Shown here piece by piece: positions 1 to 64,000 of a stretch of 64,000 bases of DNA (positions within the stretch are counted from its first letter, which is position 1; the number at the start of each line of letters is the position of its first letter). The notes beneath the pieces were generated by a model, which did no database searches, was not told where the DNA came from, and saw nothing but the letters and a program-made list of their open reading frames with translations. The translations under genes and the position numbers were made by a program. The stretch is from Escherichia phage vB_EcoM_ECO78: the sequence record PP526941.1; one strand, written 5' to 3'.

Positions 1-1433
1 CTCTTGGAAAAATTATTACTGATTCTGGTATTTTATTAGCTGAAATTGAAAATGCCGAAGCTGCTATGACAGCTGTTGACTTTCAAGCAAATCTCGAAAA
101 ATATGGAATTCCAGGAGTAGTAGCTCTTTATCCAGGCGAGTTGGGCGATAAAATCGAAATTGAAATCGTATCTAAAGCTGACTACGCAAAAGGTGCTTCT
201 GCATTACTCCCAATTTATCCAGGTGGCGGAACACGCGCATCTACTGCCAAAGCAGTGTTTGGATATGGACCACAAACTGATTCGCAGTATGCTATTATAG
301 TTCGTCGTAATGATGCTATTGTTCAAAGCGTTGTTCTTTCAACTAAGCGTGGTGAAAAAGATATTTACGATAGTAACATCTATATCGATGACTTTTTCGC
401 AAAAGGTGGCTCAGAATATATTTTTGCAACTGCACAAAACTGGCCAGAAGGCTTCTCTGGAATTTTAACTCTGTCTGGTGGATTATCATCAAATGCTGAA
501 GTAACAGCAGGAGATTTGATGGAAGCTTGGGACTTCTTTGCTGACCGTGAATCTGTTGATGTTCAGTTGTTTATTGCGGGTTCTTGTGCCGGTGAATCTT
601 TAGAAACAGCATCTACTGTCCAAAAACACGTCGTTTCAATTGGGGATGCTCGCCAAGATTGCTTAGTATTGTGCTCTCCTCCGCGTGAAACTGTAGTTGG
701 AATTCCTGTAACTCGTGCAGTAGATAATTTAGTTAACTGGAGAACTGCAGCAGGTTCATACACTGATAATAACTTTAATATCAGTTCAACCTATGCAGCA
801 ATTGATGGTAACTACAAATATCAGTATGACAAATATAATGATGTGAATCGTTGGGTTCCATTAGCAGCTGATATTGCTGGTTTATGCGCAAGAACTGATA
901 ACGTTTCTCAGACTTGGATGTCACCAGCTGGTTATAATCGTGGTCAGATTTTGAACGTTATTAAACTGGCTATTGAAACTCGCCAGGCTCAGCGCGACCG
1001 TTTATACCAAGAAGCTATCAACCCGGTAACTGGTACAGGTGGTGATGGTTACGTATTGTATGGTGATAAAACAGCTACTTCTGTTCCTTCTCCATTTGAT
1101 CGTATTAACGTTCGTCGTCTGTTTAACATGTTGAAAACGAATATCGGACGTAGTTCAAAATATCGTTTGTTCGAATTAAACAACGCGTTTACTCGTTCAT
1201 CATTCCGCACAGAAACTGCCCAGTACTTACAGGGAATTAAAGCTCTCGGTGGAATTTATGAATATCGTGTAGTTTGCGATACAACAAATAACACTCCGTC
1301 AGTAATTGATAGAAATGAGTTTGTTGCAACATTCTACATCCAACCGGCTAGAAGCATTAACTACATTACCTTAAACTTCGTAGCAACTGCTACTGGTGCA
1401 GATTTCGATGAGTTAACTGGTCTTGCAGGTTAA
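1..1433 (+). CDS. 18: tail sheath protein gp18, C-terminal part (5' end lies upstream of window)
   Basis: Frame is open from base 3 to stop at 1431-1433 with no upstream stop; sits directly upstream of gp19-gp20 as in T4; large Gly/Thr-rich structural protein. Confidence 0.85.
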   Translation, partial: LGKIITDSGILLAEIENAEAAMTAVDFQANLEKYGIPGVVALYPGELGDKIEIEIVSKADYAKGASALLPIYPGGGTRASTAKAVFGYGPQTDSQYAIIVRRNDAIVQSVVLSTKRGEKDIYDSNIYIDDFFAKGGSEYIFATAQNWPEGFSGILTLSGGLSSNAEVTAGDLMEAWDFFADRESVDVQLFIAGSCAGESLETASTVQKHVVSIGDARQDCLVLCSPPRETVVGIPVTRAVDNLVNWRTAAGSYTDNNFNISSTYAAIDGNYKYQYDKYNDVNRWVPLAADIAGLCARTDNVSQTWMSPAGYNRGQILNVIKLAIETRQAQRDRLYQEAINPVTGTGGDGYVLYGDKTATSVPSPFDRINVRRLFNMLKTNIGRSSKYRLFELNNAFTRSSFRTETAQYLQGIKALGGIYEYRVVCDTTNNTPSVIDRNEFVATFYIQPARSINYITLNFVATATGADFDELTGLAG

Positions 1434-1449
1434 TACAGTGCATTCTAAA

Positions 1450-1467
1450 GGCCTGTTTCGGCAGGCC
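1450..1467 (+). terminator. GC stem-loop with UUCG-type loop downstream of gene 18 (terminator or RNA-stability element)
   Basis: GGCCUG(U)-UUCG-(G)CAGGCC inverted repeat read in sequence; no strong U tract follows. Confidence 0.4.
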
Positions 1468-1468
1468 A

Positions 1469-1476
1469 TATAAATA
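1469..1476 (+). promoter_or_regulatory. T4-type late promoter (TATAAATA)
   Basis: Exact TATAAATA directly after the stem-loop, upstream of gene 19. Confidence 0.55.
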
Positions 1477-1527
1477 CACTATATCCTTAATTCTTTAATT
1501 CTATATGCCCTAGGTTAAACATAGGGA

Positions 1528-1535
1528 TATAAATA
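1528..1535 (+). promoter_or_regulatory. T4-type late promoter (TATAAATA) for gene 19
   Basis: Exact TATAAATA 15 nt upstream of GAGG Shine-Dalgarno and ATG at 1550. Confidence 0.6.
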
Positions 1536-1549
1536 CTACAGAGGCTAAT

Positions 1550-2041
1550 ATGTTTGTAGATGATGTAACACGAGCGTTTGAATCTGGTGATTTTGCTCGA
1601 CCTAACTTATTCCAAGTAGAAATTTCTTATCTTGGACAAAATTTTACGTTTCAATGTAAAGCTACTGCTTTACCAGCTGGTATTGTAGAAAAAATTCCAG
1701 TCGGATTTATGAACCGTAAAATTAACGTAGCAGGCGATCGTACATTCGATGACTGGACTGTTACAGTAATGAACGATGAGGCACATGATGCTCGTCAGAA
1801 GTTCGTTGATTGGCAAAGCATTGCCGCTGGGCAAGGAAACGAAATTACTGGTGGAAAACCTGCAGAGTATAAAAAGAGCGCTATCGTTCGTCAATATGCT
1901 CGTGACGCTAAAACAGTAACAAAAGAAATTGAAATTAAAGGTCTGTGGCCTACTAACGTGGGTGAACTTCAATTAGATTGGGATTCAAACAATGAAATCC
2001 AAACATTTGAAGTAACTCTTGCTCTCGATTATTGGGAATAA
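1550..2041 (+). CDS. 19: tail tube protein gp19
   Basis: 163 aa, same length as T4 gp19; synteny between 18 and 20; GAGG SD 5 nt upstream. Confidence 0.93.
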   Translation: MFVDDVTRAFESGDFARPNLFQVEISYLGQNFTFQCKATALPAGIVEKIPVGFMNRKINVAGDRTFDDWTVTVMNDEAHDARQKFVDWQSIAAGQGNEITGGKPAEYKKSAIVRQYARDAKTVTKEIEIKGLWPTNVGELQLDWDSNNEIQTFEVTLALDYWE

Positions 2042-2048
2042 AATGAAT

Positions 2049-2062
2049 GGGGAGAAATCCCC
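2049..2062 (+). terminator. stem-loop GGGGAGAAAUCCCC downstream of gene 19
   Basis: Perfect 5-bp GC stem with GAAA loop; no U tract, so may be a stability hairpin rather than a terminator. Confidence 0.35.
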
Positions 2063-2073
2063 ATCCTGCTTAA

Positions 2074-3698
<1,625 letters not shown>

Positions 3699-3699
<1 letters not shown>

Positions 3700-3947
3700 T
3701 GGAAGGTTTAATTGAAGCTATTAAATCAAACGACCTCGTAGCCGCTCGTAAATTATTTGCTGAAGCCATGGCTGCAAGAACGATTGATTTAATTAAAGAA
3801 GAAAAAATCGCTATCGCTCGTAATTTCTTAATTGAAGGTGAAGAACCTGAAGACGAGGATGATGACGAAGACGAAGATAGTGATGATAAAGACGACAAAA
3901 AAGACAAAGACTCTGATGAAGATGACGAAGACGAGGATGATGAATAA
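3699..3947 (+). CDS. 67: prohead core protein gp67 with poly-acidic C-terminal tail
   Basis: 82 aa; start overlaps gene 20 stop (TAATG); C-terminal 35 residues almost entirely D/E/K; T4 gene order 20-67-68-21. Confidence 0.8.
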
Positions 3948-4372
3948 TGCTTCTGATCCCTGAAACTCATGAATTAGTTCTCGAGAATGTCGAAGCACTT
4001 ATTCCTGAAGCACGGGGTCGCTTTGACAAATTGTCTTCTGCTTTAAATAAAGACGATATAAATACAATTGTCGAGAATATGCTTGATGATGAAACTGATT
4101 TAGCGGTTGCATTAGCTTCTATTAATGAAAATATGCCGTTAAATGAATTCATCGTTAAACATGTTTCCGCCCGTGGTGAAATTACTCGCACTAAAGACCG
4201 CAAAACGCGTGAACGTAATGCATTTCAAACCACTGGGCTGTCTAAAGCAAAACGTAGACAAATTGCTCGTAAAGCTACCAAAACGAAGATTGCCAATCCA
4301 GCAGGTCAATCTCGTGCTCAGCGTAAGCGTAAAAAAGCTCTTAAACGCCGTAAAGCATTAGGATTAAGCTAA
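3947..4372 (+). CDS. 68: prohead core protein gp68
   Basis: 141 aa; overlapping start/stop with gp67; basic C-terminus; synteny. Confidence 0.8.
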
Positions 4373-5010
4373 TGAATGAACCCCAATTACTAATTGAAAC
4401 TTGGGGTCAACCTGGCGAAATTATTGATGGCGTACCAATGCTTGAATCTCATGATGGAAAAGACTTAGGTTTAAAACCGGGTTTATACATCGAAGGAATA
4501 TTCATGCAAGCGGAAGTCGTCAATAGAAATAAACGTCTTTATCCAAAACGTATATTAGAAAAAGCGGTAAAAGACTATATTAATGAGCAAGTTTTAACTA
4601 AACAAGCTCTCGGAGAATTAAATCATCCTCCACGCGCTAATGTTGACCCAATGCAAGCCGCTATCATTATAGAAGATATGTGGTGGAAAGGAAATGACGT
4701 ATACGGACGAGCTCGTGTTATTGAAGGTGACCATGGTCCTGGAGATAAATTAGCAGCTAATATTCGTGCCGGATGGATTCCAGGAGTTTCTTCTCGTGGA
4801 TTAGGTTCATTGACTGACACAAATAAAGGTTATCGTATCGTAAACGAAGGATTCAAATTAACTGTAGGTGTTGATGCAGTATGGGGTCCAAGTGCTCCAG
4901 ATGCATGGGTAACTCCTAAGGAAATTACCGAATCACAGACGGCGGAAGCCGATACAAGTGCCGATGACGCCTATATGGCTCTCGCAGAGGCCATGAAAAA
5001 AGCGTTATAA
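4372..5010 (+). CDS. 21: prohead core protease gp21
   Basis: 212 aa, the T4 gp21 length; overlapping TAATG junction with gene 68; synteny upstream of 22-23. Confidence 0.88.
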   Translation: MNEPQLLIETWGQPGEIIDGVPMLESHDGKDLGLKPGLYIEGIFMQAEVVNRNKRLYPKRILEKAVKDYINEQVLTKQALGELNHPPRANVDPMQAAIIIEDMWWKGNDVYGRARVIEGDHGPGDKLAANIRAGWIPGVSSRGLGSLTDTNKGYRIVNEGFKLTVGVDAVWGPSAPDAWVTPKEITESQTAEADTSADDAYMALAEAMKKAL

Positions 5011-5013
5011 ATA
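5006..5013 (+). promoter_or_regulatory. T4-type late promoter (TATAAATA) for gene 22
   Basis: Exact TATAAATA overlapping the gene 21 stop codon, 28 nt upstream of the gene 22 ATG. Confidence 0.55.
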
Positions 5014-5040
5014 TTATTATCTAAACAACAGGACTACAAA

Positions 5041-5850
5041 ATGCTTAAAGAACAACTGATTGCCGAAGCGCAGAAAATTGATGCTTCCGTTGCTCTTGAT
5101 AGTATTTTCGAATCAGTTAATATTTCTCCGGAAGCAAAAGAAACTTTCGGCACTGTATTCGAAGCTACCGTCAAGCAGCACGCCGTTAAATTAGCTGAAT
5201 CTCATATCGCTAAAATTGCTGAAAAAGCAGAAGAAGAAGTAGAAAAAAATAAAGAAGAAGCCGAAGAAAAAGCTGAGAAGAAAATCGCTGAGCAAGCTTC
5301 TAAATTCATTGACCATCTTGCGAAAGAATGGCTCGCTGAAAATAAATTAGCAGTTGATAAAGGTATCAAAGCCGAACTGTTTGAATCCATGCTTGGTGGA
5401 TTAAAAGAGCTCTTTGTTGAACACAACGTTGTTGTTCCAGAAGAATCAGTTGATGTTGTAGCTGAAATGGAAGAAGAGCTGCAAGAACATAAAGAAGAAT
5501 CAGCTCGTCTGTTCGAAGAACTCAATATGCGCGACGCATATATCAATTATGTGCAGCGTGAAGTGGCATTGAGCGAAAGTACTAAAGATCTGACTGAGTC
5601 TCAAAAAGAAAAAGTCTCTGCTCTGGTCGAAGGTATGGATTATTCAGATGCATTCTCAAGTAAATTGAGTGCAATCGTAGAAATGGTGAAGAAATCTAAT
5701 AAAGATGAAAGCACTATTACTGAGAGTATAAATACTCCTGATACTGAAGCAGCCGGACTGAATTTCGTCACTGAAGCTGTAGAAGATAAAGCTGCACAGG
5801 GTGCAGAAGATATTGTAAGTGTATATGCGAAAGTCGCATCTCGTTTCTAA
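5041..5850 (+). CDS. 22: prohead scaffolding core protein gp22
   Basis: 269 aa; Glu/Lys/Ala-rich predicted coiled-coil protein; synteny directly upstream of gene 23. Confidence 0.88.
   Translation: MLKEQLIAEAQKIDASVALDSIFESVNISPEAKETFGTVFEATVKQHAVKLAESHIAKIAEKAEEEVEKNKEEAEEKAEKKIAEQASKFIDHLAKEWLAENKLAVDKGIKAELFESMLGGLKELFVEHNVVVPEESVDVVAEMEEELQEHKEESARLFEELNMRDAYINYVQREVALSESTKDLTESQKEKVSALVEGMDYSDAFSSKLSAIVEMVKKSNKDESTITESINTPDTEAAGLNFVTEAVEDKAAQGAEDIVSVYAKVASRF
5727..5734 (+). promoter_or_regulatory. TATAAATA late-promoter motif inside the 3' part of gene 22 (candidate gene 23 promoter)
   Basis: Exact TATAAATA 135 nt upstream of the gene 23 ATG; no other match nearer. Confidence 0.35.
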
Positions 5851-5868
5851 TTTTAAAGGTTAACACAA

Positions 5869-7434
5869 ATGACTATCAAAACTAAAGCTGAACTTTTGAA
5901 CAAATGGAAGCCATTACTGGAAGGTGAAGGTTTACCGGAAATTGCTAATAGCAAACAAGCGATTATCGCTAAAATCTTTGAAAACCAGGAAAAAGATTTC
6001 CAGACAGCTCCGGAATATAAAGACGAAAAAATTGCTCAGGCATTCGGTTCTTTCTTAACAGAAGCTGAAATCGGTGGTGACCATGGTTACAATGCTACTA
6101 ACATCGCTGCAGGTCAGACTTCTGGCGCAGTAACCCAGATTGGCCCAGCTGTTATGGGTATGGTACGTCGTGCTATTCCTAACCTGATTGCTTTCGATAT
6201 TTGCGGTGTTCAGCCGATGAACAGCCCGACTGGCCAGGTATTCGCACTGCGTGCAGTATATGGTAAAGACCCAATCGCTTCCGATGCTAAAGAAGCATTC
6301 CACCCAATGTATGGTCCAGATGCAATGTTCTCTGGCCAGGGTGCTGCTAAGAAATTCCCAGCTCTGGCTGCTAGCACACAAACCGTTGTAGGTGATATCT
6401 ATACTCACTTCTTCCAGGAAACTGGTACTGTGTATCTGCAAGCTTCCGCTGTAGTAACAATCGATGCTGGTGCGACTGATGCTGCTAAATTAGATGCTGA
6501 AATTAAGAAACAAATGGAAGCTGGTGCACTGGTAGAAATCGCTGAAGGTATGGCTACTTCTATCGCTGAACTTCAGGAAGGTTTCAACGGTTCTACCGAT
6601 AACCCATGGAATGAAATGGGCTTCCGTATCGATAAACAAGTTATCGAAGCTAAATCTCGTCAGCTGAAAGCTGCTTACTCTATTGAATTAGCACAAGACC
6701 TCCGCGCTGTTCACGGTATGGATGCTGATGCTGAACTGTCTGGTATTCTGGCTACAGAAATTATGCTGGAAATCAACCGCGAAGTTGTTGATTGGATTAA
6801 CTACTCAGCTCAGGTTGGTAAATCTGGTATGACCCTGACTCCAGGTTCTAAAGCTGGTGTATTTGACTTCCAGGATCCGATTGATATTCGTGGTGCTCGC
6901 TGGGCGGGTGAATCCTTTAAAGCTCTGTTGTTCCAGATTGACAAAGAAGCAGTTGAAATTGCTCGTCAGACTGGTCGCGGCGAAGGTAACTTCATTATCG
7001 CTTCCCGTAACGTAGTTAACGTTCTGGCTTCAGTTGATACTGGCATTTCTTATGCTGCACAGGGTCTGGCTACCGGCTTCAACACTGATACTACCAAGTC
7101 AGTATTTGCTGGTGTTCTGGGTGGTAAATACCGTGTATATATCGATCAGTATGCTAAACAGGATTATTTCACTGTAGGTTATAAAGGTCCGAACGAAATG
7201 GATGCTGGTATTTACTACGCTCCATATGTAGCTCTGACTCCGCTGCGTGGTTCCGATCCGAAGAACTTCCAACCAGTAATGGGATTCAAAACTCGTTACG
7301 GTATCGGTATCAACCCATTTGCAGAATCCGCTGCTCAGGCTCCGGCTTCTCGCATCCAGAGCGGTATGCCTTCTATTCTGAATAGCCTTGGTAAAAACGC
7401 TTACTTCCGCCGTGTATATGTTAAAGGTATCTAA
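5869..7434 (+). CDS. 23: major capsid protein gp23
   Basis: 521 aa; N-terminus MTIKTKAELLNKWKPLLEGEG and overall sequence recognised as T4 gp23; synteny. Confidence 0.96.
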   Translation: MTIKTKAELLNKWKPLLEGEGLPEIANSKQAIIAKIFENQEKDFQTAPEYKDEKIAQAFGSFLTEAEIGGDHGYNATNIAAGQTSGAVTQIGPAVMGMVRRAIPNLIAFDICGVQPMNSPTGQVFALRAVYGKDPIASDAKEAFHPMYGPDAMFSGQGAAKKFPALAASTQTVVGDIYTHFFQETGTVYLQASAVVTIDAGATDAAKLDAEIKKQMEAGALVEIAEGMATSIAELQEGFNGSTDNPWNEMGFRIDKQVIEAKSRQLKAAYSIELAQDLRAVHGMDADAELSGILATEIMLEINREVVDWINYSAQVGKSGMTLTPGSKAGVFDFQDPIDIRGARWAGESFKALLFQIDKEAVEIARQTGRGEGNFIIASRNVVNVLASVDTGISYAAQGLATGFNTDTTKSVFAGVLGGKYRVYIDQYAKQDYFTVGYKGPNEMDAGIYYAPYVALTPLRGSDPKNFQPVMGFKTRYGIGINPFAESAAQAPASRIQSGMPSILNSLGKNAYFRRVYVKGI

Positions 7435-7449
7435 TCTTTGACGATTTAA

Positions 7450-7465
7450 GGGACCTTCGGGTCCC
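7450..7465 (+). terminator. rho-independent terminator after gene 23
   Basis: GGGACC-UUCG-GGUCCC hairpin followed by UUUAGUUGUUUUUAU. Confidence 0.65.
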
Positions 7466-7482
7466 TTTAGTTGTTTTTATGG

Positions 7483-7490
7483 TATAAATA
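7483..7490 (+). promoter_or_regulatory. T4-type late promoter (TATAAATA) for gene 24
   Basis: Exact TATAAATA 27 nt upstream of the gene 24 ATG. Confidence 0.6.
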
Positions 7491-7517
7491 AATCATATAA
7501 ACCAAAAGGAAAGCGCA

Positions 7518-8801
7518 ATGGCTAAAATCAACGAACTTCTGCGCGAATCAACCACAACGAATAGCAACTCAATCGGTCGCCCAAATCTCGTTGCTTTGAC
7601 TCGCGCTACCACTAAATTAATATATTCTGACATTGTAGCAACGCAAAGAACTAATCAACCTGTTGCTGCTTTTTATGGTATCAAATACCTTAACCCAGAT
7701 AACGAATTTACATTTAAAACTGGTGCTACTTACGCTGGCGAAGCTGGGTATGTAGACCGAGAACAAATCACAGAATTAACAGAAGAGTCTAAATTAACTC
7801 TCAATAAAGGCGATTTATTCAAATATAATAATATCGTTTATAAAGTATTAGAAGATACACCATTTGCTGATATTGAAGAAAGCGATTTAGAATTAGCTCT
7901 TCAGATTGCAATTGTTCTTTTAAAGGTTCGTCTATTTTCTGATGCTGCAGTAACAAGCAAATTTGAAAGCTCTGATAGTGAAATTGCGGATGCTAGATTC
8001 CAGATTAATAAATGGCAAACCGCGGTTAAATCTCGTAAACTTAAAACTGGCATCACAGTTGAATTAGCACAAGATTTAGAAGCAAATGGATTCGATGCTC
8101 CTAATTTCTTGGAAGATTTGCTTGCAACCGAAATGGCAGATGAAATCAATAAAGATATTCTACAGTCTTTGATTACAGTGTCAAAACGCTATAAAGTTAC
8201 AGGAATTACTGATACTGGATTCATTGATTTGAGTTATGCATCTGCACCCGAAGCGGGTCGTTCATTATACCGAATGGTATGTGAAATGGTTTCGCATATC
8301 CAAAAAGAATCAACTTATACAGCAACGTTCTGTGTTGCTTCAGCTCGTGCTGCTGCGATTCTTGCTGCATCAGGTTGGTTAAAACATAAACCAGAAGATG
8401 ATAAATATCTTTCACAAAATGCCTATGGGTTCTTAGCTAATGGTTTACCGCTTTATTGCGATACTAACAGCCCATTAGATTATGTAATCGTTGGCGTAGT
8501 AGAAAATATCGGTGAAAAAGAAATTGTTGGATCAATTTTCTATGCTCCGTATACAGAAGGTCTCGACTTAGATGACCCTGAACATGTAGGTGCATTTAAA
8601 GTTGTGGTTGATCCAGAAAGCTTACAACCGTCTATCGGTTTATTAGTTAGATATGCTTTATCAGCAAATCCTTACACTGTAGCAAAAGATGAAAAAGAAG
8701 CAAGAATAATTGACGGTGGAGACATGGATAAAATGGCAGGTCGTTCAGATTTGTCTGTTTTATTAGGTGTTAAATTACCAAAAATTATTATCGATGAATA
8801 A
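7518..8801 (+). CDS. 24: head vertex protein gp24
   Basis: 427 aa, the T4 gp24 length; synteny after gene 23. Confidence 0.93.
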   Translation: MAKINELLRESTTTNSNSIGRPNLVALTRATTKLIYSDIVATQRTNQPVAAFYGIKYLNPDNEFTFKTGATYAGEAGYVDREQITELTEESKLTLNKGDLFKYNNIVYKVLEDTPFADIEESDLELALQIAIVLLKVRLFSDAAVTSKFESSDSEIADARFQINKWQTAVKSRKLKTGITVELAQDLEANGFDAPNFLEDLLATEMADEINKDILQSLITVSKRYKVTGITDTGFIDLSYASAPEAGRSLYRMVCEMVSHIQKESTYTATFCVASARAAAILAASGWLKHKPEDDKYLSQNAYGFLANGLPLYCDTNSPLDYVIVGVVENIGEKEIVGSIFYAPYTEGLDLDDPEHVGAFKVVVDPESLQPSIGLLVRYALSANPYTVAKDEKEARIIDGGDMDKMAGRSDLSVLLGVKLPKIIIDE

Positions 8802-8807
8802 AACAAA

Positions 8808-8823
8808 GGGACCGAAAGGTCCC
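8808..8823. terminator. bidirectional rho-independent terminator between convergent gene 24 and rnlB
   Basis: AAA-GGGACC-GAAA-GGUCCC-UUUUU palindrome with A tract on one side and T tract on the other. Confidence 0.7.
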
Positions 8824-8830
8824 TTTTTAT

Positions 8831-9835
8831 TTAGCTCACCAACTCAATCCAAGCTGGACGAAGTACATCTTGTACCATTTTAACTAATTCCTTTTTAATC
8901 AAAGAAGGATTATCTGCTTGAGTTAGAGTAATACCTTCACGAGAAGTTTCTTCCAAAATATCTTGAACAGTTAGTCCCATCACCTTTCCAAAATCATTTG
9001 GACCAATTTCGCCAATTTTAGAAATAACGTTATTTACTCGGTTCAGTGTAACATAACAAGCTAAAATTCCCAGCAATTTATTATCAGCTTCTGACAGTTC
9101 AACTTTAGCTTTAATAGGCTTATCAGACTTTTTCTTTTCGCTAAATTTAGAGTTCTTGCATTTGATGGCTACACGATTGCGATTAGGCAGCCAAGAAGGA
9201 TAACAAGGTTTCAATACATATCCTTCAGCGGTAAATACTTCGCCTTTTGCTTCAGAATTCCAAACGCATTTATTTGCATCAACTAATCCAGCGTGGTCTA
9301 CTGTAAAATTATAATCTTGGACGACAGAATCTAAATCATTTGGCAATTTAATAAGCTCTTCAAATTTACCGCGACCTAAAAGTGGAGCCATTTTAAATTT
9401 AAACGTATTACAGAATGATTCCATCATATAATCATCGACATAAGTCACATCACCACTTTCTGTAGTAACAATAATGTCAAATACATAAAAATCTTTATCG
9501 CCATAATCGACATTCTTCTGAATGCCAGGTCCAGCGAATTCGCCAAAGACTTGATAAGATACAACCGCTGAGGTTTCCATAATATCTTGTACTGCTTTAA
9601 TGGAATCAGCATAATTCTTTAGAATAATTTCATACCCAAAGAAATCTTCAGCAGGAAGAATAGGACCAGTACGTTTAGCACAAGTTACTTTATCACGCTC
9701 AATAATCAATGAGAAATTTGTGCCGTGAATCTTTTCACGAGCTACCCACTCCCCACCAGTCAATCCCAAGCTATAAAGTTTTTCAATGAATTTAGAATTG
9801 TAATGATTTTCAAGACTGCTATATTTTTTAAACAT
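8831..9835 (-). CDS. rnlB: RNA ligase 2 (Rnl2)
   Basis: 334 aa; nucleotidyltransferase KxHG motif (REKIHGTNF); T4 position 24.1. Confidence 0.9.
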
Positions 9836-9844
9836 AATTAATCC

Positions 9845-10123
9845 TCAAAATATAATTTCTAACCAATCACCATCACGCTGATCACTATTAACTTTAAAGC
9901 TGAATCCTTCTTTTCTCAGCCAATCACCAATTTCTTCAGTAATCAATTTATCACGAGCAATACAATAATAATTAAAATGTGTTTTACCTTGTTCAGCTGC
10001 TTTATTAGCAAGTTCCGAAAAATCTTTAATAAAACACTCTAGCTTAAACTGTTTACTTTTTAATGCTTTTTCGCGTAATTGATTAGCAAAAGATTCATTT
10101 TCATAAAGATCATACTGTTCCAT
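9845..10123 (-). CDS. hypothetical protein (position of T4 24.2)
   Basis: 92-aa ORF, ATG start, synteny. Confidence 0.55.
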   Translation of the reverse strand: MEQYDLYENESFANQLREKALKSKQFKLECFIKDFSELANKAAEQGKTHFNYYCIARDKLITEEIGDWLRKEGFSFKVNSDQRDGDWLEIIF

Positions 10124-10325
10124 TTTTCACCTTTTTATTAATATGTCTTTTTCTATAGACAACTTTTTCTCGAGTTTCAAATTTATTCTTAGCAGTCATA
10201 GCTCGAGCCCATAATACAGCCACTTCTTTAGCCTGTAAGTTTAATTCACGAGCAATTTCAATGAATGACTTTCCAGACTCATGAAGAGTAAACACCACAA
10301 CCTCAGTTCTCATAATCAATCTCAT
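10110..10325 (-). CDS. hypothetical basic protein (position of T4 24.3)
   Basis: 71-aa ORF overlapping the downstream gene by 14 nt. Confidence 0.5.
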   Translation of the reverse strand: MRLIMRTEVVVFTLHESGKSFIEIARELNLQAKEVAVLWARAMTAKNKFETREKVVYRKRHINKKVKNGTV

Positions 10326-10393
10326 GTTATCGAGTTGGTGCCATTATATACATCATTTTCTGATTATGTTTTGTGTGCTTTCAAAATGAAGAA

Positions 10394-10409
10394 AGGGGCC
10401 GAAGCCCCT
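10394..10409 (-). terminator. rho-independent terminator downstream of hoc
   Basis: On the minus strand: AGGGGC-UUCG-GCCCCU followed by UUCUUCAUUUUG. Confidence 0.6.
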
Positions 10410-10414
10410 TATGA

Positions 10415-11833
10415 TTATGGATAGGTATAGATGATACCAGTTTCTAAAGCAGTTTTGTGAATGATGTATCCATTACGCGATTCTTGGACATCAACTTCTG
10501 GATAATCTTTCATCATCTTCTGGAGAGTGTAACGATGCAGATAGTATTTACTATCTGGGTCTTCAGTTTTCCAATCTTTACCTTCTTCAGTCATTTTTTG
10601 AATTTCATCCATAACCCACCAACCGCACCAGATATAAGCTGAAGTACGATGTGGAAGAGGATGAACATAAGGCAATTCACCTTCTGGTTCTGGAGCAACT
10701 TTATCAGTCACTTGAACTTGACCTTCTGCTGTGATAGTTTTGCTATCATAATCAGTGGCAGTAACAGTTGCAGTAACTTCAATAGTTTGACTTCCAATAG
10801 ATGATGTATCAACGGTGTATACATTAGTTGACCCTTCTACAGGAGAAGAATCTTTCTTCCATGAATAAGTAATTTGTGCTTCTTCTGGAGCATCCGTAAC
10901 ATTAGCAGTAAATGTAGCCGAAGCATCTTGCTGAACGTTAATAGAAGGAGGAGTCAATGTAACCCGTGGATTCATTGTTTTCTTATTAACTGTCAATGAT
11001 ACTTCATTCGAAGTAACTTCCTTTTCATTGTAATTTTCAGCAGTTACTTGGGCTACGCATTTAATTCTTTTTACTCCACTTGTAGTTGGAGTATAGTTAA
11101 ATGTAGAGTTAGTTTCTCCACCAACTTGTGAATCATCTACATACCACTGATACGTAGCAGACGCTCCAACTGGTTGAGAAGCTAAGGCAGCAGTAAATTG
11201 AACTGGGGTTCCAATCACTCCAGCAGCAGGACTATCAGGAGTTACTGCCAAGGTAGTTGTCTGCGTCTTTTTATTAACAGTCAGTGACACTTCATTAGAA
11301 GTAACGCTTAGTGTATCATAATCTGTCGCGGTTACTTGAGCCACACACTTAATTGTTTTAACTCCGCTTGTGGTAGGAGTGTAATTGAATGTAGCAGAAG
11401 TTGCTTCGCCAACAGGAGAACCGTCAACGTGCCATTGATACGTAGCAGATGCACCTGGTGGCTGCGAAGCTAAAGCGGCAGTAAATTCAATAGCTGTTCC
11501 GATTACTCCAGCGTCAGGGCTATTAGGAGTTACAGCTAAGGTGGTCGTTTGTGTCTTATTTTGAACTGTGATAGTTGTAGTAGCTTCTGCTGTTTCAGCA
11601 TCAGTATCTGGAACTGTATTTGTTGCAACTACTTTAATAGTCTTTTGCCCGGCAGGTCCTTTTAGTACATAACTAAAAGTTGCTTCAGCTCCATCTTGTG
11701 GAACATCATCCACAGTCCAAGCATATGTAATAGTTCCGCCTCCAGTTTCACCACTGGGTGTAGCAGTAAACTGCTTAGTTTCATCAATAACCCCTGTCGA
11801 TGTTTTAGGAGTTATATCAACTGTAAAAGCCAT
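10415..11833 (-). CDS. hoc: highly immunogenic outer capsid protein Hoc with four tandem Ig-like domains
   Basis: 472 aa; N-terminal Ig-like domains and C-terminal capsid-binding region (ELPYVHPLPHR...IWCGWWVMDEI) recognised as Hoc; contains an internal 96-aa tandem duplication. Confidence 0.9.
   Translation of the reverse strand: MAFTVDITPKTSTGVIDETKQFTATPSGETGGGTITYAWTVDDVPQDGAEATFSYVLKGPAGQKTIKVVATNTVPDTDAETAEATTTITVQNKTQTTTLAVTPNSPDAGVIGTAIEFTAALASQPPGASATYQWHVDGSPVGEATSATFNYTPTTSGVKTIKCVAQVTATDYDTLSVTSNEVSLTVNKKTQTTTLAVTPDSPAAGVIGTPVQFTAALASQPVGASATYQWYVDDSQVGGETNSTFNYTPTTSGVKRIKCVAQVTAENYNEKEVTSNEVSLTVNKKTMNPRVTLTPPSINVQQDASATFTANVTDAPEEAQITYSWKKDSSPVEGSTNVYTVDTSSIGSQTIEVTATVTATDYDSKTITAEGQVQVTDKVAPEPEGELPYVHPLPHRTSAYIWCGWWVMDEIQKMTEEGKDWKTEDPDSKYYLHRYTLQKMMKDYPEVDVQESRNGYIIHKTALETGIIYTYP
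10979..11554 (-). repeat. in-frame tandem duplication (2 x 288 bp) inside hoc encoding two near-identical Ig-like domains
   Basis: Residues 94-189 and 190-285 of the translated protein are about 80 percent identical; the underlying DNA blocks are visibly similar. Confidence 0.8.
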
Positions 11834-11842
11834 AAGTTATCC

Positions 11843-12523
11843 TTATTTTAATGTTACGAAAGAAGAGTTGCGTGTTTCACGAATTAAAACTGATCCATCA
11901 CGGTTAATGTAATAAATTAAGCTAAATAAAGTTTGATGTGCTGACGCATGTTCAAAACTAGTTGGGTGAGATTTCCAATCAGGAGTTTCAGCAATCCATT
12001 GATAAATCCACCAAGGAACAGTACAGAATCCTGGATTTTTTCCAATCAGCTGAAGATTCGGACTAAAGTTTTCCGGAAGAGTAAATACAGACGGCTTTTC
12101 AGATTCAATAATCTCAGCTACAGCCTGTTCAAATTTTTCTTCAACAAAGGGAGTATCTTCAATCAAAATATCAGTATTTTCAGGAATTTTATCCGTTTCT
12201 ACTACTTCAATTTTAATGTCAGATTTAACCGGAGAATCAATCAGAAGTGCTGCTTCTGGATTGACTTCTTCATCGTCATATTTTAATCCCTCTGCAGCAT
12301 CAGCAGCATCAATTAAGTCTTTAATAGATAACCCATCAGTCTCTGGCATAGGTTCACTAGCGAGCTTCTGGAGGGCTTCTTCAATATCAACAACGATATT
12401 ATCAAAAGATTTATTCTTTTTGACCTTTATACCAAACTGTTCAGCATATTCAGCTAATTTAGCTTTAGCTTCTTTATTATCATCAAGAGCCTTCAGCTCT
12501 GCAATATAATCTTTATCTATCAT
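11843..12523 (-). CDS. inh: probable inhibitor of prohead protease (Inh/hoc.1 position)
   Basis: 226 aa acidic protein located between hoc and uvsW as in T4; assignment by synteny and length. Confidence 0.6.
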   Translation of the reverse strand: MIDKDYIAELKALDDNKEAKAKLAEYAEQFGIKVKKNKSFDNIVVDIEEALQKLASEPMPETDGLSIKDLIDAADAAEGLKYDDEEVNPEAALLIDSPVKSDIKIEVVETDKIPENTDILIEDTPFVEEKFEQAVAEIIESEKPSVFTLPENFSPNLQLIGKNPGFCTVPWWIYQWIAETPDWKSHPTSFEHASAHQTLFSLIYYINRDGSVLIRETRNSSFVTLK

Positions 12524-12536
12524 AATATTTCCTCAG

Positions 12537-12544
12537 TATAAATA
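12537..12544 (+). promoter_or_regulatory. TATAAATA late-promoter motif upstream of the homing endonuclease gene
   Basis: Exact TATAAATA 29 nt upstream of the ATG at 12573. Confidence 0.4.
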
Positions 12545-12572
12545 TAGATATATTTATTACTCGGAAAATAGT

Positions 12573-13190
12573 ATGTACCACTTTGTATATGAAACAACAA
12601 ATCTAATAAATGGTAAAAAGTATATAGGAAAGCACTCTACTGATGACTTGAATGATGGTTACCTTGGTTCCGGTAAGGCAATTCAGCAGGCTATAAAGAA
12701 ATATGGTGAAAACAATTTCTCTAGAACAATACTAAAAGAGTTTAAAACTTCCGAAGAAGCGTACATGTATGAAGAAGAAATTATAACTCCTGAACTAATA
12801 AAAAGCAAAAATTATTATAATATGAAACCTGGTGGAATTGGTGGAATTGTTATGACTACAGATGTTATAGCAAAGATGAAAGAATCTTCCGCTAAAAGAT
12901 TTGAAAACTCACCGGGCACGGTATTAGGTAAAACTTGTTACACTAATGGAACTAAAAATATTTTTATTAAACCTGGAGAACTTGTTCCAGAAGGATTTGT
13001 AAAAGGGATGGTTCATCCTAATAGAAAGTCCAGAAAAGGATGTAAAGTCAAACCGACTACCACAGGAACTTTTTGGGTCAATAATGGCGCAATAAATAAA
13101 TTAATACAACCAGACGGTATTATTCCCGACGGATTTATTAAAGGTCGTCTCATGAAAAGAGATTCTAAAGGCAAATTTAGTAAGGCATAA
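12573..13190 (+). CDS. segE: GIY-YIG homing endonuclease, Seg family (position corresponds to T4 segE)
   Basis: 205 aa; N-terminal GIY-YIG module (YHFVYETTNLINGKKYIGKH ... YYNMKPGG); free-standing gene inserted between inh and uvsW; stop overlaps the uvsW start. Confidence 0.65.
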   Translation: MYHFVYETTNLINGKKYIGKHSTDDLNDGYLGSGKAIQQAIKKYGENNFSRTILKEFKTSEEAYMYEEEIITPELIKSKNYYNMKPGGIGGIVMTTDVIAKMKESSAKRFENSPGTVLGKTCYTNGTKNIFIKPGELVPEGFVKGMVHPNRKSRKGCKVKPTTTGTFWVNNGAINKLIQPDGIIPDGFIKGRLMKRDSKGKFSKA

Positions 13191-13192
13191 TT

Positions 13193-14701
13193 ATGGATAT
13201 TAAAGTACATTTTCACGACTTCAGTCATGTACGCATCGATTGTGAAGAGAGCACGTTCCACGAATTAAGAGATTTCTTTTCGTTTGAGGCCGATGGATAT
13301 AGATTTAATCCTCGCTTCAGATATGGCAACTGGGATGGACGAATCCGTCTTTTAGATTATAATCGACTTCTTCCATTCGGCTTAGTCGGGCAAATTAAAA
13401 AGTTCTGCGATAACTTTGGCTATAAAGCCTGGATTGACCCACAAATTAACGAAAAAGAAGAATTATCAAGAAAAGATTTTGATGAATGGCTTTCTAAATT
13501 AGAAATCTATTCAGGAAATAAAAGAATTGAACCGCACTGGTATCAAAAAGATGCAGTGTTCGAAGGATTAGTTAATCGTCGTAGAATTCTTAATCTTCCA
13601 ACATCCGCTGGTAAATCTTTAATTCAAGCTTTGCTTGCGCGATATTATTTGGAAAATTATGAAGGTAAAATTCTTATCATTGTTCCAACAACTGCTCTGA
13701 CAACTCAGATGGCTGATGACTTTGTTGACTATCGTTTATTCAGTCATGCAATGATAAAGAAAATCGGCGGTGGAGCATCAAAAGATGATAAATATAAAAA
13801 TGATGCACCAGTCGTTGTTGGTACATGGCAAACTGTAGTAAAACAACCGAAAGAATGGTTCTCACAGTTTGGAATGATGATGAATGATGAATGCCATCTT
13901 GCTACAGGAAAAAGTATTTCATCTATCATATCAGGTTTAAATAACTGTATGTTTAAATTTGGTTTGTCTGGTTCATTACGTGATGGCAAAGCTAATATCA
14001 TGCAGTATGTTGGAATGTTTGGTGAAATATTTAAGCCAGTAACGACTTCTAAATTAATGGAAGATGGACAAGTAACTGAGCTAAAAATTAATAGTATTTT
14101 TCTTCGCTATCCCGATGAGTTCACTACTAAATTAAAGGGAAAAACTTACCAAGAAGAAATAAAAATTATCACTGGACTCAGTAAAAGAAATAAATGGATC
14201 GCTAAATTAGCTATTAAGCTTGCACAAAAAGATGAAAACGCTTTTGTCATGTTTAAACACGTATCACACGGTAAAGCTATTTTCGATTTAATTAAAAATG
14301 AATACGATAAAGTTTATTACGTATCAGGGGAAGTTGATACCGAAACCCGCAATATAATGAAAACCTTAGCTGAAAACGGTAAAGGAATAATTATAGTAGC
14401 TAGTTATGGTGTATTTTCTACCGGTATTTCAGTTAAAAATCTGCATCACGTTGTTTTAGCACACGGTGTTAAATCTAAAATTATTGTATTGCAAACAATC
14501 GGTCGTGTATTACGTAAGCATGGTTCCAAAACAATCGCAACAGTCTGGGACCTCATCGATGATTGTGGTGTTAAGCCAAAATCTGCTAATACGAAAAAGA
14601 AATACGTTCATTTGAACTATCTTTTAAAACACGGCATTGATCGTATTCAGCGCTACGCAGATGAAAAATTTAATTACGTAATGAAAACAGTTAATTTATA
14701 A
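13193..14701 (+). CDS. uvsW: UvsW recombination/repair helicase
   Basis: 502 aa; Walker A (PTSAGKS) and DEAH-like box (NDECH); synteny. Confidence 0.9.
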   Translation: MDIKVHFHDFSHVRIDCEESTFHELRDFFSFEADGYRFNPRFRYGNWDGRIRLLDYNRLLPFGLVGQIKKFCDNFGYKAWIDPQINEKEELSRKDFDEWLSKLEIYSGNKRIEPHWYQKDAVFEGLVNRRRILNLPTSAGKSLIQALLARYYLENYEGKILIIVPTTALTTQMADDFVDYRLFSHAMIKKIGGGASKDDKYKNDAPVVVGTWQTVVKQPKEWFSQFGMMMNDECHLATGKSISSIISGLNNCMFKFGLSGSLRDGKANIMQYVGMFGEIFKPVTTSKLMEDGQVTELKINSIFLRYPDEFTTKLKGKTYQEEIKIITGLSKRNKWIAKLAIKLAQKDENAFVMFKHVSHGKAIFDLIKNEYDKVYYVSGEVDTETRNIMKTLAENGKGIIIVASYGVFSTGISVKNLHHVVLAHGVKSKIIVLQTIGRVLRKHGSKTIATVWDLIDDCGVKPKSANTKKKYVHLNYLLKHGIDRIQRYADEKFNYVMKTVNL

Positions 14702-14714
14702 GGGCTTCGGCCCT
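14701..14714 (+). terminator. short GC stem-loop (GGGC-UUCG-GCCC) between uvsW and uvsW.1
   Basis: Inverted repeat overlapping the uvsW stop; no U tract. Confidence 0.3.
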
Positions 14715-14726
14715 TTGGAGAAAAAG

Positions 14727-14957
14727 ATGTTACTAGAATTTAAACAATTTCTTTATGAAGCTTCTATTGATGAATTTATGGGTAAAATTGCCTCTTGTCA
14801 AACAATAGAAGGTCTAGAAGAACTTGAAGCTTATTATAAGAAAAGAGTTAAAGAAACTGAATTAAAAGATACTGATGACATCTCCGTGAGAGATGCTTTG
14901 GCAGGAAAAAGAGCTGAATTAGAAGATTCAGACGATGAAGTAGAAGAAAGCTTTTAA
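14727..14957 (+). CDS. uvsW.1: UvsW.1-like small acidic protein
   Basis: ORF track start is a TTG; ATG at 14727 with GGAG SD gives 76 aa; synteny downstream of uvsW. Confidence 0.6.
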   Translation: MLLEFKQFLYEASIDEFMGKIASCQTIEGLEELEAYYKKRVKETELKDTDDISVRDALAGKRAELEDSDDEVEESF

Positions 14958-15012
14958 ATTAAAAAAGGCCCAACCAAAAAGGAAGGGCCAAAACTATAGA
15001 CTAAAGGTCACA

Positions 15013-15180
15013 CTATAGCAAAAGTTGTGTTTCATTTAATTGTTCTTCCGAACTTTCTGAAACTGGTAGTTCTTTAATGTAATTATAACAAGGCCCAGGA
15101 TGTACAGGACCTTTGTCTGTTTCAACAACCAATGCAGAATCGATTGGAGTTTTACAGACAACGCAAATCTTATCTGACAT
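15013..15180 (-). CDS. small Cys-rich hypothetical protein (55 aa; position of T4 uvsY.-2), not in the supplied ORF track
   Basis: Hand translation MSDKICVVCKTPIDSALVVETDKGPVHPGPCYNY...; GAGGAG SD 6 nt upstream of ATG; CxxC...C pattern. Confidence 0.5.
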   Translation of the reverse strand: MSDKICVVCKTPIDSALVVETDKGPVHPGPCYNYIKELPVSESSEEQLNETQLLL

Positions 15181-15208
15181 GATTGTCTCCTCTAAATTAT
15201 ATATCTAT

Positions 15209-15433
15209 TTATATAACTCTCATATGCATATCAATGCCCATATCTTTAGAATAAAAATATTCATCAAGATATCCGGCAAATTTTCCTTTAACATAAAGTA
15301 CATCTTCACCGCATGGGTGGTCGGCCAGGATACGAATATCCTGACGCTTGAGATTATACTTTTTCATTAAGAATTGAATTTCCGTTTCGAATTCTTCTTC
15401 ATAATTAAAAGCATCATCAATGCTATATTTCAT
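15209..15433 (-). CDS. hypothetical protein (position of T4 uvsY.-1)
   Basis: 74-aa ORF, start overlaps uvsY stop. Confidence 0.55.
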   Translation of the reverse strand: MKYSIDDAFNYEEEFETEIQFLMKKYNLKRQDIRILADHPCGEDVLYVKGKFAGYLDEYFYSKDMGIDMHMRVI

Positions 15434-15846
15434 TATTTTCCAGCCTCAAATGCTCGCATGTCTTGAATATGCTTAATAGCAAATCCGCGTGATTTAATAG
15501 CATCAAGAGCTCCGCTACAGAAATCCAATAAAATTCCCCAATATTGTAATGAAGTATCAACTTTTAAAACATCCTTATCAGCTGATAGAACTGTCTTCAT
15601 TTCTGATTTCTCATAACGGTCCATACTAAATTCATCACCATCTCCTCGTCCCGAGTAGTAGTCTAATCTAGCTTTAAGAGCAACTTTTTTCTGTGCGTCA
15701 ATTCTAAGCATTTCCTTTTTAATACTTGAATGCTTATTAAGCCATTTACTATATAACATCACATTATTAGCTGCTTCATACTGTAATTTAGTCGAATCTA
15801 TAAATACATCTTTCTTCAATTCTTCTTGAAGATCTTCTAATCTCAT
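15433..15846 (-). CDS. uvsY: recombination mediator UvsY
   Basis: 137 aa, the T4 UvsY length; synteny next to gene 25; MotA-type middle promoter upstream. Confidence 0.88.
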   Translation of the reverse strand: MRLEDLQEELKKDVFIDSTKLQYEAANNVMLYSKWLNKHSSIKKEMLRIDAQKKVALKARLDYYSGRGDGDEFSMDRYEKSEMKTVLSADKDVLKVDTSLQYWGILLDFCSGALDAIKSRGFAIKHIQDMRAFEAGK

Positions 15847-15886
15847 ATTATTCTCTATTCAATTGTTATTGGATGGACTTAGATTC

Positions 15887-15914
15887 ATTATACCACGTTT
15901 TAACGTGAAGCATT
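15887..15914 (-). promoter_or_regulatory. MotA-dependent middle promoter for uvsY (MotA box plus -10)
   Basis: Minus strand reads AATGCTTCA (matches MotA-box consensus wwTGCTTyA), 13-nt spacer, then TATAAT. Confidence 0.6.
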
Positions 15915-16311
15915 ATACCCTATTACTGGAAGCCAGTTGCAGTTTTATCTGCTCAATATCATCGGGGTTATCGATGACTGAAAAGCGTATTTCTACTATC
16001 AGAGTATAATCATCATAAACGGGTATCACATTAACTGATAATTTATCAATACGTGGCTCATAGTTTCTTACTGCGCTTTCGATGTTACGCTCAACCGTAT
16101 CAGCAGTAAGAGGAGTCATATTTTCAAAAAGCTGGTCTGATAAATCACATCCAAATTCAGGGTCAAACGGTCTTGAACCTTTTCTTGTTGTAATAATTCC
16201 CAAAAGACTGTTTTTAATTGACCTTAATCCAAGCGATCTGGAAACGTCTTTGTTCCAATCCATTTTCATTTCCGGGTCAATGTCAGAATAAAGCTTATTA
16301 ATATTTGACAT
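15913..16311 (-). CDS. 25: baseplate wedge protein gp25
   Basis: 132 aa; synteny; overlaps gene 26 stop. Confidence 0.88.
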   Translation of the reverse strand: MSNINKLYSDIDPEMKMDWNKDVSRSLGLRSIKNSLLGIITTRKGSRPFDPEFGCDLSDQLFENMTPLTADTVERNIESAVRNYEPRIDKLSVNVIPVYDDYTLIVEIRFSVIDNPDDIEQIKLQLASSNRV

Positions 16312-16937
16312 TATAGTAACTCAAAGAACTCTTTGAGGCCTCTTATTACGTGAGCATGGGTTTTTCCACACTCTGGACACTTAATTGGAACAGCCAAATA
16401 AACAGTAGGCTTTAAAAGCATATCTTTTATAGCTACAATATCTGACTCTGTGATGATAGAATATAAATCTTCCAGTTCTTTTTCATTTAAGTCTTCAACT
16501 GGAATGCTTTCCCCGTTAGCATGAATCGTTTCTATGCATGATACTATCATGTGGGCTATATTTTTATCATCAAAAATTTTAGGGTATCGGAATTTAATTT
16601 TAATGTCACCCAGTGTATACCAGAGGTCTTCTGGTGCATCTATTTGTGTATGTAATAGATTTATATGGGTTGGTATTTCAGTTCCACAGGTGCACTTCCA
16701 GGAGTTTTCGTGATTAACTTCGCCGAGAGAATGTGCCCATAAATGAATCAACAATAGTTCTGATTCTTGGCGGTTTAAATCTTTTGCATTTGTGCAGTCT
16801 TTGATTAGCTTTTTAACAATTACTTCTACAGAACCATTATTTTTGGCAGTAATAAGTTCTAGATATTCTTTAAGCGTGAATGCGCGACAATTGATTATTT
16901 TAGAACCAACTCTCACATCAAATTTGTATTCATACAT
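16311..16937 (-). CDS. 26: baseplate hub protein gp26
   Basis: 208 aa; synteny; AAGGAG SD. Confidence 0.82.
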
Positions 16938-16958
16938 ATTTAGCTCCTTTATTTATCA

Positions 16959-16970
16959 TATTTATAAATA
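16959..16970. promoter_or_regulatory. overlapping divergent T4 late promoters for gene 26 (minus) and gene 51 (plus)
   Basis: Sequence TATTTATAAATA contains TATAAATA on both strands, offset by 4 bp, in the 50-bp divergent intergenic region. Confidence 0.55.
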
Positions 16971-16987
16971 GAATAAAAGGAGCATCT

Positions 16988-17737
16988 ATGGCAAACATTA
17001 TTCGTTGTAAATTACCAGATGGTGTTCATCGTTTTAAACCATTTACGGTAGAAGATTATCGAGATTTTTTGTTAGTTCGAAACGATATAGAACATCGGTC
17101 ACCACAAGAACAAAAAGAAATAATTACTGATTTAATTGATGATTATTTTGGAGACTATCCGAAGACTTGGCAACCATTTATATTTTTGCAGGTATTTGTA
17201 GGGTCAATAGGTAAAACTAAAGTACCGGTTACATTTGTATGTCCAAAATGTAAAAAAGAAAAGACAGTTCCATTTGAAATATACCAAAAAGAATTAAAGG
17301 AACCTGTTTTTGATGTAGCTAATGTTAAAATTAAATTAAAGTTTCCTTCTGAGTTTTATGAAAATAAAGCAAAGATGATTACTGAAAATATTCATTCTGT
17401 TCAAGTAGATGAAATATGGTATGATTGGAAGGAAATTAGTGAATCAAGCCAAATAGAACTTGTTGATGCTATCGAGATAGAAACATTAGAAAAAATTCTC
17501 GATGCAATGAATCCTATTAATTTAACTCTACATATGTCATGCTGCAATAAGTACATTAAAAAATACACTGATATAGTAGACGTGTTTAAGCTATTAGTTA
17601 ACCCAGATGAGATATTTACTTTTTATCAAATTAATCACACACTCGTAAAAAGTAATTATAGCTTAAATTCAATAATGAAAATGATTCCTGCTGAGCGCGG
17701 ATTCGTATTAAAACTGATTGAGAAGGATAAACAATAA
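16988..17737 (+). CDS. 51: baseplate hub assembly protein gp51
   Basis: 249 aa; synteny; AAAGGAG SD. Confidence 0.82.
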
Positions 17738-18912
17738 TGAGTATGTTGCAACGCCCAGGATATCCAAATCTCAGCGTTAAATTATTTGATAGCTACGACG
17801 CTTGGAGTAATAATAGATTTGTTGAATTAGCTGCTACTATTACCACATTAACTATGCGGGATTCTCTTTATGGTCGAAATGAAGGAATGCTGCAGTTTTA
17901 TGATTCTAAAAACATCCATACAAAAATGGATGGAAATGAAATAATTCAGATTTCTGTAGCTAATGCAAATGATATTAATAATGTTAAAACACGAATTTAT
18001 GGATGTAAGCATTTTTCCGTGTCAGTAGATTCAAAAGGTGATAACATCATTGCTATTGAATTGGGAACTATTCATTCTATAGAAAACCTTAAATTTGGTA
18101 GGCCGTTTTTCCCTGATGCAGGTGAATCTATAAAGGAAATGCTTGGTGTCATTTATCAGGATCGCACGTTATTAACTCCAGCAATAAATGCTATAAATGC
18201 TTATGTTCCTGATATTCCATGGACTAGTACGTTTGAAAATTATTTGTCCTATGTAAGAGAAGTTGCTCTAGCTGTAGGAAGTGACAAATTTGTATTTGTG
18301 TGGCAAGACATCATGGGAGTTAACATGATGGACTATGATATGATGATAAATCAAGAACCGTATCCAATGATTGTCGGTGAGCCATCTTTAATAGGTCAAT
18401 TCATCCAAGAATTAAAATATCCATTAGCATATGATTTCGTTTGGTTGACTAAATCGAATCCTCATAAACGCGACCCAATGAAAAATGCTACTATCTATGC
18501 TCATTCATTTTTAGATTCTTCATTGCCAATGATTACTACAGGAAAGGGCGAAAACTCTATTGTGGTGTCAAGGTCAGGTGCTTATTCTGAAATGACTTAT
18601 AGGAATGGCTATGAAGAAGCTATTCGTCTTCAAACTATGGCACAATATGACGGCTATGCTAAATGTTCTACTGTCGGTAATTTTAACTTGACTCCTGGTG
18701 TTAAAATTATTTTTAATGATAGTAAAAACCAATTTAAAACAGAATTTTACGTTGATGAAGTTATCCATGAATTATCCAATAATAATTCAGTAACTCATCT
18801 ATATATGTTCACTAATGCAACGAAACTGGAAACAATAGACCCAGTTAAGGTTAAAAATGAATTTAAATCTGATACTACCACTGAAGAAAGTAGTTCTTCC
18901 AATAAGCAATAA
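17737..18912 (+). CDS. 27: baseplate hub protein gp27
   Basis: 391 aa; synteny; ATGA-coupled to gene 51. Confidence 0.88.
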
Positions 18913-19390
18913 AGAAGTTTCTATTCCTAAAATGGGTCTTAAACATTATAACATTTTAAAAGATGTTAAAGGTCCTGATGAAAATTTAAAACTTCTTATT
19001 GATTCTATTTGTCCGAATTTATCACCGGCAGAAGTTGATTTCGTTTCTATTCATTTATTGGAATTTAATGGAAAGATTAAATCTCGTAAAGAAATAGATG
19101 GTTATACTTATGACATTAATGATGTTTATGTGTGCCAAAGATTAGAATTTCAATACCAAGGAAATACATTTTATTTTAGACCTCCTGGAAAATTTGAACA
19201 ATTTTTAACGGTGAGCGATATGTTATCTAAATGCTTACTTAGGGTCAATGATGAAGTTAAAGAAATTAATTTTCTTGAGATGCCAGCATTCGTTTTAAAA
19301 TGGGCAAATGATATTTTTACAACTTTAGCAATTCCTGGCCCTAATGGTCCAATAACCGGAATTGGCAATATTATTGGATTATTTGAATGA
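18857..19390 (+). CDS. 28: baseplate hub distal subunit gp28
   Basis: 177 aa; overlaps gene 27 end by 56 nt in another frame; synteny. Confidence 0.75.
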
Positions 19391-21159
19391 AAAAGCCACA
19401 AGAAATGCAAACGATGCGTAGAAAAGTTATTTCAGATAATAAACCAACACAGGAAGCGGCTAAATCCGCTTCCAACACTTTATCTGGACTTAACGATATA
19501 TCTACGAAATTGGATGATGCTCAAGCTGCTTCTGAATTAATTGCTCAAACTGTCGAAGAAAAATCGAATGAAATAATTGGAGCAATTGACAATGTAGAAA
19601 GCGCAGTGAGTGATACTACTGCCGGTTCTGAGTTAATTGCTGAAACTGTTGAAATTGGCAACAATATTAATAAAGAAATCGGTGAATCACTCGGGAGCAA
19701 ATTAGATAAATTAACAAGTTTACTAGAGCAAAAAATTCAGACAGCTGGAATTCAACAGACTGGAACTAGTTTAGCCACGGTTGAAAGCGCTATTCCTGTT
19801 AAAGTTGTTGAGGATGATACAGCCGAATCTGTGGGTCCTTTATTACCGGCCCCCGAAGCAGTTAATAATGATCCTGATGCTGATTTTTTCCCTACCCCTC
19901 AGCCAGTTGAGCCAAAGCAAGAATCACCAGAAGAAAAACAGAAAAAAGAAGCATTTAACTTAAAATTATCTCAAGCTTTAGATAAATTAACAAAGACAGT
20001 TGATTTTGGATTTAAGAAATCTATTTCAATTACTGATAAAATATCAAGCATGCTATTTAAGTACACCGTCAGTGCTGCTATTGAAGCTGCTAAAATGACT
20101 GCAATGATATTGGCTGTTGTTGTTGGAATAGACCTTTTGATGGTGCACTTTAAATACTGGTCAGGTAAATTTTCACAAGCCTGGGACTTGTTTAGTGCAA
20201 ACTTTACTAAATTCTCTAGCGAAACCGGAACATGGGGTCCTTTATTACAGAGCATCTTTGGTTCTATTGATAAAATTCAACAATTTTGGGAAAAGGGAGA
20301 TTGGGGCGGATTGACAGCAGCTATCATAGAAGGACTCGGAAGTGTTCTTTTTAATTTAGGAGAGCTTATTCAATTAGGTATGGCTAAATTATCTGCTGCA
20401 ATTCTTCGAGTCATTCCTGGCATGAAAGACACTGCTGATGAAGTAGAAGGAAGAGCACTGGAAAATTTCCAAAATACTACTGGAGCATCTCTCAATAAAG
20501 AAGACCAGGAAAAAGTTGCAAATTATCAGTACAAAAGAATGAATGGAGACCTTGGTCCAATAGCAAAAGGATTAGACAAAATTGCGAACTGGAAAACTCG
20601 TGCATCTAACTGGATTCGTGGTGTAGATAATAAAGAAGCACTAACAACTGATGAAGAGAGAGCAGAGGAAGAAGAAAAATTAAAGCAGCTTTCTCCAGAG
20701 GAAGCTAAAATTGCTTTAATGAAAGCTAATGAAGCTCGTGCTGCGATGAATCGTTTTGAAAAATATGCTGATTCAGCTGATATGAGTAAAGACTCAACGG
20801 TTAAATCTGTTGAATCTGCCTATGAAGACCTTAAAAAACGGATGGATGACCCGGATTTAAACAATTCACCGGCAGTTAAAAAAGAACTTGCTGCTAGATT
20901 TTCTAAAATTGATGCTACTTATCAAGAGCTCAAGAAAAATCAGCCTAATGCCAAACCTGAAACTTCTGCTAAATCGCCAGAAGCAAAACAAGTCCAGGTA
21001 ATAGAAAAGAACAAAGCACAGCAAGCTCCTGTTCAACAAGCATCTCCTTCGATCAATAATACTAATAATGTTGTTAAGAAAAATACTGTCGTTCATAATA
21101 TGACACCTGTCACAAGCACAACTGCTCCTGGTGTATTTGATGCGACTGGAGTTAATTAA
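19387..21159 (+). CDS. 29: baseplate hub / tail length determinator gp29
   Basis: 590 aa; long helical Ala/Glu/Lys-rich segments; synteny. Confidence 0.88.
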   Translation: MKKPQEMQTMRRKVISDNKPTQEAAKSASNTLSGLNDISTKLDDAQAASELIAQTVEEKSNEIIGAIDNVESAVSDTTAGSELIAETVEIGNNINKEIGESLGSKLDKLTSLLEQKIQTAGIQQTGTSLATVESAIPVKVVEDDTAESVGPLLPAPEAVNNDPDADFFPTPQPVEPKQESPEEKQKKEAFNLKLSQALDKLTKTVDFGFKKSISITDKISSMLFKYTVSAAIEAAKMTAMILAVVVGIDLLMVHFKYWSGKFSQAWDLFSANFTKFSSETGTWGPLLQSIFGSIDKIQQFWEKGDWGGLTAAIIEGLGSVLFNLGELIQLGMAKLSAAILRVIPGMKDTADEVEGRALENFQNTTGASLNKEDQEKVANYQYKRMNGDLGPIAKGLDKIANWKTRASNWIRGVDNKEALTTDEERAEEEEKLKQLSPEEAKIALMKANEARAAMNRFEKYADSADMSKDSTVKSVESAYEDLKKRMDDPDLNNSPAVKKELAARFSKIDATYQELKKNQPNAKPETSAKSPEAKQVQVIEKNKAQQAPVQQASPSINNTNNVVKKNTVVHNMTPVTSTTAPGVFDATGVN

Positions 21160-21167
21160 GGAATAAT

Positions 21168-22262
21168 ATGGCAATTGTTAAAGAAATAACTACTGATTTA
21201 ATTAAAAAGTCCGGTGAGAAAATTTCAGCCGGACAGAGTACTAAATCAGAAGTAGGAACTAAAACATACACTGCCCAGTTTCCAACTGGGCGTGCTAGTG
21301 GTAATGACACTACAGGGGACTTCCAGGTAACAGATCTATATAAGAATGGATTATTATTTACTGCATACAATATGTCATCTAGGGATTCTGGAAGTCTTAG
21401 ATCAATGAGATCTAACTACTCTTCTTCATCTTCGAGTATTTTAAGTACAGCTAGAAACACTATTAGTAGTACAGTATCAAAACTATCAAATGGATTAATA
21501 TCAAATAATAATTCAGGAACAATAAGTAAAGCTCCTGTCGCAAACATTCTTTTACCGAGATCTAAATCTGATGTTGACACATCATCACATAGATTTAATG
21601 ATGTTCAAGAAAGCCTTATCAGCAGAGGCGGAGGTACTGCTACTGGTGTGCTAAGTAATATTGCTTCAACCGCAGTATTTGGGGCACTGGAAAGTATAAC
21701 ACAAGGTATAATGGCTGATAATAATGAGCAGATTTATACGACAGCCAGAAGTATGTACGGTGGTGCTGAAAATAGAACTAAAGTGTTTACATGGGATTTG
21801 ACTCCACGTTCAACAGAAGATTTAATGGCTATTATTAATATCTATCAGTATTTTAACTATTTTTCTTATGGTGAAACAGGTAAATCTCAATATGCTGCTG
21901 AAATAAAGGGGTATTTAGATGATTGGTATCGTTCTACATTAATTGAACCTTTATCTCCGGAAGACGCAGCTAAAAATAAAACACTATTTGAGAAAATGAC
22001 AGCAAGTTTAACGAACGTTCTTGTAGTTTCAAACCCGACAATTTGGATGGTGAAAAACTTTGGTGCAACATCTAAGTTTGATGGAAAAACGGAAATATTT
22101 GGTCCATGCCAAATACAGAGCATTAGATTTGATAAAACACCTAATGGTAACTTTAACGGATTAGCTATTGCTCCAAACCTCCCTAGTACATTTACTCTCG
22201 AGATTACTATGAGAGAAATTATCACGTTAAACCGTGCTTCTTTATATGCGGGGACTTTTTAA
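21168..22262 (+). CDS. 48: baseplate tail-tube cap protein gp48
   Basis: 364 aa; synteny. Confidence 0.88.
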   Translation: MAIVKEITTDLIKKSGEKISAGQSTKSEVGTKTYTAQFPTGRASGNDTTGDFQVTDLYKNGLLFTAYNMSSRDSGSLRSMRSNYSSSSSSILSTARNTISSTVSKLSNGLISNNNSGTISKAPVANILLPRSKSDVDTSSHRFNDVQESLISRGGGTATGVLSNIASTAVFGALESITQGIMADNNEQIYTTARSMYGGAENRTKVFTWDLTPRSTEDLMAIINIYQYFNYFSYGETGKSQYAAEIKGYLDDWYRSTLIEPLSPEDAAKNKTLFEKMTASLTNVLVVSNPTIWMVKNFGATSKFDGKTEIFGPCQIQSIRFDKTPNGNFNGLAIAPNLPSTFTLEITMREIITLNRASLYAGTF

Positions 22263-23227
22263 TGTATTCTTTAGAGGAATTTAATAATCAAGCAATAAAT
22301 GCAGATTTCCAACGTAATAATATGTTTAGCTGCGTTTTTGCAACAACTCCATCAACTAAAAGCTCTTCGTTGATAAGTTCAATTAGCAACTTTTCTTATA
22401 ATAACTTGGGCCTAAATTCAGATTGGTTAGGATTAACTCAAGGTGATATTAATCAGGGAATTACCACGCTAATTACAGCTGGCACACAAAAACTGATAAG
22501 AAAATCAGGGGTTAGTAAATATCTTATTGGTGCCATGAGTCAACGTACAGTTCAAAGTTTATTAGGCTCATTTACAGTTGGTACATATTTAATTGACTTC
22601 TTTAACATGGCATATAACTCATCTGGATTGATGATATACTCTGTAAAAATGCCAGAGAATAGATTATCCTATGAAACTGACTGGAACTATAATTCTCCTA
22701 ATATTCGTATAACTGGGAGAGAATTAGACCCTTTGGTTATTTCATTTAGAATGGATTCAGAAGCTTGTAACTATCGTGCAATGCAAGACTGGGTTAACTC
22801 TGTTCAAGACCCAGTAACTGGACTGCGTGCTTTGCCACAAGATGTCGAGGCAGATATTCAGGTTAATCTTCATTCTCGCAATGGATTACCTCATACTGCG
22901 GTGATGTTCACCGGATGCATTCCAATATCAGTGAGCGCTCCTGAGTTATCATATGATGGAGATAACCAAATAACTACATTTGATGTTACTTTTGCGTACA
23001 GAGTGATGCAGGCTGGAGCGGTTGATAGGCAAGCTGCGCTTGAATGGCTTGAATCTGCTGCTATAAATGGTATTCAAAGCGTTCTCGGAAATAGTGGAGG
23101 TGTTACTGGACTATCTAATTCGCTTTCACGACTTAGTAGATTAGGAGGAACTGCAGGAAGCATTTCAAACATTAACACTATGACAGGAATTGTCAATTCG
23201 CAGAGTAAAATATTAGGAGCAATATAA
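22262..23227 (+). CDS. 54: baseplate tail-tube initiator gp54
   Basis: 321 aa; synteny; ATGA-coupled to gene 48. Confidence 0.88.
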   Translation: MYSLEEFNNQAINADFQRNNMFSCVFATTPSTKSSSLISSISNFSYNNLGLNSDWLGLTQGDINQGITTLITAGTQKLIRKSGVSKYLIGAMSQRTVQSLLGSFTVGTYLIDFFNMAYNSSGLMIYSVKMPENRLSYETDWNYNSPNIRITGRELDPLVISFRMDSEACNYRAMQDWVNSVQDPVTGLRALPQDVEADIQVNLHSRNGLPHTAVMFTGCIPISVSAPELSYDGDNQITTFDVTFAYRVMQAGAVDRQAALEWLESAAINGIQSVLGNSGGVTGLSNSLSRLSRLGGTAGSISNINTMTGIVNSQSKILGAI

Positions 23228-23231
23228 CAAT

Positions 23232-23249
23232 GGGGACCTTTCGGTCCCC
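23232..23249. terminator. bidirectional rho-independent terminator between gene 54 and the convergent alt-region genes
   Basis: GGGGACC-UUUC-GGUCCCC followed by AUAUUUUUAUUU. Confidence 0.65.
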
Positions 23250-23255
23250 ATATTT

Positions 23256-23546
23256 TTATTTACGGAATGAAATGAAAGCAGCAACTGAAGCAACTAAACT
23301 GTCTTCAATATAAACTTCAATTTTTACCGGAGCTTCTGACTCAAATTTACCTGTTACTACACCCTGAAAAATACTTTCAGTCTGTTCTGGTTTTGAAAAA
23401 TTTTCAGAAGGAAAAATTCCGAACTTTTTATCTGTTCCAAAAATTTTGATAAATTCATCGTAAACTGCTTCATTAAAAGCATTATCAGCAGGAATAACGC
23501 CTTCAACTACAAGTTCTTGACCTAAAAAGCGTAAAGAAGATTTCAT
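23256..23546 (-). CDS. hypothetical protein downstream of alt
   Basis: 96-aa ORF with GAGGA SD, driven by an early-type promoter/leader cassette. Confidence 0.55.
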   Translation of the reverse strand: MKSSLRFLGQELVVEGVIPADNAFNEAVYDEFIKIFGTDKKFGIFPSENFSKPEQTESIFQGVVTGKFESEAPVKIEVYIEDSLVASVAAFISFRK

Positions 23547-23577
23547 TTTGTGTTCCTCATGTTATGTCAGTAAGACT

Positions 23578-23607
23578 ACTATAACACAACACGAGGGACT
23601 TGTAAAC
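23578..23607 (-). promoter_or_regulatory. T4 early-type promoter (copy 1 of a duplicated promoter/leader cassette)
   Basis: Minus strand: GTTTACA (-35), 17-18 nt spacer, TATAGT (-10), leader ...CAUAACAUGAGGA to ATG; near-identical to 38401-38454. Confidence 0.55.
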
Positions 23608-25664
23608 TACATTTTGAACTTTTTAGACATTCCGTTGATGTTAACCAAAGAAGCTAAGATTTGAGAAACTTCATTTTCCTCTTCTTTTGATTCTTCTACA
23701 AGGAATTGATTAAATCCAGCCATTGGACGAACTTCACCAGTTTCCATTAGATGGTCGCCATCATATACCGATTCCTCTAATTGTTCAGAAGGAGGAACGA
23801 TTGTACCTTCGATTAGATACTTGTTATAAGCAGTTTCTTTCATAAAGTACGTACTTACTTTATTAATCTTCAGTAAAATTCCACGTGGTAGAATAACTTC
23901 AGCTTCTGATGGAAATCCTGATAAATGACCTGGAACGATAACTTTGATTCGTTCAGCTCCTTTAATTACCATACCCACGCTAGTTTCAGCATCTTCATTA
24001 GCATATGTAGAATGACTACCCATATGCATCAAATCTTCTGCATCAACGGAACCTTCTCCTTCACCAGAAAATACTGCGCCGGAATCATCTAGAGCCATAT
24101 AGTTTTTACCATGCTCGCCGAAGATATTTGGTTTAAGTGATGTTGATACGAAGTTCTTGAAATAGAACATTTTATTTTCAATGTTATGACGCAAAGTTTT
24201 AAAGGTAACTTCTTGTCCGCGATAAAGCGTAGTTCCTGGAGGAAGAACTGATCCTTTGGCAAAGGCAGAATCAAGCGTCTCAATATGTTTAATAGCTCGT
24301 TCCATATATTCTTCACGGGTAGAATCTGGTTTACCCAAAAGGAACGAGTTCATTTCAACATATGAATCTGCACAATAATCTTCAATTACATCAGATTCAG
24401 CTTGAGTTAATCCTTTTGGAGTTACTTCAGTACTTGCATATTCATACGCCTGAGCGGCAGATTCATTAATCAATTTATAAATGCCATTCATTACAAATTG
24501 AATAATAGCTGTCTTTTCATCTGGCGTGGCTTTAGAACCTTTAACTAAATCATTAATAATTTTCTTAATAACATCAAAGCTATTAGAAATATTAATGTCA
24601 GCAAGATCGCTTAAAATTTTATCAGTTTTATAATCAAAGAATTCTTTATTCTTTAAATATTCTTGAGAACCTTGATATGTTATATCGCTCTGCAACTTGA
24701 TAGATGGATCACGTAAACGTGCATGGGCTAATGCAATATGATTTCGGAAGTTTTCTAGTTCATAATCGCTAGATTTAAAACGAGAAGCACTTCTCATACC
24801 ACCAATAGCTCCTTTGTTGAAGTTTGAACCAATCTGAATAACGCCAGAGTTCATCGGACCTTCTGCTTTATATACCGGAACCTTAGATTCAAACTCTTGA
24901 TATTTCTTAGCAGCGAAGCTATCACCCTGAAGTGAAGCATCAACAGTAGAATATTGAGCTTGTGCTGCTAATCGACGACTAATTTTAGTTTTCTGAATAA
25001 CAGCTTGATCAGTGCGCTTATCATTTTCTAAAGCAATAGAAGCAGCAACAGCGACAGCTTTAGGAACAGCATTACCTGTTTTAACGTCTACATAAACATC
25101 ACCAACCTTTGATTCAACTTTTGTGAATAACTCAGTTGAAATAGGAGGTACACCTGGAATGTCTTCTAAATTGGCATTTTTACGGTAAACCATAATATAT
25201 GCATACTTTTTATCATAGTCCCAGATTTCCTTTAAAAGAACATAACGACCTGCTCCTTTAGTACGTACTAAACGGTCAGCAATAACTTGCATTTGACGAG
25301 CTGCGCCATTTGTTTTACTTTTTAGTACGCGGAATAAGCATGCATCAATTTTATACTGTTTCATTGTTTGAAGAGCAGTATCAAAAACAGCATTAATGAC
25401 ACCAATTGGATTTCCACCCAAGTTTTTAAGCTTAACCAGCGATAGTTTCTCATTAACACCTATCATTACGATATGCATCATTTTATCGCCTGGCTTAACG
25501 TTTTTATTTGTATCACCGCCAGAGGTGTATGTACAAAATCTAAATCCAGGAAGCACGCTTTCTTCACCAGCTTGAATAGCAAAAATTTGAGGTATTTTAT
25601 GCTTAGGATTTAAGTTAACAACCGGCGCCGAAGCGCCGTCAAATAATTCTGTAATAAGTTCCAT
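23607..25664 (-). CDS. Alt-like ADP-ribosyltransferase, downstream paralogue
   Basis: 685 aa; N-terminus MELITELFDGASAPVVNLNPKHKIPQIF parallels the upstream Alt; C-terminal R-S-E ART signature (YRGQ...FVSTSL...SEAEVILPRG). Confidence 0.8.
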   Translation of the reverse strand: MELITELFDGASAPVVNLNPKHKIPQIFAIQAGEESVLPGFRFCTYTSGGDTNKNVKPGDKMMHIVMIGVNEKLSLVKLKNLGGNPIGVINAVFDTALQTMKQYKIDACLFRVLKSKTNGAARQMQVIADRLVRTKGAGRYVLLKEIWDYDKKYAYIMVYRKNANLEDIPGVPPISTELFTKVESKVGDVYVDVKTGNAVPKAVAVAASIALENDKRTDQAVIQKTKISRRLAAQAQYSTVDASLQGDSFAAKKYQEFESKVPVYKAEGPMNSGVIQIGSNFNKGAIGGMRSASRFKSSDYELENFRNHIALAHARLRDPSIKLQSDITYQGSQEYLKNKEFFDYKTDKILSDLADINISNSFDVIKKIINDLVKGSKATPDEKTAIIQFVMNGIYKLINESAAQAYEYASTEVTPKGLTQAESDVIEDYCADSYVEMNSFLLGKPDSTREEYMERAIKHIETLDSAFAKGSVLPPGTTLYRGQEVTFKTLRHNIENKMFYFKNFVSTSLKPNIFGEHGKNYMALDDSGAVFSGEGEGSVDAEDLMHMGSHSTYANEDAETSVGMVIKGAERIKVIVPGHLSGFPSEAEVILPRGILLKINKVSTYFMKETAYNKYLIEGTIVPPSEQLEESVYDGDHLMETGEVRPMAGFNQFLVEESKEEENEVSQILASLVNINGMSKKFKM

Positions 25665-25667
25665 GAT

Positions 25668-27764
25668 TTATCCTTGAACGAACTTGTAAGGCATGTTTGT
25701 AATATCTATGCAAGACGCAATAATTCCAAGAGATGATTCTACTTTTTGTTTAACATTTGATGAAACAAACGATGCAAAGTCAACTCTGTCTTCTATTTCA
25801 ATATCACCTGTCATTGCAACTACTTCACCGGTTTCCATTAGACGGTCACCGTCATAAATTACTGATTCGGTGAGTTCTTCCGTAGTCATAACTTCAGCTT
25901 GAATGAGTTTTGTATTATTAGATGTTGTTCCGTCATTATTAGAAGCATCAGTTATTTTATTAACTTTGACCATCAATCCGCGTGGTAGAATAACTTCAGC
26001 TTCTGTTGCTATTCCGAGACTTCCTGGATATACAACATTAACTTTATGAGCTCCATCAATTGCCCATCCTATTTGAACTTTAACGTATTCAGGATTTTCT
26101 TTATACGCTCTTATTTCGTTTGGATTAATAGTTATTCCTTCTTCATTTTTATCAACTGTCAATTCATTACGAGCTTCTGGTTCTAAAAGACCAATACCAG
26201 CATGCGTAATTCCAAAACGTCCAAAAATGATAGGAGTTAAAGAAGTAGATACAAAATTTCTGAAATAAAACACTTTATTTTTAACTAGTGCTTCGTATAT
26301 AGGAGCAGTCATGCTTTGAGCACGATAAACTGTAATGCCTTCTGGTATACGGTCACCGTTTTCAAAAGCTGAATCTAAGTTATTTATAGCAGATTCAATT
26401 TCTTTTTCACTCATTACATCATATCGTTCTGGATTGTAGCGACCCAAAAGAAGATTATTGATGTCAGTATATCCTGAACCGCAATACTCTCTAATGCCGC
26501 GCTTTTGTGATGGAGTATATTTAGAACCATCACGGGCAATAGTAATATCAATCATTGGACCTGCACCAATTCCAGAAAAGCTATAAATCATTCGTTTGAG
26601 GAATTTAGTTTTTGCTGCGTTCCAGGAATTTTTAGTTATTTCTTCCCAGACTTCATCTGGCTGTCCTTTACGGGTTTTATTATGTTTATCAAGCCAATTA
26701 TCTTTATATTCTTCAAAGAATTTATTAACAGCTGCTGCGTATTTCTCTAAACATTTTATTGAAGTAGTTGGTTCATTTTTAATCGCATTAAGAATTACAT
26801 CTTTAATTTTTTCAGAAACTTCATCAACCTCACTTTTTGAAAAGAATTTATAGTCATAGTGAAGTTCATTTGCAGTTCCTTCAGCAATAATTTTTGCTGC
26901 CTTAGTTTTAGAAGCTAATGAATTAATTCCAAGCTTCATTTCTTCTGCTTCGGGAATTAAAGGAGCGGTAGCAGGTTTATTAAAATTAGCTGCGGTAGAT
27001 TCATACTTCTGGAATAATTCACTTTCAAATCTAGAAGATTCTAATGATTGACTTTGCGCAATTGCTCTACGGGAAATTTTAACTTTAACAATAACAGCTT
27101 GGTCAGAACGTTTATCATTTTCTTGTGCAATAGATGCTGCAATTGCCTCATTTTTAGTTACTTGAGCTCCAGTATCTTTATTGATATAAACATCACCGAC
27201 CTTCGATTCAACTTTAGTAAAGAGCTCGGTACTAATTTCCGGAACTCCTGGAATGTCTTCTAGTGATACATTTTTGCGATGTATAAGAATATATGCATAC
27301 TTTTTATCATAATCCCAGAGTTCCTTAAGAAGGACGTATCTGCCACCTGAACGACTACGGATGAGCCTATCAGCAATAACTTGAATTTGTCGAGCTTGGC
27401 CAGCAGTTTTAGACTTAAGAATACGAAGCATACAAGCATCAATTTTATACTGACGCATAGTTTGCATTGCAACAGTAAAAACTGAATTGATATAATTAAT
27501 TGGGCTTGGTCCAAGACCTTTTAATTTAGCAATTGAACCTTTAGCAGTTAATGTAAAAGGAACAATATGCATCATTTTATCGCCCATCTTTAAATCACGA
27601 TTAGTATCACCTCCAGATGTATAGGTACATAAACGAAAGCCTGGTTGTTCAATTGCATCATCAACATGAACTGAAAAAATTTGCGGTATTTTCTTCTTTG
27701 GATTTAAGTTTGTAATCGGAAGAGTAGTATCTTCGTCAAATAATTCTGTAATGAGTTCCATCAT
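25668..27764 (-). CDS. alt: NAD-protein ADP-ribosyltransferase Alt (head-packaged)
   Basis: 698 aa (697 if started at the second ATG, 27761); N-terminal capsid-targeting region MELITELFDEDTT...; C-terminal ART motifs YRAQ...FVSTSL...TEAEVILPRG; late promoter upstream. Confidence 0.88.
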   Translation of the reverse strand: MMELITELFDEDTTLPITNLNPKKKIPQIFSVHVDDAIEQPGFRLCTYTSGGDTNRDLKMGDKMMHIVPFTLTAKGSIAKLKGLGPSPINYINSVFTVAMQTMRQYKIDACMLRILKSKTAGQARQIQVIADRLIRSRSGGRYVLLKELWDYDKKYAYILIHRKNVSLEDIPGVPEISTELFTKVESKVGDVYINKDTGAQVTKNEAIAASIAQENDKRSDQAVIVKVKISRRAIAQSQSLESSRFESELFQKYESTAANFNKPATAPLIPEAEEMKLGINSLASKTKAAKIIAEGTANELHYDYKFFSKSEVDEVSEKIKDVILNAIKNEPTTSIKCLEKYAAAVNKFFEEYKDNWLDKHNKTRKGQPDEVWEEITKNSWNAAKTKFLKRMIYSFSGIGAGPMIDITIARDGSKYTPSQKRGIREYCGSGYTDINNLLLGRYNPERYDVMSEKEIESAINNLDSAFENGDRIPEGITVYRAQSMTAPIYEALVKNKVFYFRNFVSTSLTPIIFGRFGITHAGIGLLEPEARNELTVDKNEEGITINPNEIRAYKENPEYVKVQIGWAIDGAHKVNVVYPGSLGIATEAEVILPRGLMVKVNKITDASNNDGTTSNNTKLIQAEVMTTEELTESVIYDGDRLMETGEVVAMTGDIEIEDRVDFASFVSSNVKQKVESSLGIIASCIDITNMPYKFVQG

Positions 27765-27784
27765 ATCCTCTCTAGTGTTTATTC

Positions 27785-27792
27785 TATTTATA
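27785..27792 (-). promoter_or_regulatory. T4-type late promoter (TATAAATA on minus strand) for alt
   Basis: Plus-strand TATTTATA 21 nt upstream of the alt ATG, directly after a terminator hairpin. Confidence 0.55.
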
Positions 27793-27797
27793 AAATT

Positions 27798-27815
27798 AAA
27801 GGCCCGAAGGCCTTT
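27798..27815 (-). terminator. rho-independent terminator separating the gene 30 early unit from alt
   Basis: AAAGGCC-CGAA-GGCCUUU hairpin followed on the minus strand by AAUUUUAUAAAUAG. Confidence 0.5.
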
Positions 27816-28002
27816 AATAATCTATTGGTAAGAGAGTACGATATATTTCAAACTTTGGACCTTTTTCATAGGCATCAAATGTTTCTGTGAATTTATTATA
27901 AGCATATGCATCTATAAATTCAATCATGATTTGTGATACAGAAGTAGAAACATCTCCACCTTCTTTTTGAGCCACGACAATTGTTTCTAAGTAAGCTTTC
28001 AT
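27814..28002 (-). CDS. small hypothetical protein ATGA-coupled to gene 30
   Basis: 62-aa ORF; its ATG overlaps the ligase TGA stop. Confidence 0.45.
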   Translation of the reverse strand: MKAYLETIVVAQKEGGDVSTSVSQIMIEFIDAYAYNKFTETFDAYEKGPKFEIYRTLLPIDY

Positions 28003-29462
28003 AAACCAGTTACCTCATGAAAATCACCAAATACATCTTCGAATGTATTAGCTTTAGTTTTATCTTCACGCAAACGAATCGCAATTGGAAGAAATAATTT
28101 AACGTAATCGGTGCGGCCATCAGATTTTAACCAACCGTTGCATTCGCACTCTAGAATTTTTCCAATATAATAATTTTGGTTTTCCATAATGCGAGTACGG
28201 TCAAGTTCATGCGATTTTACACCGGCTTTATCTTTTAAGCCTGAACCAGCATTTACTTTAATTTTTCCACACTCTGACTCAAGAATAAATCCACCCGCTT
28301 TAGTAGGGTCTTTACGGTGAGGATAAATTCCTACAATTTTTAAATCAACATCAATTACTTCTTTAAATTTATAGAGATTTTTTGAACGAGCATTTTCCCA
28401 TAATCCATCGATATTTTTGAGAATAATACCTTCAAGACCTTGGTCAATATACTTTTTATAAATTACCTTAGCTTCATCCAGGTTATTTACTACTTGGTTT
28501 TCAATTAAAATTACTTTATCATAGCCTGATGTCATTTGTTCTAGTTTAGAAAAACGTACATCATATTTCAAACGAAATGCTGGAAGACCGTATATTTCTA
28601 CCAACGGTACATAATCCCAGACCTGAAACTTCATGCATTGTGCTTCTTTTTCTGAAATAGTTCCCTTTAAAGATTTATTGGCGATGCCATTAGATGCAGT
28701 ACGTGATTCAGCTACTTCTGTGAAGTCTTTAGCTTTACTGTTTTCAGGGTGAGCATCAAAAAGAAAATCTAGGCCTTCTGGTTCCTTTTCAACTTGCTCA
28801 TGGTATACCAATTCGCCATCAATTAACACACCTTCTGGATGAATCTGGCGGGCTTCAGCAGTCATTTTGATTAATTCTTCCTTAAGAAGATCTAATCCTA
28901 GATATTCATTACCAGCTCGTGATAAAAGACGAACATCATCTAATTCATCGCCTCGGACTTCAGCAAAACACCGAGCTCCATCAGCTTTTAACTGGGCAAA
29001 GGCTGGAAATTTGATATTCTTATTAATGCCTTTTTCATCATAAGAACTTGCTAGCATTTGAGGTTGTTCAGGAATTAAACCTGGCCAAACTTTGTTTGCA
29101 ATAGATACTGAAGCACCACATTCAAGGTCTCGCATCATCACTCGACGCAAAACTTCAACATCATCTTTTTTACCGTCAGTAATATAACCTACTAATTCCT
29201 CAATTGCCGCATTTCCAGTCAATTTCCGAGTAGCTAACGTGAATTCAATGAAGTCAAGCATATCGGTAAGAGTCAACATTCCAAAACTCTGGGTAGCAAT
29301 ACCAGGTTTAGGCCATTTCTTGATATAATATTGTAACCCACGAGAATAAGTCAGACGATATACTCGTTTAAGCAATTCATTATCTTTATTCTTTTCAAGA
29401 ATTGCTTGCTTCTGCTTAGTTGAACCAATAGATGCTATTTCGTTCAGAATTTTAAGAATCAT
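27999..29462 (-). CDS. 30: ATP-dependent DNA ligase gp30
   Basis: 487 aa; adenylation motif KADG (AQLKADGARCF); sequence recognised as essentially the T4 DNA ligase. Confidence 0.96.
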   Translation of the reverse strand: MILKILNEIASIGSTKQKQAILEKNKDNELLKRVYRLTYSRGLQYYIKKWPKPGIATQSFGMLTLTDMLDFIEFTLATRKLTGNAAIEELVGYITDGKKDDVEVLRRVMMRDLECGASVSIANKVWPGLIPEQPQMLASSYDEKGINKNIKFPAFAQLKADGARCFAEVRGDELDDVRLLSRAGNEYLGLDLLKEELIKMTAEARQIHPEGVLIDGELVYHEQVEKEPEGLDFLFDAHPENSKAKDFTEVAESRTASNGIANKSLKGTISEKEAQCMKFQVWDYVPLVEIYGLPAFRLKYDVRFSKLEQMTSGYDKVILIENQVVNNLDEAKVIYKKYIDQGLEGIILKNIDGLWENARSKNLYKFKEVIDVDLKIVGIYPHRKDPTKAGGFILESECGKIKVNAGSGLKDKAGVKSHELDRTRIMENQNYYIGKILECECNGWLKSDGRTDYVKLFLPIAIRLREDKTKANTFEDVFGDFHEVTGL

Positions 29463-29728
29463 TGCTCATCCTTTAGAGTTTGGTTTACAGCTCTATTATA
29501 AATCAATTCATCATTAAGCTCAGTCAAAGACCTATGATATGTAGTTCTAACTTTATTTCCTTGCATCCAATGCTTGACGTAAATGAAACCTTGCTCTACA
29601 CATTTTTTAAAAATTCGTTCGTCTTTTTGAGCTCGGAATTCTGGATTGCATCTAAAAAATTGATTTACGTGACCATAATCACGTGTAGTATTACCTTCAT
29701 TTTCATAAATAGTGTGAACAACAAACAT
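29459..29728 (-). CDS. hypothetical protein (position of T4 30.1)
   Basis: 89 aa; ATGA-coupled upstream of gene 30. Confidence 0.55.
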   Translation of the reverse strand: MFVVHTIYENEGNTTRDYGHVNQFFRCNPEFRAQKDERIFKKCVEQGFIYVKHWMQGNKVRTTYHRSLTELNDELIYNRAVNQTLKDEQ

Positions 29729-30582
29729 TAGAATGCTCCTTGGAAAATATTATCACCACTACCACTAGTAAGTCTATTAAAATACCCTGCATCGCCGGGC
29801 TTAATATAACTCCACGTATGGAATGGATGCATCTGGTGTGAGTGCGTATAATATGGATGATATGGATTATAAGGATTAAATCCAGGAGTTCTCCAGGTAG
29901 TGTTCCAGCGAAAAGAATCGTTTTTAATCATCTTCTCAATTACATCTTTTATAGCTTTTTCACTATCAAAATTTTCTTTATTTTCCTTCAATGGAAAAAG
30001 CTTATTCTCTACATCATTCCATGTATAAACTCGCTGTGCAGTTTTTGGAATATTGTCACGCTCTCCTCGAGCCATCCAATACACAGGAACACGTAATATT
30101 TCACTCGCATGATCGCAGTGGTGAGCGAGATCGTCAATATAACAAATTACGTTATATTTCTCTTTTGCCTTTTTGAACAACTCTTCTTTTGAAGAATCAT
30201 GACCACACATCATTACTTCCGAGAAGGCACCAGGAAAAAGAGCATTCAAATTAAATTGACGATTCAACAAAGCGTCAATAGAATCACCCAATGCTGTAAC
30301 AGCTACAAAATTATAATCTTCTTTTAATTTGTTAATTACACACAGGGCATCTTTATATGGAGACAAATAACGAATAAAATCTGATCGATTGTATTTTTCA
30401 ATTAGCTTAACGCCAAGTTCTTCATCACAATTAAAGAGTTTACCTGGAGAAATAAATTTCTCATCCTGGATCATTTTTAAAATATGTTCCAACGGAAGAT
30501 TATATTTCTGAGCAAAATAAGGAAGGCCTGATTGCCAGCTTAAACATACTCCATCAATATCAGTTAAAATAGTAGGCTTCAT
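29728..30582 (-). CDS. HAD-superfamily hydrolase-like protein (position of T4 30.2)
   Basis: 284 aa; N-terminal HAD motif I ILTDIDGVCL; family assignment from motif only. Confidence 0.6.
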   Translation of the reverse strand: MKPTILTDIDGVCLSWQSGLPYFAQKYNLPLEHILKMIQDEKFISPGKLFNCDEELGVKLIEKYNRSDFIRYLSPYKDALCVINKLKEDYNFVAVTALGDSIDALLNRQFNLNALFPGAFSEVMMCGHDSSKEELFKKAKEKYNVICYIDDLAHHCDHASEILRVPVYWMARGERDNIPKTAQRVYTWNDVENKLFPLKENKENFDSEKAIKDVIEKMIKNDSFRWNTTWRTPGFNPYNPYHPYYTHSHQMHPFHTWSYIKPGDAGYFNRLTSGSGDNIFQGAF

Positions 30583-31043
30583 AGAGAGTCTCTTAATAGG
30601 TTTAACACATCAATAAATTCAGCTTCGGTTAGTATTGTATCATCTTTTGTTAGACCACTAGCCATGCTGTGCTTCAAAACTTTTCCTTTCGAGGCTTGTA
30701 ATGCATCACGAAAGCCCTTGTTTTGGATCGCTGCTTCAAAATATGCATTTGTGTATAATTCTTTCCACGCCGGGGAGTATCTTGAAAATGGAACTCCAAG
30801 CCAGAAGAGGGTCCCACGGTCCTGAGCTCTAGCATAAGCTCGTCCAGCTTGTTGGGCGGCAAGCCCGGATAACCCAAATATACGTCTTTGCTGTTCAACA
30901 TTTTTCACTTTACATCCTTGAAGGAATCCTTCGAGACCTCCAAATTGAATGCCATCCATAACGAAAGGCCATTGGGCGAAATTACTTAATGCACATGATG
31001 GCCATCTAAAATTACTTCTAATCTCTAACTCAGACATTTTCAA
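30579..31043 (-). CDS. NADAR (YbiA-like) domain protein (position of T4 30.3)
   Basis: 154 aa; resemblance to the NADAR/DUF1768 family (WPSCALSNFAQ...FxxxEx pattern); family assignment is by recollection, not search. Confidence 0.55.
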   Translation of the reverse strand: MKMSELEIRSNFRWPSCALSNFAQWPFVMDGIQFGGLEGFLQGCKVKNVEQQRRIFGLSGLAAQQAGRAYARAQDRGTLFWLGVPFSRYSPAWKELYTNAYFEAAIQNKGFRDALQASKGKVLKHSMASGLTKDDTILTEAEFIDVLNLLRDSL

Positions 31044-31236
31044 TGCTTATAATTTCAACATCAGCCCAATGACCATAGCAAGGAAGACGAAATTCAACTG
31101 GCCAGTTAGGGTCCTTTTCTAATATAATAGACTCAACTTGTGGTTCTTCGTGTTCATCAGTATACGGATTTTTATCTGTTACTTTATATGTGACCTTAAT
31201 GTACTGAATTCCAAAAATCTTATTAATTATATTCAT
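31030..31236 (-). CDS. hypothetical protein
   Basis: 68-aa ORF in the tightly packed 30.x block. Confidence 0.45.
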   Translation of the reverse strand: MNIINKIFGIQYIKVTYKVTDKNPYTDEHEEPQVESIILEKDPNWPVEFRLPCYGHWADVEIISIENV

Positions 31237-31430
31237 ACTAATTCCTTTAATCCGTAAATAGGAGATAATTCATCACCCATACGAAGGTCTTCATTTCCAT
31301 CTACCCAGGAAACAATATAAGCCTCTTTTATTTGAATACCACTCCATTTAAATGGAGATAGAACCTTAGAAATTAATCCAGGTATACCAACTCCCTTTAA
31401 TTCAACAGTTTGACCTAAAAAGAATTTCAT
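31233..31430 (-). CDS. hypothetical protein
   Basis: 65-aa ORF, ATGA-coupled. Confidence 0.45.
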   Translation of the reverse strand: MKFFLGQTVELKGVGIPGLISKVLSPFKWSGIQIKEAYIVSWVDGNEDLRMGDELSPIYGLKELV

Positions 31431-31717
31431 TAGAACCTCATCTGAAAACCGTGCGATTTAACATTACCTCCGCCAATATCAGAAATATTAATTTCACGCG
31501 CAATTGAAGGGTCAATGTCAATTTCACGATTGAGTTTAGTGATAGCTAAAGTATCGCGCCCATTTACAGTACGGAACTCTAAAGGACAAACCACATCAAC
31601 GTAGTTTTTAATCGATTCGCTAGTAGGTTGCAAATGTGCAGGAAGGTCTTTAGGTGCCTTTGAGAAAACCACTTCACAGAAATTTTTGCGGGTATCAAAA
31701 TAAGTAGTCATAAACAT
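31430..31717 (-). CDS. hypothetical protein
   Basis: 95-aa ORF; GAGGAAAA SD after an upstream hairpin. Confidence 0.5.
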   Translation of the reverse strand: MFMTTYFDTRKNFCEVVFSKAPKDLPAHLQPTSESIKNYVDVVCPLEFRTVNGRDTLAITKLNREIDIDPSIAREINISDIGGGNVKSHGFQMRF

Positions 31718-31733
31718 AACATTTTCCTCAATA

Positions 31734-31747
31734 GGGGCCGAAGCCCC
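31734..31747 (-). terminator. GC hairpin (GGGGC-UUCG-GCCCC) between two 30.x ORFs
   Basis: Inverted repeat read in sequence; weak U tract. Confidence 0.4.
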
Positions 31748-31757
31748 TCATTTATTT

Positions 31758-32123
31758 TTAAATATCAAATTCGTTAAGAACTACATCAAAGACTGCTTCC
31801 AAGTGCTCAGGTTTAGCTTTGTTACTCAGAATATGACGAATCCAAGTTTTAACTAAGAGTTTACGATTAACACCATTCCAGCAAGGATGAGTCCCTAAAT
31901 CGCGTTGACGAAAATCATCATCCAAAGCGATTTTGAAGTTGGAACCTTCCATTGTGATTGAAACCGTGATGCCATTTTCAAATCGCATATAAACGTAGTT
32001 AGGAGTCATATACTGTTCAATTTCGCATACTGATCCATTTTGATGTTTCCAAAGGCAAATAGTATCAATAGAACCTGCAATACCATTAGAAACATATTTA
32101 CGTTCAAAGTTAATGTAGTTCAT
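31758..32123 (-). CDS. hypothetical protein
   Basis: 121-aa ORF. Confidence 0.55.
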   Translation of the reverse strand: MNYINFERKYVSNGIAGSIDTICLWKHQNGSVCEIEQYMTPNYVYMRFENGITVSITMEGSNFKIALDDDFRQRDLGTHPCWNGVNRKLLVKTWIRHILSNKAKPEHLEAVFDVVLNEFDI

Positions 32124-32191
32124 TTTTATTCTCCGAGATGTTTAATTGCGGTACAGGTATATAATATCATATCCTGTACCAAAGTAAACAA

Positions 32192-32524
32192 TTATTTTAC
32201 TACTTTCCAGTGCTGCATGTCAAGTTTACCAACTTTTTTCATCTTCTCAATTAAGCGTTCTGCGCGTTGGCGAGCTGTAACATAATGCCATTCACCTAAT
32301 TCATTTTGTTCAATTTTTCCAACGATTACTGTATTCAATTCATAAATCCAACCAGTAAAGAAATTATGAACTTGAATTGTAAAGGTGAAATCTGTTCCCA
32401 TACCTTCTGTTGTTTCTACTTCAATAATATCACCTTCAACTGCCATTAAGAACCACATAGTTTCATCATATTTACCGTTGAAGCATTTAGTTTTAACTGC
32501 AGCGTTCAGATTAATTGTTTTCAT
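32192..32524 (-). CDS. hypothetical protein
   Basis: 110-aa ORF preceded by an early-type promoter and AAAGGAG SD. Confidence 0.55.
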   Translation of the reverse strand: MKTINLNAAVKTKCFNGKYDETMWFLMAVEGDIIEVETTEGMGTDFTFTIQVHNFFTGWIYELNTVIVGKIEQNELGEWHYVTARQRAERLIEKMKKVGKLDMQHWKVVK

Positions 32525-32551
32525 TTTATTCTCCTTTGTTTGTGTAAGATA

Positions 32552-32581
32552 ATACTATCACAAAGGAACCGTACTGTAAAC
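32552..32581 (-). promoter_or_regulatory. candidate T4 early-type promoter
   Basis: Minus strand GTTTAC, about 18-nt spacer, TAGTAT; lies directly downstream of a terminator hairpin. Confidence 0.4.
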
Positions 32582-32611
32582 AACTTTATGCAATCTTTGG
32601 AAAATAAAAAA

Positions 32612-32629
32612 GGACTCCCGAAGGAGTCC
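32612..32629 (-). terminator. rho-independent terminator
   Basis: GGACUCC-UUCG-GGAGUCC followed on the minus strand by UUUUUUAUUUU. Confidence 0.65.
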
Positions 32630-32634
32630 TCAAC

Positions 32635-32853
32635 TTATGCTTTCTGCTTACCAAAACGAGAAGCATCATCTCGAAGAACCGCACGTGCTCGACGCATGAT
32701 CTTCTCAACAGTTTGATTGATACGAGAGTTCGACCCACGCTTGTAGCCAGCGCGTTTAGAATCACCAACTTTCTTTTCAACTGCTTTCTTTGCTTTAGCT
32801 TGTTTTGCCATTATAAATTCTCTTTTAAATGAAAATGCAGGACTTATTGGCAT
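32635..32853 (-). CDS. small highly basic hypothetical protein
   Basis: 72-aa ORF (58 aa from the internal ATG); Lys/Arg-rich. Confidence 0.45.
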   Translation of the reverse strand: MPISPAFSFKREFIMAKQAKAKKAVEKKVGDSKRAGYKRGSNSRINQTVEKIMRRARAVLRDDASRFGKQKA

Positions 32854-32930
32854 TGCCTGCGCAAGCCCTCAAGGGGTACTTAGGTTTTGAATATTTACCG
32901 ACAGGATAACCATAAACCTCGTCAACATAA

Positions 32931-33179
32931 TTACTTCAGTGTTACCACAAAGTGACGAACTGCTTTTCGCGCAGCAGAAGCCAGAGGCTTAGCATATTTA
33001 AGTTCATCTTTTTCCTGAAGCTCAGCAGCTAATGCAGTTTGAGCAGGATTCAGATGTTTGAAATAACGCAGGATTTCAAGAGCTTCGGCTTCAACATCAA
33101 TAGATGCGCCATAGTTTTCGTGACCATTATTCCATGCGTTTCGTTGCAGTTCAAGAGCGTGTTGTAATTGTTTAATCAT
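32931..33179 (-). CDS. rIII: probable RIII lysis-inhibition accessory protein
   Basis: 82 aa, matching the T4 rIII length, and located beside gene 31; assignment by length and synteny. Confidence 0.5.
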   Translation of the reverse strand: MIKQLQHALELQRNAWNNGHENYGASIDVEAEALEILRYFKHLNPAQTALAAELQEKDELKYAKPLASAARKAVRHFVVTLK

Positions 33180-33326
33180 TTAAAAATTCTCGTTAGAGAT
33201 TAAAACTCGGTAGTCACGTTCTTCTGAATTTCATCTTCTTTCGACAGATCTCTCAGTTGTAGACTACCACATAGAATTGTTCGGTTAACTTATTATTCCG
33301 ACACCCAATTCATATTATTATTTATA

Positions 33327-33662
33327 TCACTTATAAAGACACGGAATAGCTTTATAGTGACAAGTAACGAATTTTTGTTTAATTTCTTTTGGCTGCTTAA
33401 GACCCAGAGCTACAAAAGGATGCGGAACATTTCGAATTTGACCAACTGGAAGAGAAGTCAAATCACCAACTTCGCAGAAACCTTCAGGAACATCAGGACC
33501 GACAGAGTGAACTACACACAGTTCAGGAACTTCACCTTGAACACGTTTACCAATAATAAGTCCTGATTCTGTAACTTCTTCATCACCGGCTTGTGCAGGT
33601 TCAGAAACTAAAATAACATATTCACCGACAGCACGAATTGGTAGCTGTTGTACTTCAGACAT
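33327..33662 (-). CDS. 31: co-chaperonin gp31 (GroES analogue for capsid folding)
   Basis: 111 aa; synteny near cd; N-terminus [18 protein letters not shown]. Confidence 0.85.
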
Positions 33663-33718
33663 CGTTTTTCCTTTTTGTTAACAGATGAATTAATAATAAC
33701 AAATAATTCTTAAAGCAT

Positions 33719-34027
33719 TTATTTACCGATAAATTGAAGCAAATGCTCAACTTTCATACCATTAACAGAAATCAATTTGTCAATAGAAAAACCTCGCCAT
33801 GCACCAAGTTCAACATCAAATACTGGAATCATGTCAGTAGATTCTTTCCGAGTAGATTCAGTCAATTTACCAGTTTGCATGGTTGGCATAAAGTCTGCAT
33901 CACGAGTACCTTTCATAGTACGAATAGTACCATCAGACTTTTCAAAAACTACGTTTGAAACACCCATGGACAATTTAGTTTTCAAAATTTCACGAATTGC
34001 TACTTTCTGTTCAGTTGTCAGTTTCAT
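33719..34027 (-). CDS. hypothetical protein
   Basis: 102-aa ORF between gene 31 and cd. Confidence 0.55.
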   Translation of the reverse strand: MKLTTEQKVAIREILKTKLSMGVSNVVFEKSDGTIRTMKGTRDADFMPTMQTGKLTESTRKESTDMIPVFDVELGAWRGFSIDKLISVNGMKVEHLLQFIGK

Positions 34028-34264
34028 TTATTTACCTATTACAGTTTTAATATGGGTTGTTCCACGTTCTTTAAGGGTGGAAAGCAATTTTTGGCATTTT
34101 TCTAAATCAGATTTCCAACTATACGGCCTATCAATACTAGTCCAATCAGTTTTATAATACTGTTTCCATTTAGAGAAAAAATATTTCTTATACTCTACAG
34201 CAAATGAAATGTTCTCGTTAGAATAAGAACTAATTGCTGTGAGCTGTACCAAACGAAATTTCAT
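34028..34264 (-). CDS. hypothetical protein
   Basis: 78-aa ORF, ATGA-coupled to cd. Confidence 0.5.
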   Translation of the reverse strand: MKFRLVQLTAISSYSNENISFAVEYKKYFFSKWKQYYKTDWTSIDRPYSWKSDLEKCQKLLSTLKERGTTHIKTVIGK

Positions 34265-34845
34265 TATTCACCACAGAATTCGTTGATATTTTCCCAGTTT
34301 AACTTATTCAAGTTTTTCTTAGGAACATTAAACACTTCAATACCTGCATTTCGCAGAATATCATCCCAACCAGGTTTATTTTTATCGTATGTTTCGCAAT
34401 AAACCAGCTTTTTAATTCCAGATTGAGCTATCGCTTTTGCGCAATCTGGACAAGGAGAAAGTGTTACATACATAGTAGCACCTTCAATAGAAGAACCATT
34501 TCGTGCAGCAAACAAAATTGCGTTTAGTTCAGCATGAATTTCATTTTTAGATGACCATTCCGAGTGAGCACTACGATGTTCTTTCGCCAAGACAAAACGA
34601 TCAGTTGAACCAAATGATACGCATTCAGGCTTATGACCTTGAATGATAGTATGTTTAGGCTTATTTAACAACCAACCTTGCTCAGCAGCATAATCACAAC
34701 AGTTCACACCCCCTGCGGGGGAACCATTATACCCAGTAGAAATAATACGTCCATTCTTTTCAATTACTGCTCCTACCTTCCAGGAGCAGCATTTTGATTC
34801 TTGTGATACTAAATATGCAATTTGAAGTACTGTACTCGCTTTCAT
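34264..34845 (-). CDS. cd: dCMP deaminase
   Basis: 193 aa; cytidine/deoxycytidylate deaminase zinc motifs HAELNAI and PCPDC. Confidence 0.92.
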   Translation of the reverse strand: MKASTVLQIAYLVSQESKCCSWKVGAVIEKNGRIISTGYNGSPAGGVNCCDYAAEQGWLLNKPKHTIIQGHKPECVSFGSTDRFVLAKEHRSAHSEWSSKNEIHAELNAILFAARNGSSIEGATMYVTLSPCPDCAKAIAQSGIKKLVYCETYDKNKPGWDDILRNAGIEVFNVPKKNLNKLNWENINEFCGE

Positions 34846-35180
34846 TTCATAATCACCAGATAAGCAGATTTAGCAGTTTCAACACGATAAATTTCGTGAC
34901 GAAGTTTAGTTATACTTTTAATAACAGAACTAATTATATTCTGCCCATCTTTAAAGCGGTTTTTCTTATCAATAAAAACTGCGCCAGTCATCTTTTTGTG
35001 AAGCTCAACTGGATACTTCGTCACAATAATAGCATCATACACAGAAGGATGAATACTATTCACCAGAGTATCATTCATTAAAGTTATTCTAATGAACTGT
35101 GCTGTTTCAGAATCAAGCGCTCTATGATCGCCAGTATCATTTTCAAGACAATTATCAATTATATCAGTTAAATTCATCAT
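34842..35180 (-). CDS. hypothetical protein
   Basis: 112-aa ORF. Confidence 0.5.
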   Translation of the reverse strand: MMNLTDIIDNCLENDTGDHRALDSETAQFIRITLMNDTLVNSIHPSVYDAIIVTKYPVELHKKMTGAVFIDKKNRFKDGQNIISSVIKSITKLRHEIYRVETAKSAYLVIMK

Positions 35181-35416
35181 AGTACGCCATACACCCTTTG
35201 TGCTTCAACTAATCCATCAAAATCCAGTTTAAGATGTGATATTTGATCGCCATCGCCTGGATTCACAATTACTAATACTGAACGAGGAGTTTCGTTAATA
35301 ACACGAACCGATGTTTCAGGAAATCGTTCAGAAACCTTATTTACCAATTCCTGTGCAAATAGCTTGACTTTTTCTTGGAATTCTTTAACAGTAATCGGTT
35401 TTTCACTTAGCAGCAT
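35177..35416 (-). CDS. hypothetical protein
   Basis: 79-aa ORF with GAGGAAAA SD, downstream of an early-type promoter. Confidence 0.5.
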   Translation of the reverse strand: MLLSEKPITVKEFQEKVKLFAQELVNKVSERFPETSVRVINETPRSVLVIVNPGDGDQISHLKLDFDGLVEAQRVYGVL

Positions 35417-35446
35417 TCTGTTTTCCTCATTTGTTTTGGTAGAGCT

Positions 35447-35476
35447 ATAATATCACAACTCTACCGTAAAGTAAAC
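35447..35476 (-). promoter_or_regulatory. candidate T4 early-type promoter
   Basis: Minus strand GTTTAC, 18-nt spacer, TATTAT. Confidence 0.4.
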
Positions 35477-35478
35477 TA

Positions 35479-35754
35479 TTAAATTGCTTTGAATTCTGCT
35501 GTCTGCGATTCAAAACGAATATCGCCTTTGATAACTAGCTCAGCATCAAGACCAAATACGACAATGATATGCGCGGAACCTGGATACAGTGTAATGGCAA
35601 TAGAATCCACCTGGTCTGGAAGCAAAGCGTTCAATACATGAGTCACTTGAGCATGGATTCGAAGCTCGGCTGCGTTATCAAGTTTTTCAAACATATTATT
35701 AGCGATAATTTGGCTAAACACTACTTCTACGATTTTAGAGTAAGTCGGAAACAT
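35479..35754 (-). CDS. hypothetical protein
   Basis: 91-aa ORF. Confidence 0.5.
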   Translation of the reverse strand: MFPTYSKIVEVVFSQIIANNMFEKLDNAAELRIHAQVTHVLNALLPDQVDSIAITLYPGSAHIIVVFGLDAELVIKGDIRFESQTAEFKAI

Positions 35755-35818
35755 ATTTACCTCACATAATTTTCTTCAAGACAATTAATAATATCTCAAG
35801 TTTCATGGTGCCAAGCCA

Positions 35819-37022
<1,204 letters not shown>

Positions 37023-37026
<4 letters not shown>

Positions 37027-37259
37027 TTATTTTTCTCAACCAATGATTGAATATAATCATGCAGGTCTTTAGATGCTTTGCCCCACTTATTTTGATATTC
37101 ATTTTTGAGATTAGCACGTGATTGAGCTAATAAAACATCATTAGTTGGAGGTAAAGATTCTAACCGCTGAATCTGGCGTCCATAAATCATTGCAGCCATC
37201 TCGGATTCATAAATCAATCCTTTGAGATGTTCAAATTGGTGCCATGAAATCATTTGCAT
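37023..37259 (-). CDS. hypothetical protein
   Basis: 78-aa ORF. Confidence 0.5.
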
Positions 37260-37549
37260 TTATCCTCTTTTAACTCTTGACGATAATAACATATCATAGT
37301 TTTCTGGTCATGTACATATCGTTTTACATCATTAAGCCAAATACGAAATTCCTGAGAATCTTCAAATGGCATACCGACCCAAGCTTTACCATCGATAACT
37401 TTAACTTGCCATGATAGTTTAGCTTCGTCATATGACTTTATTTGTACAGGCCAATTGGGATGAACTGTTTCTTTCTTTACTTCTAGAGGCTTTGTCGAAC
37501 AACCAACTAGAAGACCAATAGATAATATTACTGCTGATAGTTTAATCAT
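37250..37549 (-). CDS. outer-membrane spanin (o-spanin, Rz1-like lipoprotein; T4 pseT.2 equivalent)
   Basis: 99 aa; signal peptide with lipobox LLVGC; immediately downstream of and overlapping the i-spanin candidate. Confidence 0.65.
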   Translation of the reverse strand: MIKLSAVILSIGLLVGCSTKPLEVKKETVHPNWPVQIKSYDEAKLSWQVKVIDGKAWVGMPFEDSQEFRIWLNDVKRYVHDQKTMICYYRQELKEDKCK

Positions 37550-37899
37550 TTAGAAAGGTCCTGGATGTCTTCTGCGAACTTGTTGAAGGAGTTGTTGATT
37601 TGTTTTTCAACCAATCCTGGCTTATGAGCCACCACATCCGCCTTCTTTGCGTCTTTGCGCAGTTTTTCATTTTCACGCTCAATAGCAGCAATTGCCTCAC
37701 GATTTTTATTATTCATCGCATCAATATAATTATACTGAATTCGCAAATTATTTAATGCTAAGGCGTTTTCATTGGCTGTTTTTGTAATTTCAGTAACTGA
37801 TGTTTCTAATCTTTCTACCTTATTTTTTAAAATAATAGATGTTCCGCCAAATGCTATTACAAGTAATAGCAATCCAGCTGTAAAATTACTTACATGCAT
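37546..37899 (-). CDS. inner-membrane spanin (i-spanin, Rz-like; T4 pseT.3 equivalent)
   Basis: 117 aa; N-terminal transmembrane helix (AGLLLLVIAFGGTSIIL) followed by a predicted coiled coil. Confidence 0.65.
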   Translation of the reverse strand: MHVSNFTAGLLLLVIAFGGTSIILKNKVERLETSVTEITKTANENALALNNLRIQYNYIDAMNNKNREAIAAIERENEKLRKDAKKADVVAHKPGLVEKQINNSFNKFAEDIQDLSK

Positions 37900-38393
37900 A
37901 AAGTTTTAATAACCTCTATAATATCGTCTTGAGAAAGACCATTAATTAAAATATGATGTTCAGCAGGAGATTTAGAAATTTTAAAGCATGCCTCAACATC
38001 TTCTGCCATATCCGATGCACTACGATTTGGATTACTAATTCCAAGACGATGTTTTCCTGTCAAAGGATTAACGATGATATAGCATTTGCAGCTATTGATA
38101 TGAACATTGGGTTGAGTCTGATTAATGAATACTTCGCACTCATACTTAGCGAGTTGATTTTCTAAAAAGACTTTCATCTCCTCAACCGCATCAGGAAGCA
38201 TATCACGGGCTTGCTCAAGACGACGATTTCGATATTCTTTAATGGTCGTTTTCCGCTTAACTTGCTTAGCTAAATCTTTCTTAAGATCGGTGATATATCC
38301 AACTCGACGATTTCCTTTGAATACAGAAATCCCATCTGTAGTATCACCGTATGCTTCAACGACCATTTCAGTAGTAATAAGCTGCAAATCCAT
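37890..38393 (-). CDS. alc: Alc (host transcription allele-specific terminator)
   Basis: 167 aa from the second ATG (the ORF track used the first); synteny between pseT.3 and rnlA; early promoter/leader cassette upstream. Confidence 0.8.
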   Translation of the reverse strand: MDLQLITTEMVVEAYGDTTDGISVFKGNRRVGYITDLKKDLAKQVKRKTTIKEYRNRRLEQARDMLPDAVEEMKVFLENQLAKYECEVFINQTQPNVHINSCKCYIIVNPLTGKHRLGISNPNRSASDMAEDVEACFKISKSPAEHHILINGLSQDDIIEVIKTLCM

Positions 38394-38424
38394 CATAAAG
38401 TCCTCATGTTATGTCAGTAAGACT

Positions 38425-38454
38425 ACTATAACACAACACGATGGACTTGTAAAC
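38425..38454 (-). promoter_or_regulatory. T4 early-type promoter (copy 2 of the duplicated promoter/leader cassette)
   Basis: Minus strand GTTTACA, spacer, TATAGT, leader with GAGGA SD to the alc ATG; 53 of 54 nt identical to 23555-23607. Confidence 0.55.
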
Positions 38455-38457
38455 AGC

Positions 38458-40045
<1,588 letters not shown>

Positions 40046-40053
40046 AATAAAAT

Positions 40054-40067
40054 GGGCCTTGCGGCCC
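40054..40067 (-). promoter_or_regulatory. stable hairpin (GGGCC-GCAA-GGCCC) between the AAGGAG SD and the denA AUG; also a possible nrdB terminator
   Basis: Minus strand reads UAAGGAG-U-GGGCCGCAAGGCCC-AUUUUAUU-AUG; the hairpin would shorten the SD-AUG spacing from 23 to about 9 nt. Confidence 0.45.
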
Positions 40068-40072
40068 ACTCC

Positions 40073-41251
40073 TTAAAAGTATTTTTTAAAACTCATCATA
40101 ACTTTATCATCAACATCATTATCAATCTGTGCAACAAGGTAAGATGACAGTTCTACTTCTTGTGGCGCGGATTGAACATTATCAGAATTAAGATATTCAC
40201 GAATCCAAGGATATGGATGTTTAACCGGAGCATCGGTAATTGGGCATGGAAGACCACACTGTTTCATACGAGATACAGTTAAGTAATCAATAAAGCTCCA
40301 CATGCTATTTGTATTTAATCCAGGAACATCGCCATCTTTAAATAAATGAACTGCCCAATCTTTTTCTTGACGGTTAACTTCCATGAAAATATCAACTGCT
40401 TCTTGTTCACACTCTTGGGCAATTTTAACCCATTCATCGCCATCAGTGCCAAGTTGAAGTTGACGAATAATATATTGGGTGCCCTTAAGGTGTAGTTGTT
40501 CATCGCGAGCAATGAACTTCATAATCTTGGCATTACCTTCCATGATTTCCATATTCTTGTGGAAGTTAAAGGTGCATGCGAAAGATACATAAAAACGAAT
40601 AGCTTCTAAGGCATTAATAACGTGCAAACAGAGGTAAAGAGATTTCATTAGCTCACGCTTCCAATATGTCTCATGCTCAATAGCATCTTCAATAATGTCT
40701 TCGTCTGCATTAATTTCTTTTTGGTATTCGATATCAGCTTTAGCGTTTTCCCAATAACGAGTTTTAATCAGAACATCATCATAATAACGTCCAATGGATT
40801 CAGCACGTTTCATAATAGCTTCATCTAATACAATTTCATCAAATACCTTCGATGGATCAGTATAAAGATTTCGCATGATATGAGTATATGAACGACTGTG
40901 AATAGTTTCACTAAAAGTCCATGTAGCAACCCATGTATCAAGACTTGGGTCTGAAATTAATGACATAAGTACGGCAGACGGCGCACGACCCTGAATGCTA
41001 TCCAAAAGTGATTGATACTTCAGGTTGTTAGTAAAAATATTTTGCTGGTACTGAGGAAGCTTATTAAACTGTGCAGCATCCATCATCAAGTTTACTTCTT
41101 CAGGACGCCAGAAAAATGACAATTGCTTTTCGGTTAAATCTTCAAAAACTTTATGGCGTTGAATATCATAACGCGCAATACCAAGACCTGAACCGAAGAA
41201 CATAGGTTCTTTTAAAACATCAACTGGATTTGTATTAAAAACTGTGCTCAT
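40073..41251 (-). CDS. nrdB: ribonucleotide reductase small subunit NrdB, uninterrupted
   Basis: 392 aa contiguous ORF; di-iron/tyrosyl-radical RNR beta family; synteny downstream of nrdA; no intron-sized interruption. Confidence 0.92.
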   Translation of the reverse strand: MSTVFNTNPVDVLKEPMFFGSGLGIARYDIQRHKVFEDLTEKQLSFFWRPEEVNLMMDAAQFNKLPQYQQNIFTNNLKYQSLLDSIQGRAPSAVLMSLISDPSLDTWVATWTFSETIHSRSYTHIMRNLYTDPSKVFDEIVLDEAIMKRAESIGRYYDDVLIKTRYWENAKADIEYQKEINADEDIIEDAIEHETYWKRELMKSLYLCLHVINALEAIRFYVSFACTFNFHKNMEIMEGNAKIMKFIARDEQLHLKGTQYIIRQLQLGTDGDEWVKIAQECEQEAVDIFMEVNRQEKDWAVHLFKDGDVPGLNTNSMWSFIDYLTVSRMKQCGLPCPITDAPVKHPYPWIREYLNSDNVQSAPQEVELSSYLVAQIDNDVDDKVMMSFKKYF

Positions 41252-41302
41252 AAATTTTCCGCTTAGTTAATAGATAGTGACTCGTCCATGAGTCAAATTA
41301 TA

Positions 41303-43567
41303 TCATAATTTACAGGATGAACAATCTTCAGCTTTTGGAGTTTCTATTTCATAATCATCAGTACCAGAACCGTCACGGGTATTATGATAATAGAAATTTT
41401 TTCCGCCAAAATACCAAAAATACAAAAGGTCATCAATCATTATTGACATTGGAACCTTTCCTTTTGGAAAAATCTGCGGGTCATAATATGTATTTGCTGA
41501 AGCTGATTGACATACCCATTTCAGCATAATAGCTACCTGTGTAAGATAAGGTTTATTGCCTTTCTTAGCTAATTTCCACGTATAATCATAGAGGTCTATG
41601 TTATGTTCAATATTGGGCACGACTTGATTAAAGGAGCCCTCTTTTGATTCTTTAACAGAGACTGGTCCACGTGGAGGCTCGATACCGTTTGTACTGTTAG
41701 AAACTTGGGAAGATGACTCACATGGCATAAGTGCTGATAATGTGCTATTACGGATGCCAAAGAGCTTAAGGTCTTCCCGCAGCGACGACCAGTCACAAAC
41801 GTATTTTGGAGCTGCGATTTGGTCAATCTTTTTATTGTACCAGTCGATAGGTAATTCGCCTCGAGACCAACGAGTGTCTGAATAATATTCGCAAGGTCCT
41901 TTTTCTTTGGCGAGCTTAATGGATGCTTTAATGAGTCCATACTGTAATCTCTCAAATAGTTCATGTGTTAAATCGTTAGCATCTTCATAAGAAGCAAAGT
42001 TACTTGCCAGCCAAGCTGCATAGTTAGTAACACCTACACCGAGGTTACGACGCTTTTTAGCTTTTTCTGCTTCAGGAACTGGATATCCTTGGTAATCCAA
42101 AAGATTATCAAGAGCACGAACTTGAACTTCTGCCAATTCATTAATTTTATCTTGGTCTTGCCAATCGAAGTTATCCAACACAAACGCAGATAACGTACAC
42201 AATCCAATTTCGGCATCAGGGCTATTCACATCATTTGTTGGAATAGCAATTTCACAGCACAAGTTACTCTGACGAATAGGTGCCTTTTCACGAATAAACG
42301 GAGTGTAGTTATTCGTATTATCAATGAACTGTACATAAATCCTTGCTGTTCCTGAACGTTCAGTCATGAGCAATTCAAACAGTTCACGGGCTTTAATACG
42401 CTTTTTACGAATATTAGGGTCTTTTTCTGCTGCTTCGTATAATTCGCGGAAACGGTCTTGGTCTTTAAAATAAGAATAATAAAGCTCGCCACCCATTTCA
42501 TGCGGACTGAACAAAGTAATGTAATCGTTCTTTCCAAAACGTTCCATCATCAAATCATTCAGCTGAACACCATAATCCATATGACGAATGCGGTTTTCTT
42601 CTACGCCTTTGTTATTTTTCAAAACGAGAAGATTTTCAACTTCCAAATGCCAAATAGGATAATAAGCAGTAGCAGCGCCGCCACGAATTCCACCCTGTGA
42701 ACATGATTTAACTGCGGTCTGAAAATGTTTCCAAAAAGGAATAACACCAGTATGGCGTACTTCACCCATGCCAATCTTAGAACCTTCGGCACGAATCATA
42801 CCAACGTTAATACCAATTCCAGCACGTTTGGAGATATATTCAACAATCGAAGCGGAAGCCTTATTGATAGACTTCAATGAATCACCTGCCTCAATAACAA
42901 CGCATGAACTAAACTGCCGAGTTGGAGTACGACAACCAGCCATAATAGGAGTTGGCAATGAAATCTGTCGAGTAGATACCGCTTCATAAAAACGGATAAC
43001 ATGTTTTAATCTATCAACAGGTTCATCTTGATGCAATGCCATTCCAATAGCCATAAATGCAAACTGCGGAGTTTCATAAATTTGACCAGTGGTTTTATCT
43101 TTAACTAAATATTTTTCTTTTAATTGCATCGCCCCGGAATAAGTAAATTCCATATCCCGCTCGTGCTTAATTTTTGATTCTAAAAATGTAATTTCTTCTG
43201 CTGAATATTTTGACAATAATTCAGGGTCATATTTACCTTCATTTACACAATAAGAAATATGGTCAATAAATGAACGTGGTTCATACTGCCCGTAAACATG
43301 TTTACGAAGAGCAAACATTAAACAGCGTGCAGCTACATATTGATAATCAGGTTCTTCAACCGAAATAGAATTCGCAGCGGCCTTAATGACAATAGTCTGA
43401 ATATCATCAGTTGTCATTCCATCACGGAGATAAGATTTAATGTTTTCATATAATTCATAAGGATCTACTGATGTTCCCTCAGCTGCCCAAGATAAAACTT
43501 TAATAATTTTTTGTGGGTCAAAGCTCTGAGAAACACCACTACTTTTGATAACATTAATTAATTGCAT
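41303..43567 (-). CDS. nrdA: ribonucleotide reductase large subunit NrdA
   Basis: 754 aa; N-terminal ATP-cone; class I RNR alpha. Confidence 0.95.
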   Translation of the reverse strand: MQLINVIKSSGVSQSFDPQKIIKVLSWAAEGTSVDPYELYENIKSYLRDGMTTDDIQTIVIKAAANSISVEEPDYQYVAARCLMFALRKHVYGQYEPRSFIDHISYCVNEGKYDPELLSKYSAEEITFLESKIKHERDMEFTYSGAMQLKEKYLVKDKTTGQIYETPQFAFMAIGMALHQDEPVDRLKHVIRFYEAVSTRQISLPTPIMAGCRTPTRQFSSCVVIEAGDSLKSINKASASIVEYISKRAGIGINVGMIRAEGSKIGMGEVRHTGVIPFWKHFQTAVKSCSQGGIRGGAATAYYPIWHLEVENLLVLKNNKGVEENRIRHMDYGVQLNDLMMERFGKNDYITLFSPHEMGGELYYSYFKDQDRFRELYEAAEKDPNIRKKRIKARELFELLMTERSGTARIYVQFIDNTNNYTPFIREKAPIRQSNLCCEIAIPTNDVNSPDAEIGLCTLSAFVLDNFDWQDQDKINELAEVQVRALDNLLDYQGYPVPEAEKAKKRRNLGVGVTNYAAWLASNFASYEDANDLTHELFERLQYGLIKASIKLAKEKGPCEYYSDTRWSRGELPIDWYNKKIDQIAAPKYVCDWSSLREDLKLFGIRNSTLSALMPCESSSQVSNSTNGIEPPRGPVSVKESKEGSFNQVVPNIEHNIDLYDYTWKLAKKGNKPYLTQVAIMLKWVCQSASANTYYDPQIFPKGKVPMSIMIDDLLYFWYFGGKNFYYHNTRDGSGTDDYEIETPKAEDCSSCKL

Positions 43568-43884
43568 AAGTCCTCAACTTGAAAATCGTCTTTAAACAAT
43601 CGGTTAACTATATGAGCTATTATATCACCATGACACGGCTTTGGTTTACATGTGCATCCTAGCCTCATTCCACGTAAAGGCTCTAAATGTGCTTTAGTTA
43701 TTTCTCCGGATTTAATTCGACGTATAAAATCTTTTTTGAATAATTCAATGGCAGCCTCCCGGCTGCCAGCATCTTTACCGACGTAATTTCCCCAAAATGT
43801 ACCACGGTGAATATTAACATCAAAGTCGGATTTGTATTTATTCACTACCCGGCATAGACGGCCCGGTTGGTAATAATTCTTCAT
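43558..43884 (-). CDS. hypothetical Cys/His-motif protein (position of T4 nrdA.1)
   Basis: 108 aa; C-terminal [11 protein letters not shown] motif; overlaps the nrdA start by 10 nt. Confidence 0.5.
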
Positions 43885-44101
43885 ATTGTTTTTCCGTTAA
43901 AACAGTAATATCGTAGTAACAGTCAGAAGAAGTTTTAACTGTAGAAATTTTATTATCAAAATACTCACGAGTCATTTTATGAGTATAATACTTTTTACCA
44001 TAAATGATAATAGGTTGTTCTGGTCCTGGAACTTCTAACTCACTTGGGTTAGGAAGTGTAAAAAGAACAACGCCAGAAATATCTTTAAATCGTAAAATCA
44101 T
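43838..44101 (-). CDS. hypothetical protein (position of T4 nrdA.2)
   Basis: 87-aa ORF, ATGA-coupled to td. Confidence 0.45.
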
Positions 44102-44958
44102 ATTGCCATTTTCCCTTTAATTGCTGGATGCGATTCATAATTTTCAAGGATAAAATCTTTCGGTTTCATGTATTCAGTTAACCAGTAAAGCTGTGTTTCG
44201 GTGTCACAATTTCCAAACTCTATAGGCCAATCAATTTTAAGTTCACATAGTTCTTTAGGCTCACGACGTAAAATTTCTTTACATTGCTCAGTATGATTCA
44301 TATAGATGTGAGTATTACCACCAGAAAATATCAAATCTCCTGGGATAAGATTACACATCTTAGCCACAATATGCGTCAAGGCAGCGTACGAGGCAATATT
44401 GAATGGCAAGCCCAAGAAAACATCTACACTTCTTTGGTACCATTGTAAATCAAGATAACCATTACGCACATTAAACTGATAGAACATATGACAGGGCGGT
44501 AATGCCATTTGATTGATTTCAGCTGGATTCCATGCTGAAACGATTTGACGTCGATCAGTTGGTAATTTTTTAATACGATCAATAGTTTCAACTAATTGAT
44601 CCACACCACCGAAATCACGCCATTGTTTACCGTATATAGGACCAAGTTCACCACTATGATATCCTAGGTCTTTAGCCTGGTTTTCATAGTTATCGTCCCA
44701 AATAGTTTTACCTTGAATAAGACTACCATGAGTGCGAAGACGTAAATCATTAACATTGGTAGAACCGGAAATAAACCATAGAAGCTCAGCAATGCATGCA
44801 TTCCAGGCGAGCTTCTTAGTCGTTACTGCAGGAAAACCTTTAGTTAAATCCCAGCGTAATTTAGTACCGAACAAAGCAATTGTTCCTGTGCCCGTTCGGT
44901 CATCGGTTTCATAGCCGTTTTCAAGAATGTCTTTAATTAAATCTTGGTATTGTTTCAT
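44098..44958 (-). CDS. td: thymidylate synthase, uninterrupted
   Basis: 286 aa contiguous ORF; classical ThyA active-site region ([15 protein letters not shown]). Confidence 0.95.
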
Positions 44959-45002
44959 TTAGCACCTTATATAAATTATAATACATTTTATGAAGCTAAT
45001 AA

Positions 45003-45362
45003 TCAATACGGTTTAGCATCAAATTTTCTTTCAATTTCAGGCGTAAAATACAATTCTTTACCACGCTTGGAAAAGCGACCAATAATATGATAATTATTCT
45101 CATCAAACGTGATATTGCCGATATCCATAGCTTTCAACCAAATATCGATATTTCTGTCAAGCTTTATATCAAAATTCCAATATGGAGAACTATTACCAAA
45201 AATACTACAAGCGGATTCAGTGAAACAACTGCTATAAATCTTGTCTTTAGGAACTACTAATTGATAGACACCTTTAATAAACTGAGGACCCTGCCATTTT
45301 GGTTGTTTCGCGTCTTTTTCTAATAGAATAGGGTAATAATTAAAATTCATATTTTCCGCCAC
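45003..45362 (-). CDS. hypothetical protein inserted between frd and td
   Basis: 119-aa ORF with ATG start; no motif recognised. Confidence 0.55.
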   Translation of the reverse strand: MAENMNFNYYPILLEKDAKQPKWQGPQFIKGVYQLVVPKDKIYSSCFTESACSIFGNSSPYWNFDIKLDRNIDIWLKAMDIGNITFDENNYHIIGRFSKRGKELYFTPEIERKFDAKPY

Positions 45363-45370
45363 GTGTTATT

Positions 45371-46197
<827 letters not shown>

Positions 46198-46207
46198 ATT
46201 ATTTTCC

Positions 46208-46450
46208 TTAAACAGACTTTTTCACAATTTTCCAATCAACTTTAAACTGCTCGACGTCAGAATGGTAAATCCAGAATCCTGCGCTTTCTCCGTCTTCATA
46301 AAGAGGACATCCATCGCATTCATCTTCCCACCCCATATCGCGTAAAAGATGTTCAGCTTTTTCAACAAGTTCAGAATCTTTACCAATGATATTAAAATAC
46401 CATTTACCTCTAACTTCTGAATCTTTGATGCTCTGACGCTGTAATCTCAT
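46208..46450 (-). CDS. hypothetical protein (frd.x position)
   Basis: 80-aa ORF with GGAG SD, downstream of an early-type promoter. Confidence 0.5.
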   Translation of the reverse strand: MRLQRQSIKDSEVRGKWYFNIIGKDSELVEKAEHLLRDMGWEDECDGCPLYEDGESAGFWIYHSDVEQFKVDWKIVKKSV

Positions 46451-46475
46451 TTTATTCTCCTTAGTTGATAGGGTA

Positions 46476-46505
46476 ATAGTATCACACTACTACCCTTCTG
46501 TAAAC
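46476..46505 (-). promoter_or_regulatory. candidate T4 early-type promoter
   Basis: Minus strand GTTTAC, about 18-nt spacer, TACTAT. Confidence 0.4.
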
Positions 46506-46885
46506 TACTTTTTGAAAGTTTTTCGCAAAAGTTCAATGATTTCGTCGACGTTATTTTCGTCTACAATGCAGTGAATTTTTGTTACGCCAGAAACCTTGTC
46601 TTCGATTTCATCTTCTTCAGAAGTCGGTTCTTTATATTCACGAAAACAATGAAATTCATCTTCACAAATTTCTAAAAGTCTATCTTTGAGGTAAAAATGC
46701 TTTCCATTTGCGCATTCAATGTGTTTTACTGCTTTATATCCATTAGCGACGGAAACTTCTTTAACTTCAAACCATCCGCCATTATCTCGAATGGCTTTAA
46801 CTATTGATGAATTAGAACGTGGGCTATAATTAATAAATGTATCAATAAGTCTTGGAACAAGTTCATACTTTTTACCGGTATACAT
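46505..46885 (-). CDS. hypothetical protein (frd.x position)
   Basis: 126-aa ORF. Confidence 0.5.
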   Translation of the reverse strand: MYTGKKYELVPRLIDTFINYSPRSNSSIVKAIRDNGGWFEVKEVSVANGYKAVKHIECANGKHFYLKDRLLEICEDEFHCFREYKEPTSEEDEIEDKVSGVTKIHCIVDENNVDEIIELLRKTFKK

Positions 46886-46929
46886 TACGTTTTCCTCATT
46901 TTAATAGGGGCTTGATAGCCCCTTGATAA

Positions 46930-47157
46930 TTACTGTTCAATAAATCCTGTGTAAAATTCTACATCTTCAGCATCCATACCGTCGCAGTATTCATTAACCA
47001 TAAACTGTTTAAGACGATCTAAAGGACCTTCAATAACAACTGAAACATTACAATTAGGATCATTTAGTGCGCTTATGATACTAAGTTCAGGATAACGATT
47101 ACGAATAATTTCTTCAATATATTCAAAATCAACAACATCAATATCAATTTTAGCCAT
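46930..47157 (-). CDS. hypothetical acidic protein
   Basis: 75-aa ORF with AAGAGGAAAA SD. Confidence 0.5.
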
Positions 47158-47200
47158 ATTATTTTCCTCTTTAATTATCAGCAGTATTGCCGATAGTTGT

Positions 47201-47230
47201 ATAGTACCACAGTATGCTTTGGTTGTAAAC
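47201..47230 (-). promoter_or_regulatory. candidate T4 early-type promoter
   Basis: Minus strand GTTTACA, spacer, TACTAT; located just past the gene 32 terminator. Confidence 0.4.
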
Positions 47231-47261
47231 CGTTTTGTGAAAAATTTTTAAAATAAAAAAA

Positions 47262-47280
47262 GGGGACCTCTAGGGTCCCC
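47262..47280 (-). terminator. rho-independent terminator of gene 32
   Basis: GGGGACC-CUAGA-GGUCCCC followed on the minus strand by UUUUUUUAUUUU. Confidence 0.7.
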
Positions 47281-47302
47281 AATTAATTAGTAATATAATC
47301 TA

Positions 47303-48211
47303 TTAAAGGTCATTCAAAAGGTCATCCAGGTCCGTGTCATCAGCACTAGATGAACTGCCAGAGCTTGAGCTCATAAAATCATCTTCAGTTTTTGTATTGA
47401 AGTCATCAACATTGAATGCATCCAAATCATCAGCAACTTTATCAGCTTTCTTAGCAGCAGTTGCTGCGGCCCCGCCCATCACAGCAGTTCCCATGACTTG
47501 ACCGAATTTAGTGCTCAGTTCTTCAAACGATTTGAATTTATCTTTAGAAGTCATTTCAGAAAGGTCAACCATTTGTTCGAACAGTTCTTTCTGGAAAGAT
47601 TCATCGTCAATGTTTGGAATCGCAGATTGATTCAGAAATTTAGATTCATCGTAGTTACTAAATCCAGAAACTTGTTTAACTTTCAGTACAAAGTTAGCAC
47701 CTTCCCACGGACAAGTTACATCAACCGGAGTTTCACCCATTTCAACATCAACTGCAATCATTGCATTGATTTTATCCCAAATTTTCTTACCGAAACGGTA
47801 TTTAAATACTTTACCTTCATTTTCTGGAGCAGCTGGGTCTTTTACAACAAGAATGTTAGCCCAGTAAGAAGTTTTACGTTTAACAAGACTGTACTCTTTA
47901 TTGTCAGTGTTGTACAGATCATTTTTACTGATGTATTGACATACTGGGCAAGAATCGTAATCACCGTGGGTAGATGAACAGTTTTCAATATACCATTTAC
48001 CATTTTTCTTGAAACCGTGATTTACAAGAATTGCGAATGGTGCTTGTTCATCATTTTTAGACGGAAGAAAACGAATTACTGCTTGACCGTTACCCGCATT
48101 GTCGAGTTTCAGTTTCCACTCGCCTTTATCTTCAGAAGAAAAACCACCTTTATTTCCAGCCAGTTTAGCCATTTGTGCAGCGAGTTCAGCAGTAGATTTA
48201 CGTTTAAACAT
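47303..48211 (-). CDS. 32: single-stranded DNA-binding protein gp32
   Basis: 302 aa; sequence recognised as gp32 (zinc-binding region [15 protein letters not shown], acidic Ser/Asp-rich C-terminus). Confidence 0.96.
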
Positions 48212-48271
48212 TTTTATTTCCTTTTTAATTTAATTAACAGTTGGTGCTATGACGATGTATGACCTCATAGC
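48212..48271 (-). promoter_or_regulatory. gene 32 translational operator: A/U-rich unstructured leader plus 5' pseudoknot (gp32 autoregulation site)
   Basis: mRNA sense reads ...GCUAUGAGGUCAUACAUCGUCAUAGCACCAACUGUUAAUUAAAUUAAAAAGGAAAUAAAAAUG, matching the T4 operator as I recall it. Confidence 0.6.
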
Positions 48272-48294
48272 TGGTCAGTGAGATAATTATAATC

Positions 48295-48302
48295 TATTTA
48301 TA
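48295..48302 (-). promoter_or_regulatory. T4-type late promoter (TATAAATA on minus strand) upstream of gene 32
   Basis: Plus-strand TATTTATA about 85 nt upstream of the gene 32 ATG. Confidence 0.4.
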
Positions 48303-48310
48303 ATAAGCAA

Positions 48311-48964
48311 TTAATACTTACAAGATTTCACAGTTTCAATGAAAACATTTTTAGCTTTCTGTGAATCAATATTTAAAATTTTTCTATAAGCCTTTAACTT
48401 TATAGAATAATTATTCCAGACTAAATTATCAGTCTGTTCATCATGTTTATCAATTATATTTAAAAATGAATCAAGCAAGATAAACGTCTCAAACGAAATT
48501 ATGTTCGATTGCAGAAGTTTAAAAATATAACTTGACTGAACTTTTGGATTATATTCAAAGATTTCTTTAAAAGCAGAAACTTCAACTTTTTTACTAAAAT
48601 AATAAATGTTGCGAATATCTTCTTCAAACTTAAATTTAATTTGCTTTAAGCGTCCGATATATTCACGATAAAACACAAGTGCATCAGCGTCAGAGATGTC
48701 ACCAATCCAAGCATCTTGGTTAGCAACCAAATTGCTTATAAAGATTAAAGCAAGTTCCTTTAATTTATATTTTTCTGATAACTTCTGGAAAAAATACTTA
48801 TCCCTTCGCTTTTGATAAGCGGCATCAGACACCCGCATGCACCAATTATACTTAATAACATCATACTTTCCATTCATATGTTGTTTTATCATTAAGTATA
48901 ATTTATAAACTGATTTACCATCAATGTATCTTTCACCACCAGCAGGCATGCGGAGTTTAATCAT
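48311..48964 (-). CDS. 59: helicase loader gp59
   Basis: 217 aa, the T4 gp59 length; synteny between 33 and 32. Confidence 0.82.
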   Translation of the reverse strand: MIKLRMPAGGERYIDGKSVYKLYLMIKQHMNGKYDVIKYNWCMRVSDAAYQKRRDKYFFQKLSEKYKLKELALIFISNLVANQDAWIGDISDADALVFYREYIGRLKQIKFKFEEDIRNIYYFSKKVEVSAFKEIFEYNPKVQSSYIFKLLQSNIISFETFILLDSFLNIIDKHDEQTDNLVWNNYSIKLKAYRKILNIDSQKAKNVFIETVKSCKY

Positions 48965-49299
48965 AGTAGAAAATCTAATGTATTAGTTTTTTCACAACGA
49001 ACAACAGAAGGACGTAAAAGATTTTCGTCAATAGCTTCTGACTGAATTTTTTCAATTATACCCGAAGGAATAAATTTAGCAAATTGAGTTTCAGGAATAG
49101 AGTTTTCTTCCAAGAATGCTGTCGTAGCTTCAAGATAACTCATTCCAAACTCTTCTACCATTTTTTCAATAATAAATCCATTTTCTTGACGATCAAGAAG
49201 CTTTGCTATTTCATCCTTTTCTTTCTTGATTGAAAGTTCTTTTTCTGAAAGACCGGTCTCATCGACCGGACGAATATCATTTAGAGAAAACTGTGTCAT
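48961..49299 (-). CDS. 33: late transcription co-activator gp33
   Basis: 112 aa from the ATG at 49299 (the ORF track start is 3 codons further upstream); synteny. Confidence 0.75.
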   Translation of the reverse strand: MTQFSLNDIRPVDETGLSEKELSIKKEKDEIAKLLDRQENGFIIEKMVEEFGMSYLEATTAFLEENSIPETQFAKFIPSGIIEKIQSEAIDENLLRPSVVRCEKTNTLDFLL

Positions 49300-49546
49300 A
49301 AAGTTCAACTACCTCTTCAGTTTCAGCTTCAAACACATCACGGTTATCTTTATGATACAAAGCTAACAGACGATTAAACATCTTACCATCAACGCCAAGT
49401 TCATCTTTGGCACGAATTCGAATATCTTTAATCAATTCATTATAACCAGAAATTTTCAGTTTATGATCAGATGCTTCTTTAATAAATTTAGCCAAGTCTT
49501 CGCCATGGATAGCTTCATCAAATTCAACCATTTCTTTTTTAGCCAT
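49277..49546 (-). CDS. dsbA: double-stranded DNA-binding protein DsbA
   Basis: 89 aa; synteny between rnh and 33; 3' end overlaps the gene 33 start. Confidence 0.75.
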   Translation of the reverse strand: MAKKEMVEFDEAIHGEDLAKFIKEASDHKLKISGYNELIKDIRIRAKDELGVDGKMFNRLLALYHKDNRDVFEAETEEVVELYDTVFSK

Positions 49547-49554
49547 TATTCACC

Positions 49555-50472
49555 TCAAAATTCATTAATGCTATTAGTTAATTTAGAAAGACCCGCTTTT
49601 ACAAAATATGAATAAATTTTGCCACGCGGTGGTAATTTATATGAATTATAGTAATTCACAATGTTTGAAGCAATATTATCAGGAATATAATCAAAATCAA
49701 TTAGAACTAAATTTTCTTTATAACGATTATATTCAGATTCTGTGAGAAGCACCTTAGCTTGCTCACGGTCATTAGCAATAGCTTCAACGATTGAAGTTTT
49801 CATTGAAGGAGTTCGTTCACCTTCAACTCTGGTAAACCAAAAGTCAGATCGTACTTTAACTGAAGCAACGTTATCCTTTTTGTCGCCTTTAAGGATTTTA
49901 GTCATACAGTCAATTTCAGCAGAACCGCTTTTAATTTTAACCCATTTCTTATGCATCGGTGACCATTGCTTAACATTTGGATATTTGTGAAGCTGTGTAA
50001 AGTCACCATCCGACGAAATGATTAAAATCTTATGTCCTTCTAAAGAGAACTTTTTAACAAGAACAGCAATGTGGTCATCTGCTTCATACTTATCAATATC
50101 CATAACAATGTATGGCATATAAGCTTTCAATTCATCTATAACTTTATGGCTGGATTCAAAATAACCTTCCCAGTCCCAAGTAGATTCTTCTCGTGCTTTT
50201 CCACGGTTTTTCTTATAATAATACGCAAAATCACGACGCCAATATCCAGATTTCGCGTTATCAATACACAACACGATTTTAGTGTATCCAAGCGTTTTTG
50301 CTTTTTTGACATTAAACTTAATTGAGTTCAATATCAAATGACGAACCATTGATAAATTAATTTTTTCTTTATCTGGGAAGTTTACTAAAGCAGTTGAAAG
50401 CGCAATTTGACTAAAGTCAATAAAGCAAATTCCCTCTTTGTAATCTTCATCCAGCATCATTTCTAAATCCAT
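49555..50472 (-). CDS. rnh: RNase H (5'-3' exonuclease/flap endonuclease)
   Basis: 305 aa from the ATG at 50472 with GAGG SD (the ORF track start is a TTG); FEN-family acidic clusters. Confidence 0.92.
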   Translation of the reverse strand: MDLEMMLDEDYKEGICFIDFSQIALSTALVNFPDKEKINLSMVRHLILNSIKFNVKKAKTLGYTKIVLCIDNAKSGYWRRDFAYYYKKNRGKAREESTWDWEGYFESSHKVIDELKAYMPYIVMDIDKYEADDHIAVLVKKFSLEGHKILIISSDGDFTQLHKYPNVKQWSPMHKKWVKIKSGSAEIDCMTKILKGDKKDNVASVKVRSDFWFTRVEGERTPSMKTSIVEAIANDREQAKVLLTESEYNRYKENLVLIDFDYIPDNIASNIVNYYNSYKLPPRGKIYSYFVKAGLSKLTNSINEF

Positions 50473-50534
50473 ATGAACCTCGTTCAATTAGTGAGATTTC
50501 TATTATATACCATCCGAATCTTAAAGTAAACAAG

Positions 50535-50542
50535 TATAAATA
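50535..50542 (+). promoter_or_regulatory. T4-type late promoter (TATAAATA) for gene 34
   Basis: Exact TATAAATA 35 nt upstream of the gene 34 ATG. Confidence 0.6.
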
Positions 50543-50576
50543 CTTATTATTGAAAACACAATAGGAGCCCGGGAGA

Positions 50577-53500
50577 ATGGCCGAGATTAAAAGAAAGTTC
50601 AGAGCAGAAGATGGTCTGGACGCAGGTGGTGATAAAATAATCAACGTAGCTTTAGCTGATCGTACCGTAGGAACTGACGGTGTTAACGTTGATTACTTAA
50701 TTCAAGAAAACACAGTTCAACAATATGATCCAACTCGTGGATATTTAAAAGATTTTGTAATCATTTATGATAACCGCTTTTGGGCTGCTATAAATGATAT
50801 TCCAAAACCAGCAGGAGCTTTTAATAGCGGACGCTGGAGAGCATTACGTACGGACGCAAACTGGATTACAGTCTCATCTGGTTCATATCAATTAAAATCC
50901 GGTGAAGCTATTTCGGTTAACACTGCAGCTGGTAATGACATCACGTTTACTTTACCATCTTCTCCAATTGATGGTGATACTATCGTTCTCCAAGATATTG
51001 GAGGAAAACCTGGAGTTAACCAAGTTTTAATTGTAGCTCCAGTGCAAAGTATTGTAAACTTCAGAGGTGAACAAGTACGTTCAGTACTAATGACTCATCC
51101 AAAGTCACAGCTAGTTTTAATTTTTAGTAATCGTCTGTGGCAAATGTATGTTGCTGATTATAGTAGAGAAGCTATAGTTGTAACACCAGCGAATACTTAT
51201 CAAGCGCAATCAAATGATTTTATCGTACGTAGATTTACTTCTGCTGCACCGATAAATATTAAACTTCCACGATTTGCTAATCATGGCGATATTATTAATT
51301 TCGTTGATTTAGATAAACTAAATCCACTTTATCATACAATTGTTACTACATACGATGAAACGACTTCAGTACAAGAAGTTGGAACTCATTCCATTGAAGG
51401 CCGTACAACGATTGACGGTTTCTTGATGTTTGATGATAATGAGAAATTGTGGAGATTGTTTGACGGGGATAGTAAAGCGCGTTTACGTATCATAACGACT
51501 AATTCTAATATTCGTCCAAATGAAGAAGTTATGGTATTTGGTGCGAATAACGGAACAGCTCAGACAATTGAGCTTAAGCTTCCAACTAATATTTCTGTTG
51601 GTGATACTGTTAAAATTTCCATGAATTACATGAGAAAAGGACAAACAGTTAAAATCAAAGCTGCTGATGAAGATAAAATTGCTTCTTCAGTTCAATTGCT
51701 GCAATTCCCAAAACGCTCAGAATATCCACCTGAAGCTGAATGGGTTACAGTCCAAGAATTAGTTTTTAATGGTGAAACTAATTATGTTCCAGTTTTAGAG
51801 CTTGCTTATATAGAAGATTCTGATGGAAAATACTGGGTTGTACAGCAAAATGTTCCAACCGTAGAAAGAGTTGATTCTTTGAATGATTCTACTAGAGCAA
51901 GATTAGGCGTAATTGCTTTAGCTACACAAGCCCAAGCTAATGTCGATTTAGAAAATTCTCCGCAAAAAGAATTAGCAATTACTCCAGAAACATTAGCTAA
52001 CCGTACTGCTACTGAAACTCGCAGAGGTATTGCAAGAATAGCAACTACTGCTCAAGTGAATCAGAACACCACATTCTCTTTTGCTGACGATATTATCATC
52101 ACTCCTAAAAAGCTGAATGAAAGAACTGCTACAGAAACTCGCAGAGGTGTTGCTGAAATTGCTACGCAACAGGAAACTAATGCAGGAACCGATGATACTA
52201 CAATCATCACTCCTAAAAAGCTTCAAGCTCGTCAAGGTTCTGAATCATTATCTGGTATCGTAACTTTTGTATCTACTGCAGGTGCTACTCCAGCTTCTAG
52301 CCGTGAATTAAATGGTACGAATGTTTATAATAAAAACACTAATAATTTAGTTGTTTCACCTAAAGCTTTGGATCAGTATAAAGCTACTCCAACACAGCAA
52401 GGTGCAGTAATTTTAGCAGTTGAAAGTGAAGTAATTGCTGGACAAAGTCAGGAAGGATGGGCAAATGCAGTTGTAACGCCAGAAACGTTACATAAAAAGA
52501 CATCAACTGATGGAAGAATTGGTTTAATTGAAATTGCTACGCAAAGTGAAGTTAATACAGGAACTGATTATACTCGTGCAGTCACTCCTAAAACTTTAAA
52601 TGACCGTAGAGCAACTGAAAGTTTAAGTGGTATAGCTGAAATTGCTACACAAGTTGAATTCGACGCAGGCGTCGACGATACTCGTATCTCTACACCATTA
52701 AAAATTAAAACCAGATTTAATAGTACTGATCGTACTTCTGTTGTTGCTCTATCTGGATTAGTTGAATCAGGAACTCTCTGGGACCATTATACCCTTAATA
52801 TTCTTGAAGCAAATGAGACACAACGTGGTACACTTCGTGTAGCTACACAAGTTGAAGCTGCTGCAGGAACATTAGATAATGTTTTAATAACTCCTAAAAA
52901 GCTTTTAGGTACTAAATCTACCGAATCGCAAGAAGGTGTTATTAAAGTTGCAACACAGTCTGAAACTGTGACTGGAACGTCAGCAAATACTGCTGTATCT
53001 CCAAAAAATTTAAAGTGGATTGTGCAGAGTGAACCAACATGGGCTGCTACTACGGCGATAAGAGGGTTTGTTAAAACTTCATCTGGTTCAATTACATTCG
53101 TTGGTAATGATACAGTCGGTTCTACACAGGACTTAGAGTTATACGAGAAAAATAATTATGCAGTATCACCATATGAATTAAACCGCGTACTTGCTAACTA
53201 TTTGCCATTGAAAGCAAAAGCTGCAGATAGTAATTTATTGGATGGTCTAGATTCATCTCAGTTCATTCGTAGGGATATTGCCCAGACAGTTAATGGTTCA
53301 CTAACCTTAACCCAACAAACGAATCTGAGTGCCCCTCTTGTATCATCTAGTACTGCTACGTTTGGTGGTTCAGTTTCGGCAAATAGTACATTAACTATTT
53401 CTAACTCTGGAACAGCAACTCGTCTGATTTTTGAGAAAGGACCTCAAACTGGAACTAATCCAGCGCAGACGATGACTATCAGAGTTTGGGGAAATCAGTT

Positions 53501-54446
53501 TGGCGGCGGATCAGATACAACACGTTCTACTGTATTTGAAGTTGGTGATGAAACGTCTAATCATTTTTATTCTCAACGTAATAAAGCTGGTAATATAACG
53601 TTTAGCATTAATGGTACTGTGATGCCAATAAATGTTAACGCTTCAGGCACGTTGAATGCGAATGGCGTTGCAACATTCGGTCGTTCAGTTACAGCCAATG
53701 GTGAATTCATTAGCAAGTCTGCAAATGCTTTTAGAGCAATTAGTGGTGATTACGGATTCTTTATTCGTAATGATGCTGCTAATACCTATTTTATGCTCAC
53801 TGCATCCGGTGATCAGACTGGCGGATTTAATGGATTACGTCCTTTGGCTATTAATAATGCATCTGGCCAAGTAACGATTGGTGAAAGCTTAATCATTGCC
53901 AAAGGTGCTACTATAAATTCAGGTGGTTTGACTGTTAACTCGAGAATTCGTTCTCAGGGTAATAAAACATCTGATTTATATACCCGTGCACCAACATCTG
54001 ATACAGTAGGATTCTGGTCAATTGATATTAATGATTCAGCTACTTATAACCAGTTCCCAGGTTATTTTAAAATGGTTGAAAAAACTAATGAAGTGACTGG
54101 ACTTCCATACTTAGAACGTGGCGAAGAAGTTAAATCTCCTGGTACACTGACTCAGTTTGGTAATACACTTGATTCGCTTTACCAAGATTGGATTACTTAT
54201 CCAACGACGCCAGAAGCACGTACCACTCGCTGGACACGTACATGGCAGAAAACCAAAAACTCTTGGTCAAGTTTTGTTCAGGTATTTGACGGAGGTAACC
54301 CTCCTCAACCATCTGATATCGGTGCTTTACCATCTGATAATGCTACAATGGGAAATCTTACTATTCGTGATTTCTTACGAATTGGTAATGTTCGCATTGT
54401 TCCTGACCCAGTGAATAAAACGGTTAAATTTGAATGGGTTGAATAA
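50577..54446 (+). CDS. 34: long tail fibre proximal subunit gp34
   Basis: 1289 aa, the T4 gp34 length; repetitive beta-rich fibre sequence; synteny. Confidence 0.95.
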   Translation: MAEIKRKFRAEDGLDAGGDKIINVALADRTVGTDGVNVDYLIQENTVQQYDPTRGYLKDFVIIYDNRFWAAINDIPKPAGAFNSGRWRALRTDANWITVSSGSYQLKSGEAISVNTAAGNDITFTLPSSPIDGDTIVLQDIGGKPGVNQVLIVAPVQSIVNFRGEQVRSVLMTHPKSQLVLIFSNRLWQMYVADYSREAIVVTPANTYQAQSNDFIVRRFTSAAPINIKLPRFANHGDIINFVDLDKLNPLYHTIVTTYDETTSVQEVGTHSIEGRTTIDGFLMFDDNEKLWRLFDGDSKARLRIITTNSNIRPNEEVMVFGANNGTAQTIELKLPTNISVGDTVKISMNYMRKGQTVKIKAADEDKIASSVQLLQFPKRSEYPPEAEWVTVQELVFNGETNYVPVLELAYIEDSDGKYWVVQQNVPTVERVDSLNDSTRARLGVIALATQAQANVDLENSPQKELAITPETLANRTATETRRGIARIATTAQVNQNTTFSFADDIIITPKKLNERTATETRRGVAEIATQQETNAGTDDTTIITPKKLQARQGSESLSGIVTFVSTAGATPASSRELNGTNVYNKNTNNLVVSPKALDQYKATPTQQGAVILAVESEVIAGQSQEGWANAVVTPETLHKKTSTDGRIGLIEIATQSEVNTGTDYTRAVTPKTLNDRRATESLSGIAEIATQVEFDAGVDDTRISTPLKIKTRFNSTDRTSVVALSGLVESGTLWDHYTLNILEANETQRGTLRVATQVEAAAGTLDNVLITPKKLLGTKSTESQEGVIKVATQSETVTGTSANTAVSPKNLKWIVQSEPTWAATTAIRGFVKTSSGSITFVGNDTVGSTQDLELYEKNNYAVSPYELNRVLANYLPLKAKAADSNLLDGLDSSQFIRRDIAQTVNGSLTLTQQTNLSAPLVSSSTATFGGSVSANSTLTISNSGTATRLIFEKGPQTGTNPAQTMTIRVWGNQFGGGSDTTRSTVFEVGDETSNHFYSQRNKAGNITFSINGTVMPINVNASGTLNANGVATFGRSVTANGEFISKSANAFRAISGDYGFFIRNDAANTYFMLTASGDQTGGFNGLRPLAINNASGQVTIGESLIIAKGATINSGGLTVNSRIRSQGNKTSDLYTRAPTSDTVGFWSIDINDSATYNQFPGYFKMVEKTNEVTGLPYLERGEEVKSPGTLTQFGNTLDSLYQDWITYPTTPEARTTRWTRTWQKTKNSWSSFVQVFDGGNPPQPSDIGALPSDNATMGNLTIRDFLRIGNVRIVPDPVNKTVKFEWVE

Positions 54447-54454
54447 GAGGTATT

Positions 54455-55570
54455 ATGGAAAAATTTATGGCAGAGTTTGGACAAGGATATGTCCAAACGC
54501 CGTTTTTATCGGAAAGCAATTCAGTAAGATATAAAATAAGCATAGCGGGTTCTTGCCCGCTTTCTACTGCAGGGCCATACGTTAAATTTCAAGATAATCC
54601 TGTAGGAAGTCAAACATTTAGCGCAGGTCTTCATTTAAGAGTTTTTGATCCTTCCACAGGAGCATTAGTTGATAGTAAGTCATATGCTTTTTCTACTTCA
54701 AATGATACTACATCAGCTGCTTTTGTTAGTTTCATGAATTCTTTGACGAATAATCGAATTGTTGCTATATTAACTAACGGAAAGGTTAATTTTCCTCCTG
54801 AAGTAGTATCTTGGTTAAGAACCGCCGGAACGTCTGCTTTTCCATCTGATTCTATATTGTCAAGATTCGACGTATCATATGCTGCTTTTTATACTTCTTC
54901 TAAAAGAGCTATCGCATTAGAGCATGTTAAACTGAGTAATAGAAAAAGCACAGATGATTATCAAACTATTTTAGATGTAGTATTTGACAGTTTAGAAGAT
55001 GTCGGAGCTACAGGATTTCCAAGAAGAACGTATGAAAGCGTTGAGCAATTTATGTCAGCTGTTGGTGGAACTAATAACGAAATTGCGCGTCTACCAACTT
55101 CAGCTGCTATAAGTAAATTATCTGATTATAATTTAATTCCTGGTGATGTTCTTTATCTTAAAGCTCAGTTATATGCTGATGCTGATTTACTTGCACTTGG
55201 AACTACGAATATATCCATTCGATTTTATAATGCATCAAATGGATATATTTCCTCGACACATGCTGAATTTACTGGGCAAGCTGGGTCATGGGAATTAAAG
55301 GAAGATTATGTAGTTGTTCCAGAAAACGCAGTAGGATTTACGATATACGCACAGAGAACTGCACAAGCTGGCCAAGGTGGCATGAGAAATTTAAGCTTTT
55401 CTGAAGTATCAAGAAATGGCGGCATTTCAAAACCCGCTGAATTTGGCGTCAACGGTATTCGAGTTAATTATATCTGTGAATCTGCTTCACCTCCGGATAT
55501 AATGGTACTTCCTACACAAGCATCGTCTAAAACTGGTAAAGTGTTTGGGCAAGAATTTAGAGAAGTATAA
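54455..55570 (+). CDS. 35: long tail fibre hinge (knee) protein gp35
   Basis: 371 aa; synteny; AGAGG SD. Confidence 0.9.
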   Translation: MEKFMAEFGQGYVQTPFLSESNSVRYKISIAGSCPLSTAGPYVKFQDNPVGSQTFSAGLHLRVFDPSTGALVDSKSYAFSTSNDTTSAAFVSFMNSLTNNRIVAILTNGKVNFPPEVVSWLRTAGTSAFPSDSILSRFDVSYAAFYTSSKRAIALEHVKLSNRKSTDDYQTILDVVFDSLEDVGATGFPRRTYESVEQFMSAVGGTNNEIARLPTSAAISKLSDYNLIPGDVLYLKAQLYADADLLALGTTNISIRFYNASNGYISSTHAEFTGQAGSWELKEDYVVVPENAVGFTIYAQRTAQAGQGGMRNLSFSEVSRNGGISKPAEFGVNGIRVNYICESASPPDIMVLPTQASSKTGKVFGQEFREV

Positions 55571-55575
55571 ATTGA

Positions 55576-55593
55576 GGGAGCCTTCGGGTTCCC
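55576..55593 (+). terminator. rho-independent terminator after gene 35
   Basis: GGGAGCC-UUCG-GGUUCCC followed by UUUUUCUUUAU. Confidence 0.6.
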
Positions 55594-55601
55594 TTTTTCT
55601 T

Positions 55602-55609
55602 TATAAATA
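55602..55609 (+). promoter_or_regulatory. T4-type late promoter (TATAAATA) for genes 36-37-38
   Basis: Exact TATAAATA 24 nt upstream of the gene 36 ATG. Confidence 0.6.
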
Positions 55610-55632
55610 CTATTAAAATAAAGGGGCATACA

Positions 55633-56295
55633 ATGGCTGATTTAAAAGTAGGTTCAACAACCGGGGGCTCTGTCATTTGGCATCAAGGAAATTTTCCATT
55701 GAATCCAGCCGGTGACGATGTACTCTATAAATCATTTAAAATATATTCAGAATATAATAAACCACAAGCTGCTGATAACGATTTCGTTTCTAAAGCTAAT
55801 GGTGGTACTTACGCCGCGACTGTTCGATTTAATGGAGGCGTACATGTTCCTACTATAGGTAGTAGTCAACAGTGTGGTGTTTATCCAGGTAACGGTGATG
55901 CAGCTACTTTTGCTATGGCAAATATTGACATCGTTTCGTGGAATGGTATTGGTTTTAAATCATCACAAGGTTCAGCAGACCGAACTGTTGTAATTAACGC
56001 TCGTACCGGTGATATCAGCAGTAAGGGCGGTTTTTATGCAACTGGTCCTGTCCGTTCTAACGCTACTGCTCCGGTTGCAGCAAATGACCTTACTAGAAAG
56101 GACTATGTTGATGGAGCAATAAATACTGTTACGGAAAATGCGAACTCTAGAGTGTTACGATCTGGCGACACTATGACGGGTAACTTAACCGCACCAAATT
56201 TTTTCTCGCAGAATCCTGCGTCTCAACCTTCACACGTTCCACGATTTGACCAAATCGTAATTAAGGATTCTGTTCAAGATTTCGGCTATTATTAA
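55633..56295 (+). CDS. 36: long tail fibre distal connector gp36
   Basis: 220 aa; synteny. Confidence 0.9.
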
Positions 56296-56303
56296 GAGGA
56301 CTT

Positions 56304-59300
56304 ATGGCTACTTTAAAACAAATACAATTTAAAAGAAGCAAAACCGCAGGTGCACGTCCTGCTGCTTCAGTATTAGCCGAAGGTGAATTGGCTATAAACT
56401 TAAAAGATAGAACACTTTTTACTAAAGATGATTCGGGAAATATCATTGATCTAGGTATTGCTAAAGGCGGTCAAATTGATGGAAATGTGACTATCAATGG
56501 TCTTTTAAGATTAAATGGGGATTATACACAAACTGGTGGAATGACCGTAAATGGACCTATTGGTTCTACTGAAGGCGTATCCGCCTTAGTTTTTAGATCT
56601 ATGCGAGGGTCATTTTACGCAAGAGCAACAAATGATACTTCCAATGCCCATCTTTGGTTTGAAAATACAAATGGATCAGAGAGAGGGGTTTTATATTCAA
56701 AACCACAGTCTGAAAATGAAGGCGTAATTACAATGCGTGTTCGTCAAGGAACCGCTGCGGGAGCTCAAAATTCAGAATTTCATTTCATTTCTACTGATGG
56801 CGGTATCTTCCAGGCACGCAAATTAACTGCTTTAACTTCTATTAGTACACCAACTATTAGTGTTAATTTAATTAATCATGATTCTAAAGCCTTTGGACAA
56901 TACGATTCGCAATCATTAGTTCAGTATGTTTATCCTGGAACTGGTGAAACTAACGGAGTAAACTATCTTCGTAAAGTTCGAGCTAAATCAGGTGGCACTA
57001 TGTGGCATGAGCTTTGTACTGCTCAGACTGGCCAGGCTGATGAAATGTCTTGGTGGACAGGTAATACTCCATCATCTAAACAATATGGCATTCGTAATGA
57101 CGGACGAATGGCAGGCCGTAATAGCCTTGCATTAGGTACATTCACTACGGGTTTCCCGTCTAGTGATTATGGTAACGTCGGTGTAATGGGCGATAAGTAT
57201 CTTGTTCTCGGTGACACTGTAACCGGTCTGAAATATATTAAGCAAGGTGTTTATGATTTAGTTGGTGGAGGTTATTCCGTTGCATCTGTTACTCCAGATA
57301 GTTTCCGTAGTACTCGTAAAGGTATATTTGGTCGCTCAGAAGACCAAGGTGCTACATGGAACATGCCTGGAAACAACGCCGCGTTTTTATCGGTTCAAAC
57401 ACAAGCTGATGAAAACACTGCTGGAGACGGCCAGACACATATTGGCTATAACTCAGGCGGTAAAATGAACCACTATTTCCGTGGTAAAGGCAAAACTAAT
57501 ATTAATACTCAAGAAGGCATGGAAGTTAACCCGGGTATTCTTAAACTAGTAACCGGTGCTAACAGTATTAGCTTTAACGCTGCAACAGGTAATATTGATT
57601 CTACATTAGCTTTTCGTCTTAATAAAGGTATAATTATTGATGGACCTGATAATCAGGGATTCCAATTTAATGCTCCGACGGCTGTAGATGGTACTAGAAG
57701 CATATACTGGAATAGTGGCACTCGCGCAGGTCAAAACAAAAACCCTGTTACAGTTAAAGTGTGGGGTAATTCATTTAACGCATCTGGTGATCGTAGTCGT
57801 GAAACCGTTTTTGAAGTAGCTGATGGGCAAGGTTACCATTTTTATTCTCAACGCGTAGCTCCTGCACCTGGTTCGACTGTCGGGCCTATTCAACTCCGAG
57901 TTAATGGTGGTTTATTAACTTCTGGTGGTATTACTGCTTCCGGTTCTATTGTTACTGAATCAAGTTTAGTTGCAAATAATGGATTATCTGTAAATGGTCA
58001 GGCTAAATTTGGCGGAACAGCAAACGCACTAAGAATTTGGAACGCTGAATATGGTGCTATTTTCCGTCGTTCGGAAAGTAACTTTTATATTATTCCAACC
58101 AATCAAAACGAAGGCGAAAGCGGAGACATTCACAGCTCTTTGAGACCTGTGAGAATAGGATTAAACGATGGCATGGTTGGGTTAGGAAGAGATTCTTTTA
58201 TAGTAGATCAAAATAATGCTTTAACTACTATAAACAGTAACTCTCGCATTAATGCCAACTTTAGAATGCAATTAGGACAAAATGCTTATATAGATATTGA
58301 GGCTTCTGATGGAATTCGCCCAACAGGTTGTGGTTCCTTTGCATCTCAGAATGACGTAAACGTCAGAGCTCCAATTTATATGAATATAGAGCGTACTGCT
58401 ACTTCTGAATATATTCCTATTGTTAAACAGCGTTATGTGCAAGGTGATAGCACTTATTCTATTGGGACATTAATTAATCAAGGAGATTTCCGTGTTCATT
58501 ACCGCCAAGGCACCGGTACGGGTGGCACTGATTTGAGTTGGGAATTCCGTCGCACAGGCGATTTCCGCGCGGCAGGTAAAATTATTGCTGGTGCTGCTAC
58601 TCTTGGCACTGATGGTAATATCACCGGTGGTTCTGGTAACTTTGCTAACCTGAATACCACATTAAATCGTAAGGTAAATTCCGGATTTGTAACATACGGT
58701 GCAACGGCCGGATGGTACAAATTCGCTACAGTAACGATGCCACAATCTACTTCTACTGTTTCATTTACTATAACTGGTGGTAAAGGATTTAATACCGGAC
58801 TGTTTACACAATGTGCTATAACAGAAATTGTTCTTCGTACTGGTAATGACCGCCCAGCAGGTTTAAACGCCGTGATGTATACCAGAACAGCGGCAGGTCT
58901 TACTGATATTGCTGTAGTTAATACCTCAGGAAATACATATGATGTCTATGTTGAAGCTGGCACTTATGCCAACCAATTAGCTTATACCTGGCATACAGTT
59001 GATAATGCTACCGTAGAAGTTATTGGCGCTTTTGGTCCTACTCAAGACCCGGTAGATTCTTTGCCGGCTAATTATGTTAAAGGCCAAGTAGCTAACATGC
59101 TTAACAACCTGGTAGACACAGGTAAAGTAAAACGTTATGTAGCAGATTCTGAAATTGCTATTAATAACCAAACGGGTCTTCGTATTACGAGTAATTATGA
59201 TAGATCAGGTTCTAATTCCGTTTTGTTTCGAAATGACGGTGGAAGCTTCTATATTTTACTGACTGACAAAAACTCTTCAGACGGCGATAATAAAGCAACT

Positions 59301-60227
59301 GAAGGTGATTGGAATGGAAAACGACCATTTTCAATTGATATGACTGCTGGTACTGTTCGTCTTGGCGAAAATACTTCTTTTAGTAAAGATGTTACTATTG
59401 ATGGAAACATTAATTCACGAGTTAAAGTTGTCGGACAGTGGAATGTTAGCTTTTCTGATATTTCAGATGTGACTCGTGACCGTTCTGCATTTTTAGTGAA
59501 TACGGGTGGCATTTCCAATACAAGTCAATCTTATTACCCGCTATTTTCTGGATACAGTTTTTTAACTGACGCGGGTTATCGCCAATCGTTTGAATTTGGA
59601 TGGTTAGGTGTTTCTGGTACTTGGCGTCAAGGTATTATTCGCATGCGTGGTGACAACGCATCGGGGCAACAGGCTCGTTGGACTTTTGATATGGATGGAA
59701 CATTTTATGCTCCTAAATTGGCTTGCGGTTCTACCGGTGCCCTCGGTATTAACACATCCAACGGATGGGGTGGTAACTCAATTGCAATTGGTGATAGCGA
59801 TACTGGTTTTAGACAAGTAGGCGATGGGCTTTTAGAAGCGTGGGCGAACAACGTTAAAGTTGTTAGATTCACTTCGAGCGAAGTTTATTCCGAGAAAAAC
59901 GTCAATGCTCCTAACGTTTATATTCGTTCTGATGTTCGCTTGAAATCTAATTTTAAACCTATTAAAAATGCGCTCGAAAGGGTTGAGCAACTTGATGGTT
60001 TAATCTATGACAAAGCTGAATATATAGGCGGTGAACCTGTTCAAACTGAAGCGGGTATTATAGCTCAAACGTTACAAGACGTTTTACCAGAAGCTGTCCG
60101 TGAATCAGAAGATAGCAAGGGTAATAAAATACTCACTGTTTCTTCTCAAGCCCAGATTGCTCTTCTGGTTGAAGCTGTGAAAACACTTTCTGCTCGTGTA
60201 AAAGAACTTGAATCTAAACTTATGTAA
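56304..60227 (+). CDS. 37: long tail fibre distal subunit gp37, T2-type, with C-terminal intramolecular chaperone domain
   Basis: 1307 aa; conserved N-terminus; C-terminal about 99 aa begin with the SDxRLK motif typical of autocleaving intramolecular chaperone (S74-like) domains. Confidence 0.9.
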
Positions 60228-60228
60228 A

Positions 60229-60246
60229 AGAGGGCTTCGGCCCTCT
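60229..60246 (+). terminator. GC hairpin (AGAGGGC-UUCG-GCCCUCU) between genes 37 and 38
   Basis: Perfect 7-bp stem with UUCG loop followed by AAGGAUUUUUA, which contains the gene 38 SD. Confidence 0.45.
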
Positions 60247-60257
60247 AAGGATTTTTA

Positions 60258-61043
60258 ATGGCAATTGTAGGTGTTCCTGGCTGGATTGGTGAATCTGCTG
60301 TGAATGAAACTGGACAACGTTGGATGGATGCTGCGATGAAAGCTGTTCGTGTTTCAGTTCCCGGCTGGATGAGCTCAATGGCTGGACAATCTAAAGAAAT
60401 TCATTATAGCATTGGTGCTAGCAATTCTTACAATAAAGACACTCTTATTAACTGGATGAAAGCACAGGGGTCTACTCCGGTAGTAATTACTATTACAGGA
60501 AATATTGTTTCTTCATCGACAGGTCAACCATGCTTAGATTTTCCTAGCTCATTAACTAATGCATACGTGACACTTAATATCAATTCAGGCGTGCATGTTT
60601 GGGGTCGCGGCGGGAATGGTGGAAATAACTCTGCTGGCGGAGCAGGAGGAACTGCAATAAATAACGGAATTGGAACTAGATTACGTATTAATAACAATGG
60701 TGTTATCGCAGGCGGCGGTGGCGGCGGTGGCGGCGGATACTACTCTCCTTTTTCACAAATGAGATTGACTTTTGGTGGAGGAGGCGGTCGTCCATTTGGT
60801 GCGGCTGGCGGGTCTGCTAATATGGAACAGGGTGCTACTGCTGGTACTATTTCTGCGCCCGGTAAAGGGTCTGTCAACGGTATCTATAATGGCGGGAATG
60901 GTGGTGATGCCGGTGCCGCAGGAGGTAAATGTAATATTCGCGGTCAAGGATCAGAATATAATGGCGGCGCTGCTGGTAAAGCTGTTACTGGTAATGCTCC
61001 AACTTGGACTAAAGTTGGTACAATATATGGTGCAAGAGTATAA
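60258..61043 (+). CDS. 38: T2-type receptor-recognising adhesin gp38 (glycine-rich motifs)
   Basis: 261 aa; C-terminal half built from glycine-rich tracts (GRGGNGGNNSAGGAGG, GGGGGGGGGY, FGGGGGRPFGAAGG, NGGNGGDAGAAGG) separated by short variable segments. Confidence 0.85.
   Translation: MAIVGVPGWIGESAVNETGQRWMDAAMKAVRVSVPGWMSSMAGQSKEIHYSIGASNSYNKDTLINWMKAQGSTPVVITITGNIVSSSTGQPCLDFPSSLTNAYVTLNINSGVHVWGRGGNGGNNSAGGAGGTAINNGIGTRLRINNNGVIAGGGGGGGGGYYSPFSQMRLTFGGGGGRPFGAAGGSANMEQGATAGTISAPGKGSVNGIYNGGNGGDAGAAGGKCNIRGQGSEYNGGAAGKAVTGNAPTWTKVGTIYGARV
60711..60737 (+). repeat. 9-bp tandem repeat (GGCGGCGGT x3) encoding a poly-glycine tract in gp38
   Basis: Three consecutive near-identical 9-mers read directly in the sequence. 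Confidence 0.8.
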
Positions 61044-61074
61044 TTTTGAATAAATATCCTTAAAAGGAGGGTCT

Positions 61075-61731
61075 ATGGCAGCACCTAGAATATCATTTTC
61101 GCCCTCTGATATTCTGTTGGGTGTTCTAGATCGCTTGTTCAAAGATAACGCTACCGGGAAGGTTCTTGCTTCCCGGGTAGCTGTCGTAATTCTTTTGTTT
61201 ATGATGGCGATTGTTTGGTATAGGGGAGATAGTTTCTTTGAGTACTATAAGCAATCAAAGTATGAAACATACAGTGAAATTATTGAAAAGGAAAGAAATG
61301 CACGCTTTGAATCTGTCGCCCTGGAACAACTCCAGATAGTTCATATATCATCTGAGGCAGACTTTAGTGCGGTGTATTCTTTCCGCCCTAAAAACTTAAA
61401 CTATTTTGTTGATATTATAGCATATGAAGGAAAATTACCTTCAACAATAAGTGAAAAATCACTTGGAGGATATCCTGTTGATAAAACTATGGATGAATAT
61501 ACAGTTCATTTAAATGGACGTCATTATTATTCCAACTCAAAATTTGCTTTTTTACCAACTAAAAAGCCTACTCCTGAAATAAATTACATGTACAGTTGTC
61601 CATATTTTAATTTGGATAATATCTATGCTGGAACGATAACCATGTACTGGTATAGAAATGATCATATAAGTAATGACCGCCTTGAATCAATATGTTCTCA
61701 GGCGGCCAGAATATTAGGAAGGGCTAAATAA
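61075..61731 (+). CDS. t: holin T
   Basis: 218 aa; N-terminal TM segment and large periplasmic domain; sequence recognised as the T4-type holin; AAAGGAGG SD. Confidence 0.92.
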   Translation: MAAPRISFSPSDILLGVLDRLFKDNATGKVLASRVAVVILLFMMAIVWYRGDSFFEYYKQSKYETYSEIIEKERNARFESVALEQLQIVHISSEADFSAVYSFRPKNLNYFVDIIAYEGKLPSTISEKSLGGYPVDKTMDEYTVHLNGRHYYSNSKFAFLPTKKPTPEINYMYSCPYFNLDNIYAGTITMYWYRNDHISNDRLESICSQAARILGRAK

Positions 61732-62004
61732 TTATTTGTTTGTATACATCTCTAGATATCGATATACACCCTCAAAACCCTCGTTGAATTCGTCGATGAG
61801 GGTTTTCTTATCTTCTTGAGTTAATTCAGAAACAATTTTACGGAATGAATTTTGATTTAACTTTCTACCTTCATGTGTTACTCCAATCTCATTCAGAAAT
61901 GCAATAAAATTAGCGCGATTCTCAACAATATCTTCTCGGGAAAATTTAATCAAAATAGACGCAACAGTAATAATTTCACGAACTGTATCAATGTTTTTAT
62001 TCAT
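61732..62004 (-). CDS. asiA: anti-sigma-70 factor AsiA
   Basis: 90 aa; N-terminus MNKNIDTVREIITVASILIKFSREDIVENRANFIAFLNEIG recognised as AsiA; convergent with t. Confidence 0.88.
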   Translation of the reverse strand: MNKNIDTVREIITVASILIKFSREDIVENRANFIAFLNEIGVTHEGRKLNQNSFRKIVSELTQEDKKTLIDEFNEGFEGVYRYLEMYTNK

Positions 62005-62016
62005 TAACTATACCAC

Positions 62017-62169
62017 TCAATTAGTTGACTTTGTTATAATATCATCAGACGCTTGATTTGTAAACTGGTCTGTGTTATTTTCTTCAAAAATTTTTTCTAC
62101 GAATTCCTTGAACGACTTACGTTCCTGAGCTACATTGTGCTCGATTACCTTTTCAAGATTATGACTCAT
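62017..62169 (-). CDS. small hypothetical protein (50 aa), ATGA-coupled to the upstream ORF; not in the supplied ORF track
   Basis: Hand translation MSHNLEKVIEHNVAQERKSFKEFVEKIFEENNTDQFTNQASDDIITKSTN; its ATG overlaps the stop of the 92-aa ORF. Confidence 0.4.
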   Translation of the reverse strand: MSHNLEKVIEHNVAQERKSFKEFVEKIFEENNTDQFTNQASDDIITKSTN

Positions 62170-62444
62170 TCGAAATAATCTTCAATTTCATAATCATGGA
62201 CATAAATCATTATAGTTTTTAATACATCATCGATACTTTTTCCTGGAGCTGGAATTACGTAGAAATATCCTGCTTTTGAGAGGTCTTTATAAGTTCCAAT
62301 CAAGAAATCATTATTCTCGAGATGTAGTTCTTCAACTAATTCATTAACAATTGAGTGGTATAAATTTGGTAGAAACTTATATAGCTTTTCTAGAATATCA
62401 ATTTTGATTGTGTATTGAACCACAGACTGAGAATCAATAATCAT
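62166..62444 (-). CDS. arn: probable Arn (anti-restriction nuclease, McrBC inhibitor)
   Basis: 92 aa acidic protein adjacent to asiA; assignment by length and synteny. Confidence 0.55.
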   Translation of the reverse strand: MIIDSQSVVQYTIKIDILEKLYKFLPNLYHSIVNELVEELHLENNDFLIGTYKDLSKAGYFYVIPAPGKSIDDVLKTIMIYVHDYEIEDYFE

Positions 62445-62527
62445 AGACCTTCCCCTTGTGTTTCTGTTTGCGATTAGATTCTTTAAACGCTTTCTTCTTA
62501 TCCTTATGAACAGAAGCTTTATTAAAA

Positions 62528-62746
62528 TTATGTTTTGCGACTAAATTGTTCATAGTGCTGAATTACCTCTCTTAAACATTTGCATGTGAATGAAAACTTT
62601 TTAGCTACACCACATTCAAATATATGTTCTCTTAAATCACGTGTATCGGTATATCCCATCTCAACAATAAAATGCCGTATTAGATTTTTATCTTTATCGT
62701 TAAGAGAATTAAAATAATCGGATTTTGAATTAATTTCCCTGGCCAA
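62528..62746 (-). CDS. hypothetical protein
   Basis: 72-aa ORF; Cys/His-containing (CGVAKKFSFTCKC). Confidence 0.45.
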   Translation of the reverse strand: MAREINSKSDYFNSLNDKDKNLIRHFIVEMGYTDTRDLREHIFECGVAKKFSFTCKCLREVIQHYEQFSRKT

Positions 62747-63026
62747 ATTGAATCACCTTCAGTTGACGTTTTAGTTCTTTTATCATTTCTTCGTTCATCG
62801 CAATATAAAGATCGCGTAAAGCAGGTTTTAGCATTCCATTTATTGGGGAACTAAATGGACATACATAATCTTTTCCTACGAGCTTTTTGGTGAATTCCAT
62901 ATTACAGAATTGAAATGCCGGTTCATTGGTATAAATTCCCCAATTAGTTGACATCATTTTATTAGCATATTCCAGTGCCTGGATTTGATTCGTAATTCCA
63001 TCAATTTGAAACTTTTTAATATTCAT
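62730..63026 (-). CDS. hypothetical protein
   Basis: 98-aa ORF. Confidence 0.45.
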   Translation of the reverse strand: MNIKKFQIDGITNQIQALEYANKMMSTNWGIYTNEPAFQFCNMEFTKKLVGKDYVCPFSSPINGMLKPALRDLYIAMNEEMIKELKRQLKVIQFGQGN

Positions 63027-63487
63027 TAGTAAAGGTCCTCAGAGTAAAGTTCTTTTTCACTACCACCACGTTCAATACGTACTTGTCCAGCGTAAGTTGC
63101 AATAATCATTGCTTCTTCACGTGTCCAATAATTACTATATTGGTCAATAAATCCTTGGTCATCATCACAAACTTGCTGAGTAACTAATTGAGGTTTAACT
63201 ACATCTAAAACTTCTGCCATATCTTTAGAATAATGACGAGCACCTGGAATAATAAGAGTTCGTCCATCTTTTAATTTAAAACGGTTGGCTGCGCAAACAA
63301 TTCGTCGTTGATACTTTTGGTTTTCATCCCAGTACGCAGTCTGCCAACAAATTTCAGGAACTTCTTTCAGAATATCTTCTTCTGTGCATTTATAACCATG
63401 TGCTTTAAATTTTTGAACAAGACTTTCTGGAGTCTCACGAGATAAAGGAACATTCAACATTTTTAAACGATTAATAAATGGGTTCAT
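63026..63487 (-). CDS. hypothetical protein
   Basis: 153-aa ORF, ATGA-coupled. Confidence 0.5.
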
Positions 63488-63813
63488 TTAAACCATCCTT
63501 TAATACGCTGCCACAAAGTTTTCTGCTGAGTTTTGTTAACACCAATTGAACGAATAACTGGTTGAGATTCCTGGAATTCTTTATAATCGGCAAGGTAAAT
63601 TTCGTAAGCTGCATCCGTAAATGAACTTATCGCTGCCATAAAATTATTGCGAATACCTACTGGAGCATCTTTACTTTCACGAATAATCATGTATTTACCA
63701 GTCTTAATCTTTACGATAGTTCCAAGATAAGCTCCATGGTACCAAATATCCCAACCCTCTTGAGTAGGTTCTGCGCAACGACGAAGTTCATTAACAATTT
63801 CTAACTTGTTCAT
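63484..63813 (-). CDS. hypothetical protein
   Basis: 109-aa ORF. Confidence 0.5.
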
Positions 63814-63823
63814 TATTTATTCC

Positions 63824-64000
63824 TCACAGTTCAGATGCTACGGTGATTACTGCTTCAATGTTTTCTGCCGAGCGTTTAATGTCAAGATACACATTACCGT
63901 TTTTAGCGATTTTACATGACATTCCGATGTCAGTAAATTTCTGAATATGATGTTCCATCATTTTATATCCAAAAATTCGCATATTTCCATTGTTGTTAAT
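63824..64000 (-). CDS. 3' end of a gene continuing beyond the window; possibly the C-terminus of MotA
   Basis: Open minus-strand frame to the window edge ending ...NGNVYLDIKRSAENIEAVITVASEL; MotA suggested only by synteny (asiA-arn-...-motA) and weak recollection. Confidence 0.35.
   Translation of the reverse strand: MNNNGNMRIFGYKMMEHHIQKFTDIGMSCKIAKNGNVYLDIKRSAENIEAVITVASEL

Follow-up and report, generated by a model that had tools for sequence, protein, structure and literature searches.

The window analysed here is a 64,000-nt stretch of the genome of Escherichia phage vB_EcoM_ECO78 (PP526941.1), and it carries the long-tail-fibre genes and the holin gene in the order 34-35-36-37-38-t (Table 1). 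The same gene order is found in phages T2, T6, Ox2 and K3 and in Salmonella phage S16 (PDB 6F45). In these fibres, as in the window, gp37 ends in an S74 intramolecular chaperone, and a gp38 of ~260 aa combines an N-terminal attachment domain with a C-terminal Gly-rich, hypervariable specificity domain. Genes 37 and 38 of the window have this T2/T6/S16 distal fibre design and not that of T4. The sizes are 1307 aa for gp37, against 1341 aa in T2 and 1026 aa in the annotated T4 record, and 261 aa for gp38, against 262 aa in T2 and 183 aa in T4. Moreover, Pfam returns Peptidase_S74 for gp37 and GP38 (6.9e-72; 242 bits, cut-off 25) and Gp38_N (7.2e-18) for gp38, the same pattern as in T2. An earlier reading made from the sequence alone (hereafter the sequence-only reading) had called both proteins T2-type rather than T4-type, describing a 1307-aa gp37 with a chaperone tail and a Gly-rich gp38 of 261 aa; all of this is borne out by the ORFs and the domain searches.

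Table 1. Features of the long-tail-fibre locus (coordinates are those of the window)
Feature	Coordinates	Strand	Basis or remark
Gene 34, proximal half-fibre, 1289 aa	50577..54446	+	ORF; aligns colinearly to gene 34 of T4/T2
Gene 35, hinge connector, 371 aa	54455..55570	+	ORF; 92-99% to T4/T2
Gene 36, distal connector, 220 aa	55633..56295	+	ORF; swapped inner patch ~55700-56100
Gene 37, distal half-fibre, T2/S16 type, 1307 aa	56304..60227	+	ORF, Pfam
Conserved 5′ end of gene 37	56304..56414	+	With the gene 36 3′ end, forms the upstream conserved island
Variable proximal shaft modules, gene 37	56415..58025	+	~80% to T4, lower to T2
Conserved island in gene 37, aa 575-659	58026..58280	+	Delimited by a 10-residue sequence at its start and another at its end
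14-residue motif, aa 771-784	58614..58655	+	Final block common with T4 gp37
Distal shaft, T2-type fibres only	58656..59762	+	No T4 match, weak T2 match
Start of gp37 stretch (aa 1154-1305) resembling the S16 gp37 tip	59763..59927	+	phmmer
Intramolecular chaperone domain, aa 1209-1266	59928..60101	+	Pfam Peptidase_S74 ("chaperone of endosialidase"), 1.7e-13
Intercistronic hairpin GAGGGC-UUCG-GCCCUC, genes 37/38	60230..60245	+	Sequence; followed by AAGGA and the gene 38 ATG
Gene 38, 261 aa	60258..61043	+	
Gene 38 N-terminal part, aa 1-115, including attachment domain, T2 class	60258..60602	+	Pfam Gp38_N
Gene 38 C-terminal specificity domain, aa 116-261, T6/Bas39 (Tsx) class	60603..61043	+	Pfam GP38
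Gene t (holin)	61075..61731	+	ORF; from 61100, 97-100% to T4, T2, T6 and every relative

In BLASTP, gp37 is 68% identical to its T4 counterpart, but only from aa 1 to about aa 790, and 62% identical to T2 gp37 over the whole length. Residues 61-200 form a T4-like module, not a T2-like one. The part that is colinear with T4 includes the 85-aa conserved block (93-97% to both T4 and T2 at 58000-58200, with a near-identical protein) and the 14-residue motif. Homology to T4 gp37 stops directly past this motif; T4 has a needle-tip gp37 and a gp38 chaperone, whereas the window gp37 past aa 790 is without homology to T4 gp37. Judged from the alignments, the motif is the junction of the T4-type and T2-type distal ends. 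The distal shaft that follows consists of alternating blocks that are 96-99% identical to phages 310Ecol104PP, T-01 and 236Ecol005PP. Residues 1154-1305, running through the chaperone domain, match PDB 6F45 chain A (1.2e-9, phmmer), a fragment of the S16 gp37 tip crystallised with gp38. The mature gp38-bearing tip would lie within the first part of this stretch, where the nearest relative is KFS-EC3 (97-99%). The chaperone domain contains the Ser/Lys pair of an SDVRLK motif (S1209, K1214), which we take to be the catalytic pair, as in the endosialidase chaperone family. Pfam assigns Peptidase_S74 to T2 gp37 as well, with T4 gp37 having Collar and Phage_fiber instead; neither of the latter matches the window gp37, nor do the solved T4 gp37 structures.

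Gene 38 starts 31 nt past gene 37, and in phage NR1 the site equivalent to the intercistronic hairpin is annotated as a terminator. Residues 8-259 of gp38 match the solved S16 adhesin (6F45_D, 1.9e-48). Compared with T4 gp38 the protein shows no similarity (E=22), and there is no further ORF between gene 37 and t for a T4-type gp38. Gly makes up 23% of gp38 overall and 34% of residues 116-261, where the alignment has invariant Gly blocks on either side of variable (hypervariable) segments. Nucleotide identity at 60100-60300 is 96-98% with all T2-type relatives. Residues 1-115 are 76.5% identical to T2 and 47.0% to T6, and the specificity domain is 99.3% identical to NR1, 98.6% to Bas39, 79.5% to T6 and 54.6% to T2. 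Since gene 38 differs from that of Bas39 by 51 synonymous and only 8 non-synonymous codons, the allele is under purifying selection.

Identity to T4 and T2 was scanned in 200-nt windows. T4 identity is 95-100% over most of genes 34-36 and again from 61100 on, and ~97% on either flank of genes 37-38. It drops to ~80% from about 56400-56415, with one conserved island at 58000-58200. Nucleotide matches to T4 are gone after about 58600-58650, leaving 58700-60900 without a match; homology resumes at 61050 with T4 and at 60963 with T2. The sequence-only reading had expected a local switch at the fibre genes rather than uniform divergence from T4, with a downstream boundary past gene 38, and both expectations agree with the sharp change at genes 37-38 and with T4 homology returning at the end of gene 38. 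Its upstream boundary, in the 5′ part of gene 37, fits in part: divergence begins at about codon 37, but the design does not change until aa 771-790 (nt ~58614-58660). By this profile, the switch away from T4's design sits ~60% into gene 37 and not at its 5′ end. Against T2, just 49% of 56304-61043 can be aligned, at 82.4%; in most 200-nt windows of 56400-59800 and 60400-60900, 0-60% of the bases are identical, and identity at 60100-60300 is 96.5-97.5%.

Further variable patches lie upstream. Gene 34 is otherwise backbone-like and has a patch at ~53000-53900 that is 66-90% identical to T4, 20-91% to T2 and 95-98% to 310Ecol104PP/Bas39. The gene 36 patch at ~55700-56100 gives partial T4 and T2 alignments only (in each 200-nt window, 38-72 of every 100 bases are identical) and is 94-99% identical to NR1, T-01 and 236Ecol005PP.

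Outside the locus, median identity per 500-nt bin is 97.0% to T4 and 96.6% to T2, and hundreds of Tequatrovirus records are ~97% identical to the window. On these identities the backbone is that of a generic Tequatrovirus, no closer to T4 than to T2, and the notion of a T4-like core has to be dropped. The accessory genes share traits with both: the lack of introns and of segD/mobE/segG and an extra alt paralogue are as in T2, and segE and the 30.x genes are as in T4. Two smaller points of the sequence-only reading were correct. Both introns are absent, nrdB (392 aa) and td (286 aa) being unbroken ORFs and the T4 intron sequences missing from the alignment with T4; and Hoc has an extra domain (472 aa, the T4 protein having 376 aa), its Ig/PKD matches being displaced by ~96 aa.

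Within the locus the best relative shifts repeatedly, giving ~10 segments that are 94-99.6% identical to different known phages. A minimal-switch path over 7 relatives rebuilt 56706-61731 as 9 segments at 94.4-99.6%. The segment donors are the nearest sequenced relatives and not the true parents, so the segments do not fix the number or order of exchange events. The stretch 56400-56720 was first suspected to be novel, since it alone was not matched well by any of 10 references (best T4, at 78%); a database search found UFV13 at 99.1% and ime09 at 98.8%, and the idea was rejected. The adjoining 56706-57038 is 98.8% identical to 310Ecol104PP. At 57386-57922 there are 537 nt of perfect identity with 236Ecol005PP, whose gene 37 is otherwise 88% identical; for such a run P is about 1e-30 at each start position. 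Moreover, 455 informative sites fall into 56 runs, compared to 222±10 in shuffles, with none of 10000 shuffles as low. No single phage in the collection matches all of genes 37-38 at backbone level, the best full-length identity being 86-89.5%.

A gp38 95-98% identical to that of the window occurs in 31 records, among them Bas39 (MZ501066), NR1, IME339, KFS-EC3, slur02 and teqsoen, with specificity domains at 98.6-99.3%. Bas39, NR1 and KFS-EC3, however, show little or no match to the gene 37 shaft (~56400-59700), and their gp37 is 1260-1298 aa long compared to 1307 aa. Phages 310Ecol104PP (OR062946) and 236Ecol005PP (PP434423) do have a colinear gp37 of 1307 aa and are 88-90% identical to the window across gene 37, alternating as its nearest relative in blocks of 97-100%; their gp38 specificity domains are only ~75% identical and carry other HVS2/HVS3. 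T6, beyond its differing gp38 aa 1-115, has no match within gene 37 in the 200-nt scan except over the conserved first ~100 nt. T2 carries other alleles, as the identities of its gp37 and of its gp38 specificity domain show.

Such a patchwork could be an assembly artefact, in which reads of co-occurring T-even phages were merged into a chimeric contig across conserved islands. The exact gp37 protein is not on record in a large assembly collection, and some junctions do fall at conserved islands, where assemblers may switch haplotypes. We consider this very unlikely, however, as every ORF is intact and in frame and the segments match their nearest relatives at 94-99.6% and not at 100% throughout. 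A like mosaic exists between 310Ecol104PP and 236Ecol005PP, which were independently isolated and cloned (gene 37 87.9% identical), and published experiments document the phenomenon.

A single event, in which a T4-like phage recently took genes 37-38 as a cassette from T2 or a near relative of T2 by one double crossover, its edges lying close to the gene 37 5′ end and past gene 38, is highly improbable. It would explain why T4 identity drops ~100 nt into gene 37 and is back at the gene 38 stop, and it is in keeping with the T2 design and the close T2 match at 60100-60300. Yet the backbone is equally near T2, and T2 covers only 49% of genes 37-38, at 82%. Furthermore, gp37 aa 61-200 are like T4, the gp38 specificity domain is far closer to Bas39 than to T2 (98.6% against 54.6%), ~10 segments have different nearest relatives, and the predominant form is that with a gp38 adhesin (PMC3157838). 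Of the T2-like cassette of the sequence-only reading, the T2-type design stands and the derivation from T2 does not; a single cassette with two boundaries is likewise at odds with the segments and with the additional patches in genes 34 and 36. That there was no recombination, only faster fibre-gene evolution under host-range selection with high local substitution rates, suits the diversifying pressure on genes 37/38 and the low conservation of the variable regions, the least conserved in the locus, but is scarcely credible given that blocks alternate between two relatives (the runs test refutes it), that a 537-nt perfect run lies in a gene 12% diverged overall, that each segment is found at about 94-100% in another phage and that the gp38 differences are mainly synonymous.

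Taken together, these data make it very probable that the locus is a distal long-tail-fibre module of T2/T6/S16 design and a fine recombination mosaic, with a Tsx-type gp38 for which Tsx is the most likely receptor. It would have arisen through repeated rounds of homologous exchange between T-even phages infecting the same cell, and not from one T2 cassette. A diversity-generating retroelement (DGR) or a nearby homing endonuclease as driver was rejected, there being no extra ORF between genes 36 and t. Some exchanges may have taken place in or beside short conserved islands, namely the gene 36/37 junction, the 14-residue motif and the end of gene 38. The first of these is the upstream edge of the variable block: at ~56221-56434 the window shares identical runs of 140-199 nt with 6/7 relatives (94 nt with Bas39), and 95-96% of columns are invariant in this island. 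The crossover intervals span 8-110 nt. In three of the 9 (KFS to 310, 310 to NR1 and NR1 to KFS) the surrounding columns are 88-98% invariant, and the 236 to 310 interval (58603-58649) is at the 14-residue motif. Two inferred crossovers fall in the well-conserved first third of gene 38, just 3′ of the block formed by the gp37 C-terminus and gp38 N-terminus, and a further one is at the gene 38 end. No crossover was mapped to the block at aa 575-659, which is conserved relative to T4 and T2. Four intervals are in poorly conserved sequence (9-37% invariant columns), and therefore recombination at conserved islands cannot account for every junction.

A more specific proposal is that the 14-residue motif is a preferred recombination joint at which T-even phages switch between two unrelated distal ends, a needle tip with chaperone and a capped tip with adhesin, and/or that the combination of a 310/236-like shaft, a KFS-like tip and a Tsx-type adhesin gives a host range that gp38 by itself would not predict. 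We regard this as tentative and rather unlikely. As a general idea, recombination at conserved fibre motifs has been published before (Tetart 1998, cited in PMC3157838), so the proposed joint is a refinement at most.

The sequence-only reading also implied a direction, with a T4-type fibre as the starting point. This is not upheld: the gp38-adhesin form is predominant in the T4 superfamily and, in the description of Trojet 2011 (PMC3157838), lambda-like sequence has taken the place of the T4 distal end, and in the phage collection T2-type gp38 occurs in 763 records compared to 297 for T4-type gp38. T4 is thus an atypical reference, and for this genus a T4-like backbone carrying a T2-type fibre is the normal state and no notable chimera. 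The locus is one more case of the known modular shuffling in T-even tail-fibre genes, with little import beyond annotation.

Lastly, we considered how the fibre would work. T4 uses OmpC or LPS as receptor, and T2 uses FadL or OmpF. Going by its family, gp37 would form the trimeric distal half-fibre, with its C-terminal chaperone (S74, Ser1209/Lys1214) aiding folding before being self-cleaved off; the 261-aa Gly-rich adhesin gp38 would then cap the tip and bind the host receptor through its hypervariable loops. In the comparison of gp38 with Bas39 and T6, HVS2-4 are near-identical. Tsx is the primary receptor of phage FriedrichMiescher (Bas39; BASEL S5 table) and the receptor of T6 (PMC3157838), and alike gp38 adhesins bind the same receptor (PMC12032242). 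Tsx is predicted here because the specificity domain shares 98.6% identity with that of the Tsx-dependent Bas39 and 79.5% with that of T6. One OmpA-binding gp38 group is phylogenetically near the Tsx group (PMC12032242), and more than one receptor is needed by some T-even phages (PMC3157838). From gp38 similarity, the nucleoside channel Tsx is the most likely primary receptor, and the expectation that the receptor differs from that of T4 is very probably right. The Tsx prediction would be useful for host-range prediction or phage-cocktail design.

Identity profiles were computed in 200-nt windows against the annotated reference regions of T4 (NC_000866) and T2 (LC348380). Identity to T4 is 95-100% over most of genes 34-36, falls to ~80% from about 56400, ~100 nt into gene 37, rises in a conserved island at 58000-58200 (95.5% and 87%) and is back at 98% at 61050-61100, precisely where gene 38 ends; no 200-nt window within 58700-60900 retains a T4 match. 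As the drop is confined to the fibre locus, the divergence is local, and the uniform divergence that a sequence-only reading had set against a local switch was not seen. Against T2, 56400-57700 and 58400-59800 give no match or an incomplete one (about 20-70 identical bases per 100); the figure reaches ~82-92 at 57700-58200, and much of 60400-60900 has no T2 match. The only T2-like stretch of genes 37 and 38 is 59900-60400 (82-97.5%), which runs from the C-terminal chaperone of gp37 across the intergenic region to the N-terminus of gp38. Taking 56304-61043 as a whole, 49% can be aligned to T2, at 82.4%.

Coordinates of the fibre genes and the adjacent holin gene
Feature	Position	Product length
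Gene 36	55633-56295	
Gene 37	56304-60227	1307 aa
Gene 38	60258-61043	261 aa
Gene t, holin	61075-61731	

Both distal fibre proteins are of T2 type and not T4 type, as had been proposed, judging by their ORFs, sizes (gp37 is 1341 aa in T2 and 1026 aa in T4; gp38 is 262 aa and 183 aa, respectively) and Pfam pattern. Peptidase_S74 ('chaperone of endosialidase') is found at aa 1209-1266 of gp37, with the S1209/K1214 pair present, and gp38 matches GP38 (6.9e-72) and Gp38_N. This pattern equals that of T2, whereas T4 gp37 has Collar and Phage_fiber instead and T4 gp38 has no Pfam match. No similarity was found between the gp38 of this phage and that of T4 (E=22). Among solved structures, gp38 matches the adhesin of Salmonella phage S16 (6F45_D, 1.9e-48) and gp37 aa 1154-1305 match the S16 gp37 tip (6F45_A); none of the solved T4 gp37 structures is matched by gp37. 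Moreover, gp38 is Gly-rich as described (23% overall, 34% in the C-terminal half). Directly 3′ of the gene 37 stop, at 60230-60245, lies a hairpin, GAGGGC-TTCG-GCCCTC, with a C(UUCG)G tetraloop; its equivalent in phage NR1 is annotated as a terminator. AAGGA and then the start of gene 38 come after it. Very stable intercistronic hairpins with C(UUCG)G loops are a classic type known from T4.

Within gene 37, the protein is colinear with T4 gp37 and 68% identical from residue 1 to ~790, including a near-identical 85-aa block (aa 575-659), and homology stops just past a 14-residue motif (aa 771-784, nt 58614-58655). Alignment to T2 gp37 runs end to end at 62%, with residues 61-200 forming a module common to this phage and T4 but not T2. 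Given that homology ends at ~790 aa and that divergence begins far upstream, the switch has two nested upstream boundaries: an outer one near codon 37, where sequence divergence starts, and an inner one ~60% into the gene, where T4-type and T2-type distal ends part. The boundaries expected near the 5′ part of gene 37 and downstream of gene 38 therefore agree with the onset of divergence and the return of T4 identity, but not with the change of design.

Rather than one cassette, the locus is a fine mosaic. In the phage collection, the best relatives are 236Ecol005PP (PP434423) for 56400-58000 (92.6%), 310Ecol104PP (OR062946) for 58200-59800 (93.6%) and KFS-EC3 (94.8%) or NR1 (93.8%) for 59800-61050. 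When genes 36-38 were compared with the fibre loci of seven relatives and T6, nearly all 200-nt windows were 93-100% identical to at least one of them, the best one shifting repeatedly; only 56400-56600 and the 58500 window lacked such a match. Nine segments at 94.4-99.6% make up a minimal-switch path through 56706-61731, and the sole piece with a poor match, 56400-56720, occurs in UFV13 at 99.1% identity. The nine inferred crossover intervals span 8-110 nt each. Three fall in well-conserved sequence (88-98% of columns invariant), all within gene 38: two in its first third and one at the 3′ end. Another (58603-58649) overlaps the 14-residue motif, and four are in stretches of low conservation. 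A large assembly collection has no record of the exact gp37 protein, and thus the particular combination is new, though each piece is known. Mosaicism reaches past genes 37-38. Gene 34 has a further swapped patch at about 53000-53900, and gene 36 has one at about 55700-56100; these match T4 and T2 poorly and are 94-99% identical to other Tequatroviruses, namely 310Ecol104PP, Bas39 (FriedrichMiescher, MZ501066), NR1, T-01 and 236Ecol005PP.

An assembly chimera could give such a pattern but is unlikely, since the ORFs are intact, segment identities are 94-99.6% and not 100%, and a like mosaic occurs among independently isolated phages. Two results contradict rapid local substitution in the absence of recombination. 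In a runs test, the 455 informative sites of the triplet formed by this phage, 310Ecol104PP and 236Ecol005PP fall into 56 runs (222±10 in shuffles; 0/10000 as low), and a perfect 537-nt match to 236Ecol005PP lies at 57386-57922, within a gene 37 otherwise 12% diverged from it. A single T2-derived cassette, for which the T2-type design would speak, is contradicted by the T2 identity profile and the multiple donors, so that "T2-like" stands for the design and not for the derivation. Domains, gene order and mosaic structure are established here; the pattern suggests that the mosaic was built by homologous recombination in mixed infections, some exchanges probably occurring in or beside conserved sequence islands.

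The predominant adhesin of the T4 superfamily is the gp38 of T2 and T6, not T4's version, T4 having had the C-terminal part of its ancestral gene 37 and gene 38 replaced by lambda-like sequence (Trojet et al. 2011, PMC3157838). The same paper, citing Tetart 1998, also describes how modules of the long-tail-fibre locus are frequently shuffled via conserved motifs. Our record counts, which include duplicates and other genera, agree in direction, with 763 phage records carrying a T2-type gp38 and 297 a T4-type gp38. This predominance makes the apparent chimera the normal state of the genus and T4 the atypical reference. Hence the feature is real and was correctly located, but its interpretation needed correction: it is biologically ordinary, a system already well known and well explained, here with its alleles in a new combination.

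The receptor of T4 is OmpC/LPS. The gp38 studied here is 95-98% identical to that of 31 phage records, including NR1, IME339, KFS-EC3, slur02/04, teqsoen and Bas39. Its first 115 aa, with the attachment domain among them, belong to the T2 class (76.5% identity to T2 and 47.0% to T6), and the C-terminal specificity domain, encoded at 60603-61040, belongs to the T6 class (79.5% T6, 54.6% T2, 98.6% Bas39, 99.3% NR1); hypervariable segments 2-4 nearly equal those of T6. Tsx is the primary receptor of Bas39 (BASEL collection supplementary table) and the receptor of T6 (PMC3157838; for adhesin and receptor see also Lutz et al.). From the likeness of the specificity domain to these Tsx users, we predict Tsx as the primary receptor, unlike that of T4, in keeping with the earlier suggestion of a different receptor. 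Gene 38 differs from that of Bas39 by 51 synonymous and 8 non-synonymous codons, pointing to a conserved, selected allele. By family analogy, gp37 would trimerise with the aid of its C-terminal S74 chaperone, this domain would be released through self-cleavage, and gp38 would cap the fibre tip and bind Tsx through its hypervariable loops.

The window is a portion of a Tequatrovirus (T-even phage) genome with a backbone of generic type. The whole of positions 1-50000 is matched, at ~96-97% nucleotide identity, by hundreds of records of T-even phages of Escherichia, Shigella, Yersinia and Serratia. Excluding 56001-61500, bins of 500 nt have a median identity of 97.0% to T4 and 96.6% to T2; T4 is the nearer in 65 of them and T2 in 50, and the proposed T4-like core was not borne out. 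In accessory content, likeness to T2 is seen in the lack of the td and nrdB introns, segD, mobE and segG and in an extra alt paralogue, and likeness to T4 in segE and the 30.x genes. Both introns are indeed absent, as nrdB (392 aa) and td (286 aa) are unbroken ORFs and the T4 intron sequences do not align. Mobile-element content is itself a mixture of T4 and T2 states; the segE homing-endonuclease gene (12573-13190, +) is 99-100% identical to T4 and has no T2 counterpart. The region 23600-27000 is extra relative to T4 and 95-97% identical to T2, where its counterpart is a second ADP-ribosyltransferase paralogue, alt-like and full-length; in T4 this position carries alt.-1/alt.-2 remnants only. 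Between td and frd, ~400 nt (44959-45370) without an ORF of at least 150 aa match T2 at 95.6% (45001 bin) and T4 poorly (26.8%). Finally, the extra domain reported for Hoc (10415-11833, -) is supported by its length (472 aa against 376 aa in T4) and by Pfam Ig/PKD matches displaced by ~96 aa; T4 110749-111053 aligns to the window twice, which indicates an internal duplication of ~300 nt in hoc, about one extra Ig-like domain.

Follow-up and report, generated by a model that had tools for sequence, protein, structure and literature searches.

The distal tail fibre of phage vB_EcoM_ECO78 raises the question of whether its large subunit ends in a domain that helps the fibre to trimerise and then cuts itself off, and of which T-even phage the resulting fibre tip resembles. 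We addressed this in a 64,000-nucleotide stretch of the genome (PP526941.1), hereafter called the window. The genes at the locus lie in the T-even order 34-35-36-37-38-t, and gp34, gp35 and the holin show 93-99% identity to their T4 and T2 counterparts. The 1307-amino-acid ORF between gp36 and gp38 is gp37, so that 56304..60227 is gene 37 of a Tequatrovirus. Two Pfam families, PF21446 and PF13884, were matched on gp37. A preliminary description of the sequence had placed a chaperone-like domain in the last 99 residues of the protein. The corresponding stretch, 59928-60224, comprises 99 codons in the gp37 frame and is directly followed by a TAA stop, so the domain ends at the gp37 terminus.

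The features of gene 37 are as follows.

56304..60227, + strand: gene 37, long tail fibre distal subunit precursor, 1307 aa, 140.3 kDa
56304..59927, + strand: predicted mature gp37, aa 1-1208, 129.4 kDa, C-terminus NAPNVYIR
59778..59927, + strand: distal tip segment of mature gp37, about aa 1159-1208, predicted gp38 docking platform
59925..59930, + strand: predicted scissile bond R1208/S1209, codons cgt tct
59928..60224, + strand: C-terminal intramolecular chaperone domain, aa 1209-1307, 10.9 kDa, pI 5.0
59928..60101, + strand: Pfam Peptidase_S74 core, aa 1209-1266
59928..59945, + strand: catalytic motif S1209-D-V-R-L-K1214, Ser nucleophile with Lys at +5
60144..60221, + strand: C-terminal alpha-helix, aa 1281-1306

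The C-terminal domain of gp37 belongs to the Peptidase_S74 family

The Pfam profile PF13884 (Peptidase_S74, "chaperone of endosialidase") matched aa 1209-1266 of gp37 with an E-value of 1.7e-13. The match covered profile positions 1 to 58 of 58, with position 1 falling on S1209, and its score of 51 bits exceeded the curated threshold of 22 bits. The domain search of the gp37 C-terminus that had been proposed as a check thus returned significant similarity to the chaperone family.

A word-indexed search with the 149-residue C-terminus retrieved no more than 6 proteins, most of them fragments, along with one chimera. Because this was too shallow to be used alone, an exhaustive HMMER scan was run against 1.84 billion protein cluster representatives, and it returned 20,167 proteins at E <= 0.001, of which 313 reached E <= 1e-10. 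In a conservation alignment of 155 rows (the query and 154 relatives), S1209 was kept in 152 rows, and D1210 and K1214 in 154 each. Further downstream a Gly and an Ala were kept in every one of the 155 rows, a Gln in 152 and a Pro in 154. All of these near-invariant columns (SDxxxK, G, AQ and P) are present in the ECO78 domain, and the conserved Ser that the preliminary description had put at the start of the domain is S1209. Of the 154 relatives, 142 have the domain no more than 10 residues from the end of the protein. At the amino acid level it is 88% identical to the domain of T2 and 97% identical to that of KFS-EC3, with dN/dS values of 0.14 and 0.29, respectively, which indicates purifying selection.

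Residues 1209-1307 of gp37 are therefore a member of the Peptidase_S74 family by sequence (a profile score above the gathering score), by the S-D-x-x-x-K motif, by their position at the extreme C-terminus and by the modelled fold described below. The chaperone-like domain proposed earlier was borne out on these grounds, and by orthology to T2 and S16.

Chance likeness to the family, in which an ordinary amphipathic C-terminal helix would happen to follow a fortuitous SD..K, was also considered. It was ruled out: the PF13884 match, the 20,167 proteins found in the scan and the fold comparison refute it, and the similarity goes far beyond chance.

Structural relatives of the domain

The AlphaFold2 (AF2) model of the 149-residue query shows a region of mixed alpha and beta structure and, behind it, a long C-terminal helix. 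The helix spans query residues 123-148, that is gp37 1281-1306, with pLDDT values of 90-97, in agreement with the terminal helix claimed from the sequence. From the structures of T5 and K1F, this helix is expected to be the trimeric coiled-coil element of the chaperone. Confidence in the tip segment (about aa 1159-1208) was only 52-67.

When the model was compared with known folds, the comparison figures were 7.6 for 7DC3 (MyRF ICA domain), 6.1 for 3GW6 (K1F endosialidase chaperone), 5.4 for 4UW8 (T5 pb1 with its chaperone) and 5.3 for 3GUD (GA-1 neck appendage chaperone). The next best figure after these members was 2.9, for an unrelated structure. The TM-scores were moderate, 0.55-0.59 to MyRF and lower to 3GW6, and they refer to a monomer model of a kind of domain that works as an intertwined trimer.

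A PDB profile search built from 26 sequences gave S16 gp37 (6F45_A) with an E-value of 1.9e-18, the MyRF ICA domain (7DC3) with 1.5e-13, the tail fibre 8JOV with 1.4e-13 and the released GA-1 chaperone (3GUD) with 4e-4. The start of chain 3GUD_A (SDERHK) aligns exactly with S1209, and so does the SD of S16. With a single sequence as the query, 6F45_A was aligned across both the tip and the chaperone domain (E 1.4e-10), the tip carrying the motif SIAIGDxDTG. When the PDB was searched with the domain as a single sequence, no entries other than 6F45 and MyRF were recovered; the links to K1F, T5 and GA-1 required profile or fold comparison. Foldseek aligned the tip with the modelled residues of 6F45 over 48 columns, 42% of them identical. 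The construct behind 6F45 comprises 204 residues, chaperone domain included, but only 68-72 of them were modelled, and this fits removal of the S16 domain.

Proposed maturation of gp37

Characterised relatives suggest how the domain would act. In T5 pb1, Ser1264 is activated by Lys1269 and cleaves the preceding bond once the trimer is folded (PMC4690869). In both K1F and T5 the active site is completed by upstream residues, which in T5 are an Arg of the neighbouring chain and an Asp (PMC4690869), and because the Arg of the neighbouring chain completes the site, T5 cleavage depends on correct trimerisation. S1209 and K1214 of ECO78 gp37 have the same i+5 spacing as the T5 pair. Upstream of S1209 the candidate arginines are R1208 and R1188, for which we obtained no sequence alignment to T5 Arg1250/Asp1239. 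In both the K1F endosialidase and T5 pb1 the domain is described as a trimer-folding chaperone (PMC7289586, PMC4690869).

For fibres with a gp38 cap, the literature agrees with the earlier statement that T2 gp37 is C-terminally processed: gp37 of T2 and T6 is reported to undergo proteolytic cleavage at its C-terminus before gp38 caps it (PMC3157838, citing Drexler et al. 1986). In S16, gp37 removes its own last 113 residues by a cut at S^SDRRIKK, and in the fPS phages a cut is predicted at DVYIR^SDGRLKI (PMC7917993). The ECO78 junction NAPNVYIR/SD is identical to that of T2 and matches the DVYIR^SD of the fPS phages.

On the basis of these relatives, we consider it highly probable (about 0.9) that aa 1209-1307 form a Peptidase_S74 intramolecular chaperone that trimerises gp37 and then cleaves itself off, this estimate covering the whole of the following four-step pathway. 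For the chaperone role and the cleavage, as for the exact bond and the docking of gp38, we rely on analogy with those systems.

As the domain trimerises, three gp37 chains would be brought into register from the C-terminal end, the terminal helix forming a coiled coil. The general fibre chaperone gp57A would probably also be required for gp37 trimerisation. Functional assembly of S16 and T2-type fibres is described as relying also on gp57A and on co-expressed gp38. Once the trimeric tip had folded, S1209, activated by K1214, would cut the R1208-S1209 bond in each chain, and the precursor of 140.26 kDa would give predicted products of 129.41 and 10.87 kDa. The small fragments would then depart and leave a mature gp37 of 1208 residues ending in NAPNVYIR. 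Cleavage would thereby expose the tip, where gp38 would dock as a cap.

The position of the domain suggests another role. It sits exactly on the surface later bound by gp38 (PMC7917993), and each gp37 C-terminal subtype always pairs with one gp38 N-terminal subtype (PMC3157838). The domain might therefore be cleaved as proposed and yet play a minor part in folding, masking the gp38-docking face as a checkpoint or timer, with gp57A, and perhaps gp38, doing the work of chaperones. That T-even gp12, gp34 and gp37 require separate chaperones (PMC4690869) would agree with such a division of labour. We regard it as improbable, since the characterised members, K1F endosialidase and T5 pb1, use the domain as a trimer-folding chaperone and since the ECO78 domain keeps the full set of conserved residues at a low dN/dS. 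Masking and chaperoning are, in addition, not mutually exclusive.

It is less probable still that the domain stays on the mature fibre, as an inactive pseudo-protease or a structural cap, with gp38 binding elsewhere. Such retention is conceivable because cleavage in ECO78 is deduced from relatives. Against it, the catalytic Ser, Asp and Lys are intact, the junction has exactly the sequence found in T2, where gp37 is reported to be proteolytically processed, and the S16 gp37-gp38 crystal is without the domain although the construct encoded it. Self-cleavage after trimerisation remains the preferred reading.

The fibre tip is of the T2 type

Over its full length ECO78 gp37 is 62% identical to T2 gp37, whereas its 68% identity to T4 gp37 is restricted to aa 1-839. 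T2 gp37 has 1341 residues, and its Pfam S74 match lies at aa 1243-1300; the domain forms the last 99 residues, aa 1243-1341. T4 gp37 has 1026 residues with Collar and Phage_fiber motifs at the C-terminus, and Pfam found no S74 domain in it. BLASTP revealed no similarity between the two proteins past aa 839 of ECO78 gp37, ECO78 gp37 has neither of the T4 domains PF07484 and PF03335, and 59001-61000 had no DNA match in T4. Neither hallmark of a T4-type tip, a gp37 C-terminus with the Collar/Phage_fiber His-box or a T4-like gp38, was found in ECO78. Two T2-type traits are present, namely a gp38 adhesin, with an N-terminal attachment domain and a glycine-rich specificity domain, encoded directly downstream, and a gp37 tip related to the structurally defined tip that receives gp38.

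The name gp38 covers two unrelated proteins, as the T4 record also states: T4 gp38 is an assembly factor, and the "gp38" of the T2 subfamily is an adhesin. The T2-like character that had been ascribed to the distal fibre module was confirmed: the 99-residue domain and its junction recur in T2 gp37, and the domain is missing from T4 gp37. The T2-type tip is reported to be the predominant form in T4-type phages, T4 being the exception (PMC3157838, Trojet et al.).

Gene 38 and the intergenic region

Gene 38 begins shortly after gene 37, and a hairpin lies between them.

60258..61043, + strand: gene 38, T2-type tail-fibre tip adhesin, 261 aa, starting 30 nt past the gene 37 stop
60229..60246, + strand: UUCG-loop hairpin in the gene 37/38 spacer, AGAGGGC-UUCG-GCCCUCU

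The glycine-rich gp38 that had been noticed downstream of gene 37 was verified as a T2-type protein. It matched PF21721 (Gp38_N) over aa 1-42 with an E-value of 7.2e-18 and PF05268 (GP38) over aa 47-261 with 6.9e-72, and BLASTP found no similarity to T4 gp38. By analogy with the relatives above, we infer that it caps the cleaved gp37. A common allele, present in vB_Eco_NR1, IME339, KFS-EC3, JK1, the slur phages and the BASEL phage FriedrichMiescher, matches it at 97-98% identity.

The hairpin is stable and may have a role in RNA stability or partial termination. It is directly followed by AAGGAUUUUUAAUG, which holds the ribosome-binding site (AAGGA) and the start codon of gene 38. T2, KFS-EC3 and JK1 all carry the 30-nt spacer unchanged, and T4 has a similar GGGGCUUCGGCCC hairpin in the corresponding position. 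T4 late-promoter motifs (TATAAATA) occur at 50535 and 55602, just upstream of genes 34 and 36. No such motif was found from gene 36 to the holin gene, which makes it probable that the gene 36 promoter also drives genes 37 and 38 as one transcript.

The fibre locus is a mosaic of T2-type alleles

The preliminary description had also held that the genome is mosaic at the host-range locus, with a T2-like distal fibre module set among genes, such as the ligase, that look T4-identical. The first part stood, in that the locus is mosaic, but of T2-type alleles; the argument for a T4 backbone drawn from the ligase did not. The ligase is 98.8% identical to that of T4 in amino acids and 97.0% in nucleotides, and 99.2% and 96.9%, respectively, to that of T2. 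Like the ligase, most of the window is equally close to both phages, and the gene was rejected as a sign of a T4 backbone. Almost all of the window shows 96-99% identity to T4 and T2 alike, and the aligned fraction is slightly better to T2 (93%) than to T4 (88.5%). With a backbone about equally near to T4 and T2, the ligase is uninformative on mosaicism.

Judged from the sequence comparisons, the fibre locus is a fine patchwork of different T2-type alleles, and the closest relatives change along it.

56600-59650: closest to 310Ecol104PP and JK1, mostly 80-100% nucleotide identity
59750-60250: closest to KFS-EC3, 95-99% nucleotide identity
gp38: closest to vB_Eco_NR1, IME339 and KFS-EC3, 97-98% amino acid identity

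Within the first of these regions identity was above 90% from about 58560, and only 63-82% to JK1 across 58180-58560. From 55700 to 59700, in the middle of gp36 and the gp37 shaft, identity to any one phage swings between about 50% and 100% within a few hundred bases. Examples are JK1 at 55708-55860 (99-100%), 310Ecol104PP at 56680-57130 (97-100%) and T4 at 58030-58180 (97-98%). The best DNA matches to gene 37 were about 90% identical, and no record in the phage collection exceeded about 91% identity over at least 80% of the gene length. The exact gp37 and gp38 sequences were absent from a collection of 15 billion proteins.

A near-invariant block across the gene 37/38 junction

A block of about 245 nt (about 60045-60290) covers chaperone codons 40-99, which are the 3' two-thirds of the domain, the 30-nt spacer and the first 30 nt or so of gene 38. 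It is 95-99% identical in nucleotides to T2, KFS-EC3, 310Ecol104PP and JK1, and the mosaic sequence on either side falls to 60-85% identity with most of them. The 18 codons of the domain that differ synonymously from T2 are unevenly spread: 16 lie in chaperone codons 1-39 and 2 in codons 40-99. Apart from the local hairpin, no significant RNA fold was obtained for the whole block (60045-60290; z = -1.0).

The likelier explanation is that the block has been homogenised by recombination at a conserved junction, and this fits the lock-and-key pairing of gp37 C-terminal with gp38 N-terminal subtypes (PMC3157838). A more speculative and, in our judgement, unlikely explanation is that the block is kept as a dedicated recombination bridge, or as an RNA-level signal for gene 38 expression. 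If it were correct, gp37 shafts and gp38 adhesins would be exchangeable independently among T2-type phages, and the chaperone domain would double as a homology arm of the host-range cassette.

Other observations in the window and in public collections

Region 24001-26700 has no or a weak match in T4 and is 96% identical to T2. Its T2 counterpart holds a second full-length Alt-like ADP-ribosyltransferase gene, of which T4 has only the remnants alt.-1 and alt.-2. In a 1-kb BLAST scan the T4 coordinates jumped at about 7000, 40600-41000, 44000-46300 and 47900. The jumps match T4 mobile elements, namely segD, the nrdB intron with I-TevIII and mobE, the td intron with I-TevI, and segG. As far as coordinate jumps can tell, the window appears to be without these elements, like T2.

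Among the database hits in public collections (proteins P0002, P0004, P0005) are short gene calls, 95-121 aa long, that cover nothing but the chaperone domain; one such call lies on a 168,860-bp contig under the name 'tail fiber domain-containing protein [Escherichia coli]'. A chimera in these collections joins a PF01594 membrane protein to the last 46 residues of the chaperone domain. Such domain-only calls and the chimera are probably artefacts of gene calling or assembly.

Implications for annotation and fibre engineering

The chaperone domain of gp37 is an already described feature, known from T2, T6, S16 and the fPS phages, and adds little new biology; ECO78 carries the form of tip that predominates in T4-type phages (PMC3157838). 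For annotation, the predicted mature fibre ends at R1208. In a fibre swap, a fusion or a recombinant receptor-binding protein, aa 1209-1307 should be kept in the precursor and loss of the domain expected. Host range should be read from gp38 and not from the gp37 C-terminus. Since the predicted cut follows an Arg, a tryptic digest cannot tell autocleavage from cleavage by trypsin.

Comparison with known systems

Among the structural relatives, the MyRF ICA domain (7DC3) belongs to a eukaryotic membrane-bound transcription factor, and its cleavage sets a transcription factor free instead of maturing a fibre. The chaperones of K1F (3GW6), T5 pb1 (4UW8) and GA-1 (3GUD) are founding members of Peptidase_S74, with 6-23% identity to the ECO78 domain. 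They follow unrelated mature domains, that is a sialidase beta-helix spike, a bullet-shaped fibre tip and an appendage, and none of the three is capped later by a separate adhesin. The T5 domain has 133 residues and carries long beta-hairpin tentacles (PMC4690869).

T4 shares with ECO78 the locus, the gene order and a homologous gp37 over aa 1-839 (68%). In T4, by contrast, the gp37 C-terminus is itself the adhesin, and the unrelated gp38 acts in assembly and does not form part of the virion.

S16 gp37-gp38 (6F45; Dunne et al. 2018, summarised in PMC7917993) has a homologous tip and chaperone domain (E 1.9e-18), an SDxRxK cleavage motif and the same gp38 Pfam families, and its domain is removed before gp38 docks. 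The S16 domain is longer, with 113 residues compared with 99 in ECO78, and is cut after a Ser (DLNVS^SD), whereas the predicted ECO78 cut is after an Arg (NVYIR^SD). Upstream of the chaperone domain S16 gp37 differs strongly from its fPS Tequatrovirus homologues (PMC7917993). In the fPS phages the predicted site, DVYIR^SDGRLKI, is almost the same as NVYIR^SDVRLKS of ECO78 and the same T2-type logic of gp38 docking applies; the gp37 shaft and gp38 alleles are different, and cleavage is likewise predicted there.

T2 resembles ECO78 in the position of gene 37, the 99-residue domain, the NAPNVYIR/SD junction, the 30-nt spacer between genes 37 and 38 and the type of gp38. The two phages differ in the gp37 shaft, overall identity being only 62%, and in gp38, which is 76% identical only over the N-terminal 148 residues. 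The specificity domain of gp38 diverges from that of T2, so the host receptor specificity of ECO78 is probably different.

Follow-up and report, generated by a model that had tools for sequence, protein, structure and literature searches.

The open reading frame at 60258–61043 of the 64,000-nucleotide stretch of Escherichia phage vB_EcoM_ECO78 DNA analysed here (PP526941.1; hereafter the window) is a T2-type gp38 adhesin, and all testable features of that family were found in it. The overall explanation that very probably fits is a Tsx-type gp38 tip adhesin in which a run of nine glycines (Gly9) serves as a core helix, with the tract not acting as a variation device.

Gene 38 is flanked directly by gene 37 upstream, which encodes a protein with a predicted chaperone domain at its C-terminus, and by the holin gene t downstream, giving the canonical gene order 37-38-t. 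The features of this part of the window are as follows:

56304–60227, plus strand: gene 37, distal long-tail-fibre subunit, 1307 aa (Pfam Gp34_trimer and Peptidase_S74; labelled gp37 in relatives)
59928–60224, plus strand: predicted gp37 C-terminal intramolecular chaperone, aa 1209–1307 (Peptidase_S74 at aa 1209–1266)
60229–60246, plus strand: GC-rich hairpin with a UUCG loop between genes 37 and 38, a terminator-like match
60258–61043, plus strand: gene 38, open reading frame from ATG to TAA (stop included), 261 aa, T2-type receptor-recognising adhesin
60258–60383, plus strand: N-terminal attachment domain of gp38, aa 1–42, predicted to dock on the cleaved gp37 trimer tip (Gp38_N match)
61075–61731, plus strand: gene t (holin), 218 aa (Pfam Phage_holin_T, 2.4e-117)

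The Gp34_trimer match in gp37 is a fibre repeat and the Peptidase_S74 match is a C-terminal 'chaperone of endosialidase' domain. The motif NVYIR/SD is present in gp37, with its V at aa 1205, and gp37 is predicted to be cut after R1208 (...NVYIR1208), which would release the chaperone and expose the docking face for gp38. The corresponding DVYIR^SD cleavage site in the fPS phages was inferred there by alignment with S16. The hairpin at 60229–60246 has a folding energy of -13.4 kcal/mol (z = -2.2) and is followed immediately by an AAGGA Shine-Dalgarno sequence (60247–60251); in phage NR1 the hairpin between genes 37 and 38 is annotated as a terminator. Overlapping minus-strand open reading frames (e.g., 60524–60697 and 60753–60947) were short, Pro/Ala-rich mirrors of the glycine codons and were rejected as spurious. 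The sole match in an Rfam scan of 60000–61300 was a chance lncRNA (E = 0.8), and the open reading frame list together with the Rfam scan gave no further feature on either strand of the gene 38 region.

Both Pfam models of the family scored above their curated cut-offs. PF05268 (GP38; 6.9e-72) matched with 242.3 bits against a cut-off of 25 over profile positions 1–218, its full length, and PF21721 (Gp38_N; 7.2e-18) matched with 64.8 bits against a cut-off of 25, covering aa 1–42. The protein also matched PHROG 2056, 'tail fiber protein; host specificity' (5e-104), and a phmmer search against solved structures returned the gp38 of S16 (6f45_D; 1.9e-48) and the receptor-binding domain of PP01 gp38 (9v85; 1.4e-31). 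An AlphaFold2 model built with 83 homologues had a mean pLDDT of 93.5 and a pTM of 0.87. When this model was used in a Foldseek search, 6f45_D (E 3.2e-21; TM 0.79/0.83) and 9v85_C (E 7.4e-20) were recovered, and nothing significant was found beyond these two structures. At the level of the fold, the model and the Foldseek matches gave the three domains of the family: a helical attachment domain, a beta-helix and a polyglycine-II sandwich. The attachment domain contains helices at residues 10–18, 23–29 and 38–41 in the model, and its Trp9, Trp22 and Trp37 align with the tryptophans of S16 gp38, with W9 and W22 at least 90% conserved among the 83 homologues. In the S16 crystal structure the gp38 tryptophans insert into pockets of gp37.

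Of the 146 residues at 116–261, 49 are glycine (34%), compared to 11 of the 115 residues before them, and glycine runs lie at residues 118–131, 152–160, 173–177, 184–185, 212–223 and 236–237. Five conserved glycine-rich blocks stand in fixed order with four hypervariable segments (HVS1–4) between them, as in the published gp38 architecture of glycine-rich motifs alternating with hypervariable segments. Family, fold and glycine content thus agree with the first-pass annotation, which had described a T2-type gp38 adhesin with a glycine-rich C-terminal half and variable segments. Its placing of receptor specificity in those segments likewise agrees with published structures and receptor studies; in S16 and PP01 the variable segments are turns at the distal end, the site of receptor binding. 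The blocks and segments discussed below are listed here, with block borders assigned in this analysis from alignments:

60603–60623, plus strand: Gly block 1 (GRGGNGG, aa 116–122), with G116, R117, G118 and G119 invariant among 83 homologues
60711–60737, plus strand: Gly9 tract, aa 152–160, GGC GGC GGT in 2.9 copies, predicted central polyglycine-II (PGII) helix of the PGII sandwich
60738–60773, plus strand: HVS2 (YYSPFSQMRLTF, aa 161–172), predicted distal beta-hairpin loop with a T6-type sequence
60774–60800, plus strand: Gly block 3 (GGGGGRPFG, aa 173–181), with G176, G177, P179 and G181 invariant and G174, G175, R178 and F180 at least 90% conserved
60801–60890, plus strand: HVS3 region, aa 182–211, variable loops with small glycine motifs embedded
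60891–60926, plus strand: Gly block 4 (GGNGGDAGAAGG, aa 212–223), with conserved columns G213, G215, G216, G219 and G222
60927–60962, plus strand: HVS4 (KCNIRGQGSEYN, aa 224–235), with a T6-type identity pattern
60963–60992, plus strand: Gly block 5 (GGAAGKAVTG, aa 236–245), with G237 invariant and A239, G240, A242, V243 and G245 at least 90% conserved, leading back into the beta-helix

In the model HVS2 forms a hairpin with strands at 160–165 and 168–173, and its equivalent in PP01 gp38, loop B, is essential. The HVS3 region has 100% identity to Bas39, JK38 and IME339 and 77% identity to T6, compared to 15–26% for the T2, FL34, PP01 and M1 adhesins. HVS4 has 100% identity to Bas39 and JK38 and 83–92% identity to T6 and WilhelmHis, compared to 0–25% for the same four adhesins; its equivalent in PP01 gp38, loop E, provides the principal contact with OmpC.

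The tract at 60711–60737 had been described as a perfect 9-bp repeat in three copies. Its in-frame reading is GGC GGC GGT twice followed by GGC GGC GGA, which encodes nine consecutive glycines (residues 152–160), so the in-frame polyglycine coding held. The perfection did not, since the third unit ends in A (60737) instead of T and 26 of 27 bases fit; Tandem Repeats Finder reported one array, 60711–60736, with period 9 and 2.9 copies. With Gly9 held fixed and codons drawn at random, a period-9 pattern this regular came up in 1.4% of cases when the draws followed the glycine codon usage of the gene (P = 0.014) and in 6% when they followed the GGC/GGT-dominated usage of the tract in relatives, and when a period of 3, 6 or 9 was allowed such regularity occurred in 9% of draws. 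Given nine glycine codons, the 9-bp periodicity does not clearly exceed what chance would give. Because the pattern arises at these frequencies (1.4–6%) once Gly9 is fixed, the DNA repeat appears to be largely the result of using GGC and GGT codons for polyglycine.

Residues 152–160 align with S16 151-GGGGGGGG-158. In the S16 structure that stretch, named helix 3, is a polyglycine-II helix at the centre of a 'polyglycine sandwich' of three layers; it lies in a buried core with its backbone bonded to all neighbouring helices in a saturating hydrogen-bond network. From the S16 alignment and this description of helix 3, the Gly9 tract is predicted to be the conserved central PGII helix, part of the structural core and therefore not a variable element, a placement based on the S16 sequence alignment and the overall fold match.

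Tract length was compared across relatives drawn from a phage collection and from Logan/ENA contigs, with a scan of IMG/VR giving four distant loci only. All 29 phage records with at least 88.7% nucleotide identity aligned without gaps in a single alignment (1–786 on a 786-bp span), and the 12 full-length sequences read in the gene's own 90% cluster all had nine glycines. Length polymorphism among near-identical genes, the test of a contingency repeat, was therefore seen in 0 of 29 and 0 of 12. In six larger clusters, one of about 75 full-length members read had a shorter tract. Exactly nine glycines were found in 58 of the 101 cluster representatives that have both long glycine runs, and no full-unit expansion of the tract was seen among these 101. 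Where inspected, the 7-Gly form followed by AGA (slur07/Phaginator type) covers an equal residue span up to the variable segment. The synonymous codon strings for the nine glycines differ from that of ECO78 in NR1, Bas39, Sf24 and JoYop; the GGC GGC GGT unit is shared with JLBYU22, IME339 and RB49 and is missing from NR1, Sf24, JoYop and Bas39. Because the glycine count is fixed while the synonymous codons vary, the constant tract length on drifting DNA is, as read from these alignments, the signature of a protein-level constraint. In T6, viable phages with a whole individual glycine-rich motif deleted (GRM2, 3 or 4), or with variable segments deleted, were never recovered.

Two clean contractions were found. 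The tract of P0009 (L021) has exactly 9 bp fewer than that of P0003 (L022), with 98.5% nucleotide identity elsewhere, and P0022 (L024) has lost one GGTGGTGGC unit compared to P0012 (L025), with 98.9% nucleotide identity; P0022 sits on a 162-kb, phage-sized contig. Other tract variants in relatives were of -5, -2 and +1 Gly. These length variants are singletons or nearly so, compared to nine-Gly clusters that reach 298 sequences. The AlphaFold2 model of the 6-Gly variant P0009 kept the fold but lost the HVS2 hairpin, with confidence in the tract and HVS2 falling to 82 and 77 compared to 98 and 85; AlphaFold2 is not a stability predictor and this model is weak support. Of the suggestion that the repeat could expand or contract in frame, contraction is thus documented by the two 9-bp losses, full-unit expansion is not, and a role in variation is at odds with the fixed length. 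We read contraction as mutationally possible and usually selected against, rather than as a mechanism the phage relies on, and the existence of contraction variants, one of them on the 162-kb contig, indicates that shorter tracts may be tolerated in some backgrounds.

Alleles of gp38 with a contraction or a duplication are rare but do circulate in relatives. The two long glycine tracts of the ECO78 gene have direct repeats of about 6–7 nt in common by eye, and no shared repeat of at least 9 nt was found between them; because the shared repeats are this short, the HVS2 duplication or deletion of relatives is less likely here. The idea that indels favour multiples of three Gly, which would preserve the register, was also considered and rejected, the sizes -3, -3, -2, -5 and +1 showing no clear preference.

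The specificity domain (residues 116–261) has 100% identity to that of IME339, and Bas39 and JK38 differ from it only by R169K and A259S. R169K is the only loop difference from these two phages, and R169 is also present in T6, WilhelmHis and RB7, all of them Tsx phages. HVS2 matches that of WilhelmHis and RB7 exactly and differs by one residue from that of T6, Bas39 and JK38. Across HVS1–4, identity was 92–100% to Bas39 and JK38 and 57–100% to T6, WilhelmHis and RB7, compared to 0–57% to the T2 (FadL/OmpF), FL34 (OmpF), PP01 (OmpC) and M1 (OmpA) adhesins, whose HVS2–4 have 0–26% identity to ours. The variable-segment set is therefore the one common to adhesins of phages measured to need Tsx. 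Bas39 has been shown to be Tsx-dependent by plating on knockouts (BASEL supplementary table) and by tsx as a top RB-TnSeq hit, and JK38 by tsx among the top RB-TnSeq hits. For the gp38-Tsx complexes of these two phages, AlphaFold3 models in a 2026 preprint had an ipTM of 0.62–0.63. Three independent studies concluded that variable-segment similarity of gp38 predicts the receptor. Because the loops are identical or nearly so to those of Tsx-dependent phages, the E. coli nucleoside channel Tsx is, by homology, very likely the primary receptor. The earlier view that the receptor could not be assigned from sequence is not sustained, given a specificity domain identical to that of IME339 and two positions from those of the Tsx-dependent Bas39 and JK38.

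A receptor other than Tsx, or other than Tsx alone, with OmpA or LPS as candidates, is nevertheless a minor possibility to be weighed; it would arise from the small differences to the characterised relatives or from an influence of the N-terminal half. PST differs from T6 by few residues in its T6-type variable segments and yet gains OmpA, which it needs too, and infects Yersinia; in RB68 a single substitution, Q206L, moves the receptor from OmpF to OmpW; and fPS-65, which has a T6-type gp38, gave only LPS-heptose resistant mutants in Yersinia. The ECO78 protein also carries K28, I48, H49 and M67, which are missing in its closest relatives. These differences fall in the attachment and beta-helix parts of the model, which would place them away from the distal loops, whereas the four variable segments are all identical to IME339 and R169 is the residue of the Tsx phages T6, WilhelmHis and RB7, so we consider a different or additional primary receptor unlikely. 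A far weaker case can be made for gp38 acting as an assembly chaperone of gp37 only, outside the virion, as in T4. The gene has the number and position of T4 gene 38 and some homologues are labelled 'distal long tail fiber assembly catalyst' or 'tail assembly protein', but these labels were carried over by legacy annotation transfer, the literature describes T4 gp38 as a protein of unrelated sequence, and gp37 carries its own intramolecular chaperone domain. No similarity to T4 gp38 or lambda Tfa-type chaperones was found, a Pfam scan at E <= 0.01 giving the two adhesin families (PF05268 and PF21721) only, and the fold is that of the S16 and PP01 adhesins. As far as homology can tell, the adhesin families and the matches to solved adhesins exclude the chaperone-only role, which the first-pass annotation had named as its refuting case, and we regard that role as vanishingly improbable.

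The glycine tract itself could be a slippage-prone contingency repeat, in which 9-bp gains and losses alter the neighbouring loop and produce frequent host-range variants. The near-perfect array of 2.9 units, the two relatives that independently differ by 9 bp from near-identical parents (98.5% and 98.9%), the further variants of -2, -5 and +1 Gly, and the 162-kb contig of P0022, which suggests a viable phage, are all in keeping with this reading. Against it stand the uniform length in the 29 closest phage genes and the 12 own-cluster members, the singleton status of the variants beside clusters of up to 298 nine-Gly sequences, the lack of full-unit expansion, a periodicity that is not clearly significant given Gly9, and the buried position of the equivalent helix in S16. 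Whole-GRM deletions in T6 are not viable, the 6-Gly model of P0009 loses local confidence and its HVS2 hairpin, and in-frame changes could not work as an on/off switch. We consider a contingency repeat highly improbable. A polyglycine-II helix completes a turn with every three glycines, the number that one 9-bp unit encodes. Whole-unit slippage might then resize the central helix without a change of register and re-seat HVS2, a rare heritable retuning of the receptor that the two independent natural -9-bp variants would exemplify; we hold this to be a very remote prospect too. The preferred reading remains a Tsx-type tip adhesin with Gly9 as a core helix under length constraint.

On this preferred reading, a Tequatrovirus long tail fibre would be capped by a gp38 monomer. 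Judging by the structures solved for S16 and PP01, gp37 would trimerise and its C-terminal chaperone domain would then be cut off, predicted here after R1208, whereupon the N-terminal helical domain of gp38 would dock on the gp37 tip via Trp9, Trp22 and Trp37. The middle of gp38 is predicted to form a small beta-helix, with two excursions forming the polyglycine-II sandwich from the glycine-rich blocks. Gly9 (aa 152–160) would be the load-bearing central helix, as backbone hydrogen bonds to all neighbours are possible with glycine only, and the variable segments would be far-tip loops of T6 type touching the receptor. Replication slippage or short-homology deletion may remove units, as in rare relatives, with selection keeping nine glycines, and host-range change in the gp38 family proceeds by point mutations in the variable segments and by their recombinational swapping.

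Published work already covers the protein family, its fold, what the glycine blocks and loops do and which receptor near-identical proteins use, and nothing here changes current understanding beyond the practical Tsx prediction, which is useful for phage cocktail design and for anticipating resistance via tsx loss. A mildly useful comparative point is that the length of the polyglycine core helix is under constraint in nature even though the DNA that encodes it is able to slip.

Among known systems, the closest are the gp38 proteins of Bas39 (FriedrichMiescher, MZ501066), JK38 (MK962755) and vB_EcoM_IME339 (MH051915), which are also 261 aa long, 97–98% identical, encoded in the same gene order and have nine glycines in the tract. 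The exact ECO78 gp38 sequence was absent from a collection of 15 billion proteins; relative to these three its N-terminal half carries four to six substitutions (K28, I48, H49, M67, S86, Q90), and it differs from Bas39 and JK38 also by R169 instead of K in HVS2 and A259 instead of S. Alignment with T6, T2 and other gp38 proteins, as had been proposed, gave T6-type variable segments joined to a T2-like N-terminus. T6 gp38, the archetypal Tsx adhesin, has the same variable-segment set and Gly9 tract, as do RB7 and WilhelmHis (Bas35), with 92–100% identity in HVS2, 83–92% in HVS4 and 79–81% over the C-terminal domain, compared to only 46–47% over the N-terminal 115 residues. The T2-like N-terminus of ECO78 gp38 is suited to another gp37 tip than that of T6. 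T2 gp38 (FadL/OmpF) shares the architecture and has a near-identical attachment domain, whereas its variable segments are unrelated (0–23% in HVS2–4) and its tract is seven glycines and an alanine.

At the nucleotide level, the first 135 nt of gene 38 have 93–95% identity to T2, nt 151–225 (aa 51–75) have 95% identity to RB49, nt 451–735 have 66–91% identity to T6-type genes, and the gene from nt 511 on has 82–93% identity to a Krischvirus gene; the DNA encoding residues 51–85 is closest to RB49-type genes. Modular shuffling of gp38 has been described previously, and this apparent mosaic fits that pattern and is not new. The structurally characterised gp38 proteins of S16 (6F45 chain D) and PP01 (9V85) have 41–43% identity to that of ECO78 and share its three-domain fold, PGII sandwich, tryptophan triad and long central glycine helix, which has eight glycines in S16 compared to nine here, whereas their loops differ and bind OmpC.

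A tandem duplication of the hypervariable segment HVS2 (aa 161-172 in the window's gp38) together with the next Gly block was found in the T6-type gp38 genes of two relatives, which code for proteins of 277-278 aa:

L003, 1501-2331: gp38 gene (IMGVR_UViG_2974787500) with HVS2 and Gly block duplicated
P0159, QNJ50602.1: gp38 of Yersinia phage PYps47T with HVS2 and Gly block duplicated

In both, the duplicated unit is YYSPFSQMRLTFGGGGG, present twice, and the L003 junction lies inside a 14-nt stretch, GGCGGTGGCGGCGG, common to both Gly tracts. Judged from these sequences, the duplication looks like an unequal exchange between Gly-coding repeats. Two further gp38 homologues, the Logan singletons P0100 and P0110, lack HVS2 altogether and have the two Gly tracts fused, giving AGGGG(GG)RPFGA; these would be the reciprocal product of the duplication seen in L003 and P0159. 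Gene 38 of the window itself carries an exact 14-nt direct repeat, GGCGGGAATGGTGG, with copies 282 bp apart that code for GGNGG:

60609-60622, + strand: first copy, in Gly block 1
60891-60904, + strand: second copy, in Gly block 4

An exchange between the two copies would delete 94 codons.

Two features were located upstream of these repeats, one near the end of gene 37 (distal long-tail-fibre subunit) and one between genes 37 and 38:

59916-59933, + strand: VYIR|SD motif of gp37 (aa 1205-1210)
60229-60246, + strand: GC-rich hairpin of seven pairs with a UUCG tetraloop (-13.4 kcal/mol, z = -2.2)

Because the VYIR|SD motif stands immediately N-terminal to the S74 chaperone domain, release of a 99-aa C-terminal fragment from gp37 is predicted. 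The hairpin is positioned directly 3' of the gene 37 stop and just 5' of the gene 38 Shine-Dalgarno sequence; the phage NR1 record labels the hairpin between genes 37 and 38 a terminator.

Over positions 50000-64000 (the 14-kb tail-fibre region), the August 2025 collection contained no phage record above ~94% nucleotide identity, and the exact gp38 protein was not found in a large collection of 15 billion proteins, so the window comes from a Tequatrovirus with no identical representative in the collections searched.

Homologues of gp38 were also present in other genomic settings:

L028, 6001-7347: gp38 homologue region on a 95.9-kb contig (cluster of P0040)
L029, 2720-3502: gp38 adhesin homologue, ~71% identical (cluster of P0031)

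The P0040 cluster includes many contigs of ~220-226 kb in Salmonella Enteritidis assemblies. At L028, a 1493-aa fibre protein with an S74 chaperone domain precedes the gp38 homologue, which is followed by a second ORF (167 aa) whose sole match is the Gp38_N attachment domain and which could encode a second, unrelated tip protein sharing gp38's dock. The P0031 cluster holds 298 member sequences, for the most part out of assembled genomes of Shigella sonnei and E. coli, with several listed contigs of ~108-113 kb. The L029 homologue adjoins TacA/acetyltransferase toxin-antitoxin-like, ParA-like and DnaB-like genes, and its setting resembles a plasmid-prophage more than it does a T-even phage. The L029 HVS2 is of the NRGRL type and closely matches that of the OmpA phage FL18 (NRGKLIF).

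Follow-up and report, generated by a model that had tools for sequence, protein, structure and literature searches.

Small genes between motA and asiA in Escherichia phage vB_EcoM_ECO78 belong to the conserved arn cluster of T-even phages

The closest described relatives of the locus analysed here are the asiA.1, arn and arn.1-arn.4 genes of phage T4 (NC_000866, 161163-162833) and the "arn operon" of phage T2. In T2, the host sRNA ArcZ binds the operon mRNA at the 3' end of arn.2 and shields it from RNase E, an ArcZ defect lowers expression of the operon and is suppressed when mcrC is lost, and the authors propose a role in conflict for the other operon genes too (bioRxiv 10.64898/2026.06.19.733364). 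In T4, asiA.1 and arn.1-arn.4 fall in the "early" RNA class, non-zero LFQ values were obtained for AsiA.1, Arn.1, Arn.2, Arn.3 and Arn.4, and the Arn.2 and Arn.4 proteins were detected early in infection (PMC9697503, Tables S2-S4). The same five genes were all scored "Not Fit" by CRISPRi-ART (PMC11879866), and HIDEN-SEQ found insertions at 11 of 11 sites in asiA.1, 13 of 13 in arn.1, 21 of 22 in arn.2, 33 of 34 in arn.3 and 16 of 16 in arn.4 (10.1101/2025.11.20.689424). In that study the T4 library was also put up against several defence systems and against clinical strains, and the main text mentions none of the arn or asiA genes. On the evidence of these CRISPRi and transposon screens in T4, asiA.1 and arn.1-arn.4 are dispensable on laboratory E. 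coli (K-12); the literature found on them comprises one relevant functional paper (the T2 ArcZ preprint) and three data sets.

The window (the whole 64,000-nucleotide stretch of vB_EcoM_ECO78 DNA analysed, from PP526941.1) ends in a part of a Tequatrovirus (T2/T4-like) genome with 97.8% identity to phage JK1. DNA-level matches to its arn/asiA cluster were found in 642 phage records, the same genes are annotated in the same order in the T2, JK1 and T4 records, and the T4 cluster and T2 "arn operon" share with vB_EcoM_ECO78 the gene order, strand, overlaps and about 97% DNA identity. The cluster is real, expressed and already known, it is carried by every T4/T2-like phage, and this stretch is very probably the conserved prereplicative motA-asiA cluster of T-even phages, with the transcription and roles inferred below. 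Its features, in the direction of transcription, are as follows.

63824..64000, minus strand: 3' part of motA (middle-transcription activator), running past the window edge; 97-98% DNA identity to the motA annotated in JK1, T2 and T4.
63484..63813, minus strand: arn.4, 109-aa form; residues 1-109 match phrog_1594 (E = 6.5e-54).
63026..63487, minus strand: arn.3, 153 aa; phrog_839 (E = 5.3e-74), Pfam PF26092 "T4_Y16D".
62730..63026, minus strand: arn.2, 98 aa; residues 1-97 match phrog_1844 (E = 1.1e-50).
62733..62742, minus strand: ArcZ pairing site CCAGGGAAAT, the exact reverse complement of nt 65-74 of MG1655 ArcZ.
62528..62746, minus strand: arn.1, long 72-aa form with TTG start; phrog_4452 (E = 4.9e-39).
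62671..62675, minus strand: GCATT motif, the RNase E site proposed in T2, inside the long arn.1 frame.
62434..62553, minus strand: strongly basic 39-aa ORF; DUF7230 PF23876 (E = 1.2e-11), phrog_1359 (E = 5e-23).
62166..62444, minus strand: arn; DM_Arn PF22134 (E = 4.4e-54), phrog_3151.
62017..62169, minus strand: asiA.1, acidic 50-aa ORF; phrog_3762 (E = 9.6e-38).
62036..62064, minus strand: candidate early-type sigma-70 promoter (TTTACA, 17-nt spacer, TGaTATTAT).
61732..62004, minus strand: asiA, anti-sigma-70 factor and last gene of the unit; PF09010 (E = 1e-42).

No Rfam families or tRNAs were found within 61500-64000. A preliminary description had listed ORFs of 50, 72, 98, 153 and 109 aa at 62017-62169, 62528-62746, 62730-63026, 63026-63487 and 63484-63813, and all five were found at these positions, as was the overlap (ATGA) of the 50-aa ORF's ATG with the stop codon of arn; the list missed the 39-aa ORF, and its 72-aa ORF starts with TTG. 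AsiA and Arn, named as bracketing genes, were recovered by their Pfam matches, and MotA by synteny with annotated records. The ORFs were said to lie downstream of asiA, but all are on the minus strand and hence transcriptionally upstream of it. The 50-aa ORF, described as unannotated, is asiA.1 (NP_049867) in T4 and is annotated in T2, JK1 and many other records. Nor are the remaining ORFs novel, each being a named T4 gene or a member of a PHROG family: asiA.1 and the Arn.1-4 ORFs are orthologues of named T4 genes, and all cluster ORFs match PHROG families with E of about 1e-23 or below.

Selection on the ORFs was assessed by pN/pS and codon-position statistics in 19-27 related phage loci. Variation in the four larger ORFs (arn.1-arn.4) was mostly at the third codon position, and pN/pS lay between 0.03 and 0.20 for arn.4 (0.10 overall and 0.04 for its N-terminal 41 codons), arn.3 (0.20), arn.2 (0.14), arn.1, the 39-aa ORF (0.03), arn (0.07) and asiA (0.03), which for arn.1-arn.4 is strong purifying selection. 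The ORFs of asiA.1 and arn.1-arn.4 are all under purifying selection, with the exception of the tail of AsiA.1. The AT-rich sequence, the mechanical making of ORF lists and the spotting of the 50-aa ORF by eye would all suit an explanation of these frames as chance openings rather than genes, but the codon-position bias and pN/pS values, the conservation across genera, the PHROG families and the mass-spectrometric detection in T4 leave it with practically no probability, and it was rejected.

The gene order on the minus strand is motA, arn.4, arn.3, arn.2, arn.1, the 39-aa ORF, arn, asiA.1 and asiA, and since neighbouring genes are separated by gaps of 0-12 nt or overlap by 1-26 nt, most are probably translationally coupled. 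Transcription would start at an early promoter that lies upstream of motA, outside the window, and continue through the whole cluster, and asiA would be boosted by a second early-type promoter inside asiA.1. The latter is the region's best promoter match (62036..62064; 10/12 plus an extended -10), its hexamers are nearly invariant across loci and lie within the 3' third of asiA.1, and it agrees with the -35, TGn and -10 elements in the description of T4 early promoters by Hinton (2010). From the sequence we infer both this promoter, which probably drives asiA, and the co-transcription of the cluster with motA. No MotA-box middle promoter was found on the minus strand of the cluster, and none is catalogued for the corresponding region of T4.

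AsiA.1 aligns over its full length (residues 1-50) with positions 1-50 of the 50-position phrog_3762 profile and has two substitutions relative to its 50-residue T4 counterpart (K18E, T32Y). It matches 484 phage records, 482 of them at 90-100% identity, and the family is limited to a few T-even genera (29 clusters). The gene sits between arn and asiA on the same strand, a layout identical in T4, T2 and JK1, with its ATG overlapping the arn stop codon and its end 12 nt before the asiA ATG, over the asiA Shine-Dalgarno sequence. The T4 orthologue (Q9T0T0) is translated during infection, LC-MS having given LFQ values for it in 13 samples in a row (PMC9697503, Table S3). Its pN/pS was 0.58 overall, with an unusually low pS (0.045), and 0.25 for codons 1-30, while the variable sites in codons 31-50 were nonsynonymous in eight cases and synonymous in none. 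The gene is frameshifted in T2 LC348380 and phage a15, and truncated variants of 33-45 aa occur. In a15 the frameshift falls within a homopolymer (A6/A7), so that a sequencing error may be behind it.

Given this overall pN/pS and the frameshifts and truncations, AsiA.1 may have little function at the protein level. Taken further, asiA.1 would be mainly a by-product of sequence acting in cis (the early promoter and 5' leader of asiA, and the delivery of ribosomes on long transcripts) and its peptide functionless, as could be read from the eight out of eight nonsynonymous C-terminal sites, the low pS, the position of the nearly invariant promoter hexamers in codons 36-37 and 43-45, the disrupted alleles, the narrowness of the family, and the tolerance of insertions at every transposon site together with a CRISPRi knock-down without fitness effect. 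Yet codons 1-30 are under purifying selection, an N-terminal motif, MSHNL(E/Q)N...ER..F.EF, is kept in the Mosigvirus and Gaprivervirus positional homologues although their asiA.1-arn overlap geometry differs from that of Tequatrovirus, the protein is detectable in T4 infection and one of the two frameshifts may not be genuine, so we hold a purely cis-acting asiA.1 to be somewhat unlikely. We favour AsiA.1 being a small acidic protein whose functional part would be the conserved N-terminal 30 or so residues, the C-terminal 20 codons being shaped by the overlapping asiA promoter rather than by protein function.

In the T4 and T2 references Arn.1 consists of the last 43 codons only (62528-62659), whereas the conserved protein has 72 aa. 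The match to phrog_4452 extends over residues 1-72, including the N-terminal 29, and the variable sites in this 29-codon extension are all synonymous (10 in a 19-sequence alignment and 11 in a larger set), so that the extension peptide is identical in 19 of 19 loci, T4 and T2 among them; EINSKSDYFNSLNDK is an example peptide from residues 2-29. The TTG start is kept in 26 of 26 loci and is preceded, 6 nt upstream, by the Shine-Dalgarno sequence GAAGGTGA. Full-length Arn.1 is also found in Mosigvirus (all 72 aa at 74% identity, with an ATG start and AAGGA) and in L032, where identity is 61% and Leu takes the place of the internal Met. These comparisons indicate that Arn.1 is a protein of 72 aa with a TTG start, from which it follows that the 70 nt published as an "intergenic region" in the T2 arn operon are coding.

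This reading bears on the ArcZ site described for T2, which is intact and matches exactly in vB_EcoM_ECO78, lying both at the 3' end of arn.2 (+285 to +294) and on codons 2-5 of the long arn.1. All 25 loci from Tequatrovirus contain the exact 10-mer, whereas those from Mosigvirus, Gaprivervirus and L032 lack it. It is this exact 10-mer seed match that serves as our ArcZ evidence; RNAduplex predictions for the whole processed ArcZ against the region were no better than for shuffled targets. The GCATT motif stands 11 nt upstream of the internal arn.1 ATG (62659), as in the T2 preprint (bioRxiv 10.64898/2026.06.19.733364). With the "intergenic region" coding and the ArcZ site on arn.1 codons 2-5, ArcZ protection may depend on how translation of arn.1 is controlled, with ribosomes shielding the RNase E site, and not be a purely structural effect on an untranslated spacer.

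Arn.4 has 109 aa and not 68: its start codon is ATG in vB_EcoM_ECO78 and ATA in the T4 reference, and it is because of this replacement at the start of the 109-aa form that T4 carries a 68-aa annotation. The arn.4 of T2 LC348380 has a frameshift. Arn.4 has 55 homologue clusters, its N-terminal 41 residues are the best conserved, and its homologues carry a precomputed PF26821 annotation. Arn.2 is only 38-40% identical in Mosigvirus and Gaprivervirus, and arn.2 was not detected by tblastn in the L032 locus.

The homologues of Arn.3 all carry PF26092, an assignment taken from their precomputed Pfam annotation, the model being outside the local Pfam scan. Arn.3 is in essence the T4 founder of the family, and other members share with it a C-terminal core of ~95 aa with RH, QGF.D and LFSEDLY motifs. 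Many are stand-alone proteins of 83-110 aa while others have unrelated N-terminal extensions and reach 434 aa, and PDB sequence and fold searches revealed none with a known function or solved structure. Ten long homologues inspected for fusions of the core had no Pfam domain and matched phrog_839 only. The core domain occurs in 3340 clusters (50% identity). The invariant residues of Arn.3 are R61, A66, A67, R69, R84, H85, Q111, G112, F113, D115, Y120, R123 and Q135. Two homologues, one from a jumbo phage of Serratia and one from a Pectobacterium phage, are surrounded by small hypothetical genes only; genes for dUTPase, MazG, NADAR and HNH proteins occur in the vicinity, but a conserved partner was not seen.

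Neither the AF2 model of Arn.3 (pLDDT 88; best PDB Foldseek E-value 0.14) nor that of Arn.4 (pLDDT 81.5; best 0.32) matched a fold in the PDB, TM-scores being at most 0.32. Weak matches of the Arn.3 model (E = 2e-3 to 4e-2, TM about 0.35) were to segments of proteins that carry the name "large polyvalent protein associated domain-containing", and this name may derive from other domains in them. Searching the PDB by sequence with Arn.2, with Arn.3 (as a single sequence and as a profile) and with Arn.4 gave nothing below E = 0.07. The preliminary description had recognised no motifs in the ORFs, and the Pfam, NCBIfam, PADLOC and PDB sequence searches agree with it: AsiA.1 and Arn.1-4 found nothing significant in Pfam, NCBIfam, PADLOC or the PHROGs annotation, and the 72-, 98-, 153- and 109-aa ORFs (Arn.1-4) match no characterised protein. 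With this result and with T4 AsiA.1 translated, neither of the two outcomes that the preliminary description had named as refuting it was observed. Sub-threshold domain matches such as those to Prok-E2_B (E = 0.053), PD-T4-9_B (0.0049) and REase_II (0.0033) were discarded, being far below the curated cut-offs where these exist. With its compact ~95-aa T4_Y16D domain, a confidently predicted fold that has no neighbour in the PDB and an invariant set of Arg, His, Gln and Asp residues, Arn.3 could represent a novel type of counter-defence module. Its target might be a nucleotide or nucleic acid, which it would bind as a ligand or act on as an enzyme in a new way, and such domains are possibly also modules of phage polyvalent proteins. 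Both this reading of Arn.3 and that of ArcZ protection through arn.1 translation are, in our estimate, rather unlikely.

The T4 sequence contains the 39-aa ORF too, although the reference annotation leaves it out. The ORF overlaps the 3' end of arn.1 by 26 nt and the start of arn by 11 nt, has a pI of 10.2 and a charge of +9, and matches DUF7230 over its full length with 44.9 bits (gathering threshold 27). DUF7230/phrog_1359 is a family without known function, and related PHROG families share its first 25-29 residues only. With hits in 1196 phage records by tblastn, covering many enterobacterial T4-like genera, no other gene in the cluster is as widely conserved as this one, and only two distinct proteins occur in 26 loci. 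There are no paralogues elsewhere in the window. A role in ArfA-like ribosome rescue was considered but found no support, a one-to-one BLASTP alignment with an approximate ArfA query covering 13 residues at E = 0.2, and Pfam giving no ArfA match at E <= 1.

Could these proteins modulate phage or host gene expression, binding nucleic acids in transcription, RNA decay or translation, rather than act in defence? Early expression from a position between the transcription factor genes motA and asiA, the extreme basicity of the 39-aa ORF and the basic character of Arn.1, Arn.2 and Arn.4 would be in keeping with this, and Arg, His and Gln abound at the invariant positions of Arn.3, a composition that may suit phosphate or nucleotide binding. 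However, no DNA- or RNA-binding family was matched, the ArfA resemblance is unsupported, and knock-down and insertion mutants have no growth defect, making such a role distinctly unlikely.

Arn itself, a DNA-mimic inhibitor of McrBC with a charge of -9.2, matches DM_Arn with 181.2 bits (gathering threshold 26) and is the only member of the operon with a known target. Arn has been reported to inhibit McrBC on its own. Among AsiA.1, Arn.1-4 and the 39-aa ORF, Pfam gave no DM_Arn match. AsiA.1 resembles Arn in being small, acidic (charge -4.3) and encoded in the same operon, whereas Arn.1, Arn.2, Arn.4 and the 39-aa ORF are basic and therefore cannot be DNA mimics of the Arn kind. It might nevertheless be argued that Arn.1-4, the 39-aa ORF and AsiA.1 serve Arn as subunits or helpers and that the operon is one device against McrBC (type IV restriction): the genes share a single transcript and are tightly coupled with Arn among them, the +9 39-aa ORF lies directly upstream of, and overlaps, the -9 Arn, and in T2 the ArcZ defect is suppressed by loss of mcrC. 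Besides this reported action of Arn alone, the differing phyletic distributions of the genes speak against this. The 39-aa ORF is in 1196 phage records compared to 484 for AsiA.1, by tblastn the Gaprivervirus locus gave no hit for arn.1 and L032 none for arn.2, and the 3340 clusters with the Arn.3 domain include Pectobacterium phages and a 274-kb Serratia phage, where the other cluster proteins were not found within about 5 kb of it. A single device of this kind is therefore highly improbable.

The reading we prefer is that the uncharacterised proteins of the cluster would be accessory factors for host takeover or counter-defence whose effect is confined to certain hosts, and to this we give somewhat less than an even chance. 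A host-modulating or anti-restriction role had been suggested for these ORFs from their neighbours, which is a guess by association. Arn as a neighbour, the suggestion of the T2 authors and the matches of Arn.3 to polyvalent proteins point weakly to a role in conflict. No homology to a characterised defence-system inhibitor was found for AsiA.1 and Arn.1-4 by sequence, or by fold for Arn.3 and Arn.4, and the database labels "anti-restriction nuclease" and "anti-sigma factor" on these ORFs appear to have been carried over from gene names, not from experiments.

As these are catalogued T4 genes, for which the proteomic, homology and structure checks that had been proposed already exist or were run here, the locus has little value as a discovery in itself. 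What emerges is that the T4 and T2 references are in error or incomplete at three points, with Arn.1 72 aa and not 43, Arn.4 109 aa and not 68, and the 39-aa DUF7230 ORF missing in T4, and these faults carry over into proteomic databases and into the CRISPRi and transposon tables compiled per gene and affect how the 2026 ArcZ-arn study is read. Arn.3 and the 39-aa ORF, as the best conserved members of the cluster, are the best candidates for functional work, which bears on the roles of the roughly 130 uncharacterised genes of T4.

Over its last 8 kb the window carries sequence of a T2/T4-like phage (Tequatrovirus), and a megablast search with 61700-64000 matched 642 phage records, the top hit being Escherichia phage JK1 at 97.8% identity, with T2 and T4 about 97% identical over the same stretch. 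The small ORFs flagged here are real but ordinary: they belong to the arn/asiA cluster already known from T-even phages, where all of them are catalogued. The gene order motA, arn.4, arn.3, arn.2, arn.1, small ORF, arn, asiA.1, asiA was found in all annotated records. Each ORF of the cluster had a PHROGs family match at E <= 1e-23, neighbouring genes either share 1-26 nt or stand no more than 12 nt apart, and a Shine-Dalgarno sequence lies ahead of most of them.

Genes of the arn/asiA cluster, with pN/pS from substitutions tallied by codon position and type in 19-27 Tequatrovirus loci (phage, IMG/VR and metagenome collections)
61732-62004, minus strand: asiA; Pfam AsiA, 1e-42; pN/pS 0.03
62017-62169, minus strand: asiA.1; PHROGs family; pN/pS 0.58
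62166-62444, minus strand: arn; Pfam DM_Arn, 4.4e-54; pN/pS 0.07
62434-62553, minus strand: 39-aa ORF; Pfam DUF7230, phrog_1359; pN/pS 0.03
62528-62746, minus strand: arn.1; PHROGs family; pN/pS 0.03 (72-aa frame)
62730-63026, minus strand: arn.2; PHROGs family; pN/pS 0.14
63026-63487, minus strand: arn.3; PHROGs family; pN/pS 0.20
63484-63813, minus strand: arn.4; PHROGs family; pN/pS 0.10
63824 to window edge, minus strand: motA; by order in annotated records

The five ORFs of the preliminary description (50, 72, 98, 153 and 109 aa; asiA.1 and arn.1 to arn.4) exist at those lengths, the AsiA and Arn named beside them are confirmed by the Pfam matches listed, and the 50-aa ORF does overlap the arn stop with its start (ATGA). 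All real genes of the stretch lie on the minus strand and so, in the order in which they are read, the ORFs described as downstream of asiA are upstream of it. The 50-aa ORF had been taken as unannotated and is asiA.1 in the T4 reference (NP_049867), T2 and many other records, while the 39-aa ORF at 62434-62553 had been overlooked and the TTG start of the 72-aa ORF had gone unmentioned. Variation is mostly third-position in every cluster ORF except asiA.1. In three RB14/RB32-type loci (L008, L016, L017) arn.4 and arn.3 are separated by an additional 51-aa ORF, RB32ORF252c, and arn.3 is diverged at its 5' end.

The plus strand ahead of the cluster carries gp37, a gp38 adhesin of T2 type and the t holin. 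Within 56304-61043 are gp37 (1307 aa) and the Gly-rich gp38 (261 aa); JK1 and T2 annotations give gp38 as a tail-fibre adhesin, which makes the receptor-binding module one of T2/T6 type and not T4 type. A strong terminator-like hairpin (plus strand, 61774-61806), whose 14 pairs run into a T-rich tail, is placed about 40 nt past the t stop, inside the 3' end of asiA, which is convergent with t, and probably ends the late t transcript; a comparable terminator is annotated in phage ASO78A.

Published T4 data settle the translation of the orthologues of the five ORFs. The proteomic check proposed for the 50-aa ORF counts as done, with a positive result, on T4 AsiA.1 (Q9T0T0), which differs at 2 of 50 residues: Wolfram-Schauerte et al. 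(PMC9697503) list it in their time-resolved T4 proteome, with non-zero LFQ in 13 consecutive samples from partway into the time course. Arn.1, Arn.2, Arn.3 and Arn.4 were also detected there, with early onset for the last three, and the RNAs of all five genes were classed as 'early' (PMC9697503). No MotA-box middle promoter was found on the coding strand of the cluster, none of the T4 middle promoters listed by Hinton lies between 153 kb and 165 kb, and motA and arn.4 are only 10 nt apart; on the simplest reading the cluster would be transcribed by read-through from the early motA promoter, beyond the window edge, with an internal early-type promoter within asiA.1 additionally serving asiA.

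Nothing else in the region matches a sigma-70-type promoter as well as that predicted one (TTTACA, 17 nt, TGaTATTAT; 62064-62036). It lies inside the 3' part of asiA.1, has the -35, TGn and -10 elements seen in T4 early promoters, and its end is 32 nt ahead of the asiA ATG. AsiA.1 itself is two-part: codons 1-30 have a pN/pS of 0.25, while all 8 variable sites (8/8) in codons 31-50 are nonsynonymous. Over the whole gene variable sites fall 7/6/6 on codon positions 1/2/3, and synonymous divergence is unusually low at 0.045. The Mosigvirus protein at the corresponding position (53 aa) and its Gaprivervirus counterpart (54 aa), both homologues, have only the N-terminus, MSHNL(E/Q)N...ER..F.EF, in common with AsiA.1. 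A profile search gave only 29 clusters, all of them from T-even-like coliphages, with truncation to 33-45 aa in some. Frameshifts affect asiA.1 in phage a15 (L014; one additional A in an A6 run) and its end, as well as arn.4, in T2 LC348380 (L001; 2-nt deletions), and these may be true variants or sequencing errors.

In the laboratory the T4 orthologues of the five ORFs are expressed and dispensable. The CRISPRi-ART knock-down screen called asiA.1, arn and arn.1-4 'Not Fit', meaning that knock-down had no effect (PMC11879866), and the HIDEN-SEQ transposon study recovered insertions at 11/11 sites in asiA.1, 13/13 in arn.1, 21/22 in arn.2, 33/34 in arn.3 and 16/16 in arn.4, calling these genes non-essential and asiA essential (10.1101/2025.11.20.689424). 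In the main text of that transposon study, where the library was challenged with several defence systems and clinical strains, these genes are not mentioned. In public databases, Arn.1, Arn.3 and Arn.4 often go under the name 'anti-restriction nuclease' and AsiA.1 under 'anti-sigma factor', names that appear to come from the gene designations arn.N and asiA.1 and not from experiments. The suggestion that the candidate ORFs might have counter-defence or host-modulating roles is a reasonable idea, common to the recent literature.

As the preliminary description held, the unknown ORFs are free of recognisable motifs, Pfam, NCBIfam, PADLOC and PDB sequence searches yielding nothing significant. 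AlphaFold models from homologue alignments were confident (pLDDT 88 for Arn.3, 81.5 for Arn.4), and a PDB search gave no fold neighbours for either (best E 0.14 and 0.32, TM-scores <=0.32). Arn.3 is the most informative of the unknowns, with a domain in its C-terminal ~95 residues (invariant R61, R69, R84, H85, Q111, G112, F113, D115, Y120, R123 and Q135) and an LFSEDLY motif at the C-terminus. A profile search of 1.84 billion representatives gave 3340 clusters, 1353 at E <= 1e-10; many homologues are stand-alone (83-110 aa), a few have long N-terminal extensions without a Pfam domain, and the family was recently named T4_Y16D in Pfam, for the T4 protein. Against a viral structure library the Arn.3 model matched uncharacterised phage proteins and, weakly, three 'large polyvalent protein associated domain-containing' proteins (E = 2e-3 to 4e-2). 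Phage polyvalent proteins are linked to phage-host conflict, and the modelled resemblance is a lead, not a result.

The gene models of the T4 reference (L010) differ from those predicted here. Arn.4 is, from the sequences, a 109-aa protein, found in 24/25 loci, whose N-terminal 41 residues (63691-63813, minus strand) are its best-conserved part (pN/pS 0.04); only the T4 reference has ATA where others have the ATG start, and just the last 68 codons are annotated there as a result. The strongly basic 39-aa ORF (pI 10.2) overlaps the start of arn, whose product is strongly acidic (charge -9). No other cluster member is as widely conserved: tblastn matched this ORF in 1196 phage records, from T4-like phages of Escherichia, Klebsiella, Enterobacter, Yersinia, Proteus and Aeromonas, and just 2 protein variants occur among 26 Tequatrovirus loci. 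The 39-aa ORF lacks annotation in the T4 reference and so is presumably missing from analyses using that annotation.

Arn.1 is annotated as 43 aa in the T4 and T2 references, whereas coding signals argue that it is 72 aa and that the "intergenic" stretch 62660-62746 between arn.2 and arn.1 is coding. An open frame begins at a TTG (62746) that has GAAGGTGA upstream at 6-nt spacing; the TTG is kept in 26/26 loci, variable sites in the 29 additional codons (10-11 by sequence set) are synonymous only, and the 29-residue extension is identical in 19/19 loci, T4 and T2 included. Mosigvirus Arn.1 is likewise 72 aa (74% identity) and begins with ATG behind an AAGGA Shine-Dalgarno sequence. In L032, a more distant locus (61% identity), a 43-aa Arn.1 is impossible because the 'internal' Met is Leu. 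The sole functional study of the arn operon, a 2026 T2 preprint, handles arn.4 to arn as one transcript, treats the 70 nt ahead of the 43-aa arn.1 as an intergenic region, reports pairing of ArcZ, an sRNA of the host, with arn.2 at +285 to +294 and shielding of the mRNA from RNase E by ArcZ, and considers the functions of arn.1-4 'conceivably' counter-defence (10.64898/2026.06.19.733364). The pairing site, CCAGGGAAAT, was found at 62742-62733 on the minus strand, exactly complementary to E. coli K-12 ArcZ nucleotides 65-74, and the exact 10-mer occurs in 25/25 Tequatrovirus loci compared and is absent in the Mosigvirus, Gaprivervirus and L032 loci. With Arn.1 starting at TTG 62746, the long frame would thus take in the ArcZ site (62733-62742), at codons 2-5, as well as GCATT (62675-62671), the proposed RNase E motif.

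Of most use are the corrected annotations of Arn.1, Arn.4 and the 39-aa ORF, the two-part nature of AsiA.1 and the flagging of Arn.3 as a widespread domain whose predicted fold has no PDB match. A long Arn.1 frame running over both the ArcZ site and the RNase E motif may alter how the ArcZ effect is interpreted.
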